This document shows positions 1 through 55,600 of a stretch of DNA of 55,600 nucleotides, piece by piece (positions within the stretch are counted from its first letter, which is position 1; each line of letters begins with the position of its first letter). Origin of the DNA: Patescibacteria group bacterium (lineage in GTDB: Bacteria; Patescibacteriota; WWE3; UBA101185; UBA10185); the NCBI GenBank assembly GCA_018825365.1, contig JAHJEV010000001.1, forward strand, positions 1 through 55,600, written 5' to 3'. The notes under the pieces were generated by a model. That model saw only the letters and a program-made list of their open reading frames with translations. It made no database searches and was not told the DNA's origin. The translations under genes were made by a program, and so were the position numbers.

Positions 1-195
1 AAAAGGATTGGCTCGAACCGCGTTTTGCTTTCGCAAAAGGTGGCGATTGAACCTAAAAAATCTTGGCAAATACTATACAATCTGCCTGCCGAGGCGCGAA
101 GCGCCGAGGCAACAAACTCGCAACATACAATTTGGCTCCGAACGCTGAACGAAATCCGAACTTTTTTTAGCGAAAATCCTGACGCTGACTTCTGA
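1..195 (+). CDS. 3' end of a probable large serine recombinase/integrase (partial, runs off window)
   Basis: Open frame 1 reads KRIGSNRVLLSQKVAIEPKKSWQIL...TIWLRTLNEIRTFFSENPDADF*. The IGSN and W-L-x(5)-IRT-F motifs resemble C-termini of CPR recombinase-family proteins; the catalytic domain is not in the window. Confidence 0.5.
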   Translation, partial: KRIGSNRVLLSQKVAIEPKKSWQILYNLPAEARSAEATNSQHTIWLRTLNEIRTFFSENPDADF

Positions 196-263
196 CTGCC
201 AGCCCGCCTCTGGCGGTCTGGCAGAAATCCGCTTCGCGGATTCCCACCCACGGCAAAAAATTT
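133..263. repeat. Left copy of a perfect 131-bp inverted repeat (partner 2858-2988)
   Basis: Base-by-base reverse complement of 2858-2988. It begins at the TGG codon of the recombinase-like ORF and contains hairpins CTGCCAG..CTGGCAG and AATCCGC-TTC-GCGGATT. Confidence 0.97.
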
Positions 264-301
264 GCCTATTTGTCCAATTCTAGTTATACGATTTCGTTCT
301 T

Positions 302-1624
302 TCAAGGTTTGATGGCTGTAAATTTAATACTTACCACTTTGCCTTGGACAACTTTAAGATCTTTTGGATCAGGAGAAGGAACAAATTCTGTTCCGGGACA
401 AGTGGACATAGCGAATAATTCCCCTGGAGTAAGAAAGTGACGTTTCACCACCTTAATTTGACCAAAACCAGCTTTCTCTACTATCTCAAGATAATCTTTT
501 TCAGCAATCGCTCCTCCTACCACCCCAGCCCAGATTGACTGAAAACGTTCTGTTATTTCAGGGTCTATCTTTTCTGAAAAGACCATATCTGAAATAGCCA
601 ATCTGCCACCAGGTTTTAAAATCCGAAAAGCTTCTCTATAGGCAGCCTCTTTGTTTGGGGTCAGAATAATCACACAGTTAGATATAACCACATCAGCAAA
701 ACTATCAGGAAGCTCTAATTTTTCAATATCACTAACCTGCTCTTCAACCCTTGCCGCTGGGAAACCAGCCTCAGCTTCTGACTGCCTTTCTTTCTCAATC
801 ATCTGAGGGGTTAAATCTACCCCAATTACTCTTCCTTTAGGCCCAACTTTATGAGCGGCTAAAATTAGATCAATACCTGCTCCACAACCAAAATCAATTA
901 CTACTTCCCCGGATTTGAGATTGGCAAAACTAACTGGGTTACCACAACCTAAAGCAAGATTAAGAGCAGTTTTTGGAAGCAAAGAAAGTTCTTTCTCACT
1001 ATAAAGCTCTTTAACTTGCTTCTTTCTGATTGGGCAGGGATTTCCCAAAAGAGCATACTTTTCAGCGAAATTTCCGTAACGACTGGCAACAAGGTTTTTG
1101 ATTTCCTCATTTGTCATCTGTTGCTCTTTTGGTTTTACCTTAAAGATTTGCTCAGCCCACAAGAATTTACCAAAACCTACAAGAATTGCACTCTGGCAAT
1201 AAGCTTCAGCATCCTTAATCGCCATGCCATGGCCAAGCGACCAATCACAACATCTTTGATAAACCTCAGCCGCTTCTTTTTTGACTAAATTCCAGTGCTC
1301 CTCAATTTCTTTTTGGGGTATATTGTATTTCTGGGCTAATTTCTCAAATTCAATCTCGAATTTTTTCATCAGAGCTTGAAGCTCTCCTTCCTCGCCTTCT
1401 TCCTTAACTTTTGCCTTGAAACCTGCCTCTTCAACCACTTTAATTAGCTGCTCATCAGTCACCTCCTCAGCCTCTATCTCAATCTCAGCTATACCCCTCT
1501 TTGGACAGCATATAGGGACCCGCTTTACCCCTTTAACCTTTAACAAAGCCTCTTTTACTTCCTCAGTACAGCAAGGGGTATTCATCCCCTCAATTTTTAA
1601 TGTGAGTTCACGAGATTTTTCCAT
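302..1624 (-). CDS. arsM: Arsenite S-adenosylmethionine methyltransferase with N-terminal HMA-like domain
   Basis: ArsM motifs LGCGNP, DFGCGAGID, IGVD, SNCVI and LKPGGRLAISD. The N-terminal ~75 aa (LKIEGMNTPCC...VEEAGF) is HMA-like. Confidence 0.85.
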   Translation of the reverse strand: MEKSRELTLKIEGMNTPCCTEEVKEALLKVKGVKRVPICCPKRGIAEIEIEAEEVTDEQLIKVVEEAGFKAKVKEEGEEGELQALMKKFEIEFEKLAQKYNIPQKEIEEHWNLVKKEAAEVYQRCCDWSLGHGMAIKDAEAYCQSAILVGFGKFLWAEQIFKVKPKEQQMTNEEIKNLVASRYGNFAEKYALLGNPCPIRKKQVKELYSEKELSLLPKTALNLALGCGNPVSFANLKSGEVVIDFGCGAGIDLILAAHKVGPKGRVIGVDLTPQMIEKERQSEAEAGFPAARVEEQVSDIEKLELPDSFADVVISNCVIILTPNKEAAYREAFRILKPGGRLAISDMVFSEKIDPEITERFQSIWAGVVGGAIAEKDYLEIVEKAGFGQIKVVKRHFLTPGELFAMSTCPGTEFVPSPDPKDLKVVQGKVVSIKFTAIKP

Positions 1625-1633
1625 TTTATTATT

Positions 1634-1720
1634 CTCCTTTTAAATTTAATGTTAAATACTTCGACCTTTTTAACTTAGGTTTACTTAAATCTTGATTTCC
1701 TGGTATCACTAAAAGTCTTT
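1634..1720. repeat. Degenerate intergenic direct repeat, copy 1 (copy 2 at 1886-1962)
   Basis: Both spacers share CTCCTTTTAAAT, TCGACCTTTT..AGTT..CTTAAATC and CTAAAAGTCTTT in the same order. Confidence 0.75.
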
Positions 1721-1874
1721 AATGGCAACAGGGTTTTTTAGATGTTTTCTTTCCTTCCGGCTCCTTATAAGTGCAATATGGGATTTTGCTACTCGTATTT
1801 AAAAATGCACATCCCTGACAATCTTTAGGGAAATTAATTTCTTGATTTCTTCTTTTACAAATTTTTTTGGCCAT
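1719..1874 (-). CDS. 51-aa Cys-rich peptide, putative metal(loid)-binding
   Basis: MAKKICKRRNQEINFPKDCQGCAFLNTSSKIPYCTYKEPEGKKTSKKPCCH*, with a strong SD (AAAAGGAGGTG) upstream; not in the ORF track. Confidence 0.65.
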   Translation of the reverse strand: MAKKICKRRNQEINFPKDCQGCAFLNTSSKIPYCTYKEPEGKKTSKKPCCH

Positions 1875-1885
1875 AAATTTCTCAC

Positions 1886-1962
1886 CTCCTTTTAAATTGA
1901 CGATGTCGACCTTTTAATTTAAGTTGTCTTAAATCCTATTTTTGATATTTCTAAAAGTCTTT
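1886..1962. repeat. Degenerate intergenic direct repeat, copy 2
   Basis: See copy 1 at 1634-1720. Confidence 0.75.
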
Positions 1963-2709
1963 TTGACTAATTATTGATTCCCAGAGAATCTTAGCATCAG
2001 GCTCAAGACTAATTATTTCAACATTCCAGATATCAGCTATTTTTGGTATTTCATCAGCTGGCAATTCTGCGGAGATTTCCTTTTTACTGAAATCAGAACC
2101 TTTAACTTTACCAATTTTAGAAATGCTATCTAATATCTCTGCGAATTCACCTTTTGTGCAGCACTCTAACATTATTACTTTGATGCTCATCATCTCTTTG
2201 CCGGTTATTAAATGCTTCTCCCCCTCTAGTTTGATTTCTTTCCCAATGTTTCCTTTCAAGAAATTAACTATACTCACTAGTTCTGTTCCGGCTTTATTAT
2301 TTCTCCATCCTGATATAGTTGATTCTGGGTTAATTGTGCTAGCAAAATTTCTAGATGAGGAGGGAAAAAAATTAGTTACCCCAAAAATAGCTAAACCAAT
2401 ACAGATGATAATACCTGTTGAGATAATTGTCATTTTTTTATATTTCTTTATCAGATCGAAAACTTTACAAACACAGATTATATCTTTACCCTTCAACATA
2501 AAAAAGATGCTCACCCCAGCTATAGCAACTCCTAAGATTATAAGGGGTATCCTATATTGATGCAAAAACACGGCTGCTCCAATGAGACCGAGTGGTATTA
2601 AAAGACCACAACAAATAAATGTAAAGGCAGCTATACTCACTCCAATGATAGCTGAAATTAAAGAGTGCTTTCGATCCCACCCTTTAACAGAGTTATTTTT
2701 GACTTCCAT
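1951..2709 (-). CDS. Membrane protein with MerT/MerF-like CC transmembrane segment and C-terminal LECC domain
   Basis: Three hydrophobic segments, FICCG in TM1, CVC and LECCT motifs; first gene of the arsM cassette. Confidence 0.55.
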   Translation of the reverse strand: MEVKNNSVKGWDRKHSLISAIIGVSIAAFTFICCGLLIPLGLIGAAVFLHQYRIPLIILGVAIAGVSIFFMLKGKDIICVCKVFDLIKKYKKMTIISTGIIICIGLAIFGVTNFFPSSSRNFASTINPESTISGWRNNKAGTELVSIVNFLKGNIGKEIKLEGEKHLITGKEMMSIKVIMLECCTKGEFAEILDSISKIGKVKGSDFSKKEISAELPADEIPKIADIWNVEIISLEPDAKILWESIISQKDF

Positions 2710-2750
2710 ATAATTTTAATTACTTGTGGTTAAATCTCAAATTTATTGTT

Positions 2751-2779
2751 AGTTTAACATTTTCTTTCTATCTCCGCAA
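2751..2779 (-). promoter_or_regulatory. Sigma70-type promoter of the arsenic cassette
   Basis: Minus strand TTGCGG-17 nt-TAAACT with extended -10 TG. Confidence 0.55.
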
Positions 2780-2857
2780 ATGATTTTTAGTGGTGGCCAG
2801 GGACTAGTGGAGGATATAAAAAGGCGGTGGCTTTTTGTTCTTTCGGAGAGACCGGCA

Positions 2858-2988
2858 AAATTTTTTGCCGTGGGTGGGAATCCGCGAAGCGGATTTCTGC
2901 CAGACCGCCAGAGGCGGGCTGGCAGTCAGAAGTCAGCGTCAGGATTTTCGCTAAAAAAAGTTCGGATTTCGTTCAGCGTTCGGAGCCA
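2858..2988. repeat. Right copy of the perfect 131-bp inverted repeat (partner 133-263)
   Basis: Exact reverse complement of 133-263. Confidence 0.97.
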
Positions 2989-3013
2989 GGAAACGGACAA
3001 TCTGTAAATGCAA

Positions 3014-3041
3014 TTGACAAATTGTCCGAATATGCTATATT
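3014..3041 (+). promoter_or_regulatory. Sigma70 promoter (leaderless transcript)
   Basis: TTGACA-16 nt-TATATT with TGn extension, 7 nt upstream of ATG 3049. Confidence 0.65.
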
Positions 3042-3048
3042 TGCTTTA

Positions 3049-4209
3049 ATGATAGCAAGAACAGCCCGCCCAAGGTTATTGGAAATGATATCAAAATATC
3101 CTGTTTTGGGTGTTTTGGGACCAAGACAATCCGGTAAAACCACGCTGGTAAGAAACGCCTTTCCTGATTTCACATATATCTCTTTGGAGACTCCTGACAA
3201 TAAGGAATATGCCACAAAAGATCCACGAGGATTTTTGGATAGATATAAATCCCCAGCTATATTTGACGAGGTTCAAAATGTTCCAGAATTGTTTTCATAC
3301 ATACAAGAAAGGGTTGATGCGGGAGGCGAAAGCGGACAGTACATATTAACGGGATCACAAAACTTTATTTTAAACGAAAAAATATCACAAACGTTAGCGG
3401 GTAGGATTTATCTTATCAACCTGCCAACTTTTACTCAAGAGGAACTAAAAGATGAAACAGTAGATGAAGATTGGAAAAAATACGCTCTTAAGGGAACATA
3501 TCCTAGAATATGGGATAAAAGACTAACACCTGAAGAATGGTATCCAAGCTACATTCAAACATATCTGGAAAGAGACGTTAGAAATATAAAAAACATACCT
3601 GATTTAAGAGATTTTCAAACTTTTCTAAAGCTTTGCGCGGGGAGAATTGGCCAAACTACAATACTAAGCTCTTTAGCAAATGAGATAGGTGTTTCCCACA
3701 ACACTATAAAATCGTGGATATCGGTTTTAGAGGCCAGTTATTTGATTTTTCTTTTAAAGCCTTATTATAAGAATTTCAACAAAAGACTTACGAAATCACC
3801 TAAGCTGTATTTCTTTGATACAGGACTTGCCGTAAACCTTCTCAATATTACAAATCCCAACCAAATAGAAACACATCCACTAAAGGGTAATATATTTGAA
3901 AACCTAGTCATTTCAGAAATCGCGAAATCGACTATTAATAAAGGTAAATCAGACTTGGGATACTTTATTAGAGATAAAACAGGCAATGAGGTTGATTATG
4001 TTTCGGAAAAGGGCGGGTTCCTATCTCTTGTAGAAATAAAAGCGTCCAAAACACTTAATACGGACCATCTTAAAGGTATTGAATACTGGGAAAATGTGAT
4101 TAGGGAAAGTAGAAGAGACAGCTTTCTTGTTTATGCGGGGAATGAAGAAAAAACATTTAAAAGCACCAAGTTTATTAGATGGAATAACATAAGCCAAATT
4201 ATAACTTAA
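3049..4209 (+). CDS. AAA+ ATPase with DUF4143 (PD-(D/E)xK) domain
   Basis: Walker A GPRQSGKTT, FDEVQ, LTGSQ, LAGR, KLYFFDTGL and EVDYV...EIK. Start moved from 2827 to ATG 3049, because the extension is the inverted repeat. Confidence 0.9.
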   Translation: MIARTARPRLLEMISKYPVLGVLGPRQSGKTTLVRNAFPDFTYISLETPDNKEYATKDPRGFLDRYKSPAIFDEVQNVPELFSYIQERVDAGGESGQYILTGSQNFILNEKISQTLAGRIYLINLPTFTQEELKDETVDEDWKKYALKGTYPRIWDKRLTPEEWYPSYIQTYLERDVRNIKNIPDLRDFQTFLKLCAGRIGQTTILSSLANEIGVSHNTIKSWISVLEASYLIFLLKPYYKNFNKRLTKSPKLYFFDTGLAVNLLNITNPNQIETHPLKGNIFENLVISEIAKSTINKGKSDLGYFIRDKTGNEVDYVSEKGGFLSLVEIKASKTLNTDHLKGIEYWENVIRESRRDSFLVYAGNEEKTFKSTKFIRWNNISQIIT

Positions 4210-4286
4210 AACCACACAGTATCTTAATTTGTTCTAATGAAATCTCAATTTCCCTGTTACAGAGCATGTCAACCAAGAGGAGCCAA

Positions 4287-4928
4287 TTAAAGATTTTGAA
4301 GTCTGTTTTCCGATAATTGTGAAATTTCCCGTATAAAAAACTGCTTTATTTCTTCCCACTCTTTTTCTATCTCGACAGATCGTTCGGACAAATTTTCTGC
4401 ATCATCAAAGTACACTAATGACCTCAAGATATGGGGCGTAAAACTCCCCTGTCGAGCATATTTTTTATCGTTTAGATCAATCATATACTCAAGAGGCCAA
4501 CCTCTATCTTTAGCTATTTTGTATACATCAAAAAAATCCCTTTTTAACCCTCTCCCTGCTATCGCTTCTAGTTTCATAGCTGCGATATCTTCAACAGACG
4601 CAATATTAAAGCTTAAAAACTCTGTTGCCTCTTTTAAAAGTTTGTATTGATAGTAAAACAGACTTATCCCAGTATCTTTTGATTTTCCATGCAAAGTTTG
4701 CCACGAAGTAGAAATAAGTTGGAAATCAGGAATCTCACTACCAAATTTTTGCTTCATTTCATCAAGATCAAACTCTACAGGCGAATAAATATCTAAATCA
4801 TAAGAATTTCTATGATTTATCCATAGTGCAAGGGCTGTACCCCCAGCCAAATAACTCTTGGGAGGCGTAACTTTATTTAATATACCCAAGATGTTTTTGG
4901 CGTTTTCTGTAAGTCTTTGTTCAAACAT
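4287..4928 (-). CDS. AbiEii/AbiGii-family nucleotidyltransferase toxin
   Basis: YLAGGTALAL, HRNSYDLDI, IAAMKLEAIAGRGLKRDFFD. Confidence 0.88.
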   Translation of the reverse strand: MFEQRLTENAKNILGILNKVTPPKSYLAGGTALALWINHRNSYDLDIYSPVEFDLDEMKQKFGSEIPDFQLISTSWQTLHGKSKDTGISLFYYQYKLLKEATEFLSFNIASVEDIAAMKLEAIAGRGLKRDFFDVYKIAKDRGWPLEYMIDLNDKKYARQGSFTPHILRSLVYFDDAENLSERSVEIEKEWEEIKQFFIREISQLSENRLQNL

Positions 4929-5179
4929 AATATTTCACTTTGAGGGACATGTAAAAAAAGGCCCCAAAAATATACATCTTTTGGTGTTAGCAATCTAGAA
5001 GTTTTGAGAACTGCAGAAACATCTTCATTTGAATATGTTTCTAGCATCCATTTCCAGCCATCCAATGTTGAGTTTTTCAAGAGAGTTTGAATGATATAGT
5101 TTTTATCCCCTTGGATGTCTAGGTTTTGTATATTTGAGCTTGGAAATAAAGGTTGGAATTTAGAAGGCACTACATTCAT
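4877..5179 (-). CDS. DUF6922-like partner (putative antitoxin) of the AbiEii toxin
   Basis: YIIQTLL...WKWMLETY...SRLL...FW pattern; overlaps the toxin start; TATAAT 6 nt upstream of ATG. Confidence 0.65.
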   Translation of the reverse strand: MNVVPSKFQPLFPSSNIQNLDIQGDKNYIIQTLLKNSTLDGWKWMLETYSNEDVSAVLKTSRLLTPKDVYFWGLFLHVPQSEILCLNKDLQKTPKTSWVY

Positions 5180-5330
5180 AACGCTATTATACTAAAAACT
5201 AAGGGTAGCTTCTACATAAAACATTTTCGAACCTCCAAAGCAATAGAGAGTCAACATACCTATAGGTTGCTATTTTGGGATTACCCTGATTTAATCCCCG
5301 GTAATACACCAAAACGGTGAAAGGAGAAAA

Positions 5331-5546
5331 ATGAACAAAAATAGATCAGATATGTTGTATTGTTTTTTGGTCCTTACCATCACGATTTTCATACTAGTGA
5401 TCCTCGTGGTACCGGAAATCCTGGAGACACCGGGCCTCCTTAGTTATATCGATGGGATGGTCGCCAATACAAATGTTGCGTGGGTACAAGGGATTGTGTG
5501 CACAATCCTCCTTGTTTTTCTCTTTTTTCGAGGATTCACATATTGA
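5331..5546 (+). CDS. Small hypothetical membrane protein
   Basis: Two hydrophobic segments; AAGGAG SD at 5321. Confidence 0.55.
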   Translation: MNKNRSDMLYCFLVLTITIFILVILVVPEILETPGLLSYIDGMVANTNVAWVQGIVCTILLVFLFFRGFTY

Positions 5547-5605
5547 CCTTCCCACTAAACTTGTCAAAATAAACGCAAGGAGCTCTTTCTAGAAAAGGAG
5601 AAGCG

Positions 5606-5827
5606 ATGGATACTACTATTGTTGTGAAGTTACCAAGAAAGTCCCCCTTTACCCAGTACATCACACAGCTCTGCCAAGAAAATTTTGGAAGTGCGTCCTG
5701 GAATAATGGGAGAGGCAGGCGTTTCGGAACTCTTAAGTGCGAGTTTAGAAACGTAAGAAACGTTGCAGACTTCGTACTGGAACTGATGCAATGTGGTTTC
5801 ACCATCAATGTCGAAGCGTATCTTTAA
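5606..5827 (+). CDS. Small hypothetical protein
   Basis: AAGGAG SD at 5595; followed by a terminator. Confidence 0.55.
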   Translation: MDTTIVVKLPRKSPFTQYITQLCQENFGSASWNNGRGRRFGTLKCEFRNVRNVADFVLELMQCGFTINVEAYL

Positions 5828-5853
5828 TCACCAATCGTCAATTGTTTTACCAA

Positions 5854-5887
5854 AAGCTCCATGTGAAAAACCTGGAGCTTGTTTTTT
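5854..5887 (+). terminator. Intrinsic terminator
   Basis: AAGCTCC/GGAGCTT stem followed by a T-run. Confidence 0.65.
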
Positions 5888-5982
5888 CTCTCACAAAACT
5901 AAACACTTCAACCAAACTCAGAATAAAACTTGGCTCCCAAATCTCGAAATCACACCACTTCTAAACAACGGGTATATCGCAT

Positions 5983-8589
5983 ATGTTTAGTTTTTGGTAT
6001 TCTTTTAAATGTATGCCCTACTCGTTTAAACTGCCTCACAAATTCCTTGTGTGGTGGGCCGTAAAATCCCCAATAAAAACTTTTAGTATAGCCAGAACCA
6101 TCCTTGCCGTAGCTAACAACGAAATGTCGTTTTTGATGAATATCCAGCTTATTTTTGTACCTTTATATGGAAACAGGTCTATCGTGGGAAGAGCTATGAG
6201 TTTTATAGCCCGCATTTTCATGATCTTTTTTGGATTTTTGTTCATGACCGCTCTTTTAGTTTTAGTAATAGCAACCCCGATTGTATGGCTGATTATTCCC
6301 TCAGCTATATGTTATTTTGTCTCCGTTGAAGTAGCACTTGTACTTGTCGTTGGAATGTATGTTTGCTGGGGCATATCTAACCTTGATATACCTGACAAAA
6401 AGCTAAAACAGCTAAAAGACACAAACTATAAAAAATGCTTCCGCCCGGTAGCACTCTACTTTTTAAATTTAGTAATAAAACACCAGAAAGCAGCATTAAG
6501 AAAAATATTAAACAAAAAAGAAATAGTCTATCTATTGCAAAAGTCCGAACTTAATACTAAAGAATTGAAAGATAAGCTGTGTTTAGCAACTAAAATAAAA
6601 TGTGACAACCTTGAAAAGAAAGCTTTTGATTTAGCCAAGGAAAATAAATCACGCTACGTTGAAATTGAGCACCTTTTTACGGCAATTATTCAAAATATAC
6701 CGGCTACTGAAACCGTACTTTCCGCATACAACTCAAGGTCTGAAGTTATAAAACAAGCGGCGCTATGGATAGTTGAGGAGCGTGAGTATCTGGCTAAAGT
6801 TTACGTCTGGCAGGACGATTATGAGATGTCGCCTCTTGGGGGGATAAGCAAAGGAATGCTAGGCCGGGTAACTCCGATGCTAGACTCCATGTCACAGGAT
6901 TTCACAAAAGAAGTTCAAAAAGGCCGGGTTGATAGAATAATCGGTCGGGAAGAGGAGATTAAAAAAATATCAGAAATGCTTAGTGGGAGCAAGGGAAATA
7001 TCCTGATCATAGGCGAACCGGGTTGCGGAAAAACTTCAATACTTAAAGGAATAGCATACAAAATAATTTGCGGAACTGAATACAAAACTTTAAATAACAA
7101 GCGAATTATAAGTTTGGATGTGGGTTCCCTTCTTTCAGGAGCCAAATCCCCTGGTGAAATTGCCGGTAAATTGACAAGTGTAATGGAAGATGCAGAGGGC
7201 TCCGGAGATATAATTCTATTTTTGGATGAAATTCAAAACCTTGTGACCGGCCTTGGTGAGGCGGGAGGAGAGTCTTCAATTGTATTTTCCATGCTGGAAA
7301 AACATCTCACTGACGACAGAATTAGGTTTATTGGCGCCACATCAATATCAAACTATAGAAAATATATTGAACCAAACGAAACAATAGCAAGACTTTTTCA
7401 GACTGTTCAGATAAACCAGGCATCCAAGGAAGATACTATTTTAATTCTCAAATATGTAGCGAGAAAATATGAAAAAAAGTACAGAATAACTATTTCCTAT
7501 CCAGCTATTTCAAAAAGTGTAGAGCTTTCGGAAAAACTTATCCATGAAAGAGTTCTCCCCGACAAGGCAATAGACATACTTAATAGAACAGCCACAACCG
7601 TAAAGGAAGAAACAAAGTATCTAACAGCAGCTGAAGTAGAAAAAGAGGTTGCAGAAATGACTAATATACCTGTTACTTCCATAACCCAAAATGAGGCACA
7701 TAAACTTTTAAACATTGAGGGTGAGATGAAAAAGATGGTAATAGGACAAGATCAGGCTCTTGAAAGAGTTGCTGCTGCATTGCAAAGAGCTAGAACCGGA
7801 ATTAGAGATGAGAAAAAACCAATTGCCAGCTTTTTGTTTGTAGGTACAACAGGTGTTGGAAAAACCCAAACAGCCAAGGCCCTGGCAAAAAATTACTTTG
7901 GCGAGGAAAAAAACATGATAAGACTGGATATGAGTGAGTACCAACAGCTTGATAGCCTAAGCAGACTTATAGGATCTCCAGACGGCTCAACCAGAGGAAT
8001 CCTGACAGATAGTGTTAGAGCAAAACCTTTCGCGCTTCTTCTTATAGACGAGGTGGAAAAAGCCCATTCAAACATTTTGCTTACTTTTCTTCAAGTCCTG
8101 GACGAGGGGCGCTTAACGGACTCTTCCGGAACTCTTGCTGACTTCACAAATACGATAATAATAATGACGAGTAACGTTGGAACAAGATCCATTCAGGAAG
8201 CTTTCACAAGGGGCGCGAGTTACCTTGAAATGTCTGAAACGGCAATGGCTGATGTAAAAAATAAATTCGCCCCGGAATTTCTAAACAGATTTACCGGAAT
8301 AATAGTGTTTAATCCCTTATCTGTGACTAGTATTCAACAAATTGCAAAGTTACAGTTAAACGGAGTTAAGAAAATGGCTTCCGAAAAAGGAATCTCTCTC
8401 ACATTTAAGCCTGAGCTGGTCCAAAAAATTGTTGAGTTGGGATATAGCCCCCAGTGGGGTGCACGACCACTGGCGAGAGTCATTGAAGATTCCGTTCAGT
8501 CTTTTTTGGCGGTAAAGATGCTTGAGAATGAAATCAAAGCGGGAGACGCCGTAAACATCGGGCTTGAGGCCTTTGAAACTCAAAAATGA
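5983..8589 (+). CDS. Clp/Hsp100 two-AAA ATPase with N-terminal transmembrane segments
   Basis: Walker A GEPGCGKT and GTTGVGKT, Walker B FLDE and LIDE, RLDMSEYQ, LPDKAID, PEFLNRF, GARPL; hydrophobic N-terminus. Confidence 0.92.
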   Translation: MFSFWYSFKCMPYSFKLPHKFLVWWAVKSPIKTFSIARTILAVANNEMSFLMNIQLIFVPLYGNRSIVGRAMSFIARIFMIFFGFLFMTALLVLVIATPIVWLIIPSAICYFVSVEVALVLVVGMYVCWGISNLDIPDKKLKQLKDTNYKKCFRPVALYFLNLVIKHQKAALRKILNKKEIVYLLQKSELNTKELKDKLCLATKIKCDNLEKKAFDLAKENKSRYVEIEHLFTAIIQNIPATETVLSAYNSRSEVIKQAALWIVEEREYLAKVYVWQDDYEMSPLGGISKGMLGRVTPMLDSMSQDFTKEVQKGRVDRIIGREEEIKKISEMLSGSKGNILIIGEPGCGKTSILKGIAYKIICGTEYKTLNNKRIISLDVGSLLSGAKSPGEIAGKLTSVMEDAEGSGDIILFLDEIQNLVTGLGEAGGESSIVFSMLEKHLTDDRIRFIGATSISNYRKYIEPNETIARLFQTVQINQASKEDTILILKYVARKYEKKYRITISYPAISKSVELSEKLIHERVLPDKAIDILNRTATTVKEETKYLTAAEVEKEVAEMTNIPVTSITQNEAHKLLNIEGEMKKMVIGQDQALERVAAALQRARTGIRDEKKPIASFLFVGTTGVGKTQTAKALAKNYFGEEKNMIRLDMSEYQQLDSLSRLIGSPDGSTRGILTDSVRAKPFALLLIDEVEKAHSNILLTFLQVLDEGRLTDSSGTLADFTNTIIIMTSNVGTRSIQEAFTRGASYLEMSETAMADVKNKFAPEFLNRFTGIIVFNPLSVTSIQQIAKLQLNGVKKMASEKGISLTFKPELVQKIVELGYSPQWGARPLARVIEDSVQSFLAVKMLENEIKAGDAVNIGLEAFETQK

Positions 8590-8932
8590 GTATTACCACT
8601 GTTTATGATCCTATAGATTGACTAACCCAACTCCAATAAGATATACTCCAAAACATGTATAGCAGATGTATGTGTCCACAAATTAATAAAGATGCTGTTT
8701 TAAACAGCACTAAGAGCACCTTTGGTAATTGCTCTGTTAATTTAGTGGCTTATCTGCAAGTATAATTTCTAACAACCATTTGCCAGCTCAGATAAGCCTC
8801 CAGACCGGAGGCGTTTTTAATTCCCAAACACTTTTAATCTGGAGTCTTTTCTGACCCAACAAATCAAGCACAAAAAGGAGGTGCCTTTTACTGTGCCCTT
8901 GGGTCAAAACAAATACTAAAAAGGAGACTAAA

Positions 8933-9577
8933 ATGTTTGGAAACCCTATTCGTGTTGAATTAGACAGGTTTGGTGTGAAGCTGCGACCGCCAAAGAAAAG
9001 TGAGATGGAAAACCTGGCGGAACTGTTTAGCTCCATGGAAGTGCAAAGATACACTCTTGGAACTTACGCGGTAACATCAGAGAAAGAACAGGAATGGTAC
9101 GACAAAGTGAGCAAAGAGCAGGACTCTGTTTTGTGGGCTATCGTACCAGACGGAACTGACAGCTGTATTGGTATCACATCTCTTCACGCGATACATCCTT
9201 TGTGGGGCTCGTGCACATCAGGGATAGTGATAGCAGACAGAAGTTATTGGGGAAAGGGTGTTGCTTACCGCTCTCACCTAGCACGCATATGGTACGCAGC
9301 GAAAACTCTAAACAGAACAAGCATACAAACCTCAGTGAGAGTACCAAACGAGGCGTCGTTAAAGGCGCTACTTAAGGTTGGGTACCGGGTATCAGGAAAG
9401 TATGAACGCAGTGTATTTCGTGAAGGTTCATATTTAGACACTTACCTTCTGTCGTGGCTTAACCCTTGGAAGATTAAGTTACTCTATCCAATGGGTTCTC
9501 CACCTGAGTTGAAAGAATCGCTCAAAAAGGCCAGACAGGCATTGGGACTTGCGGAAAAATCTGTGAAGTTCCTATAA
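8933..9577 (+). CDS. GNAT (RimJ/RimL-like) N-acetyltransferase
   Basis: IGITSL...YWGKGVA...NEASLKALLKVGY...G pattern; SD at 8921. Confidence 0.82.
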   Translation: MFGNPIRVELDRFGVKLRPPKKSEMENLAELFSSMEVQRYTLGTYAVTSEKEQEWYDKVSKEQDSVLWAIVPDGTDSCIGITSLHAIHPLWGSCTSGIVIADRSYWGKGVAYRSHLARIWYAAKTLNRTSIQTSVRVPNEASLKALLKVGYRVSGKYERSVFREGSYLDTYLLSWLNPWKIKLLYPMGSPPELKESLKKARQALGLAEKSVKFL

Positions 9578-9584
9578 GTAAGTC

Positions 9585-9619
9585 AGAACCCCGAAGATAA
9601 TTTCAAGGGGTTCTTTTTT
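9585..9619 (+). terminator. Intrinsic terminator
   Basis: AGAACCCC/GGGGTTCT stem plus T-run. Confidence 0.75.
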
Positions 9620-9653
9620 ATCCTCCCAATCACTTCTTAATCTCACAAACCAC
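9612..9653. repeat. Dispersed intergenic repeat, 42-nt copy (partner 11112-11153)
   Basis: 37/42 identical to 11112-11153; all five differences are C/T. Confidence 0.75.
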
Positions 9654-9705
9654 TAACAACTAATTCGGTATTTTATACATCAAAATTTTTTGATAATATA
9701 TAAAC

Positions 9706-10089
9706 GTGAAGAAACTTCATTTAATTGGTGGGTTAGGAGCATTAGTTCTTATATTTATCACTTATTATTTCTTAGTACGCTTAGAAGTTTTAAACCCCGT
9801 TTCATTTAACAACCCGTCTTGGGTAAAAGACCTCATTAAGAAAGAAAAAAGCGGTCTGGCCACCAACCCCCCTACATCGCTTTTTAAATGTATTTATAAT
9901 AATCAAAAGGTTTACTATCTTCCATCCCACTGCTGTGATTTTCCAAGTGTTGTATACGATAATAAGGGTAACGTTATTTGTTCTCCGGATGGTGGTTTTA
10001 CCGGAAAAGGGGATGGGAAATGTGCGGACTTTCTTGATACCAAAAAAAACTGCGTGATCGTTTGGGAAGATAAAAGACACGCGAAGTAA
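9706..10089 (+). CDS. Exported Cys-rich protein, DUF6970-like
   Basis: N-terminal TM; VYY...CCD...YD..G..ICSPDGGFTGKGDGKC. Confidence 0.7.
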   Translation: MKKLHLIGGLGALVLIFITYYFLVRLEVLNPVSFNNPSWVKDLIKKEKSGLATNPPTSLFKCIYNNQKVYYLPSHCCDFPSVVYDNKGNVICSPDGGFTGKGDGKCADFLDTKKNCVIVWEDKRHAK

Positions 10090-10169
10090 TTAGTCACATC
10101 TCATTGTTAACATAGTTTATGTTGCTCCTATCGGTAATATTTCTAAAGCAAATATGCTAAAATCTACTC

Positions 10170-11039
10170 ATGGAAAACCAACCTCAAAAAGATTTACAAC
10201 CAGAGCCAAATTTACAAAGTTCTCCTTCCGCCCCCACTCAGTCTACTGGCGACACTCGAAGAAACAAAATACCCAAATGGGTGAGATTGAGTTTGATTCC
10301 CCTTTCAGTAATAGTCGTTCTTGCGTATGGCTATCTCGCATATAAAACTTTTTTTGTTAAACCTGTAATAAAATCTTATGAAGAGTGCATTAAGACAAAA
10401 GGAAGCCTTATTAAAGAATCTTATCCCCAAGTGTGCGTTACAAAGAGTGGTTTAATATTTACTAACGAGATTGTTCCTGTCACTATTGGTAGTCCAACAA
10501 AGGCCGAAGATTGTTATGGACAAGTCATTAACGCTAAATGTCCGAAAGGAGCTCAATGTGTGAAGGCTGAACCCACAGAATCCTTTTGTTACTGTATGGG
10601 TGGGTCGCCTGAAATAAGAGAAGAAGGAACTGAGGGACAGTATGATGTTTGTGTAATTAATGGGGAAGATTATACCGATATAACCTTTCAGGACTTTGAA
10701 CAGGGTTGGTATTGGGGAAGTTATGATCAGAGAAAAACAGGCACTCCTGATAACTGGGTTCATTCCGGTGAGGGAACTCGCAGTGCCTCCTGGCGCAAAT
10801 CAGACTTAACGCAAACCCCCAGCTATCTTTTTGTAAAGTCGGAAGGTTCTTGTACAGATGACACACAGTGCCAGTGGGCAGGAGAGGGTTGCGGTGGAGG
10901 GCATGGGATATGTACAAACAACCCGGATAAATATAAGAACATTGTAACTACTTGTGATATTGTTGATACCTTCCCAGCAAATCTTGGGTATATGTGTGGA
11001 TGTATAGAAACTCTCAACCAGTGTGGCTGGAAAAGGTAA
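10170..11039 (+). CDS. Membrane-anchored, disulfide-rich modular surface protein
   Basis: TM at ~aa 40-60, then SYEEC...ESYPQVC, FCYCMGG, GWYWG and CTDDTQC modules. Confidence 0.75.
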   Translation: MENQPQKDLQPEPNLQSSPSAPTQSTGDTRRNKIPKWVRLSLIPLSVIVVLAYGYLAYKTFFVKPVIKSYEECIKTKGSLIKESYPQVCVTKSGLIFTNEIVPVTIGSPTKAEDCYGQVINAKCPKGAQCVKAEPTESFCYCMGGSPEIREEGTEGQYDVCVINGEDYTDITFQDFEQGWYWGSYDQRKTGTPDNWVHSGEGTRSASWRKSDLTQTPSYLFVKSEGSCTDDTQCQWAGEGCGGGHGICTNNPDKYKNIVTTCDIVDTFPANLGYMCGCIETLNQCGWKR

Positions 11040-11111
11040 TGGGTCACACAACAAACAGTTGAGGTTGTATGATTAGGAAACACAAACTCTGCTTTTGTTT
11101 TACACGCAAAC

Positions 11112-11153
11112 TCTTTTTTATTCTTCCAATCATTTCCTAACCTCACAAACCAC
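11112..11153. repeat. Dispersed intergenic repeat, 42-nt copy (partner 9612-9653)
   Basis: See 9612-9653. Confidence 0.75.
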
Positions 11154-11205
11154 GAAGAGCCAAACATAATCACCGCAAGCAGTTCTTAAAGTAATCGTTC
11201 TAGCC

Positions 11206-11817
11206 TCAAGACAATCTTTTCTTAAGCTGGTCTTCTTTTGAAAATGCTGTATACAAAATGCTTCCAACCACACCATGCGCTACCATTTGGGGTAATATAT
11301 TTCCCATCCACAAGTATATAAAGGTATTTAAAATCACAAAAATAATCAGGCATAACAAAAACTTTCTCAGTTCTTTATCCCAATTTAGGTGAAAGGTGAA
11401 AAAGAAAATGACTGATGTTAAAAACGTGACATTAAAGTTTGAAGAAAGGTAGTACACAGAATCAGTAAAGATAGTTAGGAAAAATAGTTGTTGCAGTGCG
11501 CCAAATAAAATATAGGAAAGTAATAATTTAAACAAATAGCTATGTCTCTTTCTAAGAATATTCACATTTTTTGATAAGGAGTATGCAAAAAACAATACAA
11601 AGGGGATAAACAGGATAATTCCAGAAAGAAACAGGGTGTCTTTGTTCAGTGTTGCTAAAAGAGGATATTTTCTGAAAAAAAGCATTCGGAGAAAAAGTGC
11701 AGAAAAACCTAGTATAAATAGTAAAATGCCATTCTTTGAGTTAAAAGATTTAGTTTTGTAATATACCGGAACAACCAAAAGACAGATTACAAATACAACC
11801 AACATTCCCATATCCAT
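11206..11817 (-). CDS. CPBP/CAAX-protease-like membrane protein (degenerate)
   Basis: Multi-TM; QQLFF where EExxFR is expected, FTFH and AHG motifs. Confidence 0.55.
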   Translation of the reverse strand: MDMGMLVVFVICLLVVPVYYKTKSFNSKNGILLFILGFSALFLRMLFFRKYPLLATLNKDTLFLSGIILFIPFVLFFAYSLSKNVNILRKRHSYLFKLLLSYILFGALQQLFFLTIFTDSVYYLSSNFNVTFLTSVIFFFTFHLNWDKELRKFLLCLIIFVILNTFIYLWMGNILPQMVAHGVVGSILYTAFSKEDQLKKRLS

Positions 11818-11961
11818 ACAACAAATATATCATGGTCATTTTTACTCAAGCATTGATTCACTCCTCTTTCTACACAAAACTAAACACTTCCTAACCTCTC
11901 AAGTCACATCTTTTTATTGACTTGACCATTAAAAGAATTCCGTTAGAATGGGGTAATTCAT

Positions 11962-12684
11962 ATGAGACTTACTTTAACTTTTTTACTAATTGTTCTTTTG
12001 CTTTTGGTACCCCTTACATATAGGTTTTCCGGAAGAAAAGAGTTAATGAAAATGGATTTTGTTCAATTTTTGTATGCCTTTGTTTTGACACCTGCAATAA
12101 TAATTTGGATAAAGACGGCTCTTTTTTTCAATCTAAGACACGAGCTTGGAGTAAGTATCAACGACACGTATTGGATCGACACCGCACTTACGGTAATTGC
12201 TCTTTACACCTATTCTTTTGTTGTAATACATTCCCTAACTAAATCTTTTCAAATAAAAAAATCAAAAGATCCCCTGTTTGATGTTTTTGAACATTCAGAA
12301 TATTTTCACCTTTGGCTATCTCACTTGGTAGTTTATTCCGGAGTACTTTTGGTGATGCTTTTTTTAGGAGAACTAAATTTGTTTTTCCCAATCTCAATAA
12401 TTTCCAGTAAACTTGCTTTGTACCTGGGAATTATTATTGGCATCCTATGCGGGGCTATGTTCTATTGGGGTGTGTGGATAAACAAAATTGAAAAACAAAA
12501 AAGCTTTGACAGAATCATGAAATTTCAAGTTTATATCTATACTTTTATAATTCTGGTAACTTATTTGATTGCCGACCCGAAATTTAAGCCCCCATATACA
12601 GCTTTTTGGTGCTCGGTATTTTTCTTTGTAACATCGGCTACATCCCTACAGTTTCTAAAAAGACAAGGGCACAATAAATATTAA
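11962..12684 (+). CDS. Hypothetical multi-pass membrane protein
   Basis: About seven hydrophobic segments; TAGAAT upstream. Confidence 0.75.
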   Translation: MRLTLTFLLIVLLLLVPLTYRFSGRKELMKMDFVQFLYAFVLTPAIIIWIKTALFFNLRHELGVSINDTYWIDTALTVIALYTYSFVVIHSLTKSFQIKKSKDPLFDVFEHSEYFHLWLSHLVVYSGVLLVMLFLGELNLFFPISIISSKLALYLGIIIGILCGAMFYWGVWINKIEKQKSFDRIMKFQVYIYTFIILVTYLIADPKFKPPYTAFWCSVFFFVTSATSLQFLKRQGHNKY

Positions 12685-12784
12685 GTTGTTATAAAACATT
12701 TTTCATATATCTTGTAGTGTTTGATGCTCTTTTTGAAAAGGAATATAATCCAGCAACAAAATCTAAAAAAGAGAGGAGATGCAC

Positions 12785-13126
12785 ATGAGCTACTACTCGA
12801 TAATCCCGTCCCGTCGCAAGGGTAGAAAAAACTGGAAGAAAAGATACGAAATCGATCACAGCAGAGAAAGAGCCTTGGAAAGATACAACATTCAACTGAC
12901 AAACGAGCTTAGATCTCAAATCATTGACGCAATAAAAAGAAAAGAAGCGATTCTTATCCAGAAAGAGTCTCTTCGCCGGTCCTTATGGAAAGTCCACATA
13001 AGTGGCTATCCTGAGATGGTCGTCGTTTACGATAAATATCGAAAGGAAATTTTAACCGTACTCCACGACACTGACAAGAAAGGAGAAGCAAAAGTGAGTG
13101 AAAACGAGATTGAACAAAAGACTTAA
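12785..13126 (+). CDS. Hypothetical basic protein
   Basis: ORF with AGGAG SD 6 nt upstream of ATG 12785 (track start 12779); followed by a terminator. Confidence 0.6.
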   Translation: MSYYSIIPSRRKGRKNWKKRYEIDHSRERALERYNIQLTNELRSQIIDAIKRKEAILIQKESLRRSLWKVHISGYPEMVVVYDKYRKEILTVLHDTDKKGEAKVSENEIEQKT

Positions 13127-13154
13127 TGCACTCACCATCAGTTAGTGACTGACC

Positions 13155-13190
13155 AAAGAACTGAATACATAAAAATTCAGTTCTTTTTTT
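13155..13190 (+). terminator. Intrinsic terminator
   Basis: AAAGAACTGAAT/ATTCAGTTCTTT stem plus T-run. Confidence 0.8.
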
Positions 13191-13303
13191 ATCCCATCAC
13201 CCTTATTAATCCACAAGGCAGTTATTAAAAAACAATTGGAGATGTTATATTTTATTTAAATAAGTTAGAAAAGAAAATAATATTTATTTTTTGAAGGAAA
13301 TCT

Positions 13304-13735
13304 ATGAAAAAACTAATAGAAGAAATAGACAAATACGTAAGAAGGGTTCCTGCTCTACCGGAAAATATAAAGGAGTTGCTAGTAGATTTTGCACCATGGG
13401 CAGCACTTTTATCAGTGGTTATTGCCATCCCAGCTGTTTTATCTATTTTGGCAACAAGCTCATACTATGGGGTCTATGGGAAGGAGGAGTATTTCTTCGC
13501 CCATTGGGGAATGAGATTCACGCTCATAGTTGTTTTCCTTGTAGCTAACCTTGTATTAAGGAGTCTTTCTATAAAGGGACTTTTTGCCAAATCAATAAAA
13601 GGGTGGAATTTTCTTTTCTACTCCATCTTACTTTATTTTGTTTACGCGATATTCACTTTTAATATAGTAGGGGGGACCATCGGCACACTAATTTCTTTGT
13701 ACCTGATCTTTCAGATCAGAGAATCCTACAAATAA
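13304..13735 (+). CDS. Conserved hypothetical membrane protein
   Basis: Four hydrophobic segments, PALP..IKE.LV..APW and GWN..FY pattern. Confidence 0.75.
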   Translation: MKKLIEEIDKYVRRVPALPENIKELLVDFAPWAALLSVVIAIPAVLSILATSSYYGVYGKEEYFFAHWGMRFTLIVVFLVANLVLRSLSIKGLFAKSIKGWNFLFYSILLYFVYAIFTFNIVGGTIGTLISLYLIFQIRESYK

Positions 13736-13757
13736 TAAAGTTGTAAATTGTAAAAAT

Positions 13758-13793
13758 AAAAAGGCACTTGATTTAAAACTTTGGTGCCTTTTT
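13758..13793. terminator. Bidirectional intrinsic terminator
   Basis: AAAAGGCAC/GTGCCTTTT between convergent genes. Confidence 0.75.
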
Positions 13794-13814
13794 GGTTTCT
13801 ATCCCTTTCAATTT

Positions 13815-14327
13815 TTACCTTTCTGTCAGTAACCCGCCTCTATCGCTTAGTCTTCCAATAGCTTCTGTTAATAGATCTTTTGGGTCAACGCTACACGGAG
13901 TAAACCTAACCCCCGACTGTTTGGAAAGCTGATCGATATATTCCTTACCTCGAGAGTTCTCGTAAGTTCCAAGATACTTTACTTCCAAAACTCCTGCGTT
14001 GACCAAAAGCTTTGCACACCTGATACAGGGAGTTCCGATTGTATATGCAGTCGCACCGACGAGATTGGCTCTTTCGGTATTGATAATTGCGTTCTCCTCG
14101 CCGTGAAGAGTTCTTTCACAGTGATTATCAATTATTAGGTGACCAACATCATCGTCATCACAGTGAGGAGCTCCTTTTGGAGATCCGTTGTATCCGGCAC
14201 CCACCAGACGTTTGTCTTTCACAATGATGCAGGCTGTTCTCAGTCTATCGCAGGTTCCTCTTGTAGAATACATCATTGCTTGAACAAACCAGAAATGATC
14301 CCACGACGGTCTATTACAGGTATCCAT
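13815..14327 (-). CDS. dCMP/cytidine deaminase family protein
   Basis: RGTCDRLR, GYNGSP, HGEENA and PCIRC zinc-binding motifs. Confidence 0.88.
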   Translation of the reverse strand: MDTCNRPSWDHFWFVQAMMYSTRGTCDRLRTACIIVKDKRLVGAGYNGSPKGAPHCDDDDVGHLIIDNHCERTLHGEENAIINTERANLVGATAYTIGTPCIRCAKLLVNAGVLEVKYLGTYENSRGKEYIDQLSKQSGVRFTPCSVDPKDLLTEAIGRLSDRGGLLTER

Positions 14328-14522
14328 TCTTACTCTCCTTTTAAATAGGTTTTTAATTCTTATATCACAAATGCAACAAACAAACCAAGTAGGAAGAAAC
14401 TTTACTAAAATTATTTACGAATTTGCTATAAATCCTTCCTGTTAATAAAGGAGCGGGCCGGACTTATCTAAAGGGTCTTTTTCTGTTAAATTATATATAT
14501 AATAACACTTTCTAAAAAAGCC

Positions 14523-14930
14523 GTGCTTATAAGTAAAAGACTACTAAATAGTAAAGTTGCGGTTGTGATTTTAGTCGCATTTATGGTTTTGCTTTCCATA
14601 TTTTTTTTAGTTCTAAATAAAAAACACACCGCTGTTTCAAATCCGACACTTCCCGAGGATATTCAAAGTGAGAATTTAACTGTTCTCGGATCCAAGTCGC
14701 TCGGTCAAACTGTTTTTTATGATAACGATGGTGTGGTAATAGGTACCAGTCTCAACGAAAATCTCAAACCTCAAGTTGACATTACTGTGGATAAAAAAAC
14801 AGTATCAAAAGACGTAACCTTCTTTGTAAATACGACCAAAGCTTTTGGAAATATAAATGCTTTCTTCGTCAATAGCTGGATAAAATTCATTGAGCTAGTC
14901 TCAGTCATACTCGACCAAATTGTTAGTTAG
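14523..14930 (+). CDS. Hypothetical membrane-anchored protein
   Basis: N-terminal TM; TATAAT upstream of GTG. Confidence 0.55.
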   Translation: MLISKRLLNSKVAVVILVAFMVLLSIFFLVLNKKHTAVSNPTLPEDIQSENLTVLGSKSLGQTVFYDNDGVVIGTSLNENLKPQVDITVDKKTVSKDVTFFVNTTKAFGNINAFFVNSWIKFIELVSVILDQIVS

Positions 14931-14942
14931 CTTGAGGTATCT

Positions 14943-16289
14943 TTATAAATAGTCTCTTAGTCTCTTGCTTCTTGATGGATGTCTGAGTTTTCTCAAAGCC
15001 TTTGCTTCTATTTGCCTAATTCTTTCCCTTGTAACTCCAAACTCTTTCCCCACCTCTTCCAAAGTTCTTGTTCTTCCATCCTTAAGACCGAATCTTAGTT
15101 CCAAGACTCTTTTTTCTCTAGCGTTTAAGGTACGAAGGACATCCCCAATATGACCTTTCAAAAGTTCCCTGCTTGCGGATTCAAACGGAGATAATGTTAC
15201 CTCATCTTCAATGAATTCCTTAAGTCTCGTATCTTCTTCTTTCCCAACCGGAGTTTCCAAAGATGTGGTTGATTGAGAAATTTTCACGATTTCATGTGCT
15301 TTTTCAGGCTCAATTTCCATTATTTTTGCAATTTCTTCAGGTGTTGGTGCTCTTTCAAGTTTTTGTTCTAGCTGTCTTTCGATTTTTTTGTATTTATTGA
15401 TAGTTTCAACCATGTGAACCGGAATTCTTATAGTTTTTGCTTGATCTGCAATTGCTCTTGTTATTGCCTGTCTTATCCACCAGGTTGCGTACGTTGAAAA
15501 CTTAAACCCCCTTCTCCAATCAAACTTATCAACAGCTCTCATAAGACCAATATTTCCTTCCTGTATAAGATCTAAAAACATCAAGCCTCTCCCCATATAT
15601 TTTTTCGCTATTGAAACAACAAGTCTTAGATTTGCTCTTGCCAATCTTATTTTTGCATCCTCGTCGCTTTTCTCGACTCTTTTTGCGAGCTCCACCTCCT
15701 CATCTTTTGTTAAAAGATTATAGCTTCCAATTTCTTTTAGATACATTCTTACAGGATCGGACGTAGTTGTTTTATCCAGTTTGATTTTCGTTAAATCTAT
15801 CTCTTCCAACTTGGCAAGCTTAGAAGCTTCCTTTTCGGAATCCATATCAAAAACGTCAATGCCCGCATCAAGCAATTTCTCGTAAAGGAAATCGAGTGTT
15901 TCTATATCATCTTCTGCGTCTGGAAATAAAACTAAAACATCATCAAGCGTTAAGTAACCCTGCTTTTTCCCCTTCTTAACAAGCTTTTTAATACCGAGGT
16001 CTCTGGAATCTATTTTTACTCTTTTTTCTTTCTCCGCTTTAATACCTTCTTCACCAAGTAATTCCTCTTCCTCTAACTTTTCGACCCTCCTAGATTTCTT
16101 GGAAGCTTTTAAAACAGCTGATTTGGGGTTTTTAACTTTTTTTATTCCCAATTTTCTTACAAAAGTTTTATCTTTTTTCTTCACTGGTTTCTTAACTTTT
16201 TTATCTTCCCTCTTCAGATTTTTAGAAACTCTTTTTACTGCTTTTTTAACGATCTTTTTTAAAGAAACCTTCTTTGATTTTTTTTGCAT
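14943..16289 (-). CDS. rpoD: Primary RNA polymerase sigma factor (sigma70/SigA)
   Basis: [66 protein letters not shown]. Confidence 0.98.
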
Positions 16290-16332
16290 AATTAATGGAA
16301 AAATAGGGAATTTGATACAAAAGATTTATACT

Positions 16333-18102
16333 CTATAAAAGGCTCTTTGACAACTTTTCAAACTTCTTTGTAAGCCTTTCTAACTCAGATGTTCTCCTTT
16401 CGGTCTCGGCCATTTTAATCTCTTCGCTTATACTTTTCAACTGTCTCTTAACCGATTCGTTTTTCAATCTTTCAACCAAATCCTTAAGCTCCCGTCTAAG
16501 AAGTTTTTCCTCGAGTTCTTCTTTTCCGTCTAAATCTCTCAGGTAAAGCTCTGAAGCGACTTTAGATTTGTTTTCATCAAGCTTTCCAAGAAATGATTTT
16601 ATGTTAACAGCAGTTTTCCTACTTTTCAGGTATTTAGATAAAAATTCATAAATCTCTCCAATCTCTTCGTTTTCAAAATCCTCTTTGGCTAACCTTCCTA
16701 TAAATTCCTGGGACATCTCTATAGAAGACTTTAAAAGAAGAGATATCAGATATCCCTCGATGTGAATCTTTTCTGAAGACCTTGCGTCGTCATCTTTGAA
16801 TTCCCCTCCGATTTCCCTTTCTCCTTTTGTATTATCCTTAAGCATTGAGTAGATGGTTTCCAAAGAAACATCCAGCTCAGAGGATATTCTTTTTGCATAG
16901 TGATCCAACAAAACCTTGTTCGATATTTTTGAAAACAAAGGAACGAGATCCTCCATTATGTTTTTCTTACCCAGGGCCGTAGCCTTGTTGTATTTCTTGA
17001 GCGTCGTGACTAAAAAATAGTCGTATACTGGAACTCCATTTTGTAAAACTTTCTTGGCTTCGTTAAGATTTGCATTAATAAGTTCATCTAAATCTTTATA
17101 AGGAGAGGGGATTATTGCTACTTTTACATTAAAGTTTCTTCTTTCCGCCATTTCAATGGCTCTATAAGATGCCTCTACACCGGCAAAATCCGAGTCAAAA
17201 CAAAATGTTACGTCTGAAGTGTATCTTGAAAGAATTACCAATTGGTTATCAGTCATTGCCGTACCCGAAACACATATCAAATTCTTAATCCCCGACTGAT
17301 AAGCACTTATAAGATCCATCTGGCCCTCAACAAAAACCGCGCCTTCGGTTTTTATCGCAACCCTACTTTTATCAAGACCAAACAGAAAAAATGATTTGTG
17401 AAACACGGGGGTATCGCTTGTGTTTAGATACTTGGGTTCTCTGTTAAAAATTGTTCTGGCTGTGAAGCCAATAACTTTTCCATCTATTCCCGTAAGAGGA
17501 AAGATTATTCTTCCCTTAAATTTATCGAGATAACCACTTCCGTTAGCTTTTTTAATAATAACTCCCGCCATAACCATATCTTCGATTTTTATTTTTTTTA
17601 AAAGTAAAAACTTATAAAGAGTGTCCCAAGAATCCGGCGCGTAACCAAGTCTAAATTCTCGAATTGTTGCTTCTGTAAGTTTTCTCTCTTTCTTCAAATA
17701 ATCTAAAGCTTTCTTTCCAGCCTTTTGTTTTAACAAAATATACTCATAAAACTGGGCCGTAAGGTCGTTTATGTGGTAAATCTGCTTCTTCTGATTATTT
17801 TGTTCTTCAAACTGGTCGTTTTTTACAATCTTTACTCCGGCCTTATCTGCCAAAACTTCCAGCGCTCTTGGAAAATCAACTCCCTCAATCTGCTCAACGA
17901 AATTAAACATATCTCCGGCAACGCCGCAACCAAAACATTTAAATATCTGGAGAGCCTGAGAAACCATAAAGGAGGGGGTTTTCTCTGAATGAAAAGGGCA
18001 GGTAGTTTTATAGTTTCTACCTGACTTTTTAAGACTTACATAGCTTCCAATCACATCAACAATGTCTAATTTTTGTTTTATCTGAGTTACTGTGTCTTCC
18101 AT
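16333..18102 (-). CDS. dnaG: DNA primase
   Basis: CPFHSEKTPSF, CFGC zinc finger, PKYLNT, VEGQMD, CFDSDFAG TOPRIM. Confidence 0.98.
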   Translation of the reverse strand: MEDTVTQIKQKLDIVDVIGSYVSLKKSGRNYKTTCPFHSEKTPSFMVSQALQIFKCFGCGVAGDMFNFVEQIEGVDFPRALEVLADKAGVKIVKNDQFEEQNNQKKQIYHINDLTAQFYEYILLKQKAGKKALDYLKKERKLTEATIREFRLGYAPDSWDTLYKFLLLKKIKIEDMVMAGVIIKKANGSGYLDKFKGRIIFPLTGIDGKVIGFTARTIFNREPKYLNTSDTPVFHKSFFLFGLDKSRVAIKTEGAVFVEGQMDLISAYQSGIKNLICVSGTAMTDNQLVILSRYTSDVTFCFDSDFAGVEASYRAIEMAERRNFNVKVAIIPSPYKDLDELINANLNEAKKVLQNGVPVYDYFLVTTLKKYNKATALGKKNIMEDLVPLFSKISNKVLLDHYAKRISSELDVSLETIYSMLKDNTKGEREIGGEFKDDDARSSEKIHIEGYLISLLLKSSIEMSQEFIGRLAKEDFENEEIGEIYEFLSKYLKSRKTAVNIKSFLGKLDENKSKVASELYLRDLDGKEELEEKLLRRELKDLVERLKNESVKRQLKSISEEIKMAETERRTSELERLTKKFEKLSKSLL

Positions 18103-18183
18103 GTTTACATTAAGCCTAAAACTTGGCTATCAAGCATTGTATAACACAGATTTATTGTTTTTACAAAAGGAAATATTCTATTC

Positions 18184-18354
18184 TTATGAGTATATATAAC
18201 TTCTACTAAACAGGTCCTTTTTTATGTAGGTGCTTGCACCCCTGACCACTGCGGATTGTTTCTTGTACAAGCTTACCATCACAAGCCCCGAAACGATTAC
18301 GATGATAAGTAGAAAAACAATTACTACAGTCTTGGTTTTTTTGTTTTCCCGCAT
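18184..18354 (-). CDS. 56-aa small membrane protein
   Basis: MRENKKTKTVVIVFLLIIVIVSGLVMVSLYKKQ...; single TM; below the track cutoff. Confidence 0.4.
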   Translation of the reverse strand: MRENKKTKTVVIVFLLIIVIVSGLVMVSLYKKQSAVVRGASTYIKKDLFSRSYIYS

Positions 18355-18409
18355 AATAAAAGTCTAAAACTTAATTAGTGAAATATCAAATAAATTAAGT
18401 AGATCTTCG

Positions 18410-18517
18410 CTAGACACGTGGTTTGTTTCCTAGAAACACAAGTAACAGAACTATGATCGAAATAACGCCAAACCCAATATAAAGAAGCAGCATAGTATTT
18501 ATAGAAGCTACACTCAT
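18410..18517 (-). CDS. 35-aa single-TM peptide
   Basis: MSVASINTMLLLYIGFGVISIIVLLLVFLGNKPRV*; ATGA overlap with the stop of 18514-18711. Confidence 0.5.
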   Translation of the reverse strand: MSVASINTMLLLYIGFGVISIIVLLLVFLGNKPRV

Positions 18518-18711
18518 AAAGAAGTCCTTTCAAATTCTAAAGATATCCACCATGCCACCAAGGTCATGGGTATACCTAGCGTTATTATAACACCAGACGC
18601 ACTCGTCGGATTAAGTAGCGGATTTAATACTAACGATCCAAGCAAAACTTGACTGGCGTTGTCAAATATATTCGAAAATCTTTTAAGTTGGGACCTTGTA
18701 AATAACGGCAC
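18514..18711 (-). CDS. Small hypothetical membrane protein
   Basis: GTG start after a TGnTATAAA -10 element; two hydrophobic segments. Confidence 0.6.
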   Translation of the reverse strand: MPLFTRSQLKRFSNIFDNASQVLLGSLVLNPLLNPTSASGVIITLGIPMTLVAWWISLEFERTSL

Positions 18712-18884
18712 TGAATGTTTTTATAACATACGAAAAGCAGCACCAAAAGTGAGTAAACTCTAATGAAAATAGACTCAGTGACTAACAAGAGCATATGTGT
18801 TTAAGAACTGGCAGGGAGTGTGGGGTGAAATTGGAACTTTTTTCTCAACCCACATCCCCGATGTAAAAATATCAATATAGTGCG

Positions 18885-19172
18885 TCAAAACGGGCCGATC
18901 ACTAGAGATGGGTAACTGAGAGAAAGGGCAATAGCGTAACCCACAGCTACCCAAAATACAGCCACCAACATCATAAAAAGGGCTGCTAACAGGTTCTTGC
19001 GCCAAACATTATATAAAAGTAAGGTTGCAAACACGACTGCAATAGTCTGCGTCAACGGTACTTTCACCGGCGCCGGAACAAGAAATAGTGAAGGGATCGC
19101 TAAAACGACCAGATATTTCTGCCATTTAGGCAATGCATACCAAAACTCCTCGTGCATTGGATTTTCTAACAT
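18885..19172 (-). CDS. Hypothetical membrane protein
   Basis: AAAAGGAG SD; three hydrophobic segments. Confidence 0.6.
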   Translation of the reverse strand: MLENPMHEEFWYALPKWQKYLVVLAIPSLFLVPAPVKVPLTQTIAVVFATLLLYNVWRKNLLAALFMMLVAVFWVAVGYAIALSLSYPSLVIGPF

Positions 19173-19228
19173 GATCTTTCTCCTTTTAGAGACTGAGGGA
19201 TATTTACTGAATTATAGCATGTAAAACT

Positions 19229-19319
19229 TGGCGGAGGGAGGGGGATTCGAACCCCCGATGAGATTACTCCCATACAGTCTTTCCAGGACTGCGCACTAGA
19301 CCAACTATGCGATCCCTCC
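19229..19319 (-). tRNA. tRNA-Ser(GGA)
   Basis: Cloverleaf, CAGTC-CTGGAAA-GACTG anticodon arm, long variable arm, G73, encoded CCA. Confidence 0.96.
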
Positions 19320-19716
19320 AAAACTGATAACAACAGAGATTTTAACACGACTTGGAATATGTAGCATCACTACTATATGGTAAGGAAAAATTAAAGTTTC
19401 TGCTCATGTTCTCTTGCGGCTTACTTGTTTGTCTTGCAGCCTCGTATGCCTTCAGGAACAACGTACAGATCTTCAAGATTGAAAATACAACTGCTGCTCG
19501 ACCAAAGGTGCGGCACCCAACTTGCAACAACCACAACAGGTTTTAAGTGCCCACAAACAGAGTAGGTTGACGCATTGCCAATGATAGGAGAACAAAAGAA
19601 GACAGTGTGCTCAGCAGCCTATCTAAACTGGGCAAAGCAGAGCTGTCCAAGCTTTCAAGGCGCTGCTTACTAAACATAGGAAACAAAAATAGAAGAGTTC
19701 TTTAAGCTCTCTTGTT

Positions 19717-19944
19717 TTATTTCACCAGATTCCAATTTAGATAAGTTACAGCCAGTTGCAAAACTGTCGCAAATGAAACCCACATCAGATATGGAATATT
19801 TATAAATGAAACCCATTTAACTCTCGTATAGAGAGATATCATTGACCAGATGAGAGCTGCTAACACCAATAAAATATTTACGGTAGCTACTAAATTGCAT
19901 AATTTCCTATAGGGTGTTACAATAATGCCTACAAATATCCCAGA
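19717..19944 (-). pseudogene. tspO: 5'-truncated TspO/MBR (tryptophan-rich sensory protein) remnant
   Basis: Open frame lacking an ATG and the N-terminal half: ...VNILLVLAALIWSM...NIPYLMWVSFATVLQLAVTYLN*, matching the TspO C-terminal PYLxWVxFA motif. Confidence 0.7.
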
Positions 19945-19960
19945 CTAAGGAGATGACAGA

Positions 19961-20218
19961 ATGAAAAAGTTTTTCGCCCATTTTATGTGGTGGCTTCTAG
20001 GGTGGACTGGGTTGGTCCGTAACCCCAACAATAAAAGCGGGGCTCTGGCGACCAAACTTACACCGTCCATCGTACAGAATTTCATGCACCAGCGTACCGT
20101 TCGCCCCGGCACTAAACCGAGCACAACGGGAGCGGCGAAACTGAAGAATTCCCGCAGCGGTCACTCACGCAACCCCAATTATGCGCGTCGCCGCTGGGCT
20201 GCCAATCACAAAATCTGA
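19961..20218 (+). CDS. Hypothetical basic protein
   Basis: AAGGAG SD at 19947; followed by a terminator. Confidence 0.55.
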   Translation: MKKFFAHFMWWLLGWTGLVRNPNNKSGALATKLTPSIVQNFMHQRTVRPGTKPSTTGAAKLKNSRSGHSRNPNYARRRWAANHKI

Positions 20219-20230
20219 TCTTCTCACTTC

Positions 20231-20274
20231 ATAAACGTCACAGATCCCAGAAAATTTGTGACGTTTATCTTTTT
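20231..20274 (+). terminator. Intrinsic terminator
   Basis: ATAAACGTCACA/TGTGACGTTTAT 12-bp stem plus T-run. Confidence 0.8.
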
Positions 20275-20404
20275 CTGTTGAAAATATGCAAACACATCCT
20301 TATCGTCGGCCAGGACTCATATTTTTAAACGTTTTTCAAGCAATAATAAATAAAGTTGCACCCATCTTGAATATTCCACCTGTAAAAGCAATGATTTTAA
20401 TACA

Positions 20405-20421
20405 TGGCGGAGAGTACAGGA
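20405..20421 (-). other. Isolated tRNA-Ser 3' end fragment (possible att scar)
   Basis: TGGCGGAGAGTACAGGA is 16/17 identical to 23819-23835, the CCA end and T-stem of tRNA-Ser(GCT). Confidence 0.6.
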
Positions 20422-20437
20422 CACACTTGGAGCTTAT

Positions 20438-21700
20438 TTAACTGAATAAAGAAAAGAACAGAAAGATGTTAAATAGTGCACTGACTGTAATTATCAACTT
20501 CTGTCGGGAAGTTATCTTTTTTTTGTCAAAAGACTCGAGCAACAAAATTAACAAAAACGGAAGAAGATCGATCATGTATCTCGGACCTATTTGCGTCCAT
20601 CCGGTCCAATAATACGTCAGCAGAAATAGTAATATAAATCCGCTAGTAGCCGCGGCATACTTACTATTCTTTGACTTTAGTCTATTCCGAAACATGAGCA
20701 AAAAAATTGGCGACATTACAAAGAAGCTGACTCCGGGAGAGCTAACTTTAACATATGGCTTAACCAAATGAATAATCGTTGATGTATTCGTTTTAAAAAT
20801 CTCCCTATAAAAACCCGTGGACTTTTCAAACACCGGTGAGGGTACACTTAAAAAGTAATAATAAATGTTTGTTGGAATATTTTTAACGTTAAATAATCCG
20901 TATTTTAGCATTTCGTATCTAAAGGTGTCGGATGACCGCACCCAGTTATTCGAGGTGGTGTAACCACTATCAAACAAATTTTCGAAGCGAGCATAGTTAT
21001 ACCAAAGAAGAAACACGCCAGCCAAGAGAATTGGTAAGATCATTAGTAAGCACTTCTTTACCTTCTCTTTTAAGGTTGCGCACGACGTAACTGTCGCCAA
21101 AAGGTAAAAAATTATTCCGAATCCAGAGGTAAAGCGCGTCATGAACATCAAAGCATGGTACAGACCGATCAAGAAAATGTTTTTCCTCCCGATATATTCA
21201 TAAAGAGCAAGAAGTCCCAAAAAAAATGTTACTGTTTGAGAAAAGTGCCAGCTCCAGGGAAGAAGCGCAGAAAGAAAGAAGACACTTGCGAAAACTACGG
21301 CCAAAGCTAACCATCTGCTACTGTTTTTAGCAAAACCATATCTGACAGAAATTTTATAGACTAAGTACAAAATCCCGGCAATAAGAAATATATTAGCTAT
21401 TCCTTGTGGCATAGGTTGCGTCGAAATTCCCAATGTGAGGAAGGATAGGGGAACAAGCATCAGCGCGGGGAACGGCCCGAGATGCCAAAAGTACCTACCT
21501 TTAAATAAGACTGCATCACCAACCGCATTGGGCAGATACAAACGACCTTTAAGAAACTGCTCCGACAAAACAGAAAACTCGTTTTCTCCGATTATTTTTA
21601 TGTTTAGCGAGATAGTTATGAGGGCTAACAACACCAACAAAAGATAAGAAAATTCTATTTTTGGGAGGGATAGCTTTTTTACATGCTGCCACAACTGCAT
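20438..21700 (-). CDS. GT-C-like polytopic membrane protein (putative glycosyltransferase)
   Basis: About 11 TMs; YFWHLGPFPALML, WYNYARF and GPRYMIDLLP motifs. Confidence 0.6.
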   Translation of the reverse strand: MQLWQHVKKLSLPKIEFSYLLLVLLALITISLNIKIIGENEFSVLSEQFLKGRLYLPNAVGDAVLFKGRYFWHLGPFPALMLVPLSFLTLGISTQPMPQGIANIFLIAGILYLVYKISVRYGFAKNSSRWLALAVVFASVFFLSALLPWSWHFSQTVTFFLGLLALYEYIGRKNIFLIGLYHALMFMTRFTSGFGIIFYLLATVTSCATLKEKVKKCLLMILPILLAGVFLLWYNYARFENLFDSGYTTSNNWVRSSDTFRYEMLKYGLFNVKNIPTNIYYYFLSVPSPVFEKSTGFYREIFKTNTSTIIHLVKPYVKVSSPGVSFFVMSPIFLLMFRNRLKSKNSKYAAATSGFILLFLLTYYWTGWTQIGPRYMIDLLPFLLILLLESFDKKKITSRQKLIITVSALFNIFLFFSLFS

Positions 21701-21814
21701 TTTTAGAGTTTAGCACATTGCTAAGAAGCAAAAAAATCGCGAAAACCTATGGGAATGCCCATACCGCCGGCTTTCCCGAATGGCGGGGAGTGTGGGACGT
21801 ACTTGGAACTTATT

Positions 21815-22276
21815 TCATAAACTAAAATTTTTGAGAATATAGATTAGACTAAATAAAGATAGGGTTAGAACTGCCTGCATAGAAACTTGTAATATTATGA
21901 AACACTTTTGATCTGAAATACCTCCAAATAACTTTCTTAGTACAGTAAAATGTGTGGTTATGTTATGTGGGTGGTGCGAGGGAACAACAAACTGTTGGAG
22001 GAAAAAATAAAGTGTTTCCCCAGCACTTCTTACCACCCAAAATACAAGAAACCCAACTAACCACAGGATACTATTATTTAAAGCCACACTGATAAAAGCT
22101 ATAACGGCGTGCAGTATCCCCAGCACAAGCATATCCTCCCAAACAAATGCGCCCATAACAAATCCCCACAGATATATAAAATTGCACTTACCCTTATTTC
22201 TCCTAATCTTTTGTACAGAAAATACCGATAAAAAAAGGTTGAGCACGCCCCAAATGGCTATAAGCGACATAGACAT
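21815..22276 (-). CDS. Hypothetical membrane protein
   Basis: Four hydrophobic segments; start at 22276 directly downstream of tRNA-Ser(CGA). Confidence 0.65.
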   Translation of the reverse strand: MSMSLIAIWGVLNLFLSVFSVQKIRRNKGKCNFIYLWGFVMGAFVWEDMLVLGILHAVIAFISVALNNSILWLVGFLVFWVVRSAGETLYFFLQQFVVPSHHPHNITTHFTVLRKLFGGISDQKCFIILQVSMQAVLTLSLFSLIYILKNFSL

Positions 22277-22295
22277 GGATCTATTTTACATTAAT

Positions 22296-22386
22296 TGGCG
22301 GAGGGAGGGAGATTCGAACTCCCGTACCACTTGCGTGGTGCTTGGTTTTCGAGACCAGCCCGGTATGACCGCTTCGGTATCCCTCC
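22296..22386 (-). tRNA. tRNA-Ser(CGA)
   Basis: Cloverleaf, CT-CGA-AA loop, long variable arm, G73, CCA. Confidence 0.95.
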
Positions 22387-22433
22387 AAGATACATTTTGC
22401 ATTGTCATTTTAACATTCCTATAATATCCATGC

Positions 22434-22814
22434 ATGTCTAAATTTATAGACCGAGTTATAAAAATAGTAAGAAAAGTGCCCTATGGAAAAGTTGTAAGCT
22501 ACGGTCAGGTTTCTCTGATGGCCGGAGTCCCAAGAGCAGCGCTTCAGATTGGCTGGGTACTCCATATTGCGGGAGAAAACGGGGCAACTCCTTGGCGGAG
22601 AGTTATAAATAATGCCGGAAGAATAAGCACAAAATGTCTTGAGCACACCGCAAATCATCAGCAGAAACTTCTTGAGAAAGAGGGTGTTGAGGTTAAAAAC
22701 AATTTAAAAATTGATATTGAAAGGTACAGATGGAAGCCAGATATAAAGACACTTAAGAAACTGGAGTTGAATCAAGATTACATTTTCGGAATACTTGATA
22801 AGTATGGAGTTTAA
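22434..22814 (+). CDS. Alkyltransferase-like (ATL/MGMT family) DNA-binding protein
   Basis: VPYGKVVSYGQV, ARQIG-like ALQIGW and PWRRVIN, with Trp in place of the catalytic Cys. Confidence 0.88.
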   Translation: MSKFIDRVIKIVRKVPYGKVVSYGQVSLMAGVPRAALQIGWVLHIAGENGATPWRRVINNAGRISTKCLEHTANHQQKLLEKEGVEVKNNLKIDIERYRWKPDIKTLKKLELNQDYIFGILDKYGV

Positions 22815-22890
22815 TGGTGGACCGTAGCGGAATCGAACCGCTGATCTCTGCAATGCGAATGCAGCGCTCTACCAACTGAGCTAACGGCCC
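22815..22890 (-). tRNA. tRNA-Ala(CGC)
   Basis: GGGCCGT/ACGGTCC acceptor with G3.U70, TT-CGC-AT loop, CCA. Confidence 0.96.
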
Positions 22891-22942
22891 GTAACTACCA
22901 TATTTTACATTAAAAAACTCAAAATAACTGGATAGATTGAAC

Positions 22943-23018
22943 TGGTGCACCCGGAGGGACTCGAACCCCCGACCTCAGCGTCCGCAACGCTGCGTTCTAT
23001 CCACTGAACTACGGGTGC
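22943..23018 (-). tRNA. tRNA-Arg(GCG)
   Basis: CAGCG-TTGCGGA-CGCTG arm, A20 in D-loop, G37, CCA. Confidence 0.94.
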
Positions 23019-23072
23019 ATGAAAAACAATAAACGAACGGTTCTTGGGGATATTATAGCTTAAAGATAAACC

Positions 23073-23663
23073 TTATTCTTTATCTTCAACACCGAACTTC
23101 TTAACTATCTTGTCATAAGCATTATCGAAAAACGTTTTAGGTTCCTGCTCCAAAAAGTGAAGGTATTTATTAAAAACTTCCCTTATCTTTTCCTTATCTT
23201 TTGGATCAAAGTGGATAAATAGTCTTCCGGGAATTCCCATTGTGGTATCAACAACAGCAATCTCAGTTTCTCCCCTCTGTATAAAAAAATATCTTCTAAG
23301 TTCGTCCCAGTAATACAACTTCCCGTTTACAGTTATACCAAATGAGTTTAGTTCGTAACTCATCTTCTCGGGAGGCATTTTCATTAAGGCCTGAGTGACA
23401 AAAATAATACTTCCGATAACCAAAATTACAAAAAATTCCTGCATGGCAAGGAGTAGTAGCCCGACAAAAATCCCTATAATCGTGAGGGCTCTAATAAATC
23501 TTTTGTTCATCCCTCGCGTCTCGGGGTGGCTTGTGGCCTCCCAGCTAAGAAATATCTTCTTTTCTCCAAGCTGCTCCCTACTATACCCCGGCACTTTCGG
23601 AGGTTCCAAAGTCTCGTGAGAACTTTTGATACCTACCATATTTCCTAGATTAGAGAGATTCAT
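23073..23663 (-). CDS. Conserved membrane protein, DUF5673-like
   Basis: SWEA, two TMs, YELNSFGITVNGKLYYWDEL. Start moved to ATG 23663 (TATAAT 6 nt upstream) because the track start lies inside a tRNA. Confidence 0.7.
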   Translation of the reverse strand: MNLSNLGNMVGIKSSHETLEPPKVPGYSREQLGEKKIFLSWEATSHPETRGMNKRFIRALTIIGIFVGLLLLAMQEFFVILVIGSIIFVTQALMKMPPEKMSYELNSFGITVNGKLYYWDELRRYFFIQRGETEIAVVDTTMGIPGRLFIHFDPKDKEKIREVFNKYLHFLEQEPKTFFDNAYDKIVKKFGVEDKE

Positions 23664-23710
23664 AAATAAATTATACAACAAGGGGAATGAAATAAAACTG
23701 CAAATAAATC

Positions 23711-23798
23711 TGGCGGAGAAGGTGGGATTCGAACCCACGATACCTTGCGGTATGGCGGTTTAGTAAACCGCTACACTCGGCCACTATGCGACTTCTCC
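23711..23798 (-). tRNA. tRNA-Ser with ACT anticodon
   Basis: GGAGAAG/CTTCTCC-G-CCA acceptor, GCGGT-TTACTAA-ACCGC anticodon arm, ATACC-GCAA-GGTAT variable arm, GTGGG-TTCGAAT-CCCAC T-arm. Confidence 0.9.
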
Positions 23799-23818
23799 AT
23801 TCAAAATTGCTAAATTTC

Positions 23819-23907
23819 TGGCGGAGGGTACAGGATTTGAACCTGTGGACCGGTTTAACCCAGTCGCGGCTTAGCAAGCCGTTGCATTACCACTCTGCCA
23901 ACCCTCC
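23819..23907 (-). tRNA. tRNA-Ser(GCT)
   Basis: Cloverleaf, TT-GCT-AA loop, long variable arm, G73, CCA. Confidence 0.95.
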
Positions 23908-24191
23908 AAGATCTCAAAGCTCTCACATTATACCAAAGATACTAATCTTTGATTAAAAATTAGCAATTAACCAGCGGGGTCTGCTTTATAGCGTTATTTG
24001 TGGGCACGAATACCAAAACCTCCATTTTTATGTCATTTATACGAGTTTTCCATAGGTTATCCACAATTCCGTATTTGTTGTTACTGCAATGTCTTATTGA
24101 TGCTGGGCCTGTAGTTATGTATTTAAACGAACTGATAGTACGCTAGGGGGACTCTATTTATTTAGTGTTAACCTATTTGTAGTGATCGCTC

Positions 24192-24220
24192 TTGACTTAT
24201 GTATTACAATGTAATACACT
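24192..24220 (+). promoter_or_regulatory. TA-operon promoter with overlapping palindromic operator
   Basis: TTGACT-17 nt-TACACT; perfect IR GTATTACA-A-TGTAATAC at 24201-24217. Confidence 0.75.
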
Positions 24221-24227
24221 GTTATAC

Positions 24228-24515
24228 GTGTGCGGTTATGAAATTCAAGTTGATAATTTAATTTGGAATGATTTCAATACCTCTCATATAGCAAAACATG
24301 GGGTTAAAATTTATGAAATTGAAGTGTTGCTAAAAGACAAAAGACTTAAGTTTCTATCTGCTAAGAACAATAGGTTCTTTGCTTTAGGTAAATCAGGAAA
24401 ACGACTTCTGGCCATGGTGATAACTAAAGAAAGAGGCGATAAATTTTACGTAGTCACCGCTCGAGACATGAGCAAATCAGAAAGGAGGTACTATAGAAAT
24501 GACAAAAATAAATAA
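24228..24515 (+). CDS. BrnT-like type II toxin
   Basis: IW...HIAKHGV...RFFALG...LLAMV...VVTARDMSKSERRYY; GTG start 7 nt after the -10 element. Confidence 0.8.
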   Translation: MCGYEIQVDNLIWNDFNTSHIAKHGVKIYEIEVLLKDKRLKFLSAKNNRFFALGKSGKRLLAMVITKERGDKFYVVTARDMSKSERRYYRNDKNK

Positions 24516-24774
24516 AATTCCAAAATTTAATACCATAAAGGAAGAAGCTGATTTTTGGGACAAACACAGCATCACAGACTATCTACCAGAGCTTGAGCCA
24601 TCAAAACTCTCATACAAAACAAAAGGTGAAAGAAAAGAAGTTGTAACAATCAGATTTTCACCTGCATTAAAAAAAGAACTCTCAAAAGTCGCGGACGAGT
24701 ACGATATATCACCCTCTTCTTTAGTTAGAATGTGGGTAGTAGGCAAACTACACGATGTAAGCAAAAGCGATTAA
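24499..24774 (+). CDS. CopG/BrnA-type antitoxin
   Basis: KIPKF...EEADFWDKH N-terminus and RHH-like VTIRF...LVRMWV C-terminus; overlaps the toxin stop. Confidence 0.82.
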   Translation: MTKINKIPKFNTIKEEADFWDKHSITDYLPELEPSKLSYKTKGERKEVVTIRFSPALKKELSKVADEYDISPSSLVRMWVVGKLHDVSKSD

Positions 24775-24783
24775 TGATGTTAA

Positions 24784-25162
24784 TGGTAGGGATGGCGGGA
24801 GTTGAACCCACGTTCCGAAGCCTTTTTTATACAGTTTCTACAAGTTTAACCGAACATTATCTTGGGAAAGCAGGTATCCGGTAAACCCTTTGTGCTTTCT
24901 GCAGGTTTTTCTTTGGAATTTCTCCCTTGGCGACTTGAGTTAACCAAACTCAAATGACCTCATCCTGGTTTTATTAGGCTAAGCCAAAAACTCTCCAGGA
25001 AGAATTTTTGTTGCCAGTTTCCGCTTTGTTAAGCGTTAACGTATGCCATTGCTGGCACAAATGCTTTTTTATCGGCATTTATATTTTTGCTGACTTTTAA
25101 GGTGTCTGCGAACCTACTTGCAACCATATAATAACTGCACCGGTCAAATCCAATGCATCCCC
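24784..25162 (-). ncRNA. ssrA: tmRNA
   Basis: 5' GGGGATGCATTGGATTTGAC; resume context ATAAATGCC; tag ORF ADKKAFVPAMAYVNA* (25076-25029); T-arm GTGGG-TTCAACT-CCCGC; ACCA end; adjacent to smpB. Confidence 0.92.
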
Positions 25163-25248
25163 ATGTAAAAGTACAACTCTATACGAAAGTGTAAGAGTGA
25201 TGAGATATTACTATAGAAATATTGATAAATCAACTTAGAACGACAGGG

Positions 25249-25731
25249 TTATTGAGTCCAAACGCTTCTTTTTATTTCCTTTGATTCCTTAGCCAAATCT
25301 ATTTTTATCTGTCTGTCCTTCGCTGTTTGTTTCTTTTCAAATTCTTTTTTGCCTTTTACAACTGCAAATTCAAGCTTAATCTTGCCATGCTGCATAACCA
25401 AAGCCGTAGGAACTGCGGTCTTACCCTTTTCCGATAGCTCTCTTGTTATATCCGCCACTTCCTTTTTGTTTAAAAGAAGCGGTCTTGATCTTTTTTCATC
25501 AAACTTTTCTGAAGTTTCAGACTGCTTGGAGTACCTACCTATATATAGACCAGTAACATGCAACACCCCGCTAATTAATTTTATATAGGAACCTTCAAAG
25601 TCTACTTTTCCTTCTCTTATGGCCTTTACCTCATATCCTTTTAACACAATACCGGCAGAATACCTCTCCAAAAGAGTGTGATTAAACATTGCTTTTCTAT
25701 TTTTTGCTAAAAGAAGTCCTTTTCCCTTCAT
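25249..25731 (-). CDS. smpB: SsrA-binding protein
   Basis: NRKAMFN, AGIVLKGYEVKAIREG, RPLLL, GKKEFEKK. Confidence 0.95.
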   Translation of the reverse strand: MKGKGLLLAKNRKAMFNHTLLERYSAGIVLKGYEVKAIREGKVDFEGSYIKLISGVLHVTGLYIGRYSKQSETSEKFDEKRSRPLLLNKKEVADITRELSEKGKTAVPTALVMQHGKIKLEFAVVKGKKEFEKKQTAKDRQIKIDLAKESKEIKRSVWTQ

Positions 25732-25775
25732 ATGTGCTTTATTTTAGCAGGTCTTTGCTATAATGGTTAAAGATT

Positions 25776-28700
25776 ATGAAACGCATTTTTAAGGTACTTT
25801 TTGTGTACTCAATATGTTTAGTTCTATCAGGTTTTATGAAAGAAACCTACGCTGAGTACATCCCCGGTACAAAATGCCCTAAAGCTCCGGATAAGTCGCT
25901 AGATTCCATTTGCGGAGTTGTAAAATCCGCTAAACCAACCCCGGTTGTCAAGGATGGGGTGGTAAGTTACGAAGCACCAAAAGGGATTCCTGGGGTGTCG
26001 GTTTACGTTTATGAATGTGATAATCAATCACCCTCGTGCAAACTAAATGGTGATTTGGTACGTCCTTTTTCTTCAACTTCAACAAACAAGGACGGGATGT
26101 TTTACTTGTGGGCAAGGAAACTGGACAACTACGAAGAAACTGGAGGTGGTCCGTCAACACAAAGAAATGTTATGTCTAAAAAACGATACCTTGTTTTTTC
26201 TTGCGGAAAAACCCTTGCAGGCATGCAGGAGATACCGTCCTATCTTGACCTTACATATGTAATTCAGGAAGTAGACTGCGGACCGATACAGGCTTATGTT
26301 GCTCCTAAAAATGTGATGTCCGTATTACCCAATGAAGATTCGATACCAAATCAATTATTGGCAAATCAAATGGGAACTGATGATATGGAAAAAGACTGTA
26401 CAGACATGCTTGCACGAGGCGATCTCGACAACTATGCGGTATTGTGCGACCCCATGAACAAGGATAAGTACAGGAACCACCTAACCGCACAATTCAGCTT
26501 TAAACCGGAGCAGTCTATACAAGCAAAAAACGGTCTTTTTCCGATAAGTAATTACACAACGCTTGTGTCAATGAATGTTGATTTGAAACTACAAAATGCG
26601 GACCCGAGGTTTATGCATGGGGATGCTGGAGGTTTTATGACTTTAGCAAACATTGCAGGTACGGGGAGCATGGAGATTTTTCCGGAAGGGCCCTTCTGGT
26701 CAAGAGATTGTATAATAAAATACCCTAACGATAAGGAATTTTGTATGACACCGGGAGCCCAGAACGTGGATGAGGCCACTGATCCAACAAGGAGTGGTCG
26801 AATCGCGGATTACACCAGTGATCTATACACAAATTCTGACTTTGTAATTCAAAACAAATTACCTAACATCCCACCAAAAAACAGCCTCAGGTTTTATAAA
26901 GAATTTCCTGCCAGGCAAGATATTATGGAGTTTATCCAAGACCCAACTGATCCTGCAAAGTTTTTAAGTCTGCAGTTCTCAAACTGCATCGGGAGTGTAT
27001 TTCTAAGAAAAGATAATGAAATCGCTAAAGATAAGTATGTTGCGTGTTCAAAGCTTCAAAAATGCAATGAGGTAGTCAGCAGGCAAAACAGCTACCTAAA
27101 TATCCAAACTACAGGTGGACCAGCCAAACTTTTGGCAAGTCCGAATACATTTCGCGACGAATACCTTGCGAATGTACCTATGGGCATAGAAGGTGCGCGG
27201 GTCTGCAAAATTAATCCGGAGAATGATGCTGAAGAAGCAATAAGAGTAGGTCAAATACAACCTCCTTGGGAGGATTTCGACCCGAGTGTTCATAAACTGG
27301 ATTCCTCTTATTGGAGTCCTGAGCTCATATATTACTTTGGAAAAAACAATGTGGCTGCTAAATACGGTTTTACATTTCAAAGCAACAACGATTCTTTTAT
27401 CGCAAGTGGTAGTCCTGTAAATGAAAAACCATTCACGGCGGGAGAAGAAGCCGCAAGCCAACCAGTGAGAGGAGGCTTTTTTGCAATGTATACTAGCGGA
27501 GGAAAGAGACCGAATAACACAATGGCGGGGGCTGTAGCCATATCAAGCAACAAGGTGACCAAAGATTCCTCGAATGCACTTACCAGTCTTTTGTCTCCCC
27601 CAACAAAAGATGGACTTTATGAGCTTAAGATTTTATCCGGTATTATTGTTCCTACCCTAGGCTCAAAAACAATGAGGGTAGGGGAGTTTTCAAAAGTAAA
27701 TGACTTTCCTGAAGAAATAACAATCGAGCCCGAAGACGACCAGGAAATAATAAGCAACAGGCTGTTCGGAGGTAACCTAGACCACCATCCTCTGATAGAC
27801 CAGGGCTGGGATATCAACGGCTTATTTAATGGGACCAGGACCCCAACTTCTGCAATTTACCTTACCGACCCGGCAATAAATAGGATAAAAGCGTTAGCGA
27901 CTCTTAATAAAAGTGCTTATGATATATACGACTCTTTTCTCTCAACAATATATGGAAAGGGTACCATAGATTTTAGTTTTAGTTCGTGGCCAGCGTTCAT
28001 CTCTGCTATTGTGTCAAGCGTTAACCCCAGCAAATCTTTTCTTGATAGGGTTAACGCCGATACAACACTACCACTAACAGGCGCGGAGGCGAGAAATGAT
28101 TTACAAACGGAATTTACGCTTTCGGAAGAAAATTTCACATCCAAATTTCCTTTACCAACACCGGATAATCTTGATGTAACAGCATGGGGAGGAAAAGGGG
28201 GAAACGTCGATTGCTATGAGTGGCATATAATACCAATTGCAATATACCCCATAGATATAGAAGAGGAAACATGTAATACCGATAAGACTGAGTCTCCCGA
28301 TGAGATTTCCAGAACCTGTCGAGTTGATATATGTAAAGCAACAAAAATTGATTGCACATGCGAAAGAGAGGCTCACAGTGGTATAACAACATTTATATTA
28401 ACGTGCAATAAACGTAACCCCTATGCCGGTTCAGACCCAACGGAGTGTTCAGTACCTGACAAACTCATCTGCGCCCAAAACCAATTCAGCTGCATAGGAG
28501 AAACTTCCGGGGGGAGTGGCGAAAAAAACTGCCTTTCGAATACTTATGGGGGTGAGATAGACGCAGCAGTGTCAAAAGCTTCCTGCGACGCGGATAAATT
28601 TGCAGGGAAGCCCTCAGAGACAACAATAGTTCCCTTCACAATTACCGTACCCAACGCCCCAGCCTGTATGGTATCAAGGGCGGGACCGTACACATGTGGG

Positions 28701-29828
28701 GGAACGTTAGAAAAAGACTCGGAGCTGGTTACAAAAACAGGTACTTTGCCCGACAATCCAAGAACTGTAGTACCTCCGCAAAATGCGGATTCCGTAGCAA
28801 TCGCAAACAATGAGTTAAGAAAGAGTTTCCAATCACCTTTTGAGGCAAGGTTTACATATGGACCCGCTGCCTTTGAAAGCGGGGACTCTTCAATTAGGAC
28901 CGTAGGTGATAACAACATTGCAAAAAGGAAAGGCACACTAGGTATCGGTGGAGACACTCAAAATGGAGCAATTACCAGAGGCATGTTCTCCGCCCCATTA
29001 CTGACAGAAGATCCTGTATACAATAAAGTAAATCTTCACTGCAGTATAGAAGATAACACCAACACCGGAGCATTTGTTTCCAATCTTCAAAGCGCAGAGC
29101 AGATGGGATCGTTCCAAACGGGTAATTGGGCGTGCATGGTAAATGACCCACCGATACCTGAGGTAGTGGATTTAAAGGAATATTTCACAAGATTCCCTGT
29201 CAAACCGGCATGTAAGTTTAATCCTTCAGATACCTGCGTATATGATGTTTTTTCGTTAGTGTTTGGTCCTAGTACACCGATACCAGAAGATGTTAAATTC
29301 TCCCCTGCATTTGTAAACATTTTGAATGCCGCTGCGTCAAGAATTAACATACCCGCATCTGTTTTGATGAGTCTTATTTCCGGGGTTGGGAAACAAACTA
29401 AATATGGTTACTACTTCACAACAGAGGGAGAAAAAGACTTAGAAGATGCAAGCTATCCTTGGTACGGGTCTTTTCCTGGGTGTGATGAAATGAATTCAGC
29501 CGCGGTGGGACCATACGATCTGATACTACAATGGTTCAACGGTGGGGTAAAAGTAATTAAAGGCCCCTTAGATGAGTTGGCTGTGGGAAGACACAAAACT
29601 GCCGCCAGATGTAACTTCTTGGACAGCACTTTTGTGACTGCGGCTATGTTAAAAAGCGTCGTAGGTGCTTCTAATTGTGAAAACTGGACATGGGAAGATG
29701 CACGACAGGCTTTATTGAAATTCGCTTGGGGATTCGAACTTCAGGGACAGCCTGAGGGAAACACACTATTTTCAGTTGACAATGACGAAAGAAACACTAA
29801 ACTGATATTCGAGCACTGCAAGTACTAA
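25776..29828 (+). CDS. Giant secreted Cys-rich protein (1350 aa) with a possible lysozyme/SLT-like C-terminal domain
   Basis: Signal-peptide-like N-terminus (…TYAE), many Cys; C-terminal AAA.RINIPASVL...AVGPY...RCNFLDS..VTAAML. Confidence 0.8.
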   Translation: MKRIFKVLFVYSICLVLSGFMKETYAEYIPGTKCPKAPDKSLDSICGVVKSAKPTPVVKDGVVSYEAPKGIPGVSVYVYECDNQSPSCKLNGDLVRPFSSTSTNKDGMFYLWARKLDNYEETGGGPSTQRNVMSKKRYLVFSCGKTLAGMQEIPSYLDLTYVIQEVDCGPIQAYVAPKNVMSVLPNEDSIPNQLLANQMGTDDMEKDCTDMLARGDLDNYAVLCDPMNKDKYRNHLTAQFSFKPEQSIQAKNGLFPISNYTTLVSMNVDLKLQNADPRFMHGDAGGFMTLANIAGTGSMEIFPEGPFWSRDCIIKYPNDKEFCMTPGAQNVDEATDPTRSGRIADYTSDLYTNSDFVIQNKLPNIPPKNSLRFYKEFPARQDIMEFIQDPTDPAKFLSLQFSNCIGSVFLRKDNEIAKDKYVACSKLQKCNEVVSRQNSYLNIQTTGGPAKLLASPNTFRDEYLANVPMGIEGARVCKINPENDAEEAIRVGQIQPPWEDFDPSVHKLDSSYWSPELIYYFGKNNVAAKYGFTFQSNNDSFIASGSPVNEKPFTAGEEAASQPVRGGFFAMYTSGGKRPNNTMAGAVAISSNKVTKDSSNALTSLLSPPTKDGLYELKILSGIIVPTLGSKTMRVGEFSKVNDFPEEITIEPEDDQEIISNRLFGGNLDHHPLIDQGWDINGLFNGTRTPTSAIYLTDPAINRIKALATLNKSAYDIYDSFLSTIYGKGTIDFSFSSWPAFISAIVSSVNPSKSFLDRVNADTTLPLTGAEARNDLQTEFTLSEENFTSKFPLPTPDNLDVTAWGGKGGNVDCYEWHIIPIAIYPIDIEEETCNTDKTESPDEISRTCRVDICKATKIDCTCEREAHSGITTFILTCNKRNPYAGSDPTECSVPDKLICAQNQFSCIGETSGGSGEKNCLSNTYGGEIDAAVSKASCDADKFAGKPSETTIVPFTITVPNAPACMVSRAGPYTCGGTLEKDSELVTKTGTLPDNPRTVVPPQNADSVAIANNELRKSFQSPFEARFTYGPAAFESGDSSIRTVGDNNIAKRKGTLGIGGDTQNGAITRGMFSAPLLTEDPVYNKVNLHCSIEDNTNTGAFVSNLQSAEQMGSFQTGNWACMVNDPPIPEVVDLKEYFTRFPVKPACKFNPSDTCVYDVFSLVFGPSTPIPEDVKFSPAFVNILNAAASRINIPASVLMSLISGVGKQTKYGYYFTTEGEKDLEDASYPWYGSFPGCDEMNSAAVGPYDLILQWFNGGVKVIKGPLDELAVGRHKTAARCNFLDSTFVTAAMLKSVVGASNCENWTWEDARQALLKFAWGFELQGQPEGNTLFSVDNDERNTKLIFEHCKY

Positions 29829-29832
29829 CGAA

Positions 29833-31233
29833 TTATTTCTTTTTGCCCTTACCGCCGCCGAATATCATTTTGTCAACACTATCTTCCATTTTCATTGCCA
29901 GGGAAAATCCAAGAATTACAATTATCAAGGGGGCCGCCACCATCATGAAAGTACCAAGCCCCGCTGTTTCCACATTACAAGCACTTCCTACACAAGAAAA
30001 ACTATAGTACATCAAAACTTCAAAAGCTACAGATAGTGTCGTAGGAATAATCAAACCCATTGCAAAAATTGTAAGGCCATATTTAGCCATTCTCAAAAAC
30101 CAATCTTTAATTCGATCTTCACTTCCCGGTACAGTACCCAAAGCAAATTCAAAAGGCGCGATAATGGTTGAAAATACCATCTTTATGTAGATAATAAGTG
30201 CTTTGATATAAACAATTATGAGTATTATTATGGCAGCTACCGCAACAAGAATAACTAATAAAAATCCAATGCCGGAAAAGAAACCCATTTTCAAAGCCCC
30301 AATAACAAGTGCCAACATTACCTGATTCGCAAAAGCAGAGGAGGAGGCAAGAGGATATAAAGCGTCTACAACGATCTCAGTTGAGCTTCTAAATAATCCC
30401 CAGCTCAAACCGGTTATCGCAGCTCCAATAGGGTAACTAAATAAGATAAGGATCAAACCAATAATAATTTTCGGTATGGCATATTGAACGGTAACTACAA
30501 GTTGTGGGTTGACTTTCTTTCTCATAACTATCATAAGTCCTGTGTACATAAGTATTACAGCCATAAACCCCAAGGAAATATCTCTGCAAGCCTTCCAAAC
30601 ATTTAGCGCGGCATTGATAATTGCCATATCATTCTTACCTAAGGTTACAGCCGCATAAGTTTTCCCAACAAAAGGTATTTTTGCCACCTGACTTCTCCAG
30701 TAATAAGCTAGGTTTACAGCAATTGGATCCCTAAGTACTGTGTTTTGAATCCTATTAGAAATCCCGATCAAGCTTGAGTCAACAGCTAAAAGGTCGGCTG
30801 GTTTACCTTTATACATATAAGCTGTTTTGGTAGTATTCATTATCTCGTCGCACACAGCTTTCTGATCATCCGTTGCGCTAGTCCCACATTTTTCGGCATT
30901 TCCAAATCCTCCAGCGCCACCAGTAGGTGCAACGTTACTCACACTTGTCATTGAACCGAATATTTTATCCTCGCACAGCACCACAGCATTTGTGTCTTTA
31001 CCATAAACTGCTCCAAATATAGTATTTGCAACAGACTTACTAAGATTCTCCGTTGTACTTTGCATGTCGATTGATTTCCAGATACTAATTTTCCATGAGG
31101 CTTCGTAGGGCTTGCAAACACTAACATCATCTGCAGCGGCAAGTGCCTTTACTCTTCCCAAGAAGGCTAACGACATAAAAAGTAGGGGTATAAATAGCAA
31201 CTTAACGAAAAATATTCTTTTCATTTTTGGCAT
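29833..31233 (-). CDS. VirB6/TrbL-like polytopic membrane protein
   Basis: Signal peptide, soluble N-domain, then multiple TMs with W..CRD...GLMIVMRKK...Q.AIPKIII...FSY and 'IIAPFEFALGTVPG...DWF' patterns. Confidence 0.65.
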   Translation of the reverse strand: MPKMKRIFFVKLLFIPLLFMSLAFLGRVKALAAADDVSVCKPYEASWKISIWKSIDMQSTTENLSKSVANTIFGAVYGKDTNAVVLCEDKIFGSMTSVSNVAPTGGAGGFGNAEKCGTSATDDQKAVCDEIMNTTKTAYMYKGKPADLLAVDSSLIGISNRIQNTVLRDPIAVNLAYYWRSQVAKIPFVGKTYAAVTLGKNDMAIINAALNVWKACRDISLGFMAVILMYTGLMIVMRKKVNPQLVVTVQYAIPKIIIGLILILFSYPIGAAITGLSWGLFRSSTEIVVDALYPLASSSAFANQVMLALVIGALKMGFFSGIGFLLVILVAVAAIIILIIVYIKALIIYIKMVFSTIIAPFEFALGTVPGSEDRIKDWFLRMAKYGLTIFAMGLIIPTTLSVAFEVLMYYSFSCVGSACNVETAGLGTFMMVAAPLIIVILGFSLAMKMEDSVDKMIFGGGKGKKK

Positions 31234-31277
31234 GAACTAATTGTACTAAATACTAGCTAATTATAGAATAACAATAT

Positions 31278-34200
31278 ATGGCGAACAATCCTTTGTATCC
31301 GGGCTACTCCCCAAAGAAAAAGGACGAGGGTTCATTTAACCCTTTGTATCCCGGTTATTATGCGGGGCAACCTCTTCCGAGACGCCCCATCTCAAAAGAT
31401 TTCATCAAACCAATCGAATATAGCGGTGATGTTTTGATGGATCACATCGACGAAACGGCCAGGATGATTAAAGAAACTACGATGCTCGGAGCTCCGAAAT
31501 GGGTTGTTGACCGTATTGTCAATGATTTCAAAGACTCGTTAAAAATTGCTATCAAGCCCGCTGAGATTAATATAACTGAACTTGATGATTATGAAATGGA
31601 AGACCTTCCAGGTGCACAGGGTATTTCAATCTCCTTAAATCCTGTTGATTATATTAAAGACCCTAAGAAAAAAGACTCTGGGAAAATAGTTACGAAAACT
31701 CTTAACGACTGGGTCAAAAAAACAATAGGTGTAGATACAAAGGATGTCTTTAATAGTGACTTTAGTGATATAGAAAACAAAACAAGAGAAAGAACGTGGA
31801 CAATGGCTTTGGGATATGGGGAAGAAAAGATTCCTTTTGATATTGGATCCGCTGAATCAACAGCAGCGGCACTAGTTGCCTACGGATTCAAGACCTCCGG
31901 AACAACAGACAACCCGTTGAACTTAAAGGGGGTAGATGTAGAAGGTGATGAGTCCATTGGGTTACCAGCATATAAAGATTTGTACAAAAAAACTGTGGGT
32001 AAAATAGGAGAGTTTGAGAAAAACAGGGAAAGTACTAAGTTCAGAGACAGCAAGCACGACGATTTCCTAAAAGAAGCCATATCTGCGGCCAACATTGAGA
32101 TAGCTTCAAAGTACAGCGATGGTATTAAAAATGGAGATGACATAGTAAAAAAACTATTCGAAGAACATTCCGGTGCCATTGAATTTTTCAGTGTTAAAAA
32201 TAACATACTAAAAGATGTTGGTGATCTTCAAAAATCTACCAAGGATAACTTAAAGGAAATTAAGAAACAAACTTTAATTGGAAAAGAGAGGGACAGTTCG
32301 TTTGATTATCTGAAAAATGGAATTACTGGGGCAAGATCATCACTTGAGGAAAATCTCGCAACGATAGAAAAACTAAAAAGCGACGGTAGGATTTCGGAGT
32401 ATTCTTACAACAACCTCAAAAAAATCACCGGAGATTACAAAAGTTATATTGAAAACCTCGATAGTACAATTTCTAATATTAACTCCAGGGGACTTACTGG
32501 AAAGGCCGCCATAGAAGCGTTCGACCTGGCTGCCTCACTTAGATCAGTTAAATTAACCGGGGGTGATATGTTCCAACACAGCACAGAAAGAACCCTGTCA
32601 ATGAACATGGAAGCCGACATGCTGAGTACTAGGGCAAGAATGAATTCAAAAGGAGAGCTGGTACACGACCACATAGGATCTCTCTTTCAAGATGAAACAT
32701 TGCGCGAGCATGGAATAAGAATAGAAGCAAGTAAGTTAGCTCCTGTCGCATACAGACTAAGAAGAGAAAAAATAGGATACGCAACAGAAGAATTTTTAGA
32801 ATCTTGGGATAAGGGAAAATTACTTGAAAATTACCTATGGAACAACAGAATCAAACCTGTAATTAAGACCTACTTACCATCCACTTGGATAGCAAAAGAA
32901 TTAGAGAAACGACAATACTTTGGGCTCGTTGTATCCGACGATATGAAAACAATTTTTTACAATCTCGAAGAAACCGATCCCAAAAAGTATGCGAAGATTG
33001 TTAAAAAATACGCTTTTAATGTAAGGGTTGGTTTTGATGACTCATTTTTTAGGTCGTGGGGACTAAAAGAACTCACTATAGGGGGAGGAAAACACTTTGA
33101 TTTTTTAAGCAACGGGAAATTAAGCGGTTTTGATCTAATTAACTCGTCAGATCGCAAATTACTGAAAGATGTGCTGACAGGATCCATTAATGGCAACGAA
33201 TTAGCTAAAAGGCTTTTTGGCAATCTTTCACTAATTGACGTTATGAACAACGATGAATACAAAAGGCAATTCCAAAAATTCATCGATGAAGCAACAGGAT
33301 TTCAAGACTGGATGCGAAAAAAACAGGGTAATTTCGGAACACATGGAAGTAATCCTAATTTCCAATTTGCTCTTTTTGAAGAGCTCTTTAAGAAGAATAA
33401 GAAACTTCGTCAGGGATATAAACTGAACCGATCTTTAATAGGCAGCTTTGAGAAAATACACATGAAACTCGAGCAGCTTCAGAAATCATTTATGTCTTCA
33501 AAGGTCGGAAAAGCGATTGCTCTCATACAAAACTGGAAAGACATTGTAGCAAACAAAGTTTCCGCACTTGTATCAGAATTAATATCAAAACTTATTGCCG
33601 GTGCCGCGGCCACAACAGGCTGGTTGGCTGTCATCATGCCCATAATAGAAAAGGCGCTTGCTTTTGTTTTAAAGAAAGTACTCGGTTACGGGGAGGCGGT
33701 GATTAGAGGCATGCTCAAAGGAGATTTCGGTGATCTTACGAAAATGATAGAGAAAGATATAAAAAGAATGGCGACATGTTATCTATGGGGCTGTCTTACA
33801 GTCGCAACACCTTTTTTGTTATTTGTAGGTTTGTTTTATGCCATTTTCGGAATTAGCGTATCTCCCATTGATAGAACAGCATCCTCAACAGTCAGATGCT
33901 ATAAAAACTCGAATTCATTTTTTACTTTAGAAAAAGAGATTGTCACACAAAGTGCCACAAAGGTGACATACAAGGTTGTCATTAAACCGAGTGGGGAGGC
34001 CACGAACATTCCTGCTGATGCAGGAGTCACGTACACAGACAATGTAGTGGGTATAAGAAGAGAAGGAAATGAAGATGTTTTTCTTCCAATAGGTAGTTAT
34101 GGCCCATTCCCGCTGACAAATTTCACCAGCCAAACAGAAATAACATACGACATTGAAATTGACAGTGCGGATCCGAATCTTCAAAACACACGGATTCAAA

Positions 34201-34364
34201 ACTTCTTTACTGTGGGTATCCCAAAAATAGACGGCAGCGAAAAAACCTGTTACGACCAAGTTATAATAACATCGGAAAGTTTTGTAATTGGCACGGGAGT
34301 TCCCTCATCAATGGATGAGTGTGAGGGATACGAAACATCCAGTATACAATGTGAAGAAAATTAG
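31278..34364 (+). CDS. Large (1028 aa) membrane-anchored protein, long N-terminal helical region and C-terminal beta-rich domain
   Basis: No signal peptide; hydrophobic segments at ~aa 770-870; C-terminal LEK...VTYKVVI...TDNV...ITYDI (DUF11/Ig-like). Confidence 0.8.
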   Translation: MANNPLYPGYSPKKKDEGSFNPLYPGYYAGQPLPRRPISKDFIKPIEYSGDVLMDHIDETARMIKETTMLGAPKWVVDRIVNDFKDSLKIAIKPAEINITELDDYEMEDLPGAQGISISLNPVDYIKDPKKKDSGKIVTKTLNDWVKKTIGVDTKDVFNSDFSDIENKTRERTWTMALGYGEEKIPFDIGSAESTAAALVAYGFKTSGTTDNPLNLKGVDVEGDESIGLPAYKDLYKKTVGKIGEFEKNRESTKFRDSKHDDFLKEAISAANIEIASKYSDGIKNGDDIVKKLFEEHSGAIEFFSVKNNILKDVGDLQKSTKDNLKEIKKQTLIGKERDSSFDYLKNGITGARSSLEENLATIEKLKSDGRISEYSYNNLKKITGDYKSYIENLDSTISNINSRGLTGKAAIEAFDLAASLRSVKLTGGDMFQHSTERTLSMNMEADMLSTRARMNSKGELVHDHIGSLFQDETLREHGIRIEASKLAPVAYRLRREKIGYATEEFLESWDKGKLLENYLWNNRIKPVIKTYLPSTWIAKELEKRQYFGLVVSDDMKTIFYNLEETDPKKYAKIVKKYAFNVRVGFDDSFFRSWGLKELTIGGGKHFDFLSNGKLSGFDLINSSDRKLLKDVLTGSINGNELAKRLFGNLSLIDVMNNDEYKRQFQKFIDEATGFQDWMRKKQGNFGTHGSNPNFQFALFEELFKKNKKLRQGYKLNRSLIGSFEKIHMKLEQLQKSFMSSKVGKAIALIQNWKDIVANKVSALVSELISKLIAGAAATTGWLAVIMPIIEKALAFVLKKVLGYGEAVIRGMLKGDFGDLTKMIEKDIKRMATCYLWGCLTVATPFLLFVGLFYAIFGISVSPIDRTASSTVRCYKNSNSFFTLEKEIVTQSATKVTYKVVIKPSGEATNIPADAGVTYTDNVVGIRREGNEDVFLPIGSYGPFPLTNFTSQTEITYDIEIDSADPNLQNTRIQNFFTVGIPKIDGSEKTCYDQVIITSESFVIGTGVPSSMDECEGYETSSIQCEEN

Positions 34365-34463
34365 GTAACCACAAATCTCGCACCACATAATTAAATTCGG
34401 AAGACACGTAAACAGTTTTGAAAAATAATTCCCTGCTACTCCCACATACAACCATTTGGATAA

Positions 34464-34898
34464 TTAAAGTGGTGCTGGTGTGGGCTGAATATTCAAAAGC
34501 TCATTAATGGCATCAATAAGCTTACCGACAAGCCCACCGGAGGCACCTGAAGAAATTCCAATAATACCCTCTATAATCATAATAATAGCAAAAACTCCAA
34601 CAACGATAAAAAAACCATATAAAGCGTAGGTCCATGTGCTTTTTGCCCCCTCCAATCCACGAGGATCTCCGGCAGCCAAAGATGATTTCCAAACACCATA
34701 GGCAATCATAGCAACCAAAACAAGTCCCGCGCACATAATAAAGACATTTATAATTCTTACTAGGATTGGACGAAGCTCATCAAACGTGGGCGGGTCACTT
34801 AGGGCGGCGGCAGCGTATCTTGTGATATAAAACAACATCGACACGAAAGAAACAAAAGAGAAAACTACCTTTATCCAGTTATTAATGCTTTTCCTCAT
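34464..34898 (-). CDS. VirB2/TrbC-like (T4SS) pilin
   Basis: Signal peptide plus two TMs joined by AAGDPRGLEGAK. Confidence 0.75.
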   Translation of the reverse strand: MRKSINNWIKVVFSFVSFVSMLFYITRYAAAALSDPPTFDELRPILVRIINVFIMCAGLVLVAMIAYGVWKSSLAAGDPRGLEGAKSTWTYALYGFFIVVGVFAIIMIIEGIIGISSGASGGLVGKLIDAINELLNIQPTPAPL

Positions 34899-35209
34899 TA
34901 ATTCACCCCACTAACACCAGCCGCATTCAACAAAACGGTTTTGAGTACGAACGCTAATAGAGAAACTAGTAGTCCGACTGCCCCCCAAAGCAGCGCGCGC
35001 TGTGCCTTTTCTACACTCTTTGGATCTCCACTACTCGTTGCTATTTGTAAAAACCCAAAGGCTAACATAGCGACTGATATCCCTACAGCAATCACAACAA
35101 AAGCGTTAGCAACTAAATATACGAAAGACTGCACCTCCGTGTATTGACCACCCTGTGGTGCAAAATTCATTATATTATAATATTTATCAAAGGCACCTGC
35201 TAATAACAT
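34898..35209 (-). CDS. VirB2/TrbC-like (T4SS) pilin
   Basis: Two TMs joined by SSGDPKSVEKAQ...LWGAVG. Confidence 0.78.
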   Translation of the reverse strand: MLLAGAFDKYYNIMNFAPQGGQYTEVQSFVYLVANAFVVIAVGISVAMLAFGFLQIATSSGDPKSVEKAQRALLWGAVGLLVSLLAFVLKTVLLNAAGVSGVN

Positions 35210-35284
35210 AAATCATCGATAGACCAAAGATATGCAACACAACTACCCCAACCAACTAATTACTAGACGGTAGCCCAAAGTAAA

Positions 35285-35608
35285 TTAGTAATTGGTGAAA
35301 TCATTGTTGGCACCCACTATGCTGTAGATGACTGCTCTTATAGCGTAAACGGCAAATAAACCAATTCCTCCTATAACAGCGTATGTTACCCATTTTTGTG
35401 CCTGTTCTGTCTTTACCTTGTCACCTTGAGATGTTACGAAACTAATAAATCCCATTGCCAACATTACTATGACGATACCCAAACCAATAATAATTACCGC
35501 GTTTGTTACAAACGTGAAAAGTGTTCTCAGGTTTGTAATTCCTAGTAGAGGATTAAGCTCATTGTTAGAAGGAATAGCCGCTGCTACCAAATATGCTAGT
35601 TTAGACAT
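35285..35608 (-). CDS. VirB2/TrbC-like (T4SS) pilin
   Basis: Two TMs joined by SQGDKVKTEQAQ...TYAVIG. Confidence 0.78.
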   Translation of the reverse strand: MSKLAYLVAAAIPSNNELNPLLGITNLRTLFTFVTNAVIIIGLGIVIVMLAMGFISFVTSQGDKVKTEQAQKWVTYAVIGGIGLFAVYAIRAVIYSIVGANNDFTNY

Positions 35609-35640
35609 TTATTACACCCCCTTGAATAATTAATTTACTA

Positions 35641-36333
35641 CTATGCTACCAGTATAGAGTTTATTATGACACGAAGAATTGCGGCTGACAATAAAATGAA
35701 CATTATTCCAAGAATCGCGGCGGTAAGCTGTTCCTGACTTTGCTGCACTTTTTGAGGATTACCTTCGCTAGTCATTAATGCATATCCTGAGTAGATAATT
35801 AAAAGTACCCCAACTACCAGCGACGCATAGAATAGTATCTTTGCAACAGGAGCTAACACCGCTTCCAAGTTAGAGAAACGCAAGCCACTATAGGAGTAGT
35901 CGTATGGGGATATGCCACTGGTTAGTGGATGAAGAATCGCGTAGCAGGCGGGGGAAGACTCACAATTCACTTTATCCTCAATACAAGTATAGACTGGTCC
36001 TTGGCATATTTCACAGGGGCCGCCACATGCCCCAGAAAGACCACACTGACCAGCCGTGGCCGCATTACAGCCGCCGCAAGTTAAACTTGTATCACATTTC
36101 CAACCACAAGAATTGGGGGGAGGGTAAGTACAGTCTATAATACACACCTGATCAGGAGTGCAACCACACTGCCCACATTGTAGGCATATCGGGTCTACTG
36201 CATTAGCTGGATCGAGAGGAAGTGTGGGGTTCCACGTCCCTGAACAACTATTTCCAAAAGCATAAGTGGATGTGCGACCAGAAACAAAAATTAGACAAAA
36301 TATGAATAAAAACAAGCCCAAAAACTTTTTCAT
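35641..36333 (-). CDS. VirB2-like pilin with N-terminal Cys-rich domain
   Basis: Signal peptide, ~100 aa with 18 Cys, then pilin TMs joined by SEGNPQKVQQSQ...TAAILG. Confidence 0.78.
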   Translation of the reverse strand: MKKFLGLFLFIFCLIFVSGRTSTYAFGNSCSGTWNPTLPLDPANAVDPICLQCGQCGCTPDQVCIIDCTYPPPNSCGWKCDTSLTCGGCNAATAGQCGLSGACGGPCEICQGPVYTCIEDKVNCESSPACYAILHPLTSGISPYDYSYSGLRFSNLEAVLAPVAKILFYASLVVGVLLIIYSGYALMTSEGNPQKVQQSQEQLTAAILGIMFILLSAAILRVIINSILVA

Positions 36334-36387
36334 ACTAAAAATATACCATTAAAACCCTGTCAAATTAAACTGATATAATTTCTCTAC

Positions 36388-38193
36388 ATGCCAAAGCTTC
36401 GTACAAAATTTCAACTTTCATCAATACCCATAACTAAAAATACTTATAAAAAGATGTTTGCTCTAATAATAGGTTTATCTTTTTTTATCCTCTCTTCCCT
36501 TACTAAAACTCCTGCTTTCATATACGCAGAAGATACTTGTAAAAACATATCGGACTTAAGCGACAGGGCCACATGTTACGAAAAAAAAGAAAGAGAAACA
36601 CAAGCCAAACTCAATAACACCAGATCACTTCTTGATTCAACTTTAAACAACATCAACCAACTCTCATCTCAATTAACAGTTACCCAAGCTCAGCTGGATG
36701 GTGTTCAAAATGATATCAACGGAATCAAAAAAAATCTTGATGAAATAAACCAAAACCTCTCAGACAGAAATCAAAAACTCTCAGACAAAATCTCGATTAG
36801 AAATTCCCTTCTTCGAAACTACTCAAAGAAAAACATTTTAAACGATCTGGAACTTTTCTTTACGAGAAACGAAAATGCAAACCTCAGCGGCTTTCAACTT
36901 TCAAGCTACCTTTATGCATTCAGCAAAGCTGCAAATGAAGAAACCTTAAAAATAATCAGCGGCTTAAACTCCGAAATCCAAGGTTTTGAGCAGGATAAAA
37001 AAACTTCGGAAGAGCTAAAGGCTAAACTTGAGACCGCACAGAAAAATCTAATCTCCCTCACAAACGACATTGCCGCAAGAAAAAACACAGCCCAAAGTCA
37101 AGCAAAAGAACTTTCACAAAAAACAACTCAGTACGAAAAGGAGCTTGAGAACCTTCAAAACAAAATATTAGCTTTAAAATACAGCGATGAAAATGGATCG
37201 GTTGGAGATTACGAACAACCCACCTCTAAAACTCCTTCCGCTCCTTTTAAACCAGCCTTTGCGGCATTTAGTTATGGAGCTTATACACACGGAAATGGCA
37301 TGAGTCAGTATGGAGCAAAAGGAAGGGCAGATAGTGGACAGGGGTACAAAGACATTTTGAAATTTTATTACAAAGTTGGAACAACAAAACCGGACAGCTT
37401 CCCAAAGACAATTAGTGTAAAGGGATACGGGACATTAGACTTTCAGAAGTACCTCTACGGAATAGCCGAGATGCCAAGCGATTGGGATACGGATGCGCTT
37501 AAAGCTCAGGCAATAGCTGCAAGAACTTACGCGTATAAATCCGGAAAACCAATATGCACAACCCAAGCTTGCCAGGTATTTTCAAAAAGCAAATCCAACA
37601 ACCCGCCATCAAAATGGAAAGACGCGGTTGATTCAACGAAAGGTGTAATTCTGGATAATCCTAAAACTTCTCAGTACTCATCAACAACTGGCGGATACAT
37701 TAACAATATCGGATGGGATGTAAAAGGAGATTGGCCGTCAGATGCATACGAGAAAAAAGCCGGTTCCCCCTGGTTTTATAAGGCATGGTACACAAAAAGC
37801 TACAACGATAACAGCACGTGCGGACACCCACACCCATGGATGAAATCATCTGAAATGGCGGACATATTGAATGCGTGGGTTGTTTATACAAAAGGTTCGA
37901 GCGGTGAAAAGAGTCACATAACCCCCCTGACAACAAGCTGTTGGGGAGGGGATCCCTACTCCACAGACAAAATGGGAGACGTTGCGGAAAAGTATATAGA
38001 CAACAAATACACAAGTGTGTCCGATATAAGCGTGGATATAAGTAATGGTGGGGACACATCAAAAGTAACCTTAAAAACTAATAACGGCACTGTTTCTATA
38101 AATGGAGGGGGTTTTAAGACTATATTTAACCTTAGAGCACCCGGTTATGTATCTATAAAAAACACATTGTTTGATTTTGAAACAGTTAATTAA
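36388..38193 (+). CDS. Coiled-coil plus SpoIID/LytB-domain peptidoglycan hydrolase
   Basis: Long coiled coil, then HGNGMSQYGA, YLYGIAEMPSDW, ALKAQAIAARTY, CQVF. Confidence 0.88.
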   Translation: MPKLRTKFQLSSIPITKNTYKKMFALIIGLSFFILSSLTKTPAFIYAEDTCKNISDLSDRATCYEKKERETQAKLNNTRSLLDSTLNNINQLSSQLTVTQAQLDGVQNDINGIKKNLDEINQNLSDRNQKLSDKISIRNSLLRNYSKKNILNDLELFFTRNENANLSGFQLSSYLYAFSKAANEETLKIISGLNSEIQGFEQDKKTSEELKAKLETAQKNLISLTNDIAARKNTAQSQAKELSQKTTQYEKELENLQNKILALKYSDENGSVGDYEQPTSKTPSAPFKPAFAAFSYGAYTHGNGMSQYGAKGRADSGQGYKDILKFYYKVGTTKPDSFPKTISVKGYGTLDFQKYLYGIAEMPSDWDTDALKAQAIAARTYAYKSGKPICTTQACQVFSKSKSNNPPSKWKDAVDSTKGVILDNPKTSQYSSTTGGYINNIGWDVKGDWPSDAYEKKAGSPWFYKAWYTKSYNDNSTCGHPHPWMKSSEMADILNAWVVYTKGSSGEKSHITPLTTSCWGGDPYSTDKMGDVAEKYIDNKYTSVSDISVDISNGGDTSKVTLKTNNGTVSINGGGFKTIFNLRAPGYVSIKNTLFDFETVN

Positions 38194-38279
38194 CGAAAAC
38201 CAACTTCCAGCCATTAACTCACAAACCACACTCGTTGTTATTCTTCCGCTTAAGCTTATTAATATATAATTCGCTTACT

Positions 38280-39776
38280 GTGAAAAAAATTTTCAATACA
38301 ACAAACCTCGTTTACTTACTCTTAGTAATATTTGGAACTCTCGTTTCTTTTAAACCGCCGAGCGACCCTGATTTTGGCTGGCACTACAAATATGGGGAGT
38401 ATTTTGTTCAACATGGAAAAATCCTGAGGGATAATATTTTTTCCTATACAAACACAAATTATGAGTGGTCTAATTCTTACTGGGTCGCGGAATTGGTTAT
38501 GTATCTTTCACATCATTTTCTTGGAAGTGTTTATTCGACCCTAATCTTAAGCTTTGCTCTAAGTGTAATTTTATTAGTTATTATAAAAAAACAAACACGA
38601 AATCTCCTAAACATATCCATAAATTACATTTTGCTTTCAGTAAGTCTATCGATCTATGCGCTTACAGTAAGACCTTTTTATTACAGCACTGTGTTTATGT
38701 TCTTTTTGTTTTACCTTCTTATTTTTAAAAAAGATTGGATCAGGCTTCTTCCTTTTGTTTTTTTGATTTGGGCAAATACACACGCTGATTTTGTACCGGC
38801 GCTTTTTGTCTATGGTGTTTACTGTTTGGATAACTGGGTTCAAAAAACAATTCGGACAAAAGATAGTAAAAATTTACATTTCCAAGCCAACTCTTTTCTG
38901 GACTCGTTTAAGATTTTTTTCCTTTGTGTCTTTTCAACTCTTTTAAATCCTTATGGGATAAAGCTCTGGGCAACGCTGGCAAAAGAGCTGACTCAGCCAA
39001 TTAAATCCTTAGTGAATGAGTGGGGACCTTTTGACTTTAGTTTTAGTAACACCACAACACTTTTTATTAGCTTCCTTTTAGCTGTAGGATTAATTTCCAG
39101 TTTCTCAGTTTTTAAGAGAAAAAAAGATCAATTTGGTTGGTGGTATAAAATCCTAATAATATTTTTCTACATTCTTTCAATCAAGGCGTGTTATTTTGGA
39201 AGACTTTTTTTCATCATGTCCTCGTTTGCTATAATTCAAGAGCTGGAGATCTTAGTAGGAAGCTTGCCCGCGTTTTTTAAAAGTAAAAAAGTTTATCTTC
39301 CGAAAGTGTCTTTGCCCGTTTTTTTGGTACTACTGAGTTTTGCCGCAAGTTCTTTATTTATAGAGAACGTTTCTTTAGCATCAGATATTTCCAAATGGTC
39401 AACAGAGGGGAAATACCCATATAACGCTTTGGGGTACATTAAAAAAAACCCGATGGGTGGCAATATGTGGAACACATACAATTGGGGAGGCTATTTGATA
39501 TGGCAGCTTCCGGAATACAAAACATTTATTGATGGGAGGATGGCCGCATGGAATGAAAATGGGAAATTCTTTATTAAAGAGTACCGTCTAATCTCCTACG
39601 ATCCCGAAAAATACTCTGATTTACTAAACAAGTACCTGTCTGACTACAACATAACCTGGATTTTGGATATACCAAAAAGCAAGGTTATTAAATACCTTTT
39701 GGAAAAAAGCAATCAAAACTCCCAATGGAAATCCGTGTACGAGGATGAAATAAGCATCATAATCAAAAAAAAATAA
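38280..39776 (+). CDS. GT-C-like polytopic membrane protein (putative glycosyltransferase)
   Basis: DPDFGWHYKYGE, WANTHADF, NPYG, EW.P, YNWGGYLIW, FIDGR; GTG start 9 nt after TATAAT. Confidence 0.7.
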   Translation: MKKIFNTTNLVYLLLVIFGTLVSFKPPSDPDFGWHYKYGEYFVQHGKILRDNIFSYTNTNYEWSNSYWVAELVMYLSHHFLGSVYSTLILSFALSVILLVIIKKQTRNLLNISINYILLSVSLSIYALTVRPFYYSTVFMFFLFYLLIFKKDWIRLLPFVFLIWANTHADFVPALFVYGVYCLDNWVQKTIRTKDSKNLHFQANSFLDSFKIFFLCVFSTLLNPYGIKLWATLAKELTQPIKSLVNEWGPFDFSFSNTTTLFISFLLAVGLISSFSVFKRKKDQFGWWYKILIIFFYILSIKACYFGRLFFIMSSFAIIQELEILVGSLPAFFKSKKVYLPKVSLPVFLVLLSFAASSLFIENVSLASDISKWSTEGKYPYNALGYIKKNPMGGNMWNTYNWGGYLIWQLPEYKTFIDGRMAAWNENGKFFIKEYRLISYDPEKYSDLLNKYLSDYNITWILDIPKSKVIKYLLEKSNQNSQWKSVYEDEISIIIKKK

Positions 39777-39837
39777 GTCGACTACTTGTTTTTGGGCCTC
39801 AGAAATCTTTTTTATTCTCGATGGTATAATAAAAACA

Positions 39838-40398
39838 ATGGCGATAGGTATTTTTAAAACGTTCATTAAAAGACCTGCTAATACCGATTATCAGGGCAGA
39901 GATTCCGACGAGACTATAGAAATACTCTTAAGAAAAAGTCTTTACACTCTTTTTCCAAAATTTCTAATGGCTTTTTTTCTCTTTGTCGCTCCTTTATTTT
40001 TAATCCCATTTTTGGCAAAAGCCACTGTCTATAAAGTGCATATTTTCGATGGGCCTTCTCTTTTTATCTTTGCCCTCTTTTTTTATCTTTTTGCAGTCGG
40101 TTTTGTATTTGAAGTATTTCTCTATTGGTATTTTGAAGTTTTTCTCGTCACAAGTAAGAAAATTGTGGACATAAATAAGGGTTGTAGAAGTATTTCGGAA
40201 ACCCCTATTATAAATATTCAGGATATTAATTCTAAGATACATGGAAGTATCGGAGAAATATTAAATATAGGTAGCATATTCATACAAACTGCGGGGAAAA
40301 CCACAGAGTTTGAAATTAATATGATTGATAACCCTTCCGTTGTTAGAGATGCAATATCAGATTTGGTAACAAAGGAGAAAAGAAATGGACATATTTAG
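39838..40398 (+). CDS. Membrane protein with bacterial PH domain
   Basis: Two TMs, then YWYFEVFLVTSKKIVD...IQDI...GSIFIQTAG. Confidence 0.78.
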   Translation: MAIGIFKTFIKRPANTDYQGRDSDETIEILLRKSLYTLFPKFLMAFFLFVAPLFLIPFLAKATVYKVHIFDGPSLFIFALFFYLFAVGFVFEVFLYWYFEVFLVTSKKIVDINKGCRSISETPIINIQDINSKIHGSIGEILNIGSIFIQTAGKTTEFEINMIDNPSVVRDAISDLVTKEKRNGHI

Positions 40399-40666
40399 TA
40401 ACGCGCCAGAAATAATTAAACCCAATTACCCCATAGATACGGAAATCGGAAAGATTGTGGGGCTGGTTCCGACTGTAACAGAAATCGTTGTGTTGGTGCT
40501 GACCCTTTTTTACTTATTCTTTGCGTTTCTTCTTACAAGAAGGGTAAAGATAATGAATACAAACTTCAAAACCCCGCTCGCACCGGTTTTTTCACTTCTT
40601 GCCTTCACAAACCTGATTGCATCTCTAGCCATTATAGCAATTACCCTTCTTACCCTGATTAAATAA
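40385..40666 (+). CDS. Small membrane protein, DUF5657-like
   Basis: YLFFAFLLTRRVKIMNTNFKTP pattern; overlaps the upstream gene. Confidence 0.65.
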   Translation: MDIFSNAPEIIKPNYPIDTEIGKIVGLVPTVTEIVVLVLTLFYLFFAFLLTRRVKIMNTNFKTPLAPVFSLLAFTNLIASLAIIAITLLTLIK

Positions 40667-40667
40667 C

Positions 40668-42488
40668 ATGTTAAAAAAACTGACAGCAAAAACACAAGAA
40701 CTAAACCCAAAGTTGCCCCAATACAGCAACTCGTTTTCAAAATGTTTAACTATCAAACCGGAAACTCAGGAACTTCTTCTTAAAAAAGGCACTTTATACA
40801 TCATGTTTGATTTGTCCGGAGGCTCTAACTTTGACACAGAGCTTGTATGCAAAGTTGTTTATGATGTTTTGCATGATTCCTACTTTAACTCCGAAAGCAT
40901 CTCCCCAATTCAATCAATGGAAAGGTCTATTCTTGAAACAAAAGAGAAAATCCTTCAGCTTTCTGCAGACACCAACACCACCAACCCTCAAAGGGTAGTT
41001 CTTAACGTTATGTCAGCTGTATTATGGGGAAATGTTTTGTATATAGTTAAGTTTGGGTCTGCAAAGTGCTATACGGTAAAAGGCGGCGGTGTTGTTCCGA
41101 TGGAAATGATTTCTGAAGGAAATTTCTCGACCTCCTCAAAGGTTGTGGACGAAGACGAAGTATTAATATTTTGTACGGATCCGTTTGAAGAGTCGGTTCC
41201 TCCTGAAAAACTTTTGTCTTCAAGTCTTTCGGAAAGTGATTTAGACCCTAACCAATCATGTCTGTTAATGAGACTTTTGATAGATACTTCTTTTTCGCAG
41301 GATGAGGTTATAGATTTCGGACTGGGTACGGCGGTGTCACAAAACAAGATAAGGGTTAGATCAGAAAAAGTTGTTTCCGCGCTAAAGGATTTTTTCGAAA
41401 AAATTGCTGATTTCGGAAGGAAATTATCCTCATCACTAAAACTTTTGGTAGCAAAACTAATCAAAAGGCTTCCGAGGAGAAAAGCAACTATAATAACAAA
41501 CAAATTATCCCAAATTTCAAAAGGAGGCAGTGGAAAACTTAAGGGCTGGGCCTTCCTTGGAGGTGTGGCTACACTTTTGGCCATATCGGTTTTTTTCACA
41601 ATCAGATCAAGCGTATTTAAAAATAAAAAGAAACTTGTCGATAACACAAGTGGGATGTCTTTAAACAATCAATCGATAGCTTCTCCAACACAACCCCAAG
41701 AAGATAAATCCAAAGACGAACAATTTAAAATTTCAAGAATAAATCCAGAAGTTTTTTATGATATCAAAATTGCAGAACCCCAGTCCGAACCCACGGACAT
41801 TCAAATAGTTGGAACGCAGGTTGTTGTGGTGGATAGAACAACCGGAAAGATGTTTGTGTCCGACACTCAAACTCCCAACTTTAAGGTTGCGGCGGCAACT
41901 TTCCCCGGCATTAAATCTCTATCTATTACTGGCGAATCACTGAGCTTTAACGATACGGCCGGATACAAAACTTTTGATTTAAAAACGATGGCGGTGGGAA
42001 AATCTTATGAAGTTGAGGGGCTTTCTCTCACCTTTCCATATGCCGGATTTGTTTATGCTCTTTCAAACGATACCCTGACTAAAGAAACCGAAAAGGCGGG
42101 GGTGCTAGAAGGAACGGTATGGGCAAAGAACCCTGATTTTAGCGGTGCAAGGTCAATGACTGTTGCCTTTAACATATACATTCTCAAATCAAACGGGGAG
42201 CTGGTTTCATACTCAACAGGCACCAAAACTTCTTTTGCTGTTTCGGGGTTAGAAAATCCATTTTCAAATACATCAAAGGCAGTTGCCGATGCCGATTTGA
42301 AATATATTTATGTAGCTGATAGAGGAAACAAAAGTATTGTTCTGCTGGACGACGAAGGGAATCTCATAAAACAGTATAAATATGACACGTCAGACATATG
42401 GAATGATATTAGAAGCATCTCCGTATCGCTTGACGAAAAGACACTTTTCGTCCTAAACGGGAGCAAGGTATACAAAGTAGACCTTTAG
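40668..42488 (+). CDS. Single-pass protein with PP2C-like N-terminal domain and beta-propeller C-terminal domain
   Basis: Degenerate PP2C fold (VLWGNVLYIVKFG...LIFCTD), central TM, NHL-like repeats (IYVADRGNKSIV). Confidence 0.65.
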   Translation: MLKKLTAKTQELNPKLPQYSNSFSKCLTIKPETQELLLKKGTLYIMFDLSGGSNFDTELVCKVVYDVLHDSYFNSESISPIQSMERSILETKEKILQLSADTNTTNPQRVVLNVMSAVLWGNVLYIVKFGSAKCYTVKGGGVVPMEMISEGNFSTSSKVVDEDEVLIFCTDPFEESVPPEKLLSSSLSESDLDPNQSCLLMRLLIDTSFSQDEVIDFGLGTAVSQNKIRVRSEKVVSALKDFFEKIADFGRKLSSSLKLLVAKLIKRLPRRKATIITNKLSQISKGGSGKLKGWAFLGGVATLLAISVFFTIRSSVFKNKKKLVDNTSGMSLNNQSIASPTQPQEDKSKDEQFKISRINPEVFYDIKIAEPQSEPTDIQIVGTQVVVVDRTTGKMFVSDTQTPNFKVAAATFPGIKSLSITGESLSFNDTAGYKTFDLKTMAVGKSYEVEGLSLTFPYAGFVYALSNDTLTKETEKAGVLEGTVWAKNPDFSGARSMTVAFNIYILKSNGELVSYSTGTKTSFAVSGLENPFSNTSKAVADADLKYIYVADRGNKSIVLLDDEGNLIKQYKYDTSDIWNDIRSISVSLDEKTLFVLNGSKVYKVDL

Positions 42489-42577
42489 ACCTATTTTTGA
42501 TCCCTTTTTTGGTACAATTATTCAATGTTGACCGCATCGGGCTTACAAAGTAGAATACCGATGCCCTATAAACGCCT

Positions 42578-43288
42578 ATGGAACTAAAAGCAGAAACAAG
42601 AAAAGAGCTTGGAAAAGCAAATAAATATTTAAGAAGAGCCAAAATTATTCCGGCCGTTATATTCGGAAAAGGTATGGGGTCCTTATCTATTTCCTTAAAA
42701 CACAACGAATTTATGAAAGTTTATAAACAATCAGGAGAAACGGATCTTATCGATATAACCTGCGGGGATAAAAAATTCAAAGTTCTTATTAAAGATGTTC
42801 AGGTTGACCCGGTAACTGACGTGGTTTCACATGTAGGGTTTTATAAGCCGGATCTTACAATTAAAATTGAGGCTCAAGTTCCGGTTGTTGTTATCGGTGA
42901 AGAAAACAATGAGATCGTTAAAACCGGGGCCGGAATTGCTTTACAATTATTACAAGAGATTACTGTTGAAGCATTACCTGAGGATCTTCCACACGAATTT
43001 AAGGTTGATATTTCTAACTTAAAGGAATTTGGGGAGGGAATTTCAATATCACAGCTTGATTACGATAAAGCAAAGGTTTCCATCCCGGATGTCGCTCCTG
43101 AAGAGATGGTTGTAAGACTTGAGGAAATGAAAGTCGAAGAAGAACCGGAAGAAACGGTTTCTGAGGAGGAAGCTATTGCGCAGGTTGAAGCTACAAAAGA
43201 GAAACCTGAAGAAGAAGGCGAAGGTGAGGAAGGTGAAAAGTTAAAGAGTGAGTCCAAACCTCAAGAGAAAAGAGAAGAAAAGAACTAA
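42578..43288 (+). CDS. rplY: 50S ribosomal protein L25/Ctc
   Basis: LRRAKIIPAVIFG, IKDVQVDPV...HVGF, LPEDLP, acidic tail. Confidence 0.95.
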   Translation: MELKAETRKELGKANKYLRRAKIIPAVIFGKGMGSLSISLKHNEFMKVYKQSGETDLIDITCGDKKFKVLIKDVQVDPVTDVVSHVGFYKPDLTIKIEAQVPVVVIGEENNEIVKTGAGIALQLLQEITVEALPEDLPHEFKVDISNLKEFGEGISISQLDYDKAKVSIPDVAPEEMVVRLEEMKVEEEPEETVSEEEAIAQVEATKEKPEEEGEGEEGEKLKSESKPQEKREEKN

Positions 43289-43309
43289 TTTTTGAATTTA
43301 GACAAAAAG

Positions 43310-43344
43310 AAAACTCCTCGTTGATCGCTCAATAAGGAGTTTTT
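43310..43344. terminator. Bidirectional intrinsic terminator
   Basis: AAAACTCCT/AGGAGTTTT between convergent genes. Confidence 0.75.
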
Positions 43345-43349
43345 GTTGT

Positions 43350-43898
43350 TTATATTACAGCGTCAGAACTTAGCTCCTCCCCCGTGGATATTTGTTTAAG
43401 CTGTTCCTGTCTGCCTTTTCGTAGTGCGGCCCTACTTTTCTCCTGCTTTACACTCTTTGCAACTTTCTTCCATATATAAATGCAGGCGTAAAGTATAGGA
43501 ACCAGAATGGCACCCCCTAAAAGGCCTCCAAAGAAACCAAATCTCTGAAGGTGTTGTATCATCTTCGGGGTCTCTATAAGAAACTGCATTTGTTGTCGGG
43601 CAGTTAAAACGTTATAAACAACTGTGTCGGGTATTGCCGCATATGTAGCTACAGTAGGAAAGTCAGCTATTCCTCCGATCACAATAACGTTACTGCGTTT
43701 TCTTATATTCTCCGGGACCATTGTACAAAGATCGGTACCCTGAGCTCCCAAAGACTCATCAACCCTGCAGCTGTAAGTAACAGGCTCAGCAGGTGGCCTC
43801 AAAACCGCCCATACCAGTAATGAGAGTAGTGCCAGCCCTGCCAAAACTAATAAAAGCTTTTTCCCGTTACTCTTACTAAACAAATCGTTTATTTTCAT
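43350..43898 (-). CDS. Hypothetical membrane protein
   Basis: Two TMs; AAAAGGAG SD. Confidence 0.65.
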   Translation of the reverse strand: MKINDLFSKSNGKKLLLVLAGLALLSLLVWAVLRPPAEPVTYSCRVDESLGAQGTDLCTMVPENIRKRSNVIVIGGIADFPTVATYAAIPDTVVYNVLTARQQMQFLIETPKMIQHLQRFGFFGGLLGGAILVPILYACIYIWKKVAKSVKQEKSRAALRKGRQEQLKQISTGEELSSDAVI

Positions 43899-44058
43899 TT
43901 TCTCTTCTCCTTTTCTCTTTTTTCTTTTTTTCGAATTTTTCCCTCAATTTTGGGAAATGTGGCCTGTAGTGTACTATGAAAGGGAATTTTTGGCAAATCA
44001 CACAAACTATTTGCTATAGCTACGGGATTTTGTAATTTATAAAAATGGGGTTTATAGC

Positions 44059-46290
44059 TTATTTAGGCCACTCTAAGGATACTAACAATTCCCTATCACC
44101 TTCGTTTTTTGGTAGGTTTGACCATATTGTCTCTGTAGCAAAGGGCATAAAGGGGTGAAGAAGTTTTAAACCCTCAACAAAAACAAACCTAAAGACACTT
44201 AAAGCTAGTTCCTTATCCTCTCTATCCTTAACATGCTCAATATACTTATCGGCAACTTCGTGCCACATAAACTGGTATATAAAATCCGCGGCCTCGGAAA
44301 ATCTGTATTTTTCCAAACTTTCATTCACGTTTTTCTTTGTGTTTTCAAGTTCGATAAGAATTGCCTTGTCGGTTTCGTTCAAACCCTTTATATTTTTTTC
44401 ATCATAAAATTCAACTTTCCTATCTTCCATTAACATCAGCATGAATCTCGCCATATTCCACAGTTTGTTTGCAAAATTCCTGTAAGCAATAACTTTATCC
44501 TTAGGAAAAGCAAAATCTCTCCCGTTTGCCGTTCCTGATATTAAACCCATTCTTAGAGCATCTGCCCCATACTCATCAATATAGTCTAAGGGGTCAATAA
44601 CATTCCCAAGACTTTTACTCATTTTCTTTCCATCTATTGCCCTAACCAACCCATGAAGATAAATATCTTTAAAAGGCGGTTTTCCAGTAAGATAAATTCC
44701 AAACATAATCATTCTCGATACCCAGAATCTAATAATCTCCCACCCTGTCTCCATAACTGATATCGGGTAGAAATATCTGAAATCCTCAGAATCTGGGTAA
44801 CCTAATGTAACAAGAGGCCACTGACCTGACGAAAACCACGTATCAAATGTGTCGGTTTCCTGTAAAAACCTGTTCCCTGGTTTTGTGCGGGAAATAACAA
44901 ACTTTGCATCTTTTGCGGCAACTAAACTTTGAAGCCCGGATTCTATTTCCTCATAAGAATAGCTTTTCAACAAATCTGAAACTTTCCCTGTAGCTCTTTC
45001 TTTGTTTTTATTAATAAAAGTAACTTGGAGATCTGAGTTTTCGTCAATATTGTACCAAGCAGGAATTCTAATTCCCCAAACAACCTGCCTGGAAATTGGC
45101 CAGTCCCTCATTTCCTCCATCCATCTGACATACGTAACTTCTCTCCATCTTGGGTATACTCTTACTTCTTTATTCAAAACCGCATCCAGCGCCGGCTTTT
45201 TGAGTGTTTCTACTTTTACAAACCAGTTTGGGAGAACCATCGGTTCGATTTCATGCCCACCTTTGTAGCAAACCGAAATGGTATGTTCGTAACTTTCATC
45301 AATTTTTACCATCAATCCTTTTTTCTGAAGATCCCCAACAACTTTTTTTCTTGCCTCTTGCACAGAAAGACCTGCATAAGAACCTGCCAACTCGGTCATC
45401 TTCCCATCAAGACCGATTACCTGTTTTATCTTCAATCCATGTCTTTTTCCGGCCTCGTAGTCATTCTTATCATGCGCCGGAGTAACTTTCACAACACCTG
45501 TTCCAAACTCCGGATCAACAAAATCATCTGCAATAACGGTGAGTTTAAAATTTCCATTTAAACCTTCTACTTCTATTTCCTTGCCAATATAATCCTTGTA
45601 TCTCTCGTCTTTTGGATTAACCGCAACAGCCGTATCACCGAATTTTGTCTCCGGCCTTGTTGTTGCAAGAGTAAAAGGTCCGTATTTCATGTAATAAAGA
45701 GGGTCTTTTCTGGTTACGTGTCTTAACTCCAAATCAGCAAACGTAGTTCCGCATTTTGGACAGTAATTAACAACATAGTCATCCCTATAAACCAGGTTTT
45801 CGCTGATCATTTTTTGGAAAGTGTTATAAACTGTGTTTATTACCTTTTCATCAAGAGTAAATGTGTACCTTGACCAATCAAGCCCCGGTCCCATGCTTTT
45901 TATCTGTTTTTCTATTATTTCCTTGTTCTTTTGTACAAAATCCCAGATAGCTTTATATAGTGAGTCTCTATCATAATCAAACCTAGATTTTCCCTGTTCT
46001 TTCAAAGACCTTTCGAACACAAGCTGGGTTTCAAAACCAGCATGGTCTGTTCCAGGAATCCAAAGGGTAGAGTAACCCTGCATCTTTTTCCATCTAATCA
46101 AAACATCCTCGATTGCGAGCATTAACACATTTCCTGTGTGCAGTTTACCGGAAGCATTTGGAGGAGGGAGAATGATCGTAAAAGGCTTCTTATCGGCTTC
46201 TATTTTTCCTGTAAACACATCTGCACTTTCCCATTTCTTTTGGATTGCCGGTTCCTGTAACTTGTGATCGTATTTTTTGTCCATAGACAT
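44059..46290 (-). CDS. valS: Valine--tRNA ligase
   Basis: PPPNASGKLHTGN, PGTDHAG, TTRPET.FGD, GTGVVKVTPAHD, DTWFSS, KMSKS. Confidence 0.97.
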   Translation of the reverse strand: MSMDKKYDHKLQEPAIQKKWESADVFTGKIEADKKPFTIILPPPNASGKLHTGNVLMLAIEDVLIRWKKMQGYSTLWIPGTDHAGFETQLVFERSLKEQGKSRFDYDRDSLYKAIWDFVQKNKEIIEKQIKSMGPGLDWSRYTFTLDEKVINTVYNTFQKMISENLVYRDDYVVNYCPKCGTTFADLELRHVTRKDPLYYMKYGPFTLATTRPETKFGDTAVAVNPKDERYKDYIGKEIEVEGLNGNFKLTVIADDFVDPEFGTGVVKVTPAHDKNDYEAGKRHGLKIKQVIGLDGKMTELAGSYAGLSVQEARKKVVGDLQKKGLMVKIDESYEHTISVCYKGGHEIEPMVLPNWFVKVETLKKPALDAVLNKEVRVYPRWREVTYVRWMEEMRDWPISRQVVWGIRIPAWYNIDENSDLQVTFINKNKERATGKVSDLLKSYSYEEIESGLQSLVAAKDAKFVISRTKPGNRFLQETDTFDTWFSSGQWPLVTLGYPDSEDFRYFYPISVMETGWEIIRFWVSRMIMFGIYLTGKPPFKDIYLHGLVRAIDGKKMSKSLGNVIDPLDYIDEYGADALRMGLISGTANGRDFAFPKDKVIAYRNFANKLWNMARFMLMLMEDRKVEFYDEKNIKGLNETDKAILIELENTKKNVNESLEKYRFSEAADFIYQFMWHEVADKYIEHVKDREDKELALSVFRFVFVEGLKLLHPFMPFATETIWSNLPKNEGDRELLVSLEWPK

Positions 46291-46348
46291 GGTCTGAGGT
46301 TATCACAAAAGGAAGAGGGGTTCAATTGTCACACTATAACAACAGCGC

Positions 46349-47047
46349 TTATGCTAACGTCTCTATTTTTTGACCTGTTTGTTCTAGTTTTTGTAACTGC
46401 TGCAACCTTACAGAAGCCAGTGCATTAACAGCCTCCTTCACATAATGAGCAGCATCTTGAAATCCCGTGAGAAATTTTTCATCATCGGCATTCTCCCTTA
46501 TAGAAAAGCTTTCAAGATTTTCTGTTGTCCTTTGATTATCATATCCAAACATGTTGTAAGATTTCCCCGTAATGGCATTTCTAATTTTCCGGACCTCTTC
46601 TCTGTTATAAAAGGCGTCGCTGAGTATCTTGGAAACACGCTCTAATAACGCCGTTGCGTAGTTGGACACCTCCTCTGGGGAAGGCGAGTTTACAACTTTG
46701 TGCAGAAAAACGTACTTGCACTCTGCAATACTATCACCGGATATTTTTGACACCATTCCTCCATGGCGAGAGGAATCAAGTTCGTGCAAGTCTTTCCTCT
46801 TGTGGCCAAAATACTCATTGATCGCCTCAGGGGTACCCTCACCTGCCGTACTTTTATCGCTGTGCCTTTTCATAAAAGCTTTTTCTGCTTCGGATAAAAA
46901 CTCGTCATCTCTATCAGGAACTTGTTCCCACTTTCTTTGCAAGGAATCCAGACCGGCTCTCACTACCTCAGATATTTCCTCAATTCTTTTATCGTTTTCA
47001 GCTGCCGACTCATTAAGGGCAGGATTTTCCGAAGGATTTAAAATCAT
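46349..47047 (-). CDS. Hypothetical soluble protein
   Basis: 232-aa ORF filling the valS-proS gap; no recognisable motif. Confidence 0.65.
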   Translation of the reverse strand: MILNPSENPALNESAAENDKRIEEISEVVRAGLDSLQRKWEQVPDRDDEFLSEAEKAFMKRHSDKSTAGEGTPEAINEYFGHKRKDLHELDSSRHGGMVSKISGDSIAECKYVFLHKVVNSPSPEEVSNYATALLERVSKILSDAFYNREEVRKIRNAITGKSYNMFGYDNQRTTENLESFSIRENADDEKFLTGFQDAAHYVKEAVNALASVRLQQLQKLEQTGQKIETLA

Positions 47048-47230
47048 ATATACAGACTAATACATAAAATTACTACAGTAAATAGAAATATTTTTGATAC
47101 AATCAAATCATATGAGATACTCTCAACTGACAGGGAAAATGTGCCTCAACTAAGAAAAGGCAAGCGGACAAATTCTTGGTTTTATTGAAAAAGTAGTAAA
47201 TTCTTTCTCATCTGTTATGATGAAAACCAA

Positions 47231-48676
47231 ATGAAAGACAACAAACACGAACAAAAAAGAATAACTTCAAGATCAGAAGATTTTTCTGAGTGGTATCAGG
47301 ATATAGTAGACGTAGCAGAACTGGCTGAACACTCTCCTGTTAGAGGATCAATGACAATTAAACCTTATGGATACGCGATTTGGGAAAATATCGTAAAAGT
47401 GTTGGATACGAAGTTTCGAGAAACGGGTGTAGAAAACGCTTATTTTCCGTTATTTATACCCGAGAAGTTTTTGAAAAAAGAATCTCAGCACGTTAAAGGT
47501 TTTTCTCCACAAGTGGCCGTTGTAACTCATGCAGGAGGCAAGAAACTTGACGAGCCTCTGGTTGTGAGACCAACATCAGAAACAATAATTTACGAAGCTT
47601 ACTCAAGATGGATAGAATCGTACCGAGACTTGCCTGTATTAATTAATCAATGGGCGAATGTTGTCAGGTGGGAACTGAGACCAAGGCTGTTTTTAAGAAC
47701 CACGGAATTTCTGTGGCAGGAAGGTCACACAGCCCACAAAACCGAGCAGGAAGCCGAAGAAAAAACAAAACAGATGCTTGGTGTGTATAAAGATTTCTCT
47801 GAAAATTTTCTAGCGATCCCCGTTATCGGGGGCCTAAAAACCGAATCGGAAAAATTTGCGGGTGCCTTAAGAACTTACTCAATAGAAGGAATTATGCAGG
47901 ATGGTAAGGCACTTCAGATGGGAACCTCCCATAATCTGGGTCAGAACTTTTCTAAGCCGTTCAAAATAAAATTTCTCGACGAAGACAACAAAATTAAATA
48001 CGTGTGGCAAACAAGCTGGGGACTAAGTACAAGAGTTATCGGGGCTTTAATAATGGCACACAGTGATGATAAAGGGTTGGTTCTACCTCCTAAGATATCT
48101 CCTTTTAAAGTTGTTATTATTCCGGTCTTGAGTGGCAACTCGGATAACAATAACGTTTTATCAAAGGCAGATGAGCTTGCAGTTAAAATTTCAAAAGAAC
48201 TTGGTGTTGAAGTTAAAGTTGATAAAAGAGACGAAACACTAGGAGAGAAACACTACCATTGGGAAAAGAAGGGAGCTCCATTAAGAATTGAGGTGGGGCC
48301 AAAGGAAATTGAAACAGGAAAATTGGCAGTAATACGAAGGGACATCGGCGACAAACTAACTATTTCTGAAGACGTCATTTCCTCGGAAATATCAAAATTG
48401 CTGGATGACATCCAAAGCAGTCTGTACAAGAAAGCGGTTGAATTTAGGGATAAGAATACGAAGGAGGTTGATACTTGGAAGGAGTTTAAAAAAGAAGTAG
48501 AAAAAGGCTTTGTTTTGGCACATTGGTGCGGCGACGCAGATATTGAAAGGAAAATAAATGAGGAAACGGGGGCAACAATAAGATGTATTCCCTTTAATCA
48601 GAAGAAAGAAGAAGGGAAGTGTGTGTACTCAGGCAAAAAATCGGAAGGTCGGGTGTTATTTGCTAAATCATACTAA
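47231..48676 (+). CDS. proS: Proline--tRNA ligase, archaeal/eukaryote-like type
   Basis: RPTSET, QWANVVRWE, FLRTTEFLWQEGHT, LQMGTSH.LGQNF, C-terminal RCIPF...GKC. Confidence 0.97.
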   Translation: MKDNKHEQKRITSRSEDFSEWYQDIVDVAELAEHSPVRGSMTIKPYGYAIWENIVKVLDTKFRETGVENAYFPLFIPEKFLKKESQHVKGFSPQVAVVTHAGGKKLDEPLVVRPTSETIIYEAYSRWIESYRDLPVLINQWANVVRWELRPRLFLRTTEFLWQEGHTAHKTEQEAEEKTKQMLGVYKDFSENFLAIPVIGGLKTESEKFAGALRTYSIEGIMQDGKALQMGTSHNLGQNFSKPFKIKFLDEDNKIKYVWQTSWGLSTRVIGALIMAHSDDKGLVLPPKISPFKVVIIPVLSGNSDNNNVLSKADELAVKISKELGVEVKVDKRDETLGEKHYHWEKKGAPLRIEVGPKEIETGKLAVIRRDIGDKLTISEDVISSEISKLLDDIQSSLYKKAVEFRDKNTKEVDTWKEFKKEVEKGFVLAHWCGDADIERKINEETGATIRCIPFNQKKEEGKCVYSGKKSEGRVLFAKSY

Positions 48677-48693
48677 GAAGTAAGAGCTTTCTA

Positions 48694-49725
48694 CTAGAAC
48701 CTATCCATTATTCCCAAAGAAGGGTTGGCATCCAGCTTTTCGTATTTCACCTGTTTGTTATTGAAAAATGCCGCGCCTGCAATGTAAACAGCGTTATCGG
48801 TGCAAAGACTTATGGGCGGGACATGAGTTATTATACCAATTTTCTCTGCCTCCTCACGTATCCTTTTTCTCAGAACCCTGTTTGCTGAGACACCTCCTCC
48901 CAGCAAAATAGTTTTAACCTTGTATTTCTTTGCAGCTCTTATAGTTTTTTTAACTAAAACATCAACCACCGCATTCTCAAATTCACAAGCCACTGCTTCC
49001 GCAGCATATTTGTTTTCTTCGATTAATCTCCTAGATGATGTTTTTAAACCAGAAAAAGAAAAATCAAAGTTATCCTGGTCAAGCATTGGTCTTGGCAATT
49101 TACCTTCTAAGATATTTTCCTCGCATTCTTCGGCTTTTTTGGAAAGAAAAACCCCACCTAAATACTTTGATAGGCCCAAAAGTCTTGCGACTTTGTCAAA
49201 CGCCTCTCCCGCCGCATCATCCAAAGTTCCTCCTAGATATTCAAAATTCCCATGTCCTTTTATTAAGACCAAATCTGTGTGCCCACCACTTACAAGAAGG
49301 GCAATTGAGGGAAACTCAACAACTTTATCGTTACCTATAAAATTTGCATAAATATGTCCGACAAGATGGTTTACCGGAATAAGAGGTTTTTTCAAAGCTA
49401 GAGACAGGGCTTTCGCAGCTTCGATGCCTACAATCAAAGAGCCTACCAGCCCAGGACCGATTGTAACCGAAACTGCATCTATCAGTTTGTAACACTCATC
49501 TAACGACCCTAGTCTTTTTGCTTCTTTAAACTTTTCAAAACACGCAGCGATTACAGGTGTTATAGCTTCAACTTGTTTTCTTGCCGCTACCTCCGGAACA
49601 ACACCCCCTGTTTTCTCGTGAAATTCTTTTGAGGATGCAACAACACTGCATATTTCTTTTGTACCGTTTTCAACAACGGCAGCGGCTGTTTCGTCACAGG
49701 ATGTTTCGATACCTAAAATGATCAC
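48694..49725 (-). CDS. tsaD: tRNA N6-adenosine threonylcarbamoyltransferase
   Basis: LGIETSCDET, GGVVPEVAAR, NHLVGH, VSGGHT, DDAAGEAFDK, FSFSGLK, DNA. Confidence 0.97.
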   Translation of the reverse strand: MIILGIETSCDETAAAVVENGTKEICSVVASSKEFHEKTGGVVPEVAARKQVEAITPVIAACFEKFKEAKRLGSLDECYKLIDAVSVTIGPGLVGSLIVGIEAAKALSLALKKPLIPVNHLVGHIYANFIGNDKVVEFPSIALLVSGGHTDLVLIKGHGNFEYLGGTLDDAAGEAFDKVARLLGLSKYLGGVFLSKKAEECEENILEGKLPRPMLDQDNFDFSFSGLKTSSRRLIEENKYAAEAVACEFENAVVDVLVKKTIRAAKKYKVKTILLGGGVSANRVLRKRIREEAEKIGIITHVPPISLCTDNAVYIAGAAFFNNKQVKYEKLDANPSLGIMDRF

Positions 49726-49777
49726 AGAAGAAATATACCAATAAAAAGGGTAAGTTCAAGACAATCCCCTGCAGATC

Positions 49778-51097
49778 CTACTGCGTCGGGGCCAGTGCTT
49801 TTCCCTCTACAAGCGTGGTTTTTAGTATCGCTAATGCTTTTTCTAGACTCACACCACCGTAAAGAGTCGAGTTTATAGCCTTCTTTAACGCATCCACCTG
49901 AAAGGCGTTTCCGGATCTTCCTGCAAAGTAGCCGCTTGCTGCAAAAGGAGCGGTGTCCAAAACAGGCTTGATATACTTTGCTGAGGGACCTGACGAGGAT
50001 TGGGGAGCTAGCGCGGCACTGCTGTAAGGTGCACCATACGTTCTGAACTTCGACGCTTGGTTAAACATGGCCAGTTGCTGTTCGTCCTGAGTTAAAAAGT
50101 CGATAAACTGCCACGCGGCATCGGTATTCTGACCGGTTTTAGGAACCGCATACATCCAAAAACTACCCCACGAAACCGGAGTTTCCGGCAAGGCCTGCGG
50201 GACAGGAGCAACTCCTATGTTAAGGTCGGGGTTTGCTTTAATTATGTCCAAAAGATTCCACGTTGGCGTAAAAATCATCGAAACTTTTCCTTGAGCAAAT
50301 GCTTTGGAGGCTTCGGGAAGGGTGTTGTCCCAAACCCTGTCCTCTTTAACAAAGGTTGTATAAAAAGCTAGCGCGTCCTGTGCAGCTTTTGATCCCAAAT
50401 CATCAGGAACTTTAAGACCCGCTTGAGCAAACATAAGTCCTAAAATATCAGAAAAAAAGTCTATATTATCTGCGGTTCCAATAGCAGCCCCCGATCTAAC
50501 AAAATCCCCTTCCTTTGTAGTTTGGGTGAGGTCGAGTGCAAGTCTTCTGAACTCTTCCCAAGCTGTTGGCGGAGTAGTTTGATTGACCTCTTCGAAATGG
50601 CTTTTATTGTATGCCAGAACTAAACCATCATAGTACATCGGCGCTGCATATATTTTTCCTTCTATTACCGCGCTTTGTGTTGAAACGGGGTAGAAACGCT
50701 GTGAATAAACTTGTGGTGTAATAAGGGAAGCGGGAGCTGGTGAAAGATAGTCTTTAATCTCCGAAACCCAGCTGTTATGAACTACAACAATATCCGGAAC
50801 ACCTGCTTGGGGAAGTCTTCCTTTTACGGTGTCTTTATATAAAGAAGGGGTAACAACAGAACGGTTATCATAATTAATTGTGACGTTGGGATAAAGAGTT
50901 GTGTATTTTTGAATCAGTGCGTCCATTATCTCGGGGCTTTCCCACAAACCCCACATATTTAATGTCACGGGTGTGTTTGCAACCTTAGGTCCCCCACTAA
51001 ACAGTTTTCCGATAACGGGAATATCCCTTAACGTGCAAGCTGTTAAAAACAAGGGCAAAGAGACAAGTAAGACGGCAGTGAGTATTTTATTTTTCAT
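49778..51097 (-). CDS. Carbohydrate-type extracellular solute-binding lipoprotein
   Basis: Lipobox LTAC; WGLWE, D.LVLAYNK, AFAQGKVSMIF, A.VPQ. Confidence 0.88.
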   Translation of the reverse strand: MKNKILTAVLLVSLPLFLTACTLRDIPVIGKLFSGGPKVANTPVTLNMWGLWESPEIMDALIQKYTTLYPNVTINYDNRSVVTPSLYKDTVKGRLPQAGVPDIVVVHNSWVSEIKDYLSPAPASLITPQVYSQRFYPVSTQSAVIEGKIYAAPMYYDGLVLAYNKSHFEEVNQTTPPTAWEEFRRLALDLTQTTKEGDFVRSGAAIGTADNIDFFSDILGLMFAQAGLKVPDDLGSKAAQDALAFYTTFVKEDRVWDNTLPEASKAFAQGKVSMIFTPTWNLLDIIKANPDLNIGVAPVPQALPETPVSWGSFWMYAVPKTGQNTDAAWQFIDFLTQDEQQLAMFNQASKFRTYGAPYSSAALAPQSSSGPSAKYIKPVLDTAPFAASGYFAGRSGNAFQVDALKKAINSTLYGGVSLEKALAILKTTLVEGKALAPTQ

Positions 51098-51137
51098 CTC
51101 TAAAATTATAGATGGGTACCGGGAAAAAATCCAGACA

Positions 51138-52412
51138 CTAATCAGAGTGGGAAAACGTCAATCCCAAAATCACCCACAGCATCAACAGTGTCTGATTTGC
51201 AGTTAAAAAGTAGTGGTCCACGCTAAAAAGAATAAGCAGCTGCATTAAAGAAATAAATAAGACATTAAAAAGCCCCGGATTAGTTTGTTTCTTCACCGCC
51301 AAAAGTATAAATATAACAAACAAGGTATAAGAGAAGACTCCTGTTTCAGAAAGAGTCAGAGCAAAAACATTATGTACGGGCTGAGTAAATCTTAAGTCTG
51401 TGGATTCAGGGGCAAAAGCATCGACCATAACAGTGAAATTGTTTAGTCCCATGCCAAAAAGTGGATACGCTGCGGATATTTTATATGATGCTATCAGCAA
51501 ATCAGATCTTCTAAAAAGTGAGGGGTTTGAAAATTTCGTCAAAGACCTCAGCCCCGGAAAGACAAGCATTCCCAAACAAAATGCTATAACAACTCCTGAA
51601 ACCTCAATCTTTTTAAAGTAAGCTTTCTTCGGGTCTATGAGTAAGAAAAGGTATATAAAAATTCCAGCAATAAAGGATGCCCACGCAGACGCACTAAACG
51701 TACACGCTAAAGCCAAGGTCCCGGCTGCAAATGCAAAAAAGTATCTCCTGTTTCCTTTTAGATAGGGGAACAACCACAAAAGAAAAATACTTAAAAACCC
51801 ACCAAGGACATTCGGGTGTCTAAATGTCGCATATGAAGGAACCACAAAGTGGCCAAGAAATGTTTCTTTTGCGATCCCATAAGTAGAGAGGCTGTAGGGT
51901 TGCTCTCCAAAAAAATAATAGTTGTTAAATAAGGAGCCCTGTTTTATGAATTGAAAAACCCCAAGAAGGCTCACAAAAATAACGGATGCTGAAACCGCAT
52001 TAAGAATCTTAAAAAAACGCTTCTCGACACAAACTTCGCATAAAATAAATATAAATAAAAGGAAGTACAGCAGAAGCCTTATCCAAAAATAGAGGGATGG
52101 AACTAATCTCTGTGCGGAGAGAACCGAAAACAAACAAGAAAAAACAAAAAGGGTAGAAATCTGAACCTCTCTTTTTGAAATCAAACTTAAACTTTTAATC
52201 TTCTTCACATTCCCGCTAACAACCCAAGAAACTAAAACAAGAAAAACCAAGATGTCCTGTAAGTAAACTGTCGGGATTAAGTAGTCTACCAGTATTCCCC
52301 AAACATAAGAGTCATTAATAATAAAATGCTTTCCTAAATTAAAGGGAATTATAAACACGATAATCAAAAATAGTCCGTGGTATATTTTTATTAGTTTTTC
52401 TTTACCTTGCAT
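51138..52412 (-). CDS. O-antigen ligase (Wzy_C) family membrane protein
   Basis: YATFRHPNVLGGFL, GMGLNNF, PVHN..ALTLSETG. Confidence 0.85.
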   Translation of the reverse strand: MQGKEKLIKIYHGLFLIIVFIIPFNLGKHFIINDSYVWGILVDYLIPTVYLQDILVFLVLVSWVVSGNVKKIKSLSLISKREVQISTLFVFSCLFSVLSAQRLVPSLYFWIRLLLYFLLFIFILCEVCVEKRFFKILNAVSASVIFVSLLGVFQFIKQGSLFNNYYFFGEQPYSLSTYGIAKETFLGHFVVPSYATFRHPNVLGGFLSIFLLWLFPYLKGNRRYFFAFAAGTLALACTFSASAWASFIAGIFIYLFLLIDPKKAYFKKIEVSGVVIAFCLGMLVFPGLRSLTKFSNPSLFRRSDLLIASYKISAAYPLFGMGLNNFTVMVDAFAPESTDLRFTQPVHNVFALTLSETGVFSYTLFVIFILLAVKKQTNPGLFNVLFISLMQLLILFSVDHYFLTANQTLLMLWVILGLTFSHSD

Positions 52413-52439
52413 TTGTTAATTACTTTGAGCAGACTTTCC

Positions 52440-52740
52440 GAGATTTCCACAATGTCACTCATTATATTTTTATATATTAAATAAGACGTAGCACTAGAAG
52501 AGAGTGTTGATATGTGGATTGAGTTTTTATATATTGTTGTTTTAGCAAATTGTGTCATTTTATTTTGTTTATAACTTTATTTCCTCTTGTTCTAACAAAT
52601 AGGTCTTTCCTTACAATCTTTTTATTGGCGCTGTAAGGTTTTTTGAGTGTTGATAACACCCCAAATGCTGTGGATATCGTTGTGGATAAATAGACCTGGT
52701 TATCCACATTGTTTGTTCGTTCCTTTTTTATCCACAAATT
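52440..52740. other. Probable oriC: DnaA-box cluster and AT-rich tract downstream of dnaA
   Basis: Perfect boxes at 52681-52689 (TGTGGATAA), 52700-52708 and 52728-52736; near-boxes at 52669 and 52513; AT-rich 52460-52485. Confidence 0.8.
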
Positions 52741-52742
52741 AA

Positions 52743-54134
52743 TCATTGAAAAATTATTTGCTTTACATTAACAATGTCCTGAGTCATTTTTCCGGTTTCC
52801 GCTATTTCGCTTTGTATTTTATCCACCCCGTACATTATTGTGGTATGATCTCTCCCACCTAGAAAATCTCCTATTGTCATTAAAGGCATATCAGTTATTT
52901 CTTTCATCAAATACATAGCCACCTGTCTTGGAATTACGAGTTCTCTGTTTCTTCTTTTCCCTTTTATATCTTGAATTTTGACGGAGTAATAAGTGCAGAC
53001 TGCTTTTAGAATCTCGTTTATGTTTATATTTTTTGCAGGTTTATCTTTTATCACTTGACCTAGTGCTCTGGCCGCAAGATCAACGGTTAGTTCCAACCCG
53101 TTAGCTTTTGCATAAGTTACAACTTGAAGGTATGCCCCCTCCAACTCTCTTATATTTGAGTCCACTTTTTCTGCGATGAAACCTATAACCTCATTTGGGA
53201 CGAAATCTTTGTTTTCATCTCTTTTTGATCTTAAAATTGCTGTTCTCATCTCTACGTCCGGCATTTGTATGTCTGCTATTATTCCGCTGGAAAATCTGGA
53301 GGATATTCTATCAGCGATGTCGCTAAACTCTTTTGGAGGGCGATCTGAAGTTATGACTATTTGTTTTCCGGCCATATAAAGAGTATTGAATGTGTGGAAG
53401 AACTCCTCTTGAGTCGATTGCCTCCCGATTATGAACTGAACATCGTCTATTAAAAACACATCCGCCTTCCTAAATTTATCTCTGAATTGATTTGTGGTGT
53501 AATGGCCTTTTCCCTTTCCGCTTTGGATAGCCTCAATAAGCTCGTTACCGTAGGCCTCCCCGGTTGTGTAGATAACCCGCATGCCGGGTTTTGTCTCGAT
53601 TATTCTGTTTCCTATTGCCTGCAGAAGGTGGGTTTTTCCAAGCCCTACTTTTGAATATATAAAAACCGGATTATAAAGTTCTCCCGGTTTCTCGGCGACA
53701 GCGGTTGCAATTGCATAGGCTAGGTTATTATTTTTTCCGATAACAAAGTTTCCAAATGTGAATTTAAAACTTAAATTTGATTTTTGTCTCTTCTCTGTCA
53801 CCAGTGTTTCTTGGGATCTTTGTCGGGAAAAAAGAGGACCCATCAGATCTTCCGCTGTTTTTTCCACTTCCCCCTTACTTATTGAGATTTTTACTGTTAG
53901 GCGTTTTCCCGCAACATTTTTTATTGTGTTTTCTACAAGTTTTGAGTGTCTTTTTTCTAAGCTTTTTCTAACAAAGTCATCCTCACAAACGATCTCAATG
54001 TCTTTTTCTGTTAATTTCCCGACGCGGGTTCTTGATACGAGAGACTTATAAATCATAGGGGAGAGCTCCAGTTCTATTTGACCAAGAACGGCTCTCCAAA
54101 ACTCTTTTGGTGTCTCAAAAGATTTTATACTCAT
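52743..54134 (-). CDS. dnaA: Chromosomal replication initiator
   Basis: FGNFVIG.NN, YNPVFIY..VGLGKTHL, IDDVQF, QEEFFHTFN, RELEGA, GGRDHTT. Confidence 0.98.
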   Translation of the reverse strand: MSIKSFETPKEFWRAVLGQIELELSPMIYKSLVSRTRVGKLTEKDIEIVCEDDFVRKSLEKRHSKLVENTIKNVAGKRLTVKISISKGEVEKTAEDLMGPLFSRQRSQETLVTEKRQKSNLSFKFTFGNFVIGKNNNLAYAIATAVAEKPGELYNPVFIYSKVGLGKTHLLQAIGNRIIETKPGMRVIYTTGEAYGNELIEAIQSGKGKGHYTTNQFRDKFRKADVFLIDDVQFIIGRQSTQEEFFHTFNTLYMAGKQIVITSDRPPKEFSDIADRISSRFSSGIIADIQMPDVEMRTAILRSKRDENKDFVPNEVIGFIAEKVDSNIRELEGAYLQVVTYAKANGLELTVDLAARALGQVIKDKPAKNININEILKAVCTYYSVKIQDIKGKRRNRELVIPRQVAMYLMKEITDMPLMTIGDFLGGRDHTTIMYGVDKIQSEIAETGKMTQDIVNVKQIIFQ

Positions 54135-54181
54135 AATGTAGGAAGAAAATATCGGGGCTGTGTATTAGTATATAGCACAAG

Positions 54182-54211
54182 TTATCCACAATGATAAAGC
54201 AATGTGGATTG
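54182..54211. promoter_or_regulatory. DnaA boxes upstream of dnaA
   Basis: TTATCCACA at 54182-54190 and near-box TGTGGATTG at 54203-54211. Confidence 0.7.
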
Positions 54212-54246
54212 TTAAAAGGAGGTGTCTTGTTTGCTTTTAAAGCTTT

Positions 54247-54993
54247 TCAAATCTTTGGGTTTGTCTTTTTTGTTTCTTCCGCTCTTCTTTGCATATACGC
54301 AAAATAATCTTCATCCAGTTTTCCGGGGAGGTCTGTAAAATCCGGAAAAAACTCCAAAACGTTACCGGGGAACTCATGTTTTGAGATTACTTCGTCCCAA
54401 ATAACAACAATATCTATCTTTGCCGCTGCTGCCGCTTTTACTCCCGCTAGGGAGTCTTCAAAAACCACTGCTTCTTTTGATTTTAGTTTTAAAGCCTTGA
54501 GGGTTTTTTTGTACATTTCCGGGTTTGGTTTTGTTCTTTTAACCTCGTCCCCAAATATCATGAAATCAAAAACCTTATCAGCACCTATTTTTTCAAGTAT
54601 TTGCATCGCCGTGGCTTTGGGGGTGTTGGTTGTTAGAGCGGTTTTTAATCTCCTCTCCTCTTTAATTTCGTAGATAAAATCCCAAAAACCTTTTGTAACA
54701 GACTCAACTTGCGGGTCGCTTATTATTTTAAAAATCTCTTCGTTTGTTAGATCCGTTAATTCTTTTACAGACTTCTCATCTTTAAGAGCATTGATTTTTA
54801 ATATTGTTTCCCACCTATACTCGATTGGTAGGCCAGGGAAATCATAATCTTTTGCATCAATGTATGATGCCTTGACAATCTCGTCTAGAATCTTTTGAAC
54901 TGCTTGAGTTGCATAGCGGGGAGAGTCCTTGAGAATTGTTCCATCAAGATCGAAAAAAACTGCCTTTTTTCCTTCAATGATCTTTTTATACAT
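54247..54993 (-). CDS. HAD-superfamily phosphatase (beta-PGM/CbbY-like)
   Basis: FDLDGT, LTTN, KPNP, VFEDS..GV.AA; ATG 54993 preferred over the track start 55005. Confidence 0.88.
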   Translation of the reverse strand: MYKKIIEGKKAVFFDLDGTILKDSPRYATQAVQKILDEIVKASYIDAKDYDFPGLPIEYRWETILKINALKDEKSVKELTDLTNEEIFKIISDPQVESVTKGFWDFIYEIKEERRLKTALTTNTPKATAMQILEKIGADKVFDFMIFGDEVKRTKPNPEMYKKTLKALKLKSKEAVVFEDSLAGVKAAAAAKIDIVVIWDEVISKHEFPGNVLEFFPDFTDLPGKLDEDYFAYMQRRAEETKKTNPKI

Positions 54994-54995
54994 AT

Positions 54996-55187
54996 TTAAT
55001 GCCAATCAATCGGAATTCTTTTTTTCCTTATAGAAAGAATAACTATATAAATAACCATTATTGGTCCCCCGATGACATTTATTGGGAATAACCACCATTT
55101 CCTTTCGCTTCCGATCAAATGTACATATACGGCGTAAACAAATCCGGCTAAAAGATACAAGGCAACAATAATCTTTAAAGCAATCAT
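54996..55187 (-). CDS. Small hypothetical membrane protein
   Basis: Two TMs; abuts the HAD gene start. Confidence 0.5.
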   Translation of the reverse strand: MIALKIIVALYLLAGFVYAVYVHLIGSERKWWLFPINVIGGPIMVIYIVILSIRKKRIPIDWH

Positions 55188-55252
55188 AGTTGAATTCTAT
55201 ATTTAAAGCCCAAACATTTCCAGAGCGGTGTGTTTTTTGGTACCATTTTTGT

Positions 55253-55474
55253 ATGGAAGAACAAACAACAACTTCTATAAAATTCAAATGTCCAAATTGC
55301 GGAGAGGTTGCTCAGGAGGAAGTTATTTTCCTTTGCAATAAATGTGAGCAGACAGATATGATTGTGAGGGGCGGTGTTTACATGTGTCCCTCGTGTCTTA
55401 GCCCTGGAGAAAATTTTGAGTGCATGAAGTGCGAATCAAAGGAAGTAAAGATGAAGATGAAAGATAAAGGCTAA
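55253..55474 (+). CDS. Small zinc-ribbon protein with four CxxC motifs
   Basis: CPNC, CNKC, CPSC and CMKC in 73 aa; ATG at 55253. Confidence 0.75.
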   Translation: MEEQTTTSIKFKCPNCGEVAQEEVIFLCNKCEQTDMIVRGGVYMCPSCLSPGENFECMKCESKEVKMKMKDKG

Positions 55475-55477
55475 TTG

Positions 55478-55600
55478 TCAGCTTCTTTCGTCGTAGTACC
55501 TTCTCAGAATAAAAGCTGCCGCTAAGTGGTCGTTTGATCTCCTCCTTTTTTCAGACACGTCTGTGTCTATCGCCTCGTTTAGTGCCGCTCTTGTTGTTTC
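55478..55600 (-). CDS. ruvX: 3' end of Holliday junction resolvase-like YqgF/RuvX (partial)
   Basis: ETTRAALNEAIDTDVSEKRRRSNDHLAAAFILRRYYDERS* matches the YqgF C-terminal TT...D..AA..IL..Y motif. Confidence 0.75.
   Translation of the reverse strand, partial: ETTRAALNEAIDTDVSEKRRRSNDHLAAAFILRRYYDERS

Follow-up and report, generated by a model that had tools for sequence, protein, structure and literature searches.

An ArsM-derived methyltransferase fused to two cysteine-bearing domains and encoded beside a mercury-transporter-like protein suggests a capture-and-methylate route for a toxic metalloid

The extent of arsenic methylation in groundwater and paddy soils is determined by enzymes of the ArsM/AS3MT type, a family that both arsM surveys and annotation pipelines define by four cysteines. 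HMA domains are metal binders and not oxidoreductases, and the classical cargo of HMA and MerT is Hg, Cu, Zn or Cd, not arsenic. All arsenite methyltransferases carry four conserved cysteines, the metalloid site being formed by the Cys174–Cys224 pair, and in CmArsM both members of this pair are needed for both methylation steps (PMC6138428). In ArsD, the As(III) site consists of a vicinal pair and a third cysteine (Cys12, Cys13 and Cys18; PMC12415280).

Domains of the HMA and ArsM types meet in one gene of a Patescibacteria genome, found in a window of 55,600 nucleotides (the whole stretch of DNA analysed). The gene (302..1624, minus strand; recognized from its ORF and translation) starts with an ATG 8 nt past the ribosome-binding site AAAGGAGAA and encodes a 440-residue protein in which an HMA domain, a helical domain with a CC pair and an ArsM-derived methyltransferase follow one another. 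Its AlphaFold2 model has a pLDDT of 88.6, with low-confidence tethers at residues 74–80, which are acidic, and 161–170. Three CC-bearing motifs, GMNTPCC (residues 13–19), PICCP (37–41) and RCC (124–126), account for the three CC pairs among its 12 cysteines, a number of pairs equalled by 59 of 20,000 shuffles and hence higher than chance gives. Only 5 of the 725 ORFs of the genome have at least two CC pairs; this one has the highest count, and a neighbouring membrane-protein gene is another of the five. Selenocysteine recoding of the gene was dropped, there being no in-frame TGA in the ORF; the sole TGA flagged is the stop codon.

About 45 full-length homologues are known, with identities of 51–92%, and every one of them is annotated merely as a "methyltransferase domain-containing protein". 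The architecture is rare, as the initial annotation implied, and the family is unannotated. A search with the HMA region returned only members of this family, although the word-index method has limited reach and other HMA–methyltransferase fusions are possible; a literature search found no paper containing both ArsM and "HMA domain", and none mentioning DUF5714. Conservation is counted below in two alignments, one of 22 fusion proteins and the other of 30 fusions together with 25 stand-alone homologues; across the family, C18, C19, C125, C126 and C143 are invariant. Some members begin with a signal-peptide-like segment, with which a cytoplasmic SAM-dependent enzyme is hard to square.

The HMA domain occupies residues 4–73 (1406..1615, minus strand) and was delimited by Pfam, NCBIfam and PDB alignments together with AlphaFold2. 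Residues 1–78 by themselves match Pfam HMA (PF00403) with 27.6 bits, above the cut-off of 24.8, while the whole protein scores 23.4 bits, under that cut-off, and a six-frame search of the genome gives 26.8 bits; the NCBIfam model NF041115 (UxxU metal-binding protein) reaches 46 bits against a cut-off of 95. Among solved structures, phmmer retrieves ATP7B repeats (E 1.9e-17), MerP (E 6.5e-6) and NmerA (E 7.7e-5), and the N-terminus of mercuric reductase is also among the matches. The predicted elements (strand 4–12, helix 17–28, strands 33–35 and 45–51, helix 57–66, strand 70–73; pLDDT 70–82) would form the ferredoxin-like beta-alpha-beta-beta-alpha-beta fold of HMA domains. As had been noticed at the outset, the metal loop reads GMNTPCC where the canonical GMxCxxC is absent. 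In the PDB alignments, C19 is in register with the second cysteine of GMTCxxC and T16 with the first, leaving C18 as the shifted cysteine; CxxC has become xxCC. The C18–C19 pair (codons 1568..1573, minus strand) shows no variation in either alignment (22 of 22 and 30 of 30 fusions). PICCP (1502..1516, minus strand), proposed as a second pair, is indeed present in the beta2–beta3 loop, but it is a lineage-specific pair and not a conserved site: many homologues have one cysteine or none at the C39/C40 position, and residues 39–41 are disordered in the model, with pLDDT below 50.

The stretch that follows had been taken for an acidic or helical linker with an RCC motif. The acidic tether and RCC are there, but in place of a linker the model predicts, with confidence, a conserved four-helix domain (residues 80–160; 1145..1387, minus strand), with a pLDDT of 90.6 when predicted alone. 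Its invariant residues are H110, W111, C125, C126, W128, D138, A139, C143 and S145. From the helix boundaries 104–131 and 136–151, we infer that C125 and C126 (the "RCC" codons, 1247..1252, minus strand) and C143 (1196-1198, minus strand) sit close to the hairpin on neighbouring helices that run antiparallel, where the CC...C triad may constitute a three-thiolate site. A phmmer search of 1.84 billion representatives returned only family members, no Pfam family covers the domain, and fold searches gave no PDB match, the best hits being a Z of 5.5, far beneath the noise level for helical proteins, and a Foldseek E of at least 0.88; this means that no known fold can be named for it, not that the fold is proved new. 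An AhpD/CMD-like reading, in which CxxC...H is recast as CC...H, was rejected after no Pfam CMD match at E up to 10 and no fold match were obtained.

The third part, residues 172–440 (305..1111, minus strand), is a class I SAM methyltransferase domain derived from ArsM according to both profile and structural matches. It matches Methyltransf_31 with an E of 4e-30, and residues 170–440 span NF008823 from end to end (model positions 2–268 of 272), so the initial annotation was right that an HMA domain is fused to an ArsM-type methyltransferase. The NF008823 score of 232.6 bits (235.3 in the genome search) is under the ArsM cut-off of 263. In the structural search it comes closest to CrArsM (Z 25.2) and CmArsM (Z 24.1, with an rmsd of 2.2 A across 216 residues), SAM motif I (DFGCGAG) is conserved, and so are C197, C227, C317 and C409. 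The first three are the equivalents of CmArsM Cys44, Cys72 and Cys174 and are invariant in the fusions, which also retain the whole C-terminal ArsM-specific region. Where CmArsM has Cys224, the HMMER alignments with 4fr0 and 4kw7 show V368 (codon 521..523, minus strand); all 30 fusions carry V, I, G or P there, and Cys is found in all 25 of the closest stand-alone homologues, which have 52–64% identity to the domain and lie on one side of a branch in the tree. The fusions have a single C197 and a single C409 (30/30), while the stand-alone proteins have CC at 196/197 (25/25) and, for the most part, also at 408/409. Compared with these relatives, the catalytic domain has lost three cysteines: the Cys224 equivalent and, in each of two CC pairs, one member. 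Its length is complete, as first claimed, but its residues set it apart from a canonical ArsM, since one of the four cysteines that define the family is missing. It is important to stress that, with the Cys224 equivalent absent and the NCBIfam ArsM cut-off missed, As(III) methylation is not to be assumed; As(III) is a proposed substrate.

The missing residue is one that CmArsM needs for both methylation steps (PMC6138428), and it could be argued that the enzyme is a decayed ArsM, catalytically dead and retained as a metal-binding sponge or sensor. Decay of this kind seems highly improbable given that SAM motif I and the remainder of the catalytic domain are kept in homologues down to 53% identity. 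It is also of some relevance, though as weak evidence that DNA carry-over could explain, that RNA-library contigs about 91% identical to the gene, hence from a relative, cover it in a groundwater metatranscriptome.

The fusion gene is the last of a three-gene operon, its genes sharing a common strand, spacers and ribosome-binding sites. Upstream lies a sigma-70-like promoter candidate (2713..2740, minus strand) that agrees with the consensus at 10 of 12 positions, a pattern match only. The first gene (1951..2709, minus strand) encodes a 252-residue membrane protein with a MerT-like N-terminal part and a C-terminal soluble domain; it has FICCG in TM1, a CVC loop and ECC in the soluble domain. 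An identical 155-nt RNA-library piece lies on this gene, with DNA carry-over possible. The membrane protein adjoins the fusion in 7 of 15 loci with identities of 58–76%; it is the neighbour in loci L005, L006, L010, L014 and L016, and is present as two split genes in L003. FICCG in TM1 and ICVCK past TM2 are kept in 6 of 6 homologues. The middle gene, an ORF with a ribosome-binding site (1719..1874, minus strand), encodes a 51-residue protein whose cysteines are C6, C19xxC22, C34 and those of a C-terminal PCCH; homologues adjoin the fusion in L010 (76% identity) and L016 (54%), and neither Pfam nor NCBIfam has a family for it. Vicinal thiols are central to all three genes.

Assignment of the 252-residue protein to MerT by Pfam or PDB profile was rejected for want of a significant match, although leads from three tools remain. 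Pfam MerT (PF02411, cut-off 32.9 bits) does not match it at E up to 10, the membrane half from L003 scores 18.2 bits (E 0.0026), below the same cut-off, and MerF in the PDB gives an E of 1.9. In the ESM Atlas named search with residues 1–120, each of the best matches shown (ranks 1–3 and 5) is a MerT cluster that scores 0.86–0.88 and shares 173–185 features, to be taken as a lead only.

These leads, together with the matches of the HMA domain to MerP, NmerA and the mercuric reductase N-terminus, raise the question of whether the operon is instead a Mer-like system for mercury or another soft metal, in which Hg(II) would enter by a MerT-like importer, be held by an NmerA-like HMA domain with CC, and be converted or tagged by the methyltransferase or simply sequestered. 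MerT has three transmembrane helices, as the neighbour apparently does, and the MerA C-terminus uses vicinal cysteine pairs (PMC3466566). Set against this, the catalytic domain is nearest to ArsMs, the MerT evidence stays under curated thresholds, and the cassette lacks MerR, MerA and MerB, and likewise MerP. There is also a chemical objection: SAM gives an electrophilic methyl group to a lone pair, and Hg(II) has none, the known biological methylation of Hg(II) being the methyl-corrinoid route (HgcA). We consider a mercury system quite improbable overall; since the partner protein is Mer-like, other thiophilic metals stay possible as substrates.

Two of the loci, L003 and L010, also have a canonical short ArsM beside the fusion, suggesting that the two enzymes are not redundant. 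The presence of a canonical ArsM in these cassettes, taken with the missing Cys224 equivalent, the scores under the ArsM cut-offs and the Z of about 22 for other methyltransferases in the structural search (against 24–25 for ArsMs), could mean that the methyltransferase now acts on an acceptor other than a metalloid, for example a small thiol, selenide, telluride or a cysteine in a protein, with the cysteine-rich domains serving binding or regulation. Such a change of substrate is improbable in our judgment: the fusions keep, without variation, three of the four cysteines of ArsM together with its specific C-terminal region in full, and vicinal thiols are central to each gene in the operon.

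On either side of the cassette lies one arm of a perfect 131-nt inverted repeat, the right arm (2858..2988) being 100% complementary to the left (133..263), the latter overlapping the 3′ end of a large serine recombinase gene (1..195, plus strand); the genome has only these two copies of the repeat. The recombinase gene starts on contig C3, the end of which (459841-459952) matches window positions 1–112 at 99%, and the joined ORF of at least 482 codons is 51% identical to the recombinase of L010, in which Resolvase, Recombinase and Zn_ribbon_recom domains are recognized. The cassette was found in none of 400 other genomes of the phylum. Given the inverted repeat, the recombinase and this absence, the cassette is on a mobile island. 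The repeat sequence was found at none of the other fusion loci, where DNA similarity ends at the gene bodies, and contigs of four runs contain no strand-changing joint indicative of inversion between the arms, although a rare inverted form could escape contigs.

The host, a groundwater bacterium, has a genome of 732 kb (95% complete), which agrees with the original remark that such a fusion is unusual in a metabolically minimal organism. No SAM synthetase of either type and no Acr3 were found in this genome, and the cassette contains no ArsR, Acr3 or ArsB; these absences, like the classical cargo of HMA and MerT, count against a role in metalloid methylation. A thioredoxin is encoded, a possible reductant for the fusion enzyme. 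The canonical ArsM cycle is a disulfide cascade reduced by thioredoxin (PMC6138428), and this leads to a further alternative, in which the N-terminal CC modules serve as an internal redox arm that re-reduces the disulfides of the cycle and replaces thioredoxin or glutathione together with the lost CC partners. It accords with this that each CC pair of the catalytic domain has been reduced to one cysteine, and that NCBIfam contains ArsM fusions to redox-type vicinal U/C domains (AhpD, DUF2284). But with an HMA domain that would bind metal and not act as an oxidoreductase, a thioredoxin already in the genome, and a cysteine-lined membrane partner that better suits metal handoff, a redox arm is an unlikely explanation.

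The reading that we favor, and to which we give about even chances, is that the operon is a mobile module in which a relay of thiols captures As(III) or Sb(III) for methylation. The fusion enzyme would derive from an anaerobe-type arsenite methyltransferase, with its thiol chemistry redistributed: besides losing three cysteines from the catalytic domain, it has gained two flexibly tethered N-terminal modules, the xxCC-bearing HMA domain and the four-helix domain with its CC and third cysteine. The MerT-like protein, with its TM1 CC, CxC loop and outer ECC domain, and the small CC-tailed cysteine-rich protein would provide the leg of capture and import. The N-terminal modules would take up a trivalent metalloid with an affinity for thiols, As(III) or Sb(III) being the likeliest, and hand it over by ligand exchange to the cysteines left in the active site (C197, C227 and C317), perhaps even providing the missing metalloid ligand themselves, after which it would be methylated with SAM as donor. 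The overall logic would be that of the MerP–MerT–NmerA–MerA path, a methyltransferase standing where the mer system has its reductase, and a serine-recombinase island would carry the module between groundwater organisms, CPR and DPANN among them. A built-in metallochaperone had been proposed from the start; the invariance of C18, C19, C125 and C126 agrees with N-terminal cysteines that act as a chaperone or relay. More tentatively, and with distinctly less confidence, the operon may represent a detoxification module of a new kind, horizontally mobile and working by capture, import and methylation, in which a Mer-type relay made wholly of vicinal cysteines feeds a trivalent metalloid to an ArsM-derived core with one outsourced metalloid ligand. 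If so, the fusion would be the first metalloid methyltransferase joined to a metallochaperone and its partner the first MerT-type importer to work outside mercury resistance, spread among ultra-small groundwater symbionts unable to make SAM.

With its mercury-transporter-like neighbour, the fusion suggests a capture-and-methylate route for a toxic metalloid that has so far not been described. The family breaks the four-cysteine rule systematically, combining loss of the Cys224 equivalent with tethered CC modules and a Mer-like membrane partner. If the enzyme is active, a chaperone domain on the same chain can provide metalloid ligands, Mer-type thiol relays have been reused for metalloids, and episymbiotic CPR and DPANN of anoxic groundwater share in metalloid methylation through mobile cassettes. 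If it is inactive or repurposed, the family stands as a warning for arsM-based gene surveys. The compact new domain with its predicted cysteine triad is in addition a candidate for metalloid binding.

How the fusion relates to described systems can be followed domain by domain. With ArsM/AS3MT (CmArsM, 4FR0/4FSD; CrArsM, 5EVJ), it shares the class I SAM fold and the ArsM-specific C-terminal part at 28–32% identity, and differs in having V368 for Cys224 and 170 extra N-terminal residues that make up two cysteine-bearing domains. The stand-alone ArsM-like proteins of the anaerobe type (about 277 residues, NF008823/PRK11873; P0047, P0056 and P0070) are similar over the whole methyltransferase domain and sister to the fusions in the tree, but they have CC(C) at 196/197 and C368, and neither an HMA nor a helical domain. 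An ArsM-like domain joined to an extra Cys- or Sec-bearing module is also seen in NF041537 (ArsM/AhpD UU) and NF041536 (ArsM/DUF2284 UU), for which the fusion scores 179 against a cut-off of 510 and 170 against 575, far below both; the extra domains there are C-terminal and of other folds, whereas those of the fusion are N-terminal.

Plant HMA2 and HMA4 (GICCTSE, CCxxE) likewise have an HMA fold in which a vicinal pair replaces CxxC (PMC3411818). Their CC lies 2–3 residues past the Gly, as against 5–6 in the fusion protein, and they have Glu for the second Cys, bind Zn and Cd and regulate a P1B-ATPase. By analogy, the CC and third cysteine of the helical domain may resemble those of ArsD, where they form a three-thiolate As(III) site that passes the metalloid to a partner (PMC12415280), although the fusion module is covalently joined to its recipient methyltransferase and the recipient of ArsD is ArsA. 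ArsD itself (thioredoxin-like, PF06953) was not matched in Pfam, NCBIfam or PDB searches, and no relation of fold with the helical domain was found. The mer relay (MerP, MerT and NmerA) also has an HMA domain tethered to the N-terminus of a detoxifying enzyme and a membrane partner bearing CC in TM1 and another cysteine pair in a loop, and its vicinal cysteines offer an analogy for possible handoff sites in the fusion (PMC3466566). It differs in that the fusion enzyme is a SAM methyltransferase where mer has a flavin reductase, xxCC takes the place of CxxC in the HMA motif, and the transporter itself carries the extracellular binding domain, which is of a type other than HMA.

The fusion ORF (302..1624 on the minus strand; 440 aa, with AAAGGAGAA preceding the ATG) encodes 12 cysteines including three CC pairs, a content matched by 59 of 20,000 shuffles, and residue positions place GMNTPCC (13–19), PICCP (37–41) and RCC (124–126) just where the initial annotation had put them. 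Counting ORFs that encode 80 aa or more, 5 of the genome's 725 have at least two CC pairs; the fusion has the highest count, and another of the five is the membrane protein gene two genes upstream. The only others outside the cassette lie on contig C3, at 438747-439439 (minus strand; 230 aa, 7 Cys), 381289-382590 (plus; 433 aa, 6 Cys) and 27651-29948 (plus; 765 aa, 54 Cys), each with two pairs.

The first 78 residues score 27.6 bits against Pfam HMA (cut-off 24.8), or 23.4 bits when the whole protein is scanned, and the NCBIfam models for the UxxU metal-binding protein, the mercuric reductase N-terminus and CopZ each match below their own cut-offs. Solved structures matching this domain include the ATP7B repeats (E 1.9e-17), CopZ, MerP (6.5e-6) and NmerA (7.7e-5), and AlphaFold2 bore out the HMA fold that had been proposed, returning the beta-alpha-beta-beta-alpha-beta order at pLDDT 70–82. 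In every solved-structure alignment the second Cys of GMTCxxC falls on C19 and the first on T16, with C18 directly before the second Cys; thus, the metal site of the fusion is xxCC, not CxxC. C18 and C19 are invariant across all fusion homologues. The PICCP pair is present as originally described but is not conserved, since many homologues have just a single Cys there or lack both. Situated in the beta2–beta3 loop (modelled pLDDT below 50), the pair is a lineage feature, at most an optional third ligand. The genome has no other HMA domain, and when residues 1–172 were compared with a sample of 400 further genomes from the phylum, among them one congener and 11 members of the family, only P-type ATPase HMA domains were found.

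What had been read as an acidic and helical linker bearing RCC proved to be a linker only in part: residues 74–80 do form a short acidic tether of lower pLDDT and RCC is at 124–126, but residues 80–160 fold into a four-helix domain, with pLDDT 90.6 when modelled alone with 31 sequences. H110, W111, C125, C126, W128, D138, A139, C143 and S145 are invariant in this domain, which lies outside every known family; Pfam has no family matching it, phmmer against 1.84 billion cluster representatives returned fusion family members only, and no solved fold was found by Foldseek (E at least 0.88) or by exhaustive VIA (best Z 5.5). C125/C126 and C143 are on neighbouring antiparallel helices (boundaries 104–131 and 136–151) at a similar distance from the hairpin, making a three-thiolate site geometrically plausible from the helix boundaries. 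The As(III) site of ArsD is likewise a vicinal Cys pair plus a third Cys (PMC12415280).

The third domain clearly descends from the ArsM lineage. Residues 170–440 match NF008823 end to end, CmArsM matches at E 1e-24, and the closest solved relatives by sequence and fold are ArsMs, with structural Z scores of 24.1–25.2 versus about 22 for other methyltransferases. CmArsM Cys44, Cys72 and Cys174 align with C197, C227 and C317, and the position of Cys224 is V368. In a cysteine census of 56 aligned proteins, position 368 was V, I, G or P in all 30 fusions, which have a lone Cys at 197 and, with one exception, a lone Cys at 409; all 25 stand-alone homologues (about 277 aa, 52–64% identical) have Cys368 together with CC or CCC at 196/197, and most have CC at 408/409. 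In a maximum-likelihood tree the stand-alone proteins make up one side of a branch, and one protein of 271 aa, whose cysteines follow the fusion-type pattern, falls within the fusions. Because four conserved cysteines are described for all arsenite methyltransferases, with Cys174–Cys224 as the metalloid site (PMC6138428), the fusion fails a defining ArsM test. The “full ArsM domain” of the initial annotation is full in length but lacks the Cys224 equivalent, scores 232.6 bits where NF008823 has a cut-off of 263, and falls outside ArsM as the family is curated.

The fusion gene closes a run of three genes in the same orientation, which have strong ribosome-binding sites and similar spacers of ~80 nt. 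The first (1951-2709) encodes a 252-aa membrane protein: TM1 carries FICCG, TM2 is followed by an ICVCK loop, and the protein also has a third transmembrane helix and a soluble domain containing ECC. The second (1719-1874) encodes a Cys-rich protein of 51 aa whose last residues are PCCH. Among 185,579 species genomes scanned, 14 loci with the fusion were found; the membrane protein adjoins it in L005, L006, L010, L014 and L016 (58–76% identity), its membrane and secreted halves are separate in L003, and the small protein accompanies it in L010 and L016. The membrane protein family has the same taxon labels and numbers 48 clusters, each of them labelled hypothetical. Four leads together are suggestive, though not proof, of a MerT-like protein: the Cys motif pattern, a below-cut-off Pfam MerT match to the L003 membrane half (E 0.0026), an ESM Atlas named search with residues 1–120 in which the best matches shown (ranks 1–3 and 5) are MerT clusters (scores 0.86–0.88, 173–185 shared features), and a PDB match to MerF that falls short of significance.

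Lys-rich tails with vicinal cysteines recur in the small proteins (...KKPCCH at 1719-1874, ...KKSCCK at L016:5106-5246) and in a C-terminal extension (...KKEKPCCR) of the L014 fusion P0034, recalling the vicinal pair at the MerA C-terminus. The L010 locus (1821-7302 of an 84-kb Patescibacteria contig) runs from a serine recombinase through a short ArsM that keeps the Cys224 equivalent, the MerT-like protein, the small Cys protein and an ATP:corrinoid adenosyltransferase (CobA/CobO/BtuR, E 3e-55), a corrinoid enzyme within a putative metal-methylation cassette, to the fusion. A signal-peptide-like hydrophobic start (MKR...AYGG) marks a subset of the family that includes L011:4535-5902, L012:772-2139 and L015:5600-7192, loci with no MerT-like neighbour, and the proteins P0021, P0023, P0025, P0029, P0039 and P0122; some members duplicate the HMA or helical domain, the second helical copy lacking CC. 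In L012 and L015 the fusion is followed by a DUF5714 protein with 20 Cys, that of L015 having a weak, below-threshold N-terminal Pfam TusA match.

The three genes are bracketed by a perfect 131-nt inverted repeat (133-263 and 2858-2988) whose two copies are the only ones in the genome (732 kb, 4 contigs, 95% complete). The window starts contig C1, and positions 1-112 overlap the end of C3 (to C3 position 459952), which means that the two contigs join. Across the junction runs a large serine recombinase gene (product at least 482 aa) that ends at position 195, convergent with the fusion; its product is 51% identical to the recombinase adjoining the L010 cassette. Positions 1-132 recur inverted at 100% identity at C3:458323-458454, just upstream of the recombinase start, so that the recombinase too has an inverted repeat around it, nested against that of the cassette. 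Two AbiEii-type toxin-antitoxin pairs flank the whole region in inverted orientation (4287-5179, minus strand; C3:456605-457464, plus strand), each consisting of a nucleotidyltransferase toxin and a small partner upstream of it; with a tRNA-Asn about 3 kb upstream of the recombinase (about C3:455370-455444) they may be signs of a larger island. Between this locus and the others, similarity at the DNA level does not reach beyond the gene bodies. The AAA_14/DUF4143 ATPase ORF (2827-4209, plus strand) has its listed GTG start inside the right repeat arm; since the conserved domain begins near residue 92, translation probably starts downstream of that arm. Elsewhere, the end of C1 (about 140650-140734) and the start of C2 both break in one 15-nt tandem repeat, (CGGTCGTCAAGCCTC)n.

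Homologues 83–92% identical are labelled Patescibacteria, Nanoarchaeota, Woesearchaeota, Bacteroidetes and Proteobacteria; most of them come from short contigs, for which binning cannot be relied on. Exact DNA matches came from one biofilm metagenome and from groundwater metagenomes, and contigs about 91% identical that span the fusion gene in a groundwater RNA library are weak evidence that a relative is expressed there. Across three groundwater/biofilm metagenomes (three DNA runs), summed contig depth over 1-220 was roughly 10–50 times typical cassette depth and that over the right repeat arm was raised by less; contigs departing at 138-140 run into tRNA-like sequence (GGACTCGAACC, GGATTCGAACC), and the 3′ end of the recombinase looks like a widespread community sequence beside an att site.

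To the domain anatomy, cysteine relocation, conserved gene partnership and mobile context observed here, a thiol relay might be added, in which metal would pass from the outer ECC domain to the TM1 CC, the CxC loop and possibly the small protein, then from the HMA CC to the helical CC...C site and on to C197, C227 and C317, where SAM-dependent methylation would take place. Such a path would copy the logic of MerP-MerT-NmerA-MerA (PMC3466566). The genome carries a thioredoxin gene. As(III) or Sb(III) is favoured over Hg(II) as substrate because the catalytic core is ArsM-like and because SAM donates its electrophilic methyl group to a lone pair, and Hg(II) has none. Several points argue against this relay and methylation: the missing Cys224 equivalent, a cassette with neither a regulator nor an efflux gene of the ars type, the canonical short ArsM beside the fusion in L003 and L010, and the variants with signal-peptide-like N-termini in L011, L012 and L015, where a DUF5714 protein follows in place of the membrane partner. 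Export of a SAM-dependent enzyme would be odd. Also counting against it, searches of the 95% complete genome found no Acr3 and no SAM synthetase of the bacterial (TIGR01034) or the archaeal (PF01941) type, although other SAM-dependent methyltransferases are encoded besides the fusion; SAM would have to be imported.

Full-text literature searches turned up no account of an ArsM that carries an HMA domain, and the HMA site of the fusion is not canonical. In functional terms the protein would be most like an ArsM core to which an ArsD-like chaperone and a tethered domain resembling NmerA have been fused.

Follow-up and report, generated by a model that had tools for sequence, protein, structure and literature searches.

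A Patescibacteria tRNA-Ser family with anticodon ACU and its proposed role as a dedicated AGU decoder

The window analyzed here, 55,600 nucleotides of a contig from a small, uncultured Patescibacteria (CPR) group bacterium (JAHJEV010000001.1, positions 1 to 55,600), encodes a tRNA-Ser with the anticodon ACU, situated 20 nt 3' of a tRNA-Ser(GCU) gene. To our knowledge, bacteria almost never keep A34 tRNAs in codon boxes split between two amino acids. This gene is intact, the stems of its family carry compensatory changes, A34 is invariant, a GCU gene coexists with it, and AGA still specifies arginine. We propose that it probably encodes a functional accessory elongator tRNA of a conserved CPR family, in which an unmodified A34 would be dedicated to the serine codon AGU; we infer its expression, the state of A34 and its AGU specificity from the comparisons below. 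Literature searches turned up neither a bacterial or CPR family of tRNA-Ser(ACU) nor any split-box A34 tRNA described as conserved.

Structure and serine identity of the tRNA-Ser(ACU) gene

ARAGORN placed six tRNAs on the minus strand of the window, Ser(GCT) and Ser(ACT) among them (Table 1). The Rfam tRNA model matched the ACT gene with E=3e-9 and no non-canonical pairs flagged, its score standing well above the RF00005 gathering score of 29. Read on the minus strand, the tRNA is GGAGAAG-UC-GCAU-AGUGGCCGA-GUGU-A-GCGGU-UUACUAA-ACCGC-C-AUACC-GCAA-GGUAU-C-GUGGG-UUCGAAU-CCCAC-CUUCUCC-G-CCA, comprising an anticodon stem-loop (GCGGU-UUACUAA-ACCGC) with a 7-nt loop, a variable arm formed by a 5-bp stem and a GCAA loop, and the discriminator G73 before CCA. 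The anticodon occupies plus-strand positions 23762-23764, with base 23764 corresponding to A34. The long variable arm and G73 together mark a type II tRNA-Ser; the discriminator of tRNA-Leu and tRNA-Tyr is A73. The pairs G1-C72, G2-C71, A3-U70 and C11-G24, which are SerRS identity pairs established for E. coli, are common to the window's other Ser tRNAs and invariant across every aligned Ser tRNA, as are the acceptor bases G1 G2 A3 G4 and G73. G18-G19, the T loop and the stems are all canonical, and the alignment distinguishes the ACU tRNAs from the GCU gene by an invariant U31-A39 pair and U32...A38 within the loop.

Judged by its sequence, the ACU gene encodes a canonical type II tRNA-Ser, for which charging with serine is predicted. 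The preliminary description had presented it as an intact, fully paired type II tRNA of Ser identity, with A34 at base 23764, the loop TT-ACT-AA and a 20-nt spacer to the GCT copy, and the ARAGORN and Rfam results, G73, the long arm and a direct reading of the sequence bear out each of these points. It had also held that the two copies differ throughout, so that the ACT gene is no recent duplicate bearing one error, in agreement with their identity of 58%.

Table 1. Positions of features in the window
Feature	Position	Strand	Evidence or comment
tRNA-Ser(ACU) gene, 88 nt, CCA encoded	23711-23798	-	ARAGORN; Rfam RF00005, 52.2 bits; conserved family with 8 covarying pairs
20-nt spacer between GCU and ACU genes	23799-23818	-	Read from the sequence; no promoter-like site
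tRNA-Ser(GCU), resident AGY decoder, kept at the site in all relatives	23819-23907	-	ARAGORN; Rfam, 57.9 bits; alignment
TGGTATAAT, extended -10-like element 19 nt upstream of tRNA-Ser(GCU), putative promoter of a dicistronic transcript	23927-23935	-	Read by eye
tRNA-Arg(GCG)	22943-23018	-	ARAGORN; context evidence for CGY decoding by G34, not I34
TsaD, t6A37 synthase subunit	48694-49725	-	Pfam PF00814, E=3.5e-77
SmpB	25249-25731		Upstream of the tRNAs
tmRNA	24784-25162		Upstream of the tRNAs
BrnT ribonuclease toxin and BrnA (CopG-type) antitoxin pair	24192-24774	+	Between tmRNA and the tRNA-Ser pair
ORF of 196 aa downstream of the tRNAs	23073-23663		Weak DUF5673 match
TGTATAAT	23661-23680	-	Exactly 6 nt before the ATG of the 196-aa ORF
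ORF of 1350 aa	25776-29828	+	No Pfam/NCBIfam match
ORF of 466 aa	29833-31233	-	No Pfam/NCBIfam match
ORF of 1028 aa	31278-34364	+	No Pfam/NCBIfam match
DUF4143/AAA_14 ATPase and AbiEii-type nucleotidyltransferase toxin	2827-4928		

Occurrence in independent assemblies and relatives

The protein of the ORF just downstream of the tRNAs led to two further assemblies of the locus. One, an NCBI MAG contig (L011; GCA_043824185.1), carries the GCT+ACT tandem with the same anticodon and a single mismatch to the window in 5152 nt; the other, a Logan assembly (L012; SRR26275509), has a tandem identical to that of the window. The tandem is also present in three diverged relatives: L001 (~90% nucleotide identity, SmpB 93%), L019 (85% nucleotide identity) and L013 (~79% nucleotide identity, SmpB 78%). 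In L001, the sole change in the ACU tRNA is U25 to C, by which G10-U25 becomes G10-C25. Because the anticodon is the same in all five, a sequencing error at base 23764, the first point that the preliminary description had wished to see confirmed, is rejected.

A survey of relatives for Ser-ACT, likewise suggested there, gave a divided answer: the gene follows GCU in L001, L019 and L013, and is absent from that site in L002, L004 and L006-L010 (SmpB identity 65-70%), where the GCU gene stands alone. Since the downstream promoter and ORF are kept in the relatives having the GCU gene alone, what separates the GCU-only from the tandem arrangement is about 108 bp that are either wholly present or wholly missing. 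In L004 the ACU gene is missing from all three of its known positions. Its absence there and after GCU in L002 and L006-L010 makes the gene look accessory, being dispensable or patchily distributed among relatives.

A conserved and covarying tRNA family

A metagenome collection was scanned with the first 25 nt of the ACU tRNA, three positions being left free, which returned 30 contigs. ARAGORN identified eight of the matching tRNAs as Ser(ACT) (L013, L016, L019, L024, L033, L037, L040 and L042) and the remainder as Ser(GGA), with GCT found in 0/30; L031 contains one more Ser(ACT), whose acceptor stem differs slightly. As tRNAs sharing this 5' body carry ACT or GGA and never GCT among the 30, A34 appears to be stably kept and does not look like an occasional G34A change.

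Genes with the same body thus occur in nine further contigs and in at least four genomic contexts. In the window, L001, L013 and L019, Ser(GCT) precedes the ACT gene by 20-24 nt; in L016 the preceding gene is Ser(CGA), at a distance of 12 nt, and in L033 it is Ser(GGA), at 9 nt. The ACT gene stands alone in L037 and, between CGA and GGA, in L040, and in L042 it is found 211 nt after GCT. Wherever the contig extends far enough, a GCU gene is nearby (window, L001, L013, L019, L031 and L042).

A34 is present in 13/13 genes and 10/10 distinct sequences, and the loop UUACUAA is invariant across the latter. At least three sequence subtypes can be told apart by their anticodon stems (GCGGU/ACCGC, GCAGU/ACUGC and GAGGU/ACCUC); the T stems (GUGGG, GAGGG and GCGAG) and variable arms also differ, and CCA is encoded in some genes and absent from others. 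Despite this variation, 99.6% of stem cells in the 10 distinct sequences pair, with both sides changed in 8 of the 26 pairs. None of 500 shuffles reached the observed covariation, and pairing was lost when the partner columns were slid. Together, these comparisons assign the window's gene to a tRNA family conserved across diverged Patescibacteria-type contigs in differing positions.

Origin of the tRNA body

The ACU tRNA is 58-61% identical to GCU tRNAs and 79-82% identical to the tRNA-Ser(GGA) of other CPR lineages, a difference which argues that it is no G34A mutant of the neighboring GCU gene. The tRNA-Ser(GGA) genes of L014, L015, L018, L020 and others have exactly the acceptor stem and D arm of the ACU tRNA (GGAGAAGTCGCATAGTGG.CGAGTG), match its T arm completely or almost completely, and resemble it in the variable arm. 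The anticodon arms, by contrast, are wholly unlike (GCGGU-UUACUAA-ACCGC in ACU, CCGCC-UUGGAAA-GGCGG in GGA) and serve different Ser codon boxes. The ACU tRNA therefore looks like a UCY-type Ser body that has been given an AGY-type anticodon arm. Such re-targeting would be possible because the anticodon is not read by SerRS.

Two other origins were considered and rejected: sporadic G34A mutation of the GCU gene, in view of the GGA-type body, the invariant A34 of the family and the compensatory changes; and derivation from a phage or mobile element, the pattern of the 5' body having matched 0 IMG/VR viral contigs and no integrase having been found near the ACU gene in the window neighborhood. 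Metagenomic tRNA-Ser(GGA) genes sharing the acceptor stem and D arm of the ACU tRNA (L014, L015, L018, L020-L023, L025-L030, L032, L034-L036, L038, L039 and L041) are often divergently paired with tRNA-Leu(TAG).

Transcription of the GCU and ACU genes

The spacer between the two genes is too short for a promoter, and TGGTATAAT, upstream of the GCU gene, is the sole extended -10-like element at the window's tRNA pair; both points argue for co-transcription. A strict two-hexamer scan for sigma-70 promoters gave no call at the tRNA pair, TGGTATAAT included. The stand-alone ACU genes of L037, L040 and L042 are preceded by TGnTAnAAT elements resembling TGGTATAAT, namely TGCTATAAT, TGCTAAAAT or TGGTACAAT. 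In the window, the GCU and ACU genes would be transcribed from TGGTATAAT as one precursor, from which the ACU tRNA would be processed out.

Meaning and usage of AGN codons

Counts over 44 ORFs (15,278 codons) gave AGA 328 (21.5 per 1000), AGG 130, AGU 196 and AGC 148. AGA is the commonest Arg codon, accounting for 58% of them. In an ungapped comparison of RpoD regions 2-4 with B. subtilis SigA, AGA codons face Arg at 18 of 24 positions, Lys at 3 and Ser at none; in comparisons with relatives, for which only subject codons outside the AGN box were counted, the residues opposite AGA and AGG are mostly K/R and those opposite AGU and AGC are N/S/G/D. AGA and AGG thus remain Arg codons in the window, as the preliminary description had concluded for AGA from conserved Arg positions of rpoD, and reassignment of the AGN box is rejected by this small Codetta-like count and the SigA alignment. 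As AGA is the main Arg codon, its efficient reading by the ACU tRNA would harm the whole proteome.

AGU is modestly preferred over AGC, with AGU/(AGU+AGC) = 0.57 in the window. This fraction does not set ACU-bearing loci apart from other loci, with no evident signal of codon demand. In the ACU-bearing L040, AGA (14) and AGG (7) stand against 43 CGN codons, unlike the window, in a small sample (11 kb of a 314.8-kb contig).

State of A34 and decoding

The tRNA that normally carries wobble inosine, tRNA-Arg(ACG), is near-universal in bacteria. The window and every related locus with a tRNA-Arg gene (L001, L002, L004, L006, L007, L011, L012 and L019) encode tRNA-Arg(GCG) instead, and Shulgina and Eddy found ACG apparently lacking throughout CPR, with GCG in its place (PMC8629427). 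This replacement suggests that wobble inosine is probably absent from the lineage. A tblastn search of 386 kb (the window and related loci, which are genome fragments only) detected no TadA-like ORF, and literature searches found no report of TadA in Patescibacteria. TadA recognizes the anticodon-loop motif U33-A34-C35-G36; the ACU loop UUACUAA has U at position 36 and departs from this motif. With no tRNA-Arg(ACG) and presumably no TadA, A34 would stay adenosine.

Expectations for such an anticodon come from engineered tRNAs. In E. coli, an orthogonal tRNA with anticodon ACU on an archaeal body (M. jannaschii Tyr), and so not the window's tRNA, decoded AGU at 9.4% and AGG at 0.36% and gave no detectable reading of AGC or AGA; A34 in this tRNA escaped deamination even though TadA is present (PMC11066159). 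Over-expressed E. coli Ser-tRNA(ACU) was non-toxic and improved growth in several media (Raval et al., bioRxiv 10.64898/2026.05.15.725136). The premise of the preliminary description that A34 in this box would misread AGA is weakened by both results.

Taken with the lack of Arg(ACG) and of an I34 system in CPR, the E. coli data make an AGU decoder with unmodified A34 the best explanation of the gene. SerRS would charge the ACU tRNA through its long variable arm, G73 and the acceptor and D-stem pairs, not the anticodon; A34 would pair with the third base of AGU as a Watson-Crick A:U pair; and tRNA-Ser(GCU) would go on reading AGC and AGU beside it, leaving AGA and AGG to Arg. The same route, from missing TadA through unmodified A34 to a dedicated AGU decoder, had been suggested from the sequence at the outset, and it is now favored on the indirect evidence of Arg(GCG) in these loci and, as published, in CPR generally (PMC8629427). 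U36-A37-A38 is the usual context for t6A37. Its presence in the ACU tRNA, together with the TsaD gene of the window, is compatible with t6A37 on this tRNA.

Among the alternatives, it is unlikely that another modification of A34, or a tuned anticodon arm, lets the tRNA read both AGU and AGC as a redundant second AGY isoacceptor. We know of no enzyme or precedent for such a modification. The U31-A39 and U32...A38 features that set the ACU tRNAs apart from the GCU gene would suit this reading, as would the largely unexplored state of tRNA modification in CPR, yet unmodified ACU prefers U to C by at least 95:5 (PMC11066159).

A use outside decoding, such as supplying serine for the aminoacylation of lipids or the cell envelope, or drawing off anticodon nucleases as a decoy, seems quite improbable. 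The redundancy of the ACU tRNA with GCU, its patchiness among relatives, its shifting genomic position and the missing codon-usage signal would all fit such a use; against it stand the fully canonical G18-G19, T loop and stems and the strict conservation of the entire anticodon loop with its U36-A37-A38, as decoding would require, and no aminoacyl-transferase gene linked to the ACU gene was found.

Deamination of A34 to inosine, or superwobble, by which the tRNA would also read AGC and AGA and so give a programmed or tolerated Arg-to-Ser ambiguity, appears very improbable, and the earlier suggestion of programmed Ser/Arg ambiguity is not supported. Classical wobble rules would allow it, some engineered split-box A34 tRNAs were deaminated in E. 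coli (Raval et al. 2026 preprint), and the weak reading of AGG by anticodon ACU points the same way. However, AGA makes up 2.1% of all codons and occupies invariant RpoD Arg positions, the TadA substrate tRNA-Arg(ACG) is missing from the lineage, and ACU escaped even the TadA of E. coli, with AGA reading below detection (PMC11066159).

It is hardly credible that the gene is an extra copy evolving neutrally or decaying, or that it arose as an error of sequencing or assembly: split-box A34 tRNA genes do occur sporadically among the bacteria of GtRNAdb, but this one recurs in independently made assemblies and in species as distant as ~79% nucleotide identity, with compensatory substitutions, an invariant anticodon and promoter-like elements before its stand-alone copies.

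Comparison with known A34 tRNAs

Natural precedents fall mainly in four-fold boxes. A GtRNAdb survey (Raval et al. 2026 preprint) found non-ACG A34 genes mainly there, as Leu-AAG and Thr-AGU conserved in Lactobacillales and Mollicutes, with split-box A34 genes only sporadic and always alongside a GNN gene. The Mycoplasma/Mollicutes tRNA-Thr(AGU) has an unmodified A34 (Andachi 1987 and Inagaki 1995, as cited in PMC11066159), and TadA-less Mollicutes exist (PMC3711424). Like the Mycoplasma tRNA, the ACU tRNA is a genomic, lineage-conserved A34 elongator of a reduced, AT-rich bacterium in which wobble inosine is probably lacking or dispensable and A34 is presumed to be unmodified. The Mycoplasma tRNA, however, serves a four-fold box; superwobble does no harm there, and the tRNA can take the place of other isoacceptors. 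tRNA-Ser(ACU), by contrast, belongs to the split AGN box, has a G34 isoacceptor beside it and has to leave AGA and AGG unread. Leu-AAG and Thr-AGU of Lactobacillales and Mollicutes resemble the ACU family in being conserved at the lineage level in AT-rich bacteria; they differ in that they belong to four-fold boxes and have replaced the GNN gene, and in that Leu(AAG) is deaminated to I34 by TadA, while the ACU family retains the GNN gene in a split box and has no evident I34 system.

The sporadic split-box tRNA(ANN) genes of GtRNAdb share with the ACU tRNA a two-fold box and an accompanying GNN gene, but they are scattered singletons, in contrast to a family with three subtypes, 8 covarying pairs, more than nine contigs and four contexts. 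The engineered ACU tRNAs of E. coli (PMC11066159; Raval et al. 2026) have the same anticodon and supply the expectation that it is AGU-specific, undeaminated and non-toxic; they are artificial, built on an M. jannaschii Tyr or E. coli Ser body, whereas the window's gene is natural and conserved.

A wider proposal, which we regard as evenly balanced, is that selection has long kept a split-box A34 tRNA in Patescibacteria free of wobble inosine, as a GGA-type body with a new anticodon arm that has moved or spread, usually landing behind another tRNA-Ser; it would then be the first natural, conserved A34 decoder of a two-fold box. If so, the near-universal absence of split-box A34 tRNAs would depend on TadA and I34, not on A34 decoding itself. 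A bolder version of this proposal would add low-level, condition-dependent Ser insertion at AGG or AGA. Why bacteria avoid anticodons starting with A is an open question under active test (Raval et al. 2026 preprint). For split boxes, misreading is the explanation usually given, and the natural examples known to date are either sporadic genes or tRNAs of four-fold boxes. A tRNA-Ser(ACU) maintained by purifying selection in a clade without Arg(ACG) or inosine would be a natural experiment that can be cloned and assayed per codon, and its distribution could be correlated with TadA loss over thousands of CPR genomes. It would further suggest that a tRNA-Ser body can be switched from one Ser codon box to the other (UCN and AGY), and it warns annotators not to dismiss such A34 genes as errors or pseudogenes.

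Other features of the locus

The window has a G+C content of about 39%, and loci related to it through SmpB belong to MAGs labelled WWE3, Patescibacteria or 'Saccharibacteria'. Upstream of the tRNA-Ser pair lie the tmRNA and SmpB genes, with a BrnT/BrnA toxin-antitoxin pair in between (Table 1). On the downstream side, the spacing of TGTATAAT from the start codon of the 196-aa ORF is kept in all relatives (L002, L004, L008 and L019), which suggests a conserved leaderless mRNA.

In L004 (12978-13135), an exact repeat of the last 21 nt of tRNA-Ser(GCT), CAAATCCTGTACCCTCCGCCA, occurs about 130 nt downstream of the tRNA and looks like the att-site scar of an element that integrated and was later lost; such a scar would make the 3' side of tRNA-Ser(GCT) an insertion hotspot. 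L001 (12284-12795) has about 510 extra bases, absent from the window, between the ACT tRNA and the downstream ORF. Further afield, the large ORFs of 1350, 1028 and 466 aa, which have 28-40% identity to counterparts in relatives, may encode CPR-specific surface proteins, and the ATPase and nucleotidyltransferase toxin genes near the start of the window suggest defence or toxin-antitoxin islands.

Follow-up and report, generated by a model that had tools for sequence, protein, structure and literature searches.

The 55,600-nt stretch of DNA analysed here (the window) comes from a small-genome groundwater bacterium, whose genome assembly (G000) comprises 732,238 bases in 4 contigs at a completeness of 95%. 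A search with the Rfam tmRNA model (RF00023, gathering score 47 bits) revealed a full-length ssrA gene at 24784-25162 on the minus strand, matching the model from position 1 to 374 of 374 (98.4 bits, E = 2.9e-37), and this is the sole tmRNA above the cut-off genome-wide. The gene spans 379 nt with the CCA encoded, and the Rfam alignment contains the parts expected of a tRNA-like domain: an acceptor stem of 7 bp, a T-arm (GUGGG UUCAACU CCCGC, 24795-24811, minus strand), a single discriminator base and the CCA end. The tag reading frame and the smpB gene, both described as intact in an earlier reading made from the letters alone (henceforth the sequence-only reading), are indeed so. The open tag frame (25029-25076, minus strand) starts with a GCC resume codon at 25076, encodes ADKKAFVPAMAYVNA and ends with a TAA stop codon at 25031-25029, and smpB (25249-25731, minus strand) lies directly upstream of ssrA, encoding a 160-residue product that matches Pfam PF01668 (SmpB) at 130.9 bits over profile positions 2-142 of 143.

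Immediately 3′ of ssrA, and not part of the tmRNA, lies a gene pair encoding a BrnT-like toxin and a CopG-like antitoxin (24192-24774, plus strand; PF04365, 43 bits; PF12441, 40.5 bits). The pair sits between ssrA and two tandem tRNA-Ser genes, in a spot that is variable across the genus. One of these tRNA-Ser genes has the anticodon ACT, with an A at the wobble position (23711-23798, minus strand), and the other has GCT (23819-23907); the same ACT/GCT pair occurs in the closest relative (G013). Adjoining smpB is an ORF of 1350 aa (25776-29828, plus strand) with no Pfam match at E-values up to 0.01. ARAGORN called six tRNAs in the window, and the tmRNA at 24784-25162 was not among its calls. 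Outside the window, on contig C3 of the same genome (121165-121242, plus strand), the program called a tRNA with the anticodon TTA ('tRNA-Stop') and without an encoded CCA.

The third base pair of the alanine acceptor stem, G3.U70, is the textbook case of an acceptor-stem identity code. In the window tmRNA, the 5′ strand of the stem reads G1 G2 G3 G4 A5 U6 G7 (25156-25162, minus strand, G1 being 25162) and the 3′ strand reads C66 A67 U68 C69 C70 C71 U72 (24788-24794, minus strand, C70 being 24790 and U72 24788), followed by the discriminator A73 (24787) and the CCA end (24786-24784; together 24784-24787, minus strand). The Rfam alignment (5′ GGGGAUG / 3′ CAUCCCU) and direct reading of the sequence give the pairs G1.U72, G2-C71, G3-C70, G4-C69, A5-U68, U6-A67 and G7-C66, so that the sequence-only reading of the stem, A73 and CCA was exact. 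Compared with canonical tmRNA, C70 takes the place of the universal U70, and U72 that of C72. The bacterial alanine identity set is given as A73, G2-C71, G3.U70 and G4-C69 (PMC9976931); A73, G2-C71 and G4-C69 are present in the window tmRNA, whereas G3.U70 is absent and the 1:72 pair is G.U. The bacterial serine acceptor end, given in the same source as G1-C72, G2-C71 and G73 (PMC9976931), differs from the window tmRNA at G1.U72 and A73.

The tRNA-Ala genes of the same organism follow the rule. As the sequence-only reading had remarked, a tRNA-Ala with G3.U70 lies in the window: tRNA-Ala(CGC) (22815-22890, minus strand) has G1-C72, G2-C71, G3.U70 and A73 (GGGCCGU/ACGGUCC-A). The window genome carries three tRNA-Ala genes ending in GGGCCGU/ACGGUCC-A-CCA, and this end is identical in all 35 tRNA-Ala genes read from 18 genomes of the window's own genus (g1), its sister genera (g2 and g3) and another genus of the same family (g63). 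Thus, the rule holds for tRNA-Ala, and the departure concerns the tmRNA only.

We considered whether the variant end reflects an assembly error or a mobile element that integrated into ssrA and swapped its 3′ end in this strain only. Integration into ssrA is known (PMC4383910), the sequence just past the CCA is different in every member of the genus, and the toxin-antitoxin pair lies at the site just past ssrA in the window genome. Against this stands an independent DNA sequencing run (X4), in which a single contig spans 24700-25300 with 0 differences inside ssrA; its 10 differences all fall at 25225-25270, outside the gene. The sequence-only reading had allowed that reads might give CATCTCCACCA instead, and X4 matches the assembly throughout ssrA. 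A displaced duplicate of the ssrA 3′ end, the mark of a genomic island in this gene, is lacking: besides the gene itself, no copy was found in the window (3 mismatches in 23 nt) or in the genome (2 mismatches in 16 nt). Moreover, the variant occurs in 14 assemblies of three genera and in a public sequence record (L254, see below). The artefact and integration reading is refuted by this conservation across the clade, by run X4 and by the duplicate searches. With it falls the suggestion in the sequence-only reading that the 3′ end was damaged by integration, against which the RNA contigs described next speak as well.

Metatranscriptome contigs from two runs of one study (X7 and X12) cover 24784-25162 only, with a depth of zero in the flanks, whereas DNA run X4 covers the flanks of ssrA evenly. 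In run X12, an adapter-like loose end begins right at 25162, which would fit a mature RNA whose 5′ end is G1. This evidence takes the form of assembled contigs, and DNA may occur in RNA libraries, yet the sharp contig boundaries at ssrA point to RNA rather than to contaminating DNA. We conclude that the tmRNA is genuine and transcribed.

How widespread is the variant? We read tmRNA ends throughout the GTDB family (a tmRNA match in 76 of its 86 genomes) and the class (a match in 114 of 134), giving 117 tmRNA or tmRNA-like sequences in all. Aligning ssrA from relatives, a check proposed by the sequence-only reading, revealed U72, C71 and C70 in all 14 tmRNAs of three genera: 12 of 12 in g1, one in g2 (G014) and one in g3 (G015). 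The variant is therefore not private to the assembly, an outcome that reading had named as refuting, and because both changes recur in every relative within the genus, chance is not at issue. The G015 tmRNA starts with AGGGAUG and keeps U72, and this compensatory A1-U72 closing pair confirms the pairing of positions 1 and 72. All 14 tmRNAs encode the CCA, and their position 73 is A in five and G in nine, with G73 in 9 of the 12 from g1. A truncated public record (L254) has the same acceptor end and is identical to the tmRNA of G012 at 229 of 242 positions.

A different departure from G3.U70 was found in genus g63, where two tmRNAs (L353 of G090 and L101 of G089) end in GGAGAUG/CAUCUCC-G-CCA, that is, with A3-U70 and G73. 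In these genomes, the tRNA-Ser genes share pairs one to four of the stem and G73 with the g63 tmRNA (G1-C72, G2-C71, A3-U70, G73), and among the tmRNAs only those of g63 carry the complete serine acceptor end; the window tmRNA differs from it in G1.U72, G3-C70 and A73. The g63 end is a second, independent loss of G3.U70 and perhaps the clearer candidate for a serine-charged tmRNA. The tag peptide of the g63 tmRNA is AEDNDFAYAGVAVPAYASVAA.

The other 101 of the 117 class sequences are canonical, counting those of G080 and G095, which are cut by contig ends and were judged by eye. Beyond the class, we sampled 151 genomes of the phylum, of which 139 had a match, 131 of them new; among these 131, the 29 with the highest and the 40 with the lowest scores were read, and all 69 have G1-C72, G2-C71, G3.U70 and A73. 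Class and phylum together thus yield 170 canonical tmRNAs, every one with G3.U70 and A73. In a tmRNA tree built with the acceptor columns removed, g1 and g2 are nested in a group of 28 with 97% support that also holds G015, g63 and 12 canonical tmRNAs. Within the phylum sample, both departures from G.U are confined to this one sub-group of the family, a distribution that fits a predisposing change there. A separate family of the survey (f8; L375-L379 and L044) gave only tmRNA-like matches of about 135 nt, which read GGGGUAG ... CUACUCCA and then mostly CCT rather than CCA; most are followed by a similar downstream stretch, agc[ag]atccgg. By their sequence, these may be two-piece or reduced tmRNAs.

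A GTDB-wide pattern scan for CATCCCT-R-CCA matched at least 120 stretches. Among the matches listed, at least 107 lie inside tRNA genes called by ARAGORN (Gln, 53; Leu, 25; Ile, 9; Trp, 7; Glu, 7; Arg, 5; Val, 1), and 14 lie outside such calls; an Rfam tmRNA was found in none of the 14, one of which is the truncated tmRNA L254. The same acceptor sequence thus serves tRNAs of several identities and is not diagnostic of one amino acid.

The window tmRNA resembles canonical SsrA (RF00023) with its SmpB partner in its full model match, 7-bp stem, T-arm, encoded CCA, GCC resume codon, tag ending in Ala before the stop, adjacent smpB and expression, and it differs from canonical SsrA in a third pair that is G-C instead of G.U and a closing pair that is G.U instead of G-C. 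One review calls the tmRNA G-U 'completely conserved' (PMC3985003), and Hudson et al. report that only one Carsonella lineage departs from a G:C closing pair in its tmRNA (PMC4131195). In that lineage (Carsonella ruddii HC/HT), U72 comes with a compensating A1, as in G015, and is forced by an overlap with the tRNA-Phe gene; no loss of G3.U70 is described for it (PMC4131195). By contrast, no gene overlaps the 3′ end of the window tmRNA (the nearest ORF ends at 24774), and C70 accompanies U72. As for databases, the sole check mentioned in the passages searched of a 2025 tmRNA database paper is for acceptor stems with two or more mismatches (PMC11915505). We found no description of a natural tmRNA lacking G3.U70 in the literature searched, while the supplements of that database may list such variants (PMC11915505). 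The tmRNA without G3.U70 is apparently a new exception to a feature listed as universal. As to function, alanine may be nonessential on tmRNA, as stated in a review that cites an in vitro switch of E. coli tmRNA to histidine instead of alanine (Nameki et al. 1999, as cited in PMC3985003), which indicates that trans-translation is not strictly alanine-dependent. That switch was made in vitro with an engineered acceptor end, whereas the window variant is natural and conserved in its clade.

Trans-translation requires a charged tmRNA. The tag frame is open, with a similar peptide, in all 24 tmRNAs compared (e.g. AEKAFVPAMAYVNA and ADQKAFKPAMAAVFA; ADKEAFVGVPAMAAVAA in canonical relatives), and a SmpB ORF adjoins ssrA at 49 of 52 related loci, among them those of g1, g2, G015 and G090. 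With these features and the RNA contigs, the variant tmRNA looks functional. Since everything else that trans-translation needs is conserved and a charged tmRNA is required, we infer that something still charges it. We know of no natural tmRNA that is charged with anything but alanine, which counts against a different amino acid here.

We favor, with a probability of roughly 0.4, the reading that the variant tmRNA is charged by another synthetase that reads shape, with seryl-tRNA synthetase (SerRS) as the best candidate, so that this tmRNA would naturally carry an amino acid other than alanine, with serine the foremost candidate. SerRS is singled out because the connector helix takes the direction in tmRNA that the long variable arm takes in tRNA-Ser. 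Recognition by E. coli SerRS is reported to depend on tertiary shape rather than on particular nucleotides, and G1.U72 is given in the same source as an antideterminant for E. coli AlaRS, shown in C. elegans mitochondrial tRNA-Ala (PMC9976931). In the proposed scenario, the amino-acid identity set of tmRNA would have been rewired in one small lineage, with loss of the G3.U70 read by AlaRS and gain of G1.U72. Charging would have passed, wholly or in part, to a synthetase that is independent of the anticodon and reads overall shape instead of acceptor bases, in which case the tag would start with a residue other than alanine. A tmRNA decodes nothing, so a changed amino acid costs no fidelity; once a second enzyme could charge the tmRNA, the switch would be nearly neutral, and positions 1:72, 3:70 and 73 may have become free to drift. 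The discriminator is consistent with this scenario. It is G in 11 of the 16 tmRNAs without G3.U70, through about three changes inside g1 and one in g63, compared with A73 in all 170 canonical tmRNAs, a pattern not expected if AlaRS still read the acceptor end. An AlaRS substrate without its main determinant would be expected to retain A73, and G73 thus favors another synthetase. The tRNA-Ser-like end of the g63 tmRNA leans the same way.

Several observations count against such a switch. Bacterial tRNA-Ser keeps G1-C72 (PMC9976931), whereas the window tmRNA has G1.U72; it also has A73 and not the G73 of tRNA-Ser. Its acceptor sequence is, moreover, shared elsewhere by tRNAs with a range of identities. 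We found no extra synthetase gene tracking the variant clade, the search returning one AlaRS and one class-Ic enzyme, and the AlaRS of exactly g1 and g2 is unusual beside a G3.U70-reading residue, as an adapted AlaRS would be.

Two other synthetases were tried as chargers and dropped. G1:U72 and A73 are tRNA-His marks in Caulobacter (PMC3064791). The window genome has two full-length hisS-class genes, both outside the window (contig C3, 134445-135698, minus strand; contig C4, 21577-22878, plus strand), which score 386 and 352 bits against an equivalog cut-off of 286.75. In the genus, 12 of 14 genomes have a hisS match, the two without one being incomplete, and two copies occur in the window genome only, with one in each of the other 11; on this ground, the second HisRS was abandoned as a dedicated charging enzyme. 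The tRNA-His of the window genome is ordinary, with an encoded G-1 and C73. Caulobacter HisRS also needs the anticodon. The second case, GlnRS, was suggested by the tRNA-Gln-like acceptor end and set aside, as the window genome has a single class-Ic enzyme (PF00749), taken as GluRS, and hence probably no GlnRS. To our knowledge, anticodon-independent charging by such an enzyme has no precedent.

The other leading explanation is that AlaRS still charges the tmRNA with alanine, having co-evolved to accept G3-C70 with U72 while still reading G3.U70 on tRNA-Ala; we regard this as possible but rather unlikely. The window genome encodes one AlaRS, a protein of 607 aa without the C-Ala domain (G000 contig C3, 435616-437436, minus strand, outside the window; L103/L104). 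In the E. coli enzyme, Asp400 bonds the 2-amino group of G3, and Asn303 repels G3:C70, such that the N303A mutant is active on G3:C70 tRNA-Ala (PMC6055181). The sequence-only reading had proposed inspecting the AlaRS residues that read G3.U70, and the outcome was mixed: one change lies beside the Asn303 equivalent, and another, at Asp400, is unlinked to the variant. The Asp400 position is Gln (YQSNGYP) in the window AlaRS and in almost every one of the family's 65 AlaRS, and Gln also occupies it in 7 of the 11 class families examined (this family plus 6 of the 10 others), with canonical tmRNAs; we therefore dropped it as a cause. Bacterial AlaRS are said to contain a Tyr-(Asp/Glu) peptide without exception (PMC6451123). 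By contrast, a 2-residue insert right before the Asn303 equivalent is found in all 14 AlaRS of g1 and g2 (GDQKCIAPSN vs MDG--VxPSN) and in none of 61 others, and Lys replaces this Asn in G015, the remaining lineage with C70/U72. Yet the Asn is also replaced beside canonical tmRNAs in G051 (Ser) and G036 (Lys), so that one of three substituted lineages has the variant, and the g63 AlaRS has no change in this region. The link between these AlaRS changes and the tmRNA variant is thus suggestive but weak.

Further points on AlaRS fall on both sides. The g1 and g2 enzymes differ, fixed throughout the clade, at 30 sites where 51 other members of the family show at least 90% conservation, and in AlaRS trees they sit on a long branch with G077 and other families, apart from the remaining 50 of their own family. 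AlaRS may have evolved fast or been replaced in this lineage. However, 27 of the 30 changes lie in residues 1-250, outside the tRNA-recognition domain. Precedents for relaxed recognition come from mitochondria. Human mitochondrial tRNA-Ala, likewise without G3.U70 (A1-U72, A2-U71, G3-C70, G5.U68), is charged independently of G3-U70 by a diverged AlaRS (PMC6451123), and the C. elegans mitochondrial tRNA-Ala has G1.U72, with U72 as here, which the diverged mitochondrial AlaRS accepts (PMC9976931). In mitochondria, a single AlaRS serves the variant tRNA only, whereas here one AlaRS would need two recognition modes, as all 35 tRNA-Ala genes keep G3.U70 and A73. Such an enzyme would also risk mischarging, given that many tRNAs of the genome (Val, Ile, Leu, Tyr and Phe) have G3-C70 with A73, and the G73 of 9 of the 14 variant tmRNAs removes a further alanine determinant. 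Taken together, the sequence data lean slightly toward an altered charging route over relaxed AlaRS recognition.

Alternatively, the tmRNA may no longer be aminoacylated, either decaying or being kept for another purpose such as SmpB binding or regulation. The major alanine determinant is lost in 14 of 14 and A73 in 9 of 14, the clade is variable at positions 1 and 73, and the Rfam scores of 83-104 bits compare with mostly 105-145 in relatives. Nonetheless, we consider this improbable: the tag frame shows amino-acid conservation over three genera, the 7-bp stem is fully paired, including the compensatory A1-U72, all 14 genes encode CCA beside an intact smpB, the RNA is present in RNA libraries, and the gene is retained by genomes of 0.5-0.9 Mb. 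Still more remote is the idea that C70 is edited or modified from C to U in the RNA, restoring G3.U70 after transcription, to which we assign very little probability. Editing would reconcile the gene with the G3.U70 rule, direct support being nil. The RNA runs list no G>A at 24790, a site 6 nt from the 3′ end in data that omit differences near contig ends, and editing would leave U72, G73 and the A3-U70 variant unexplained. We know of no C-to-U editing in a bacterial acceptor stem.

The variant also bears on annotation. Among class tmRNA loci, ARAGORN called 4 of 16 tmRNAs without G3.U70 compared with 80 of 102 others, and annotation that relies on ARAGORN only may wrongly score variant genomes as lacking tmRNA. 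For the biology, a conserved and expressed natural exception provides a direct test of whether trans-translation needs alanine, and also of how AlaRS or another synthetase recognises a substrate without the G.U pair. If the tmRNA does carry an amino acid other than alanine, it would be the first case of a tmRNA changing its identity in nature, with the tRNA-Ser type end of genus g63 as a second and clearer case, and alanine on tmRNA would be a frozen habit rather than a requirement.
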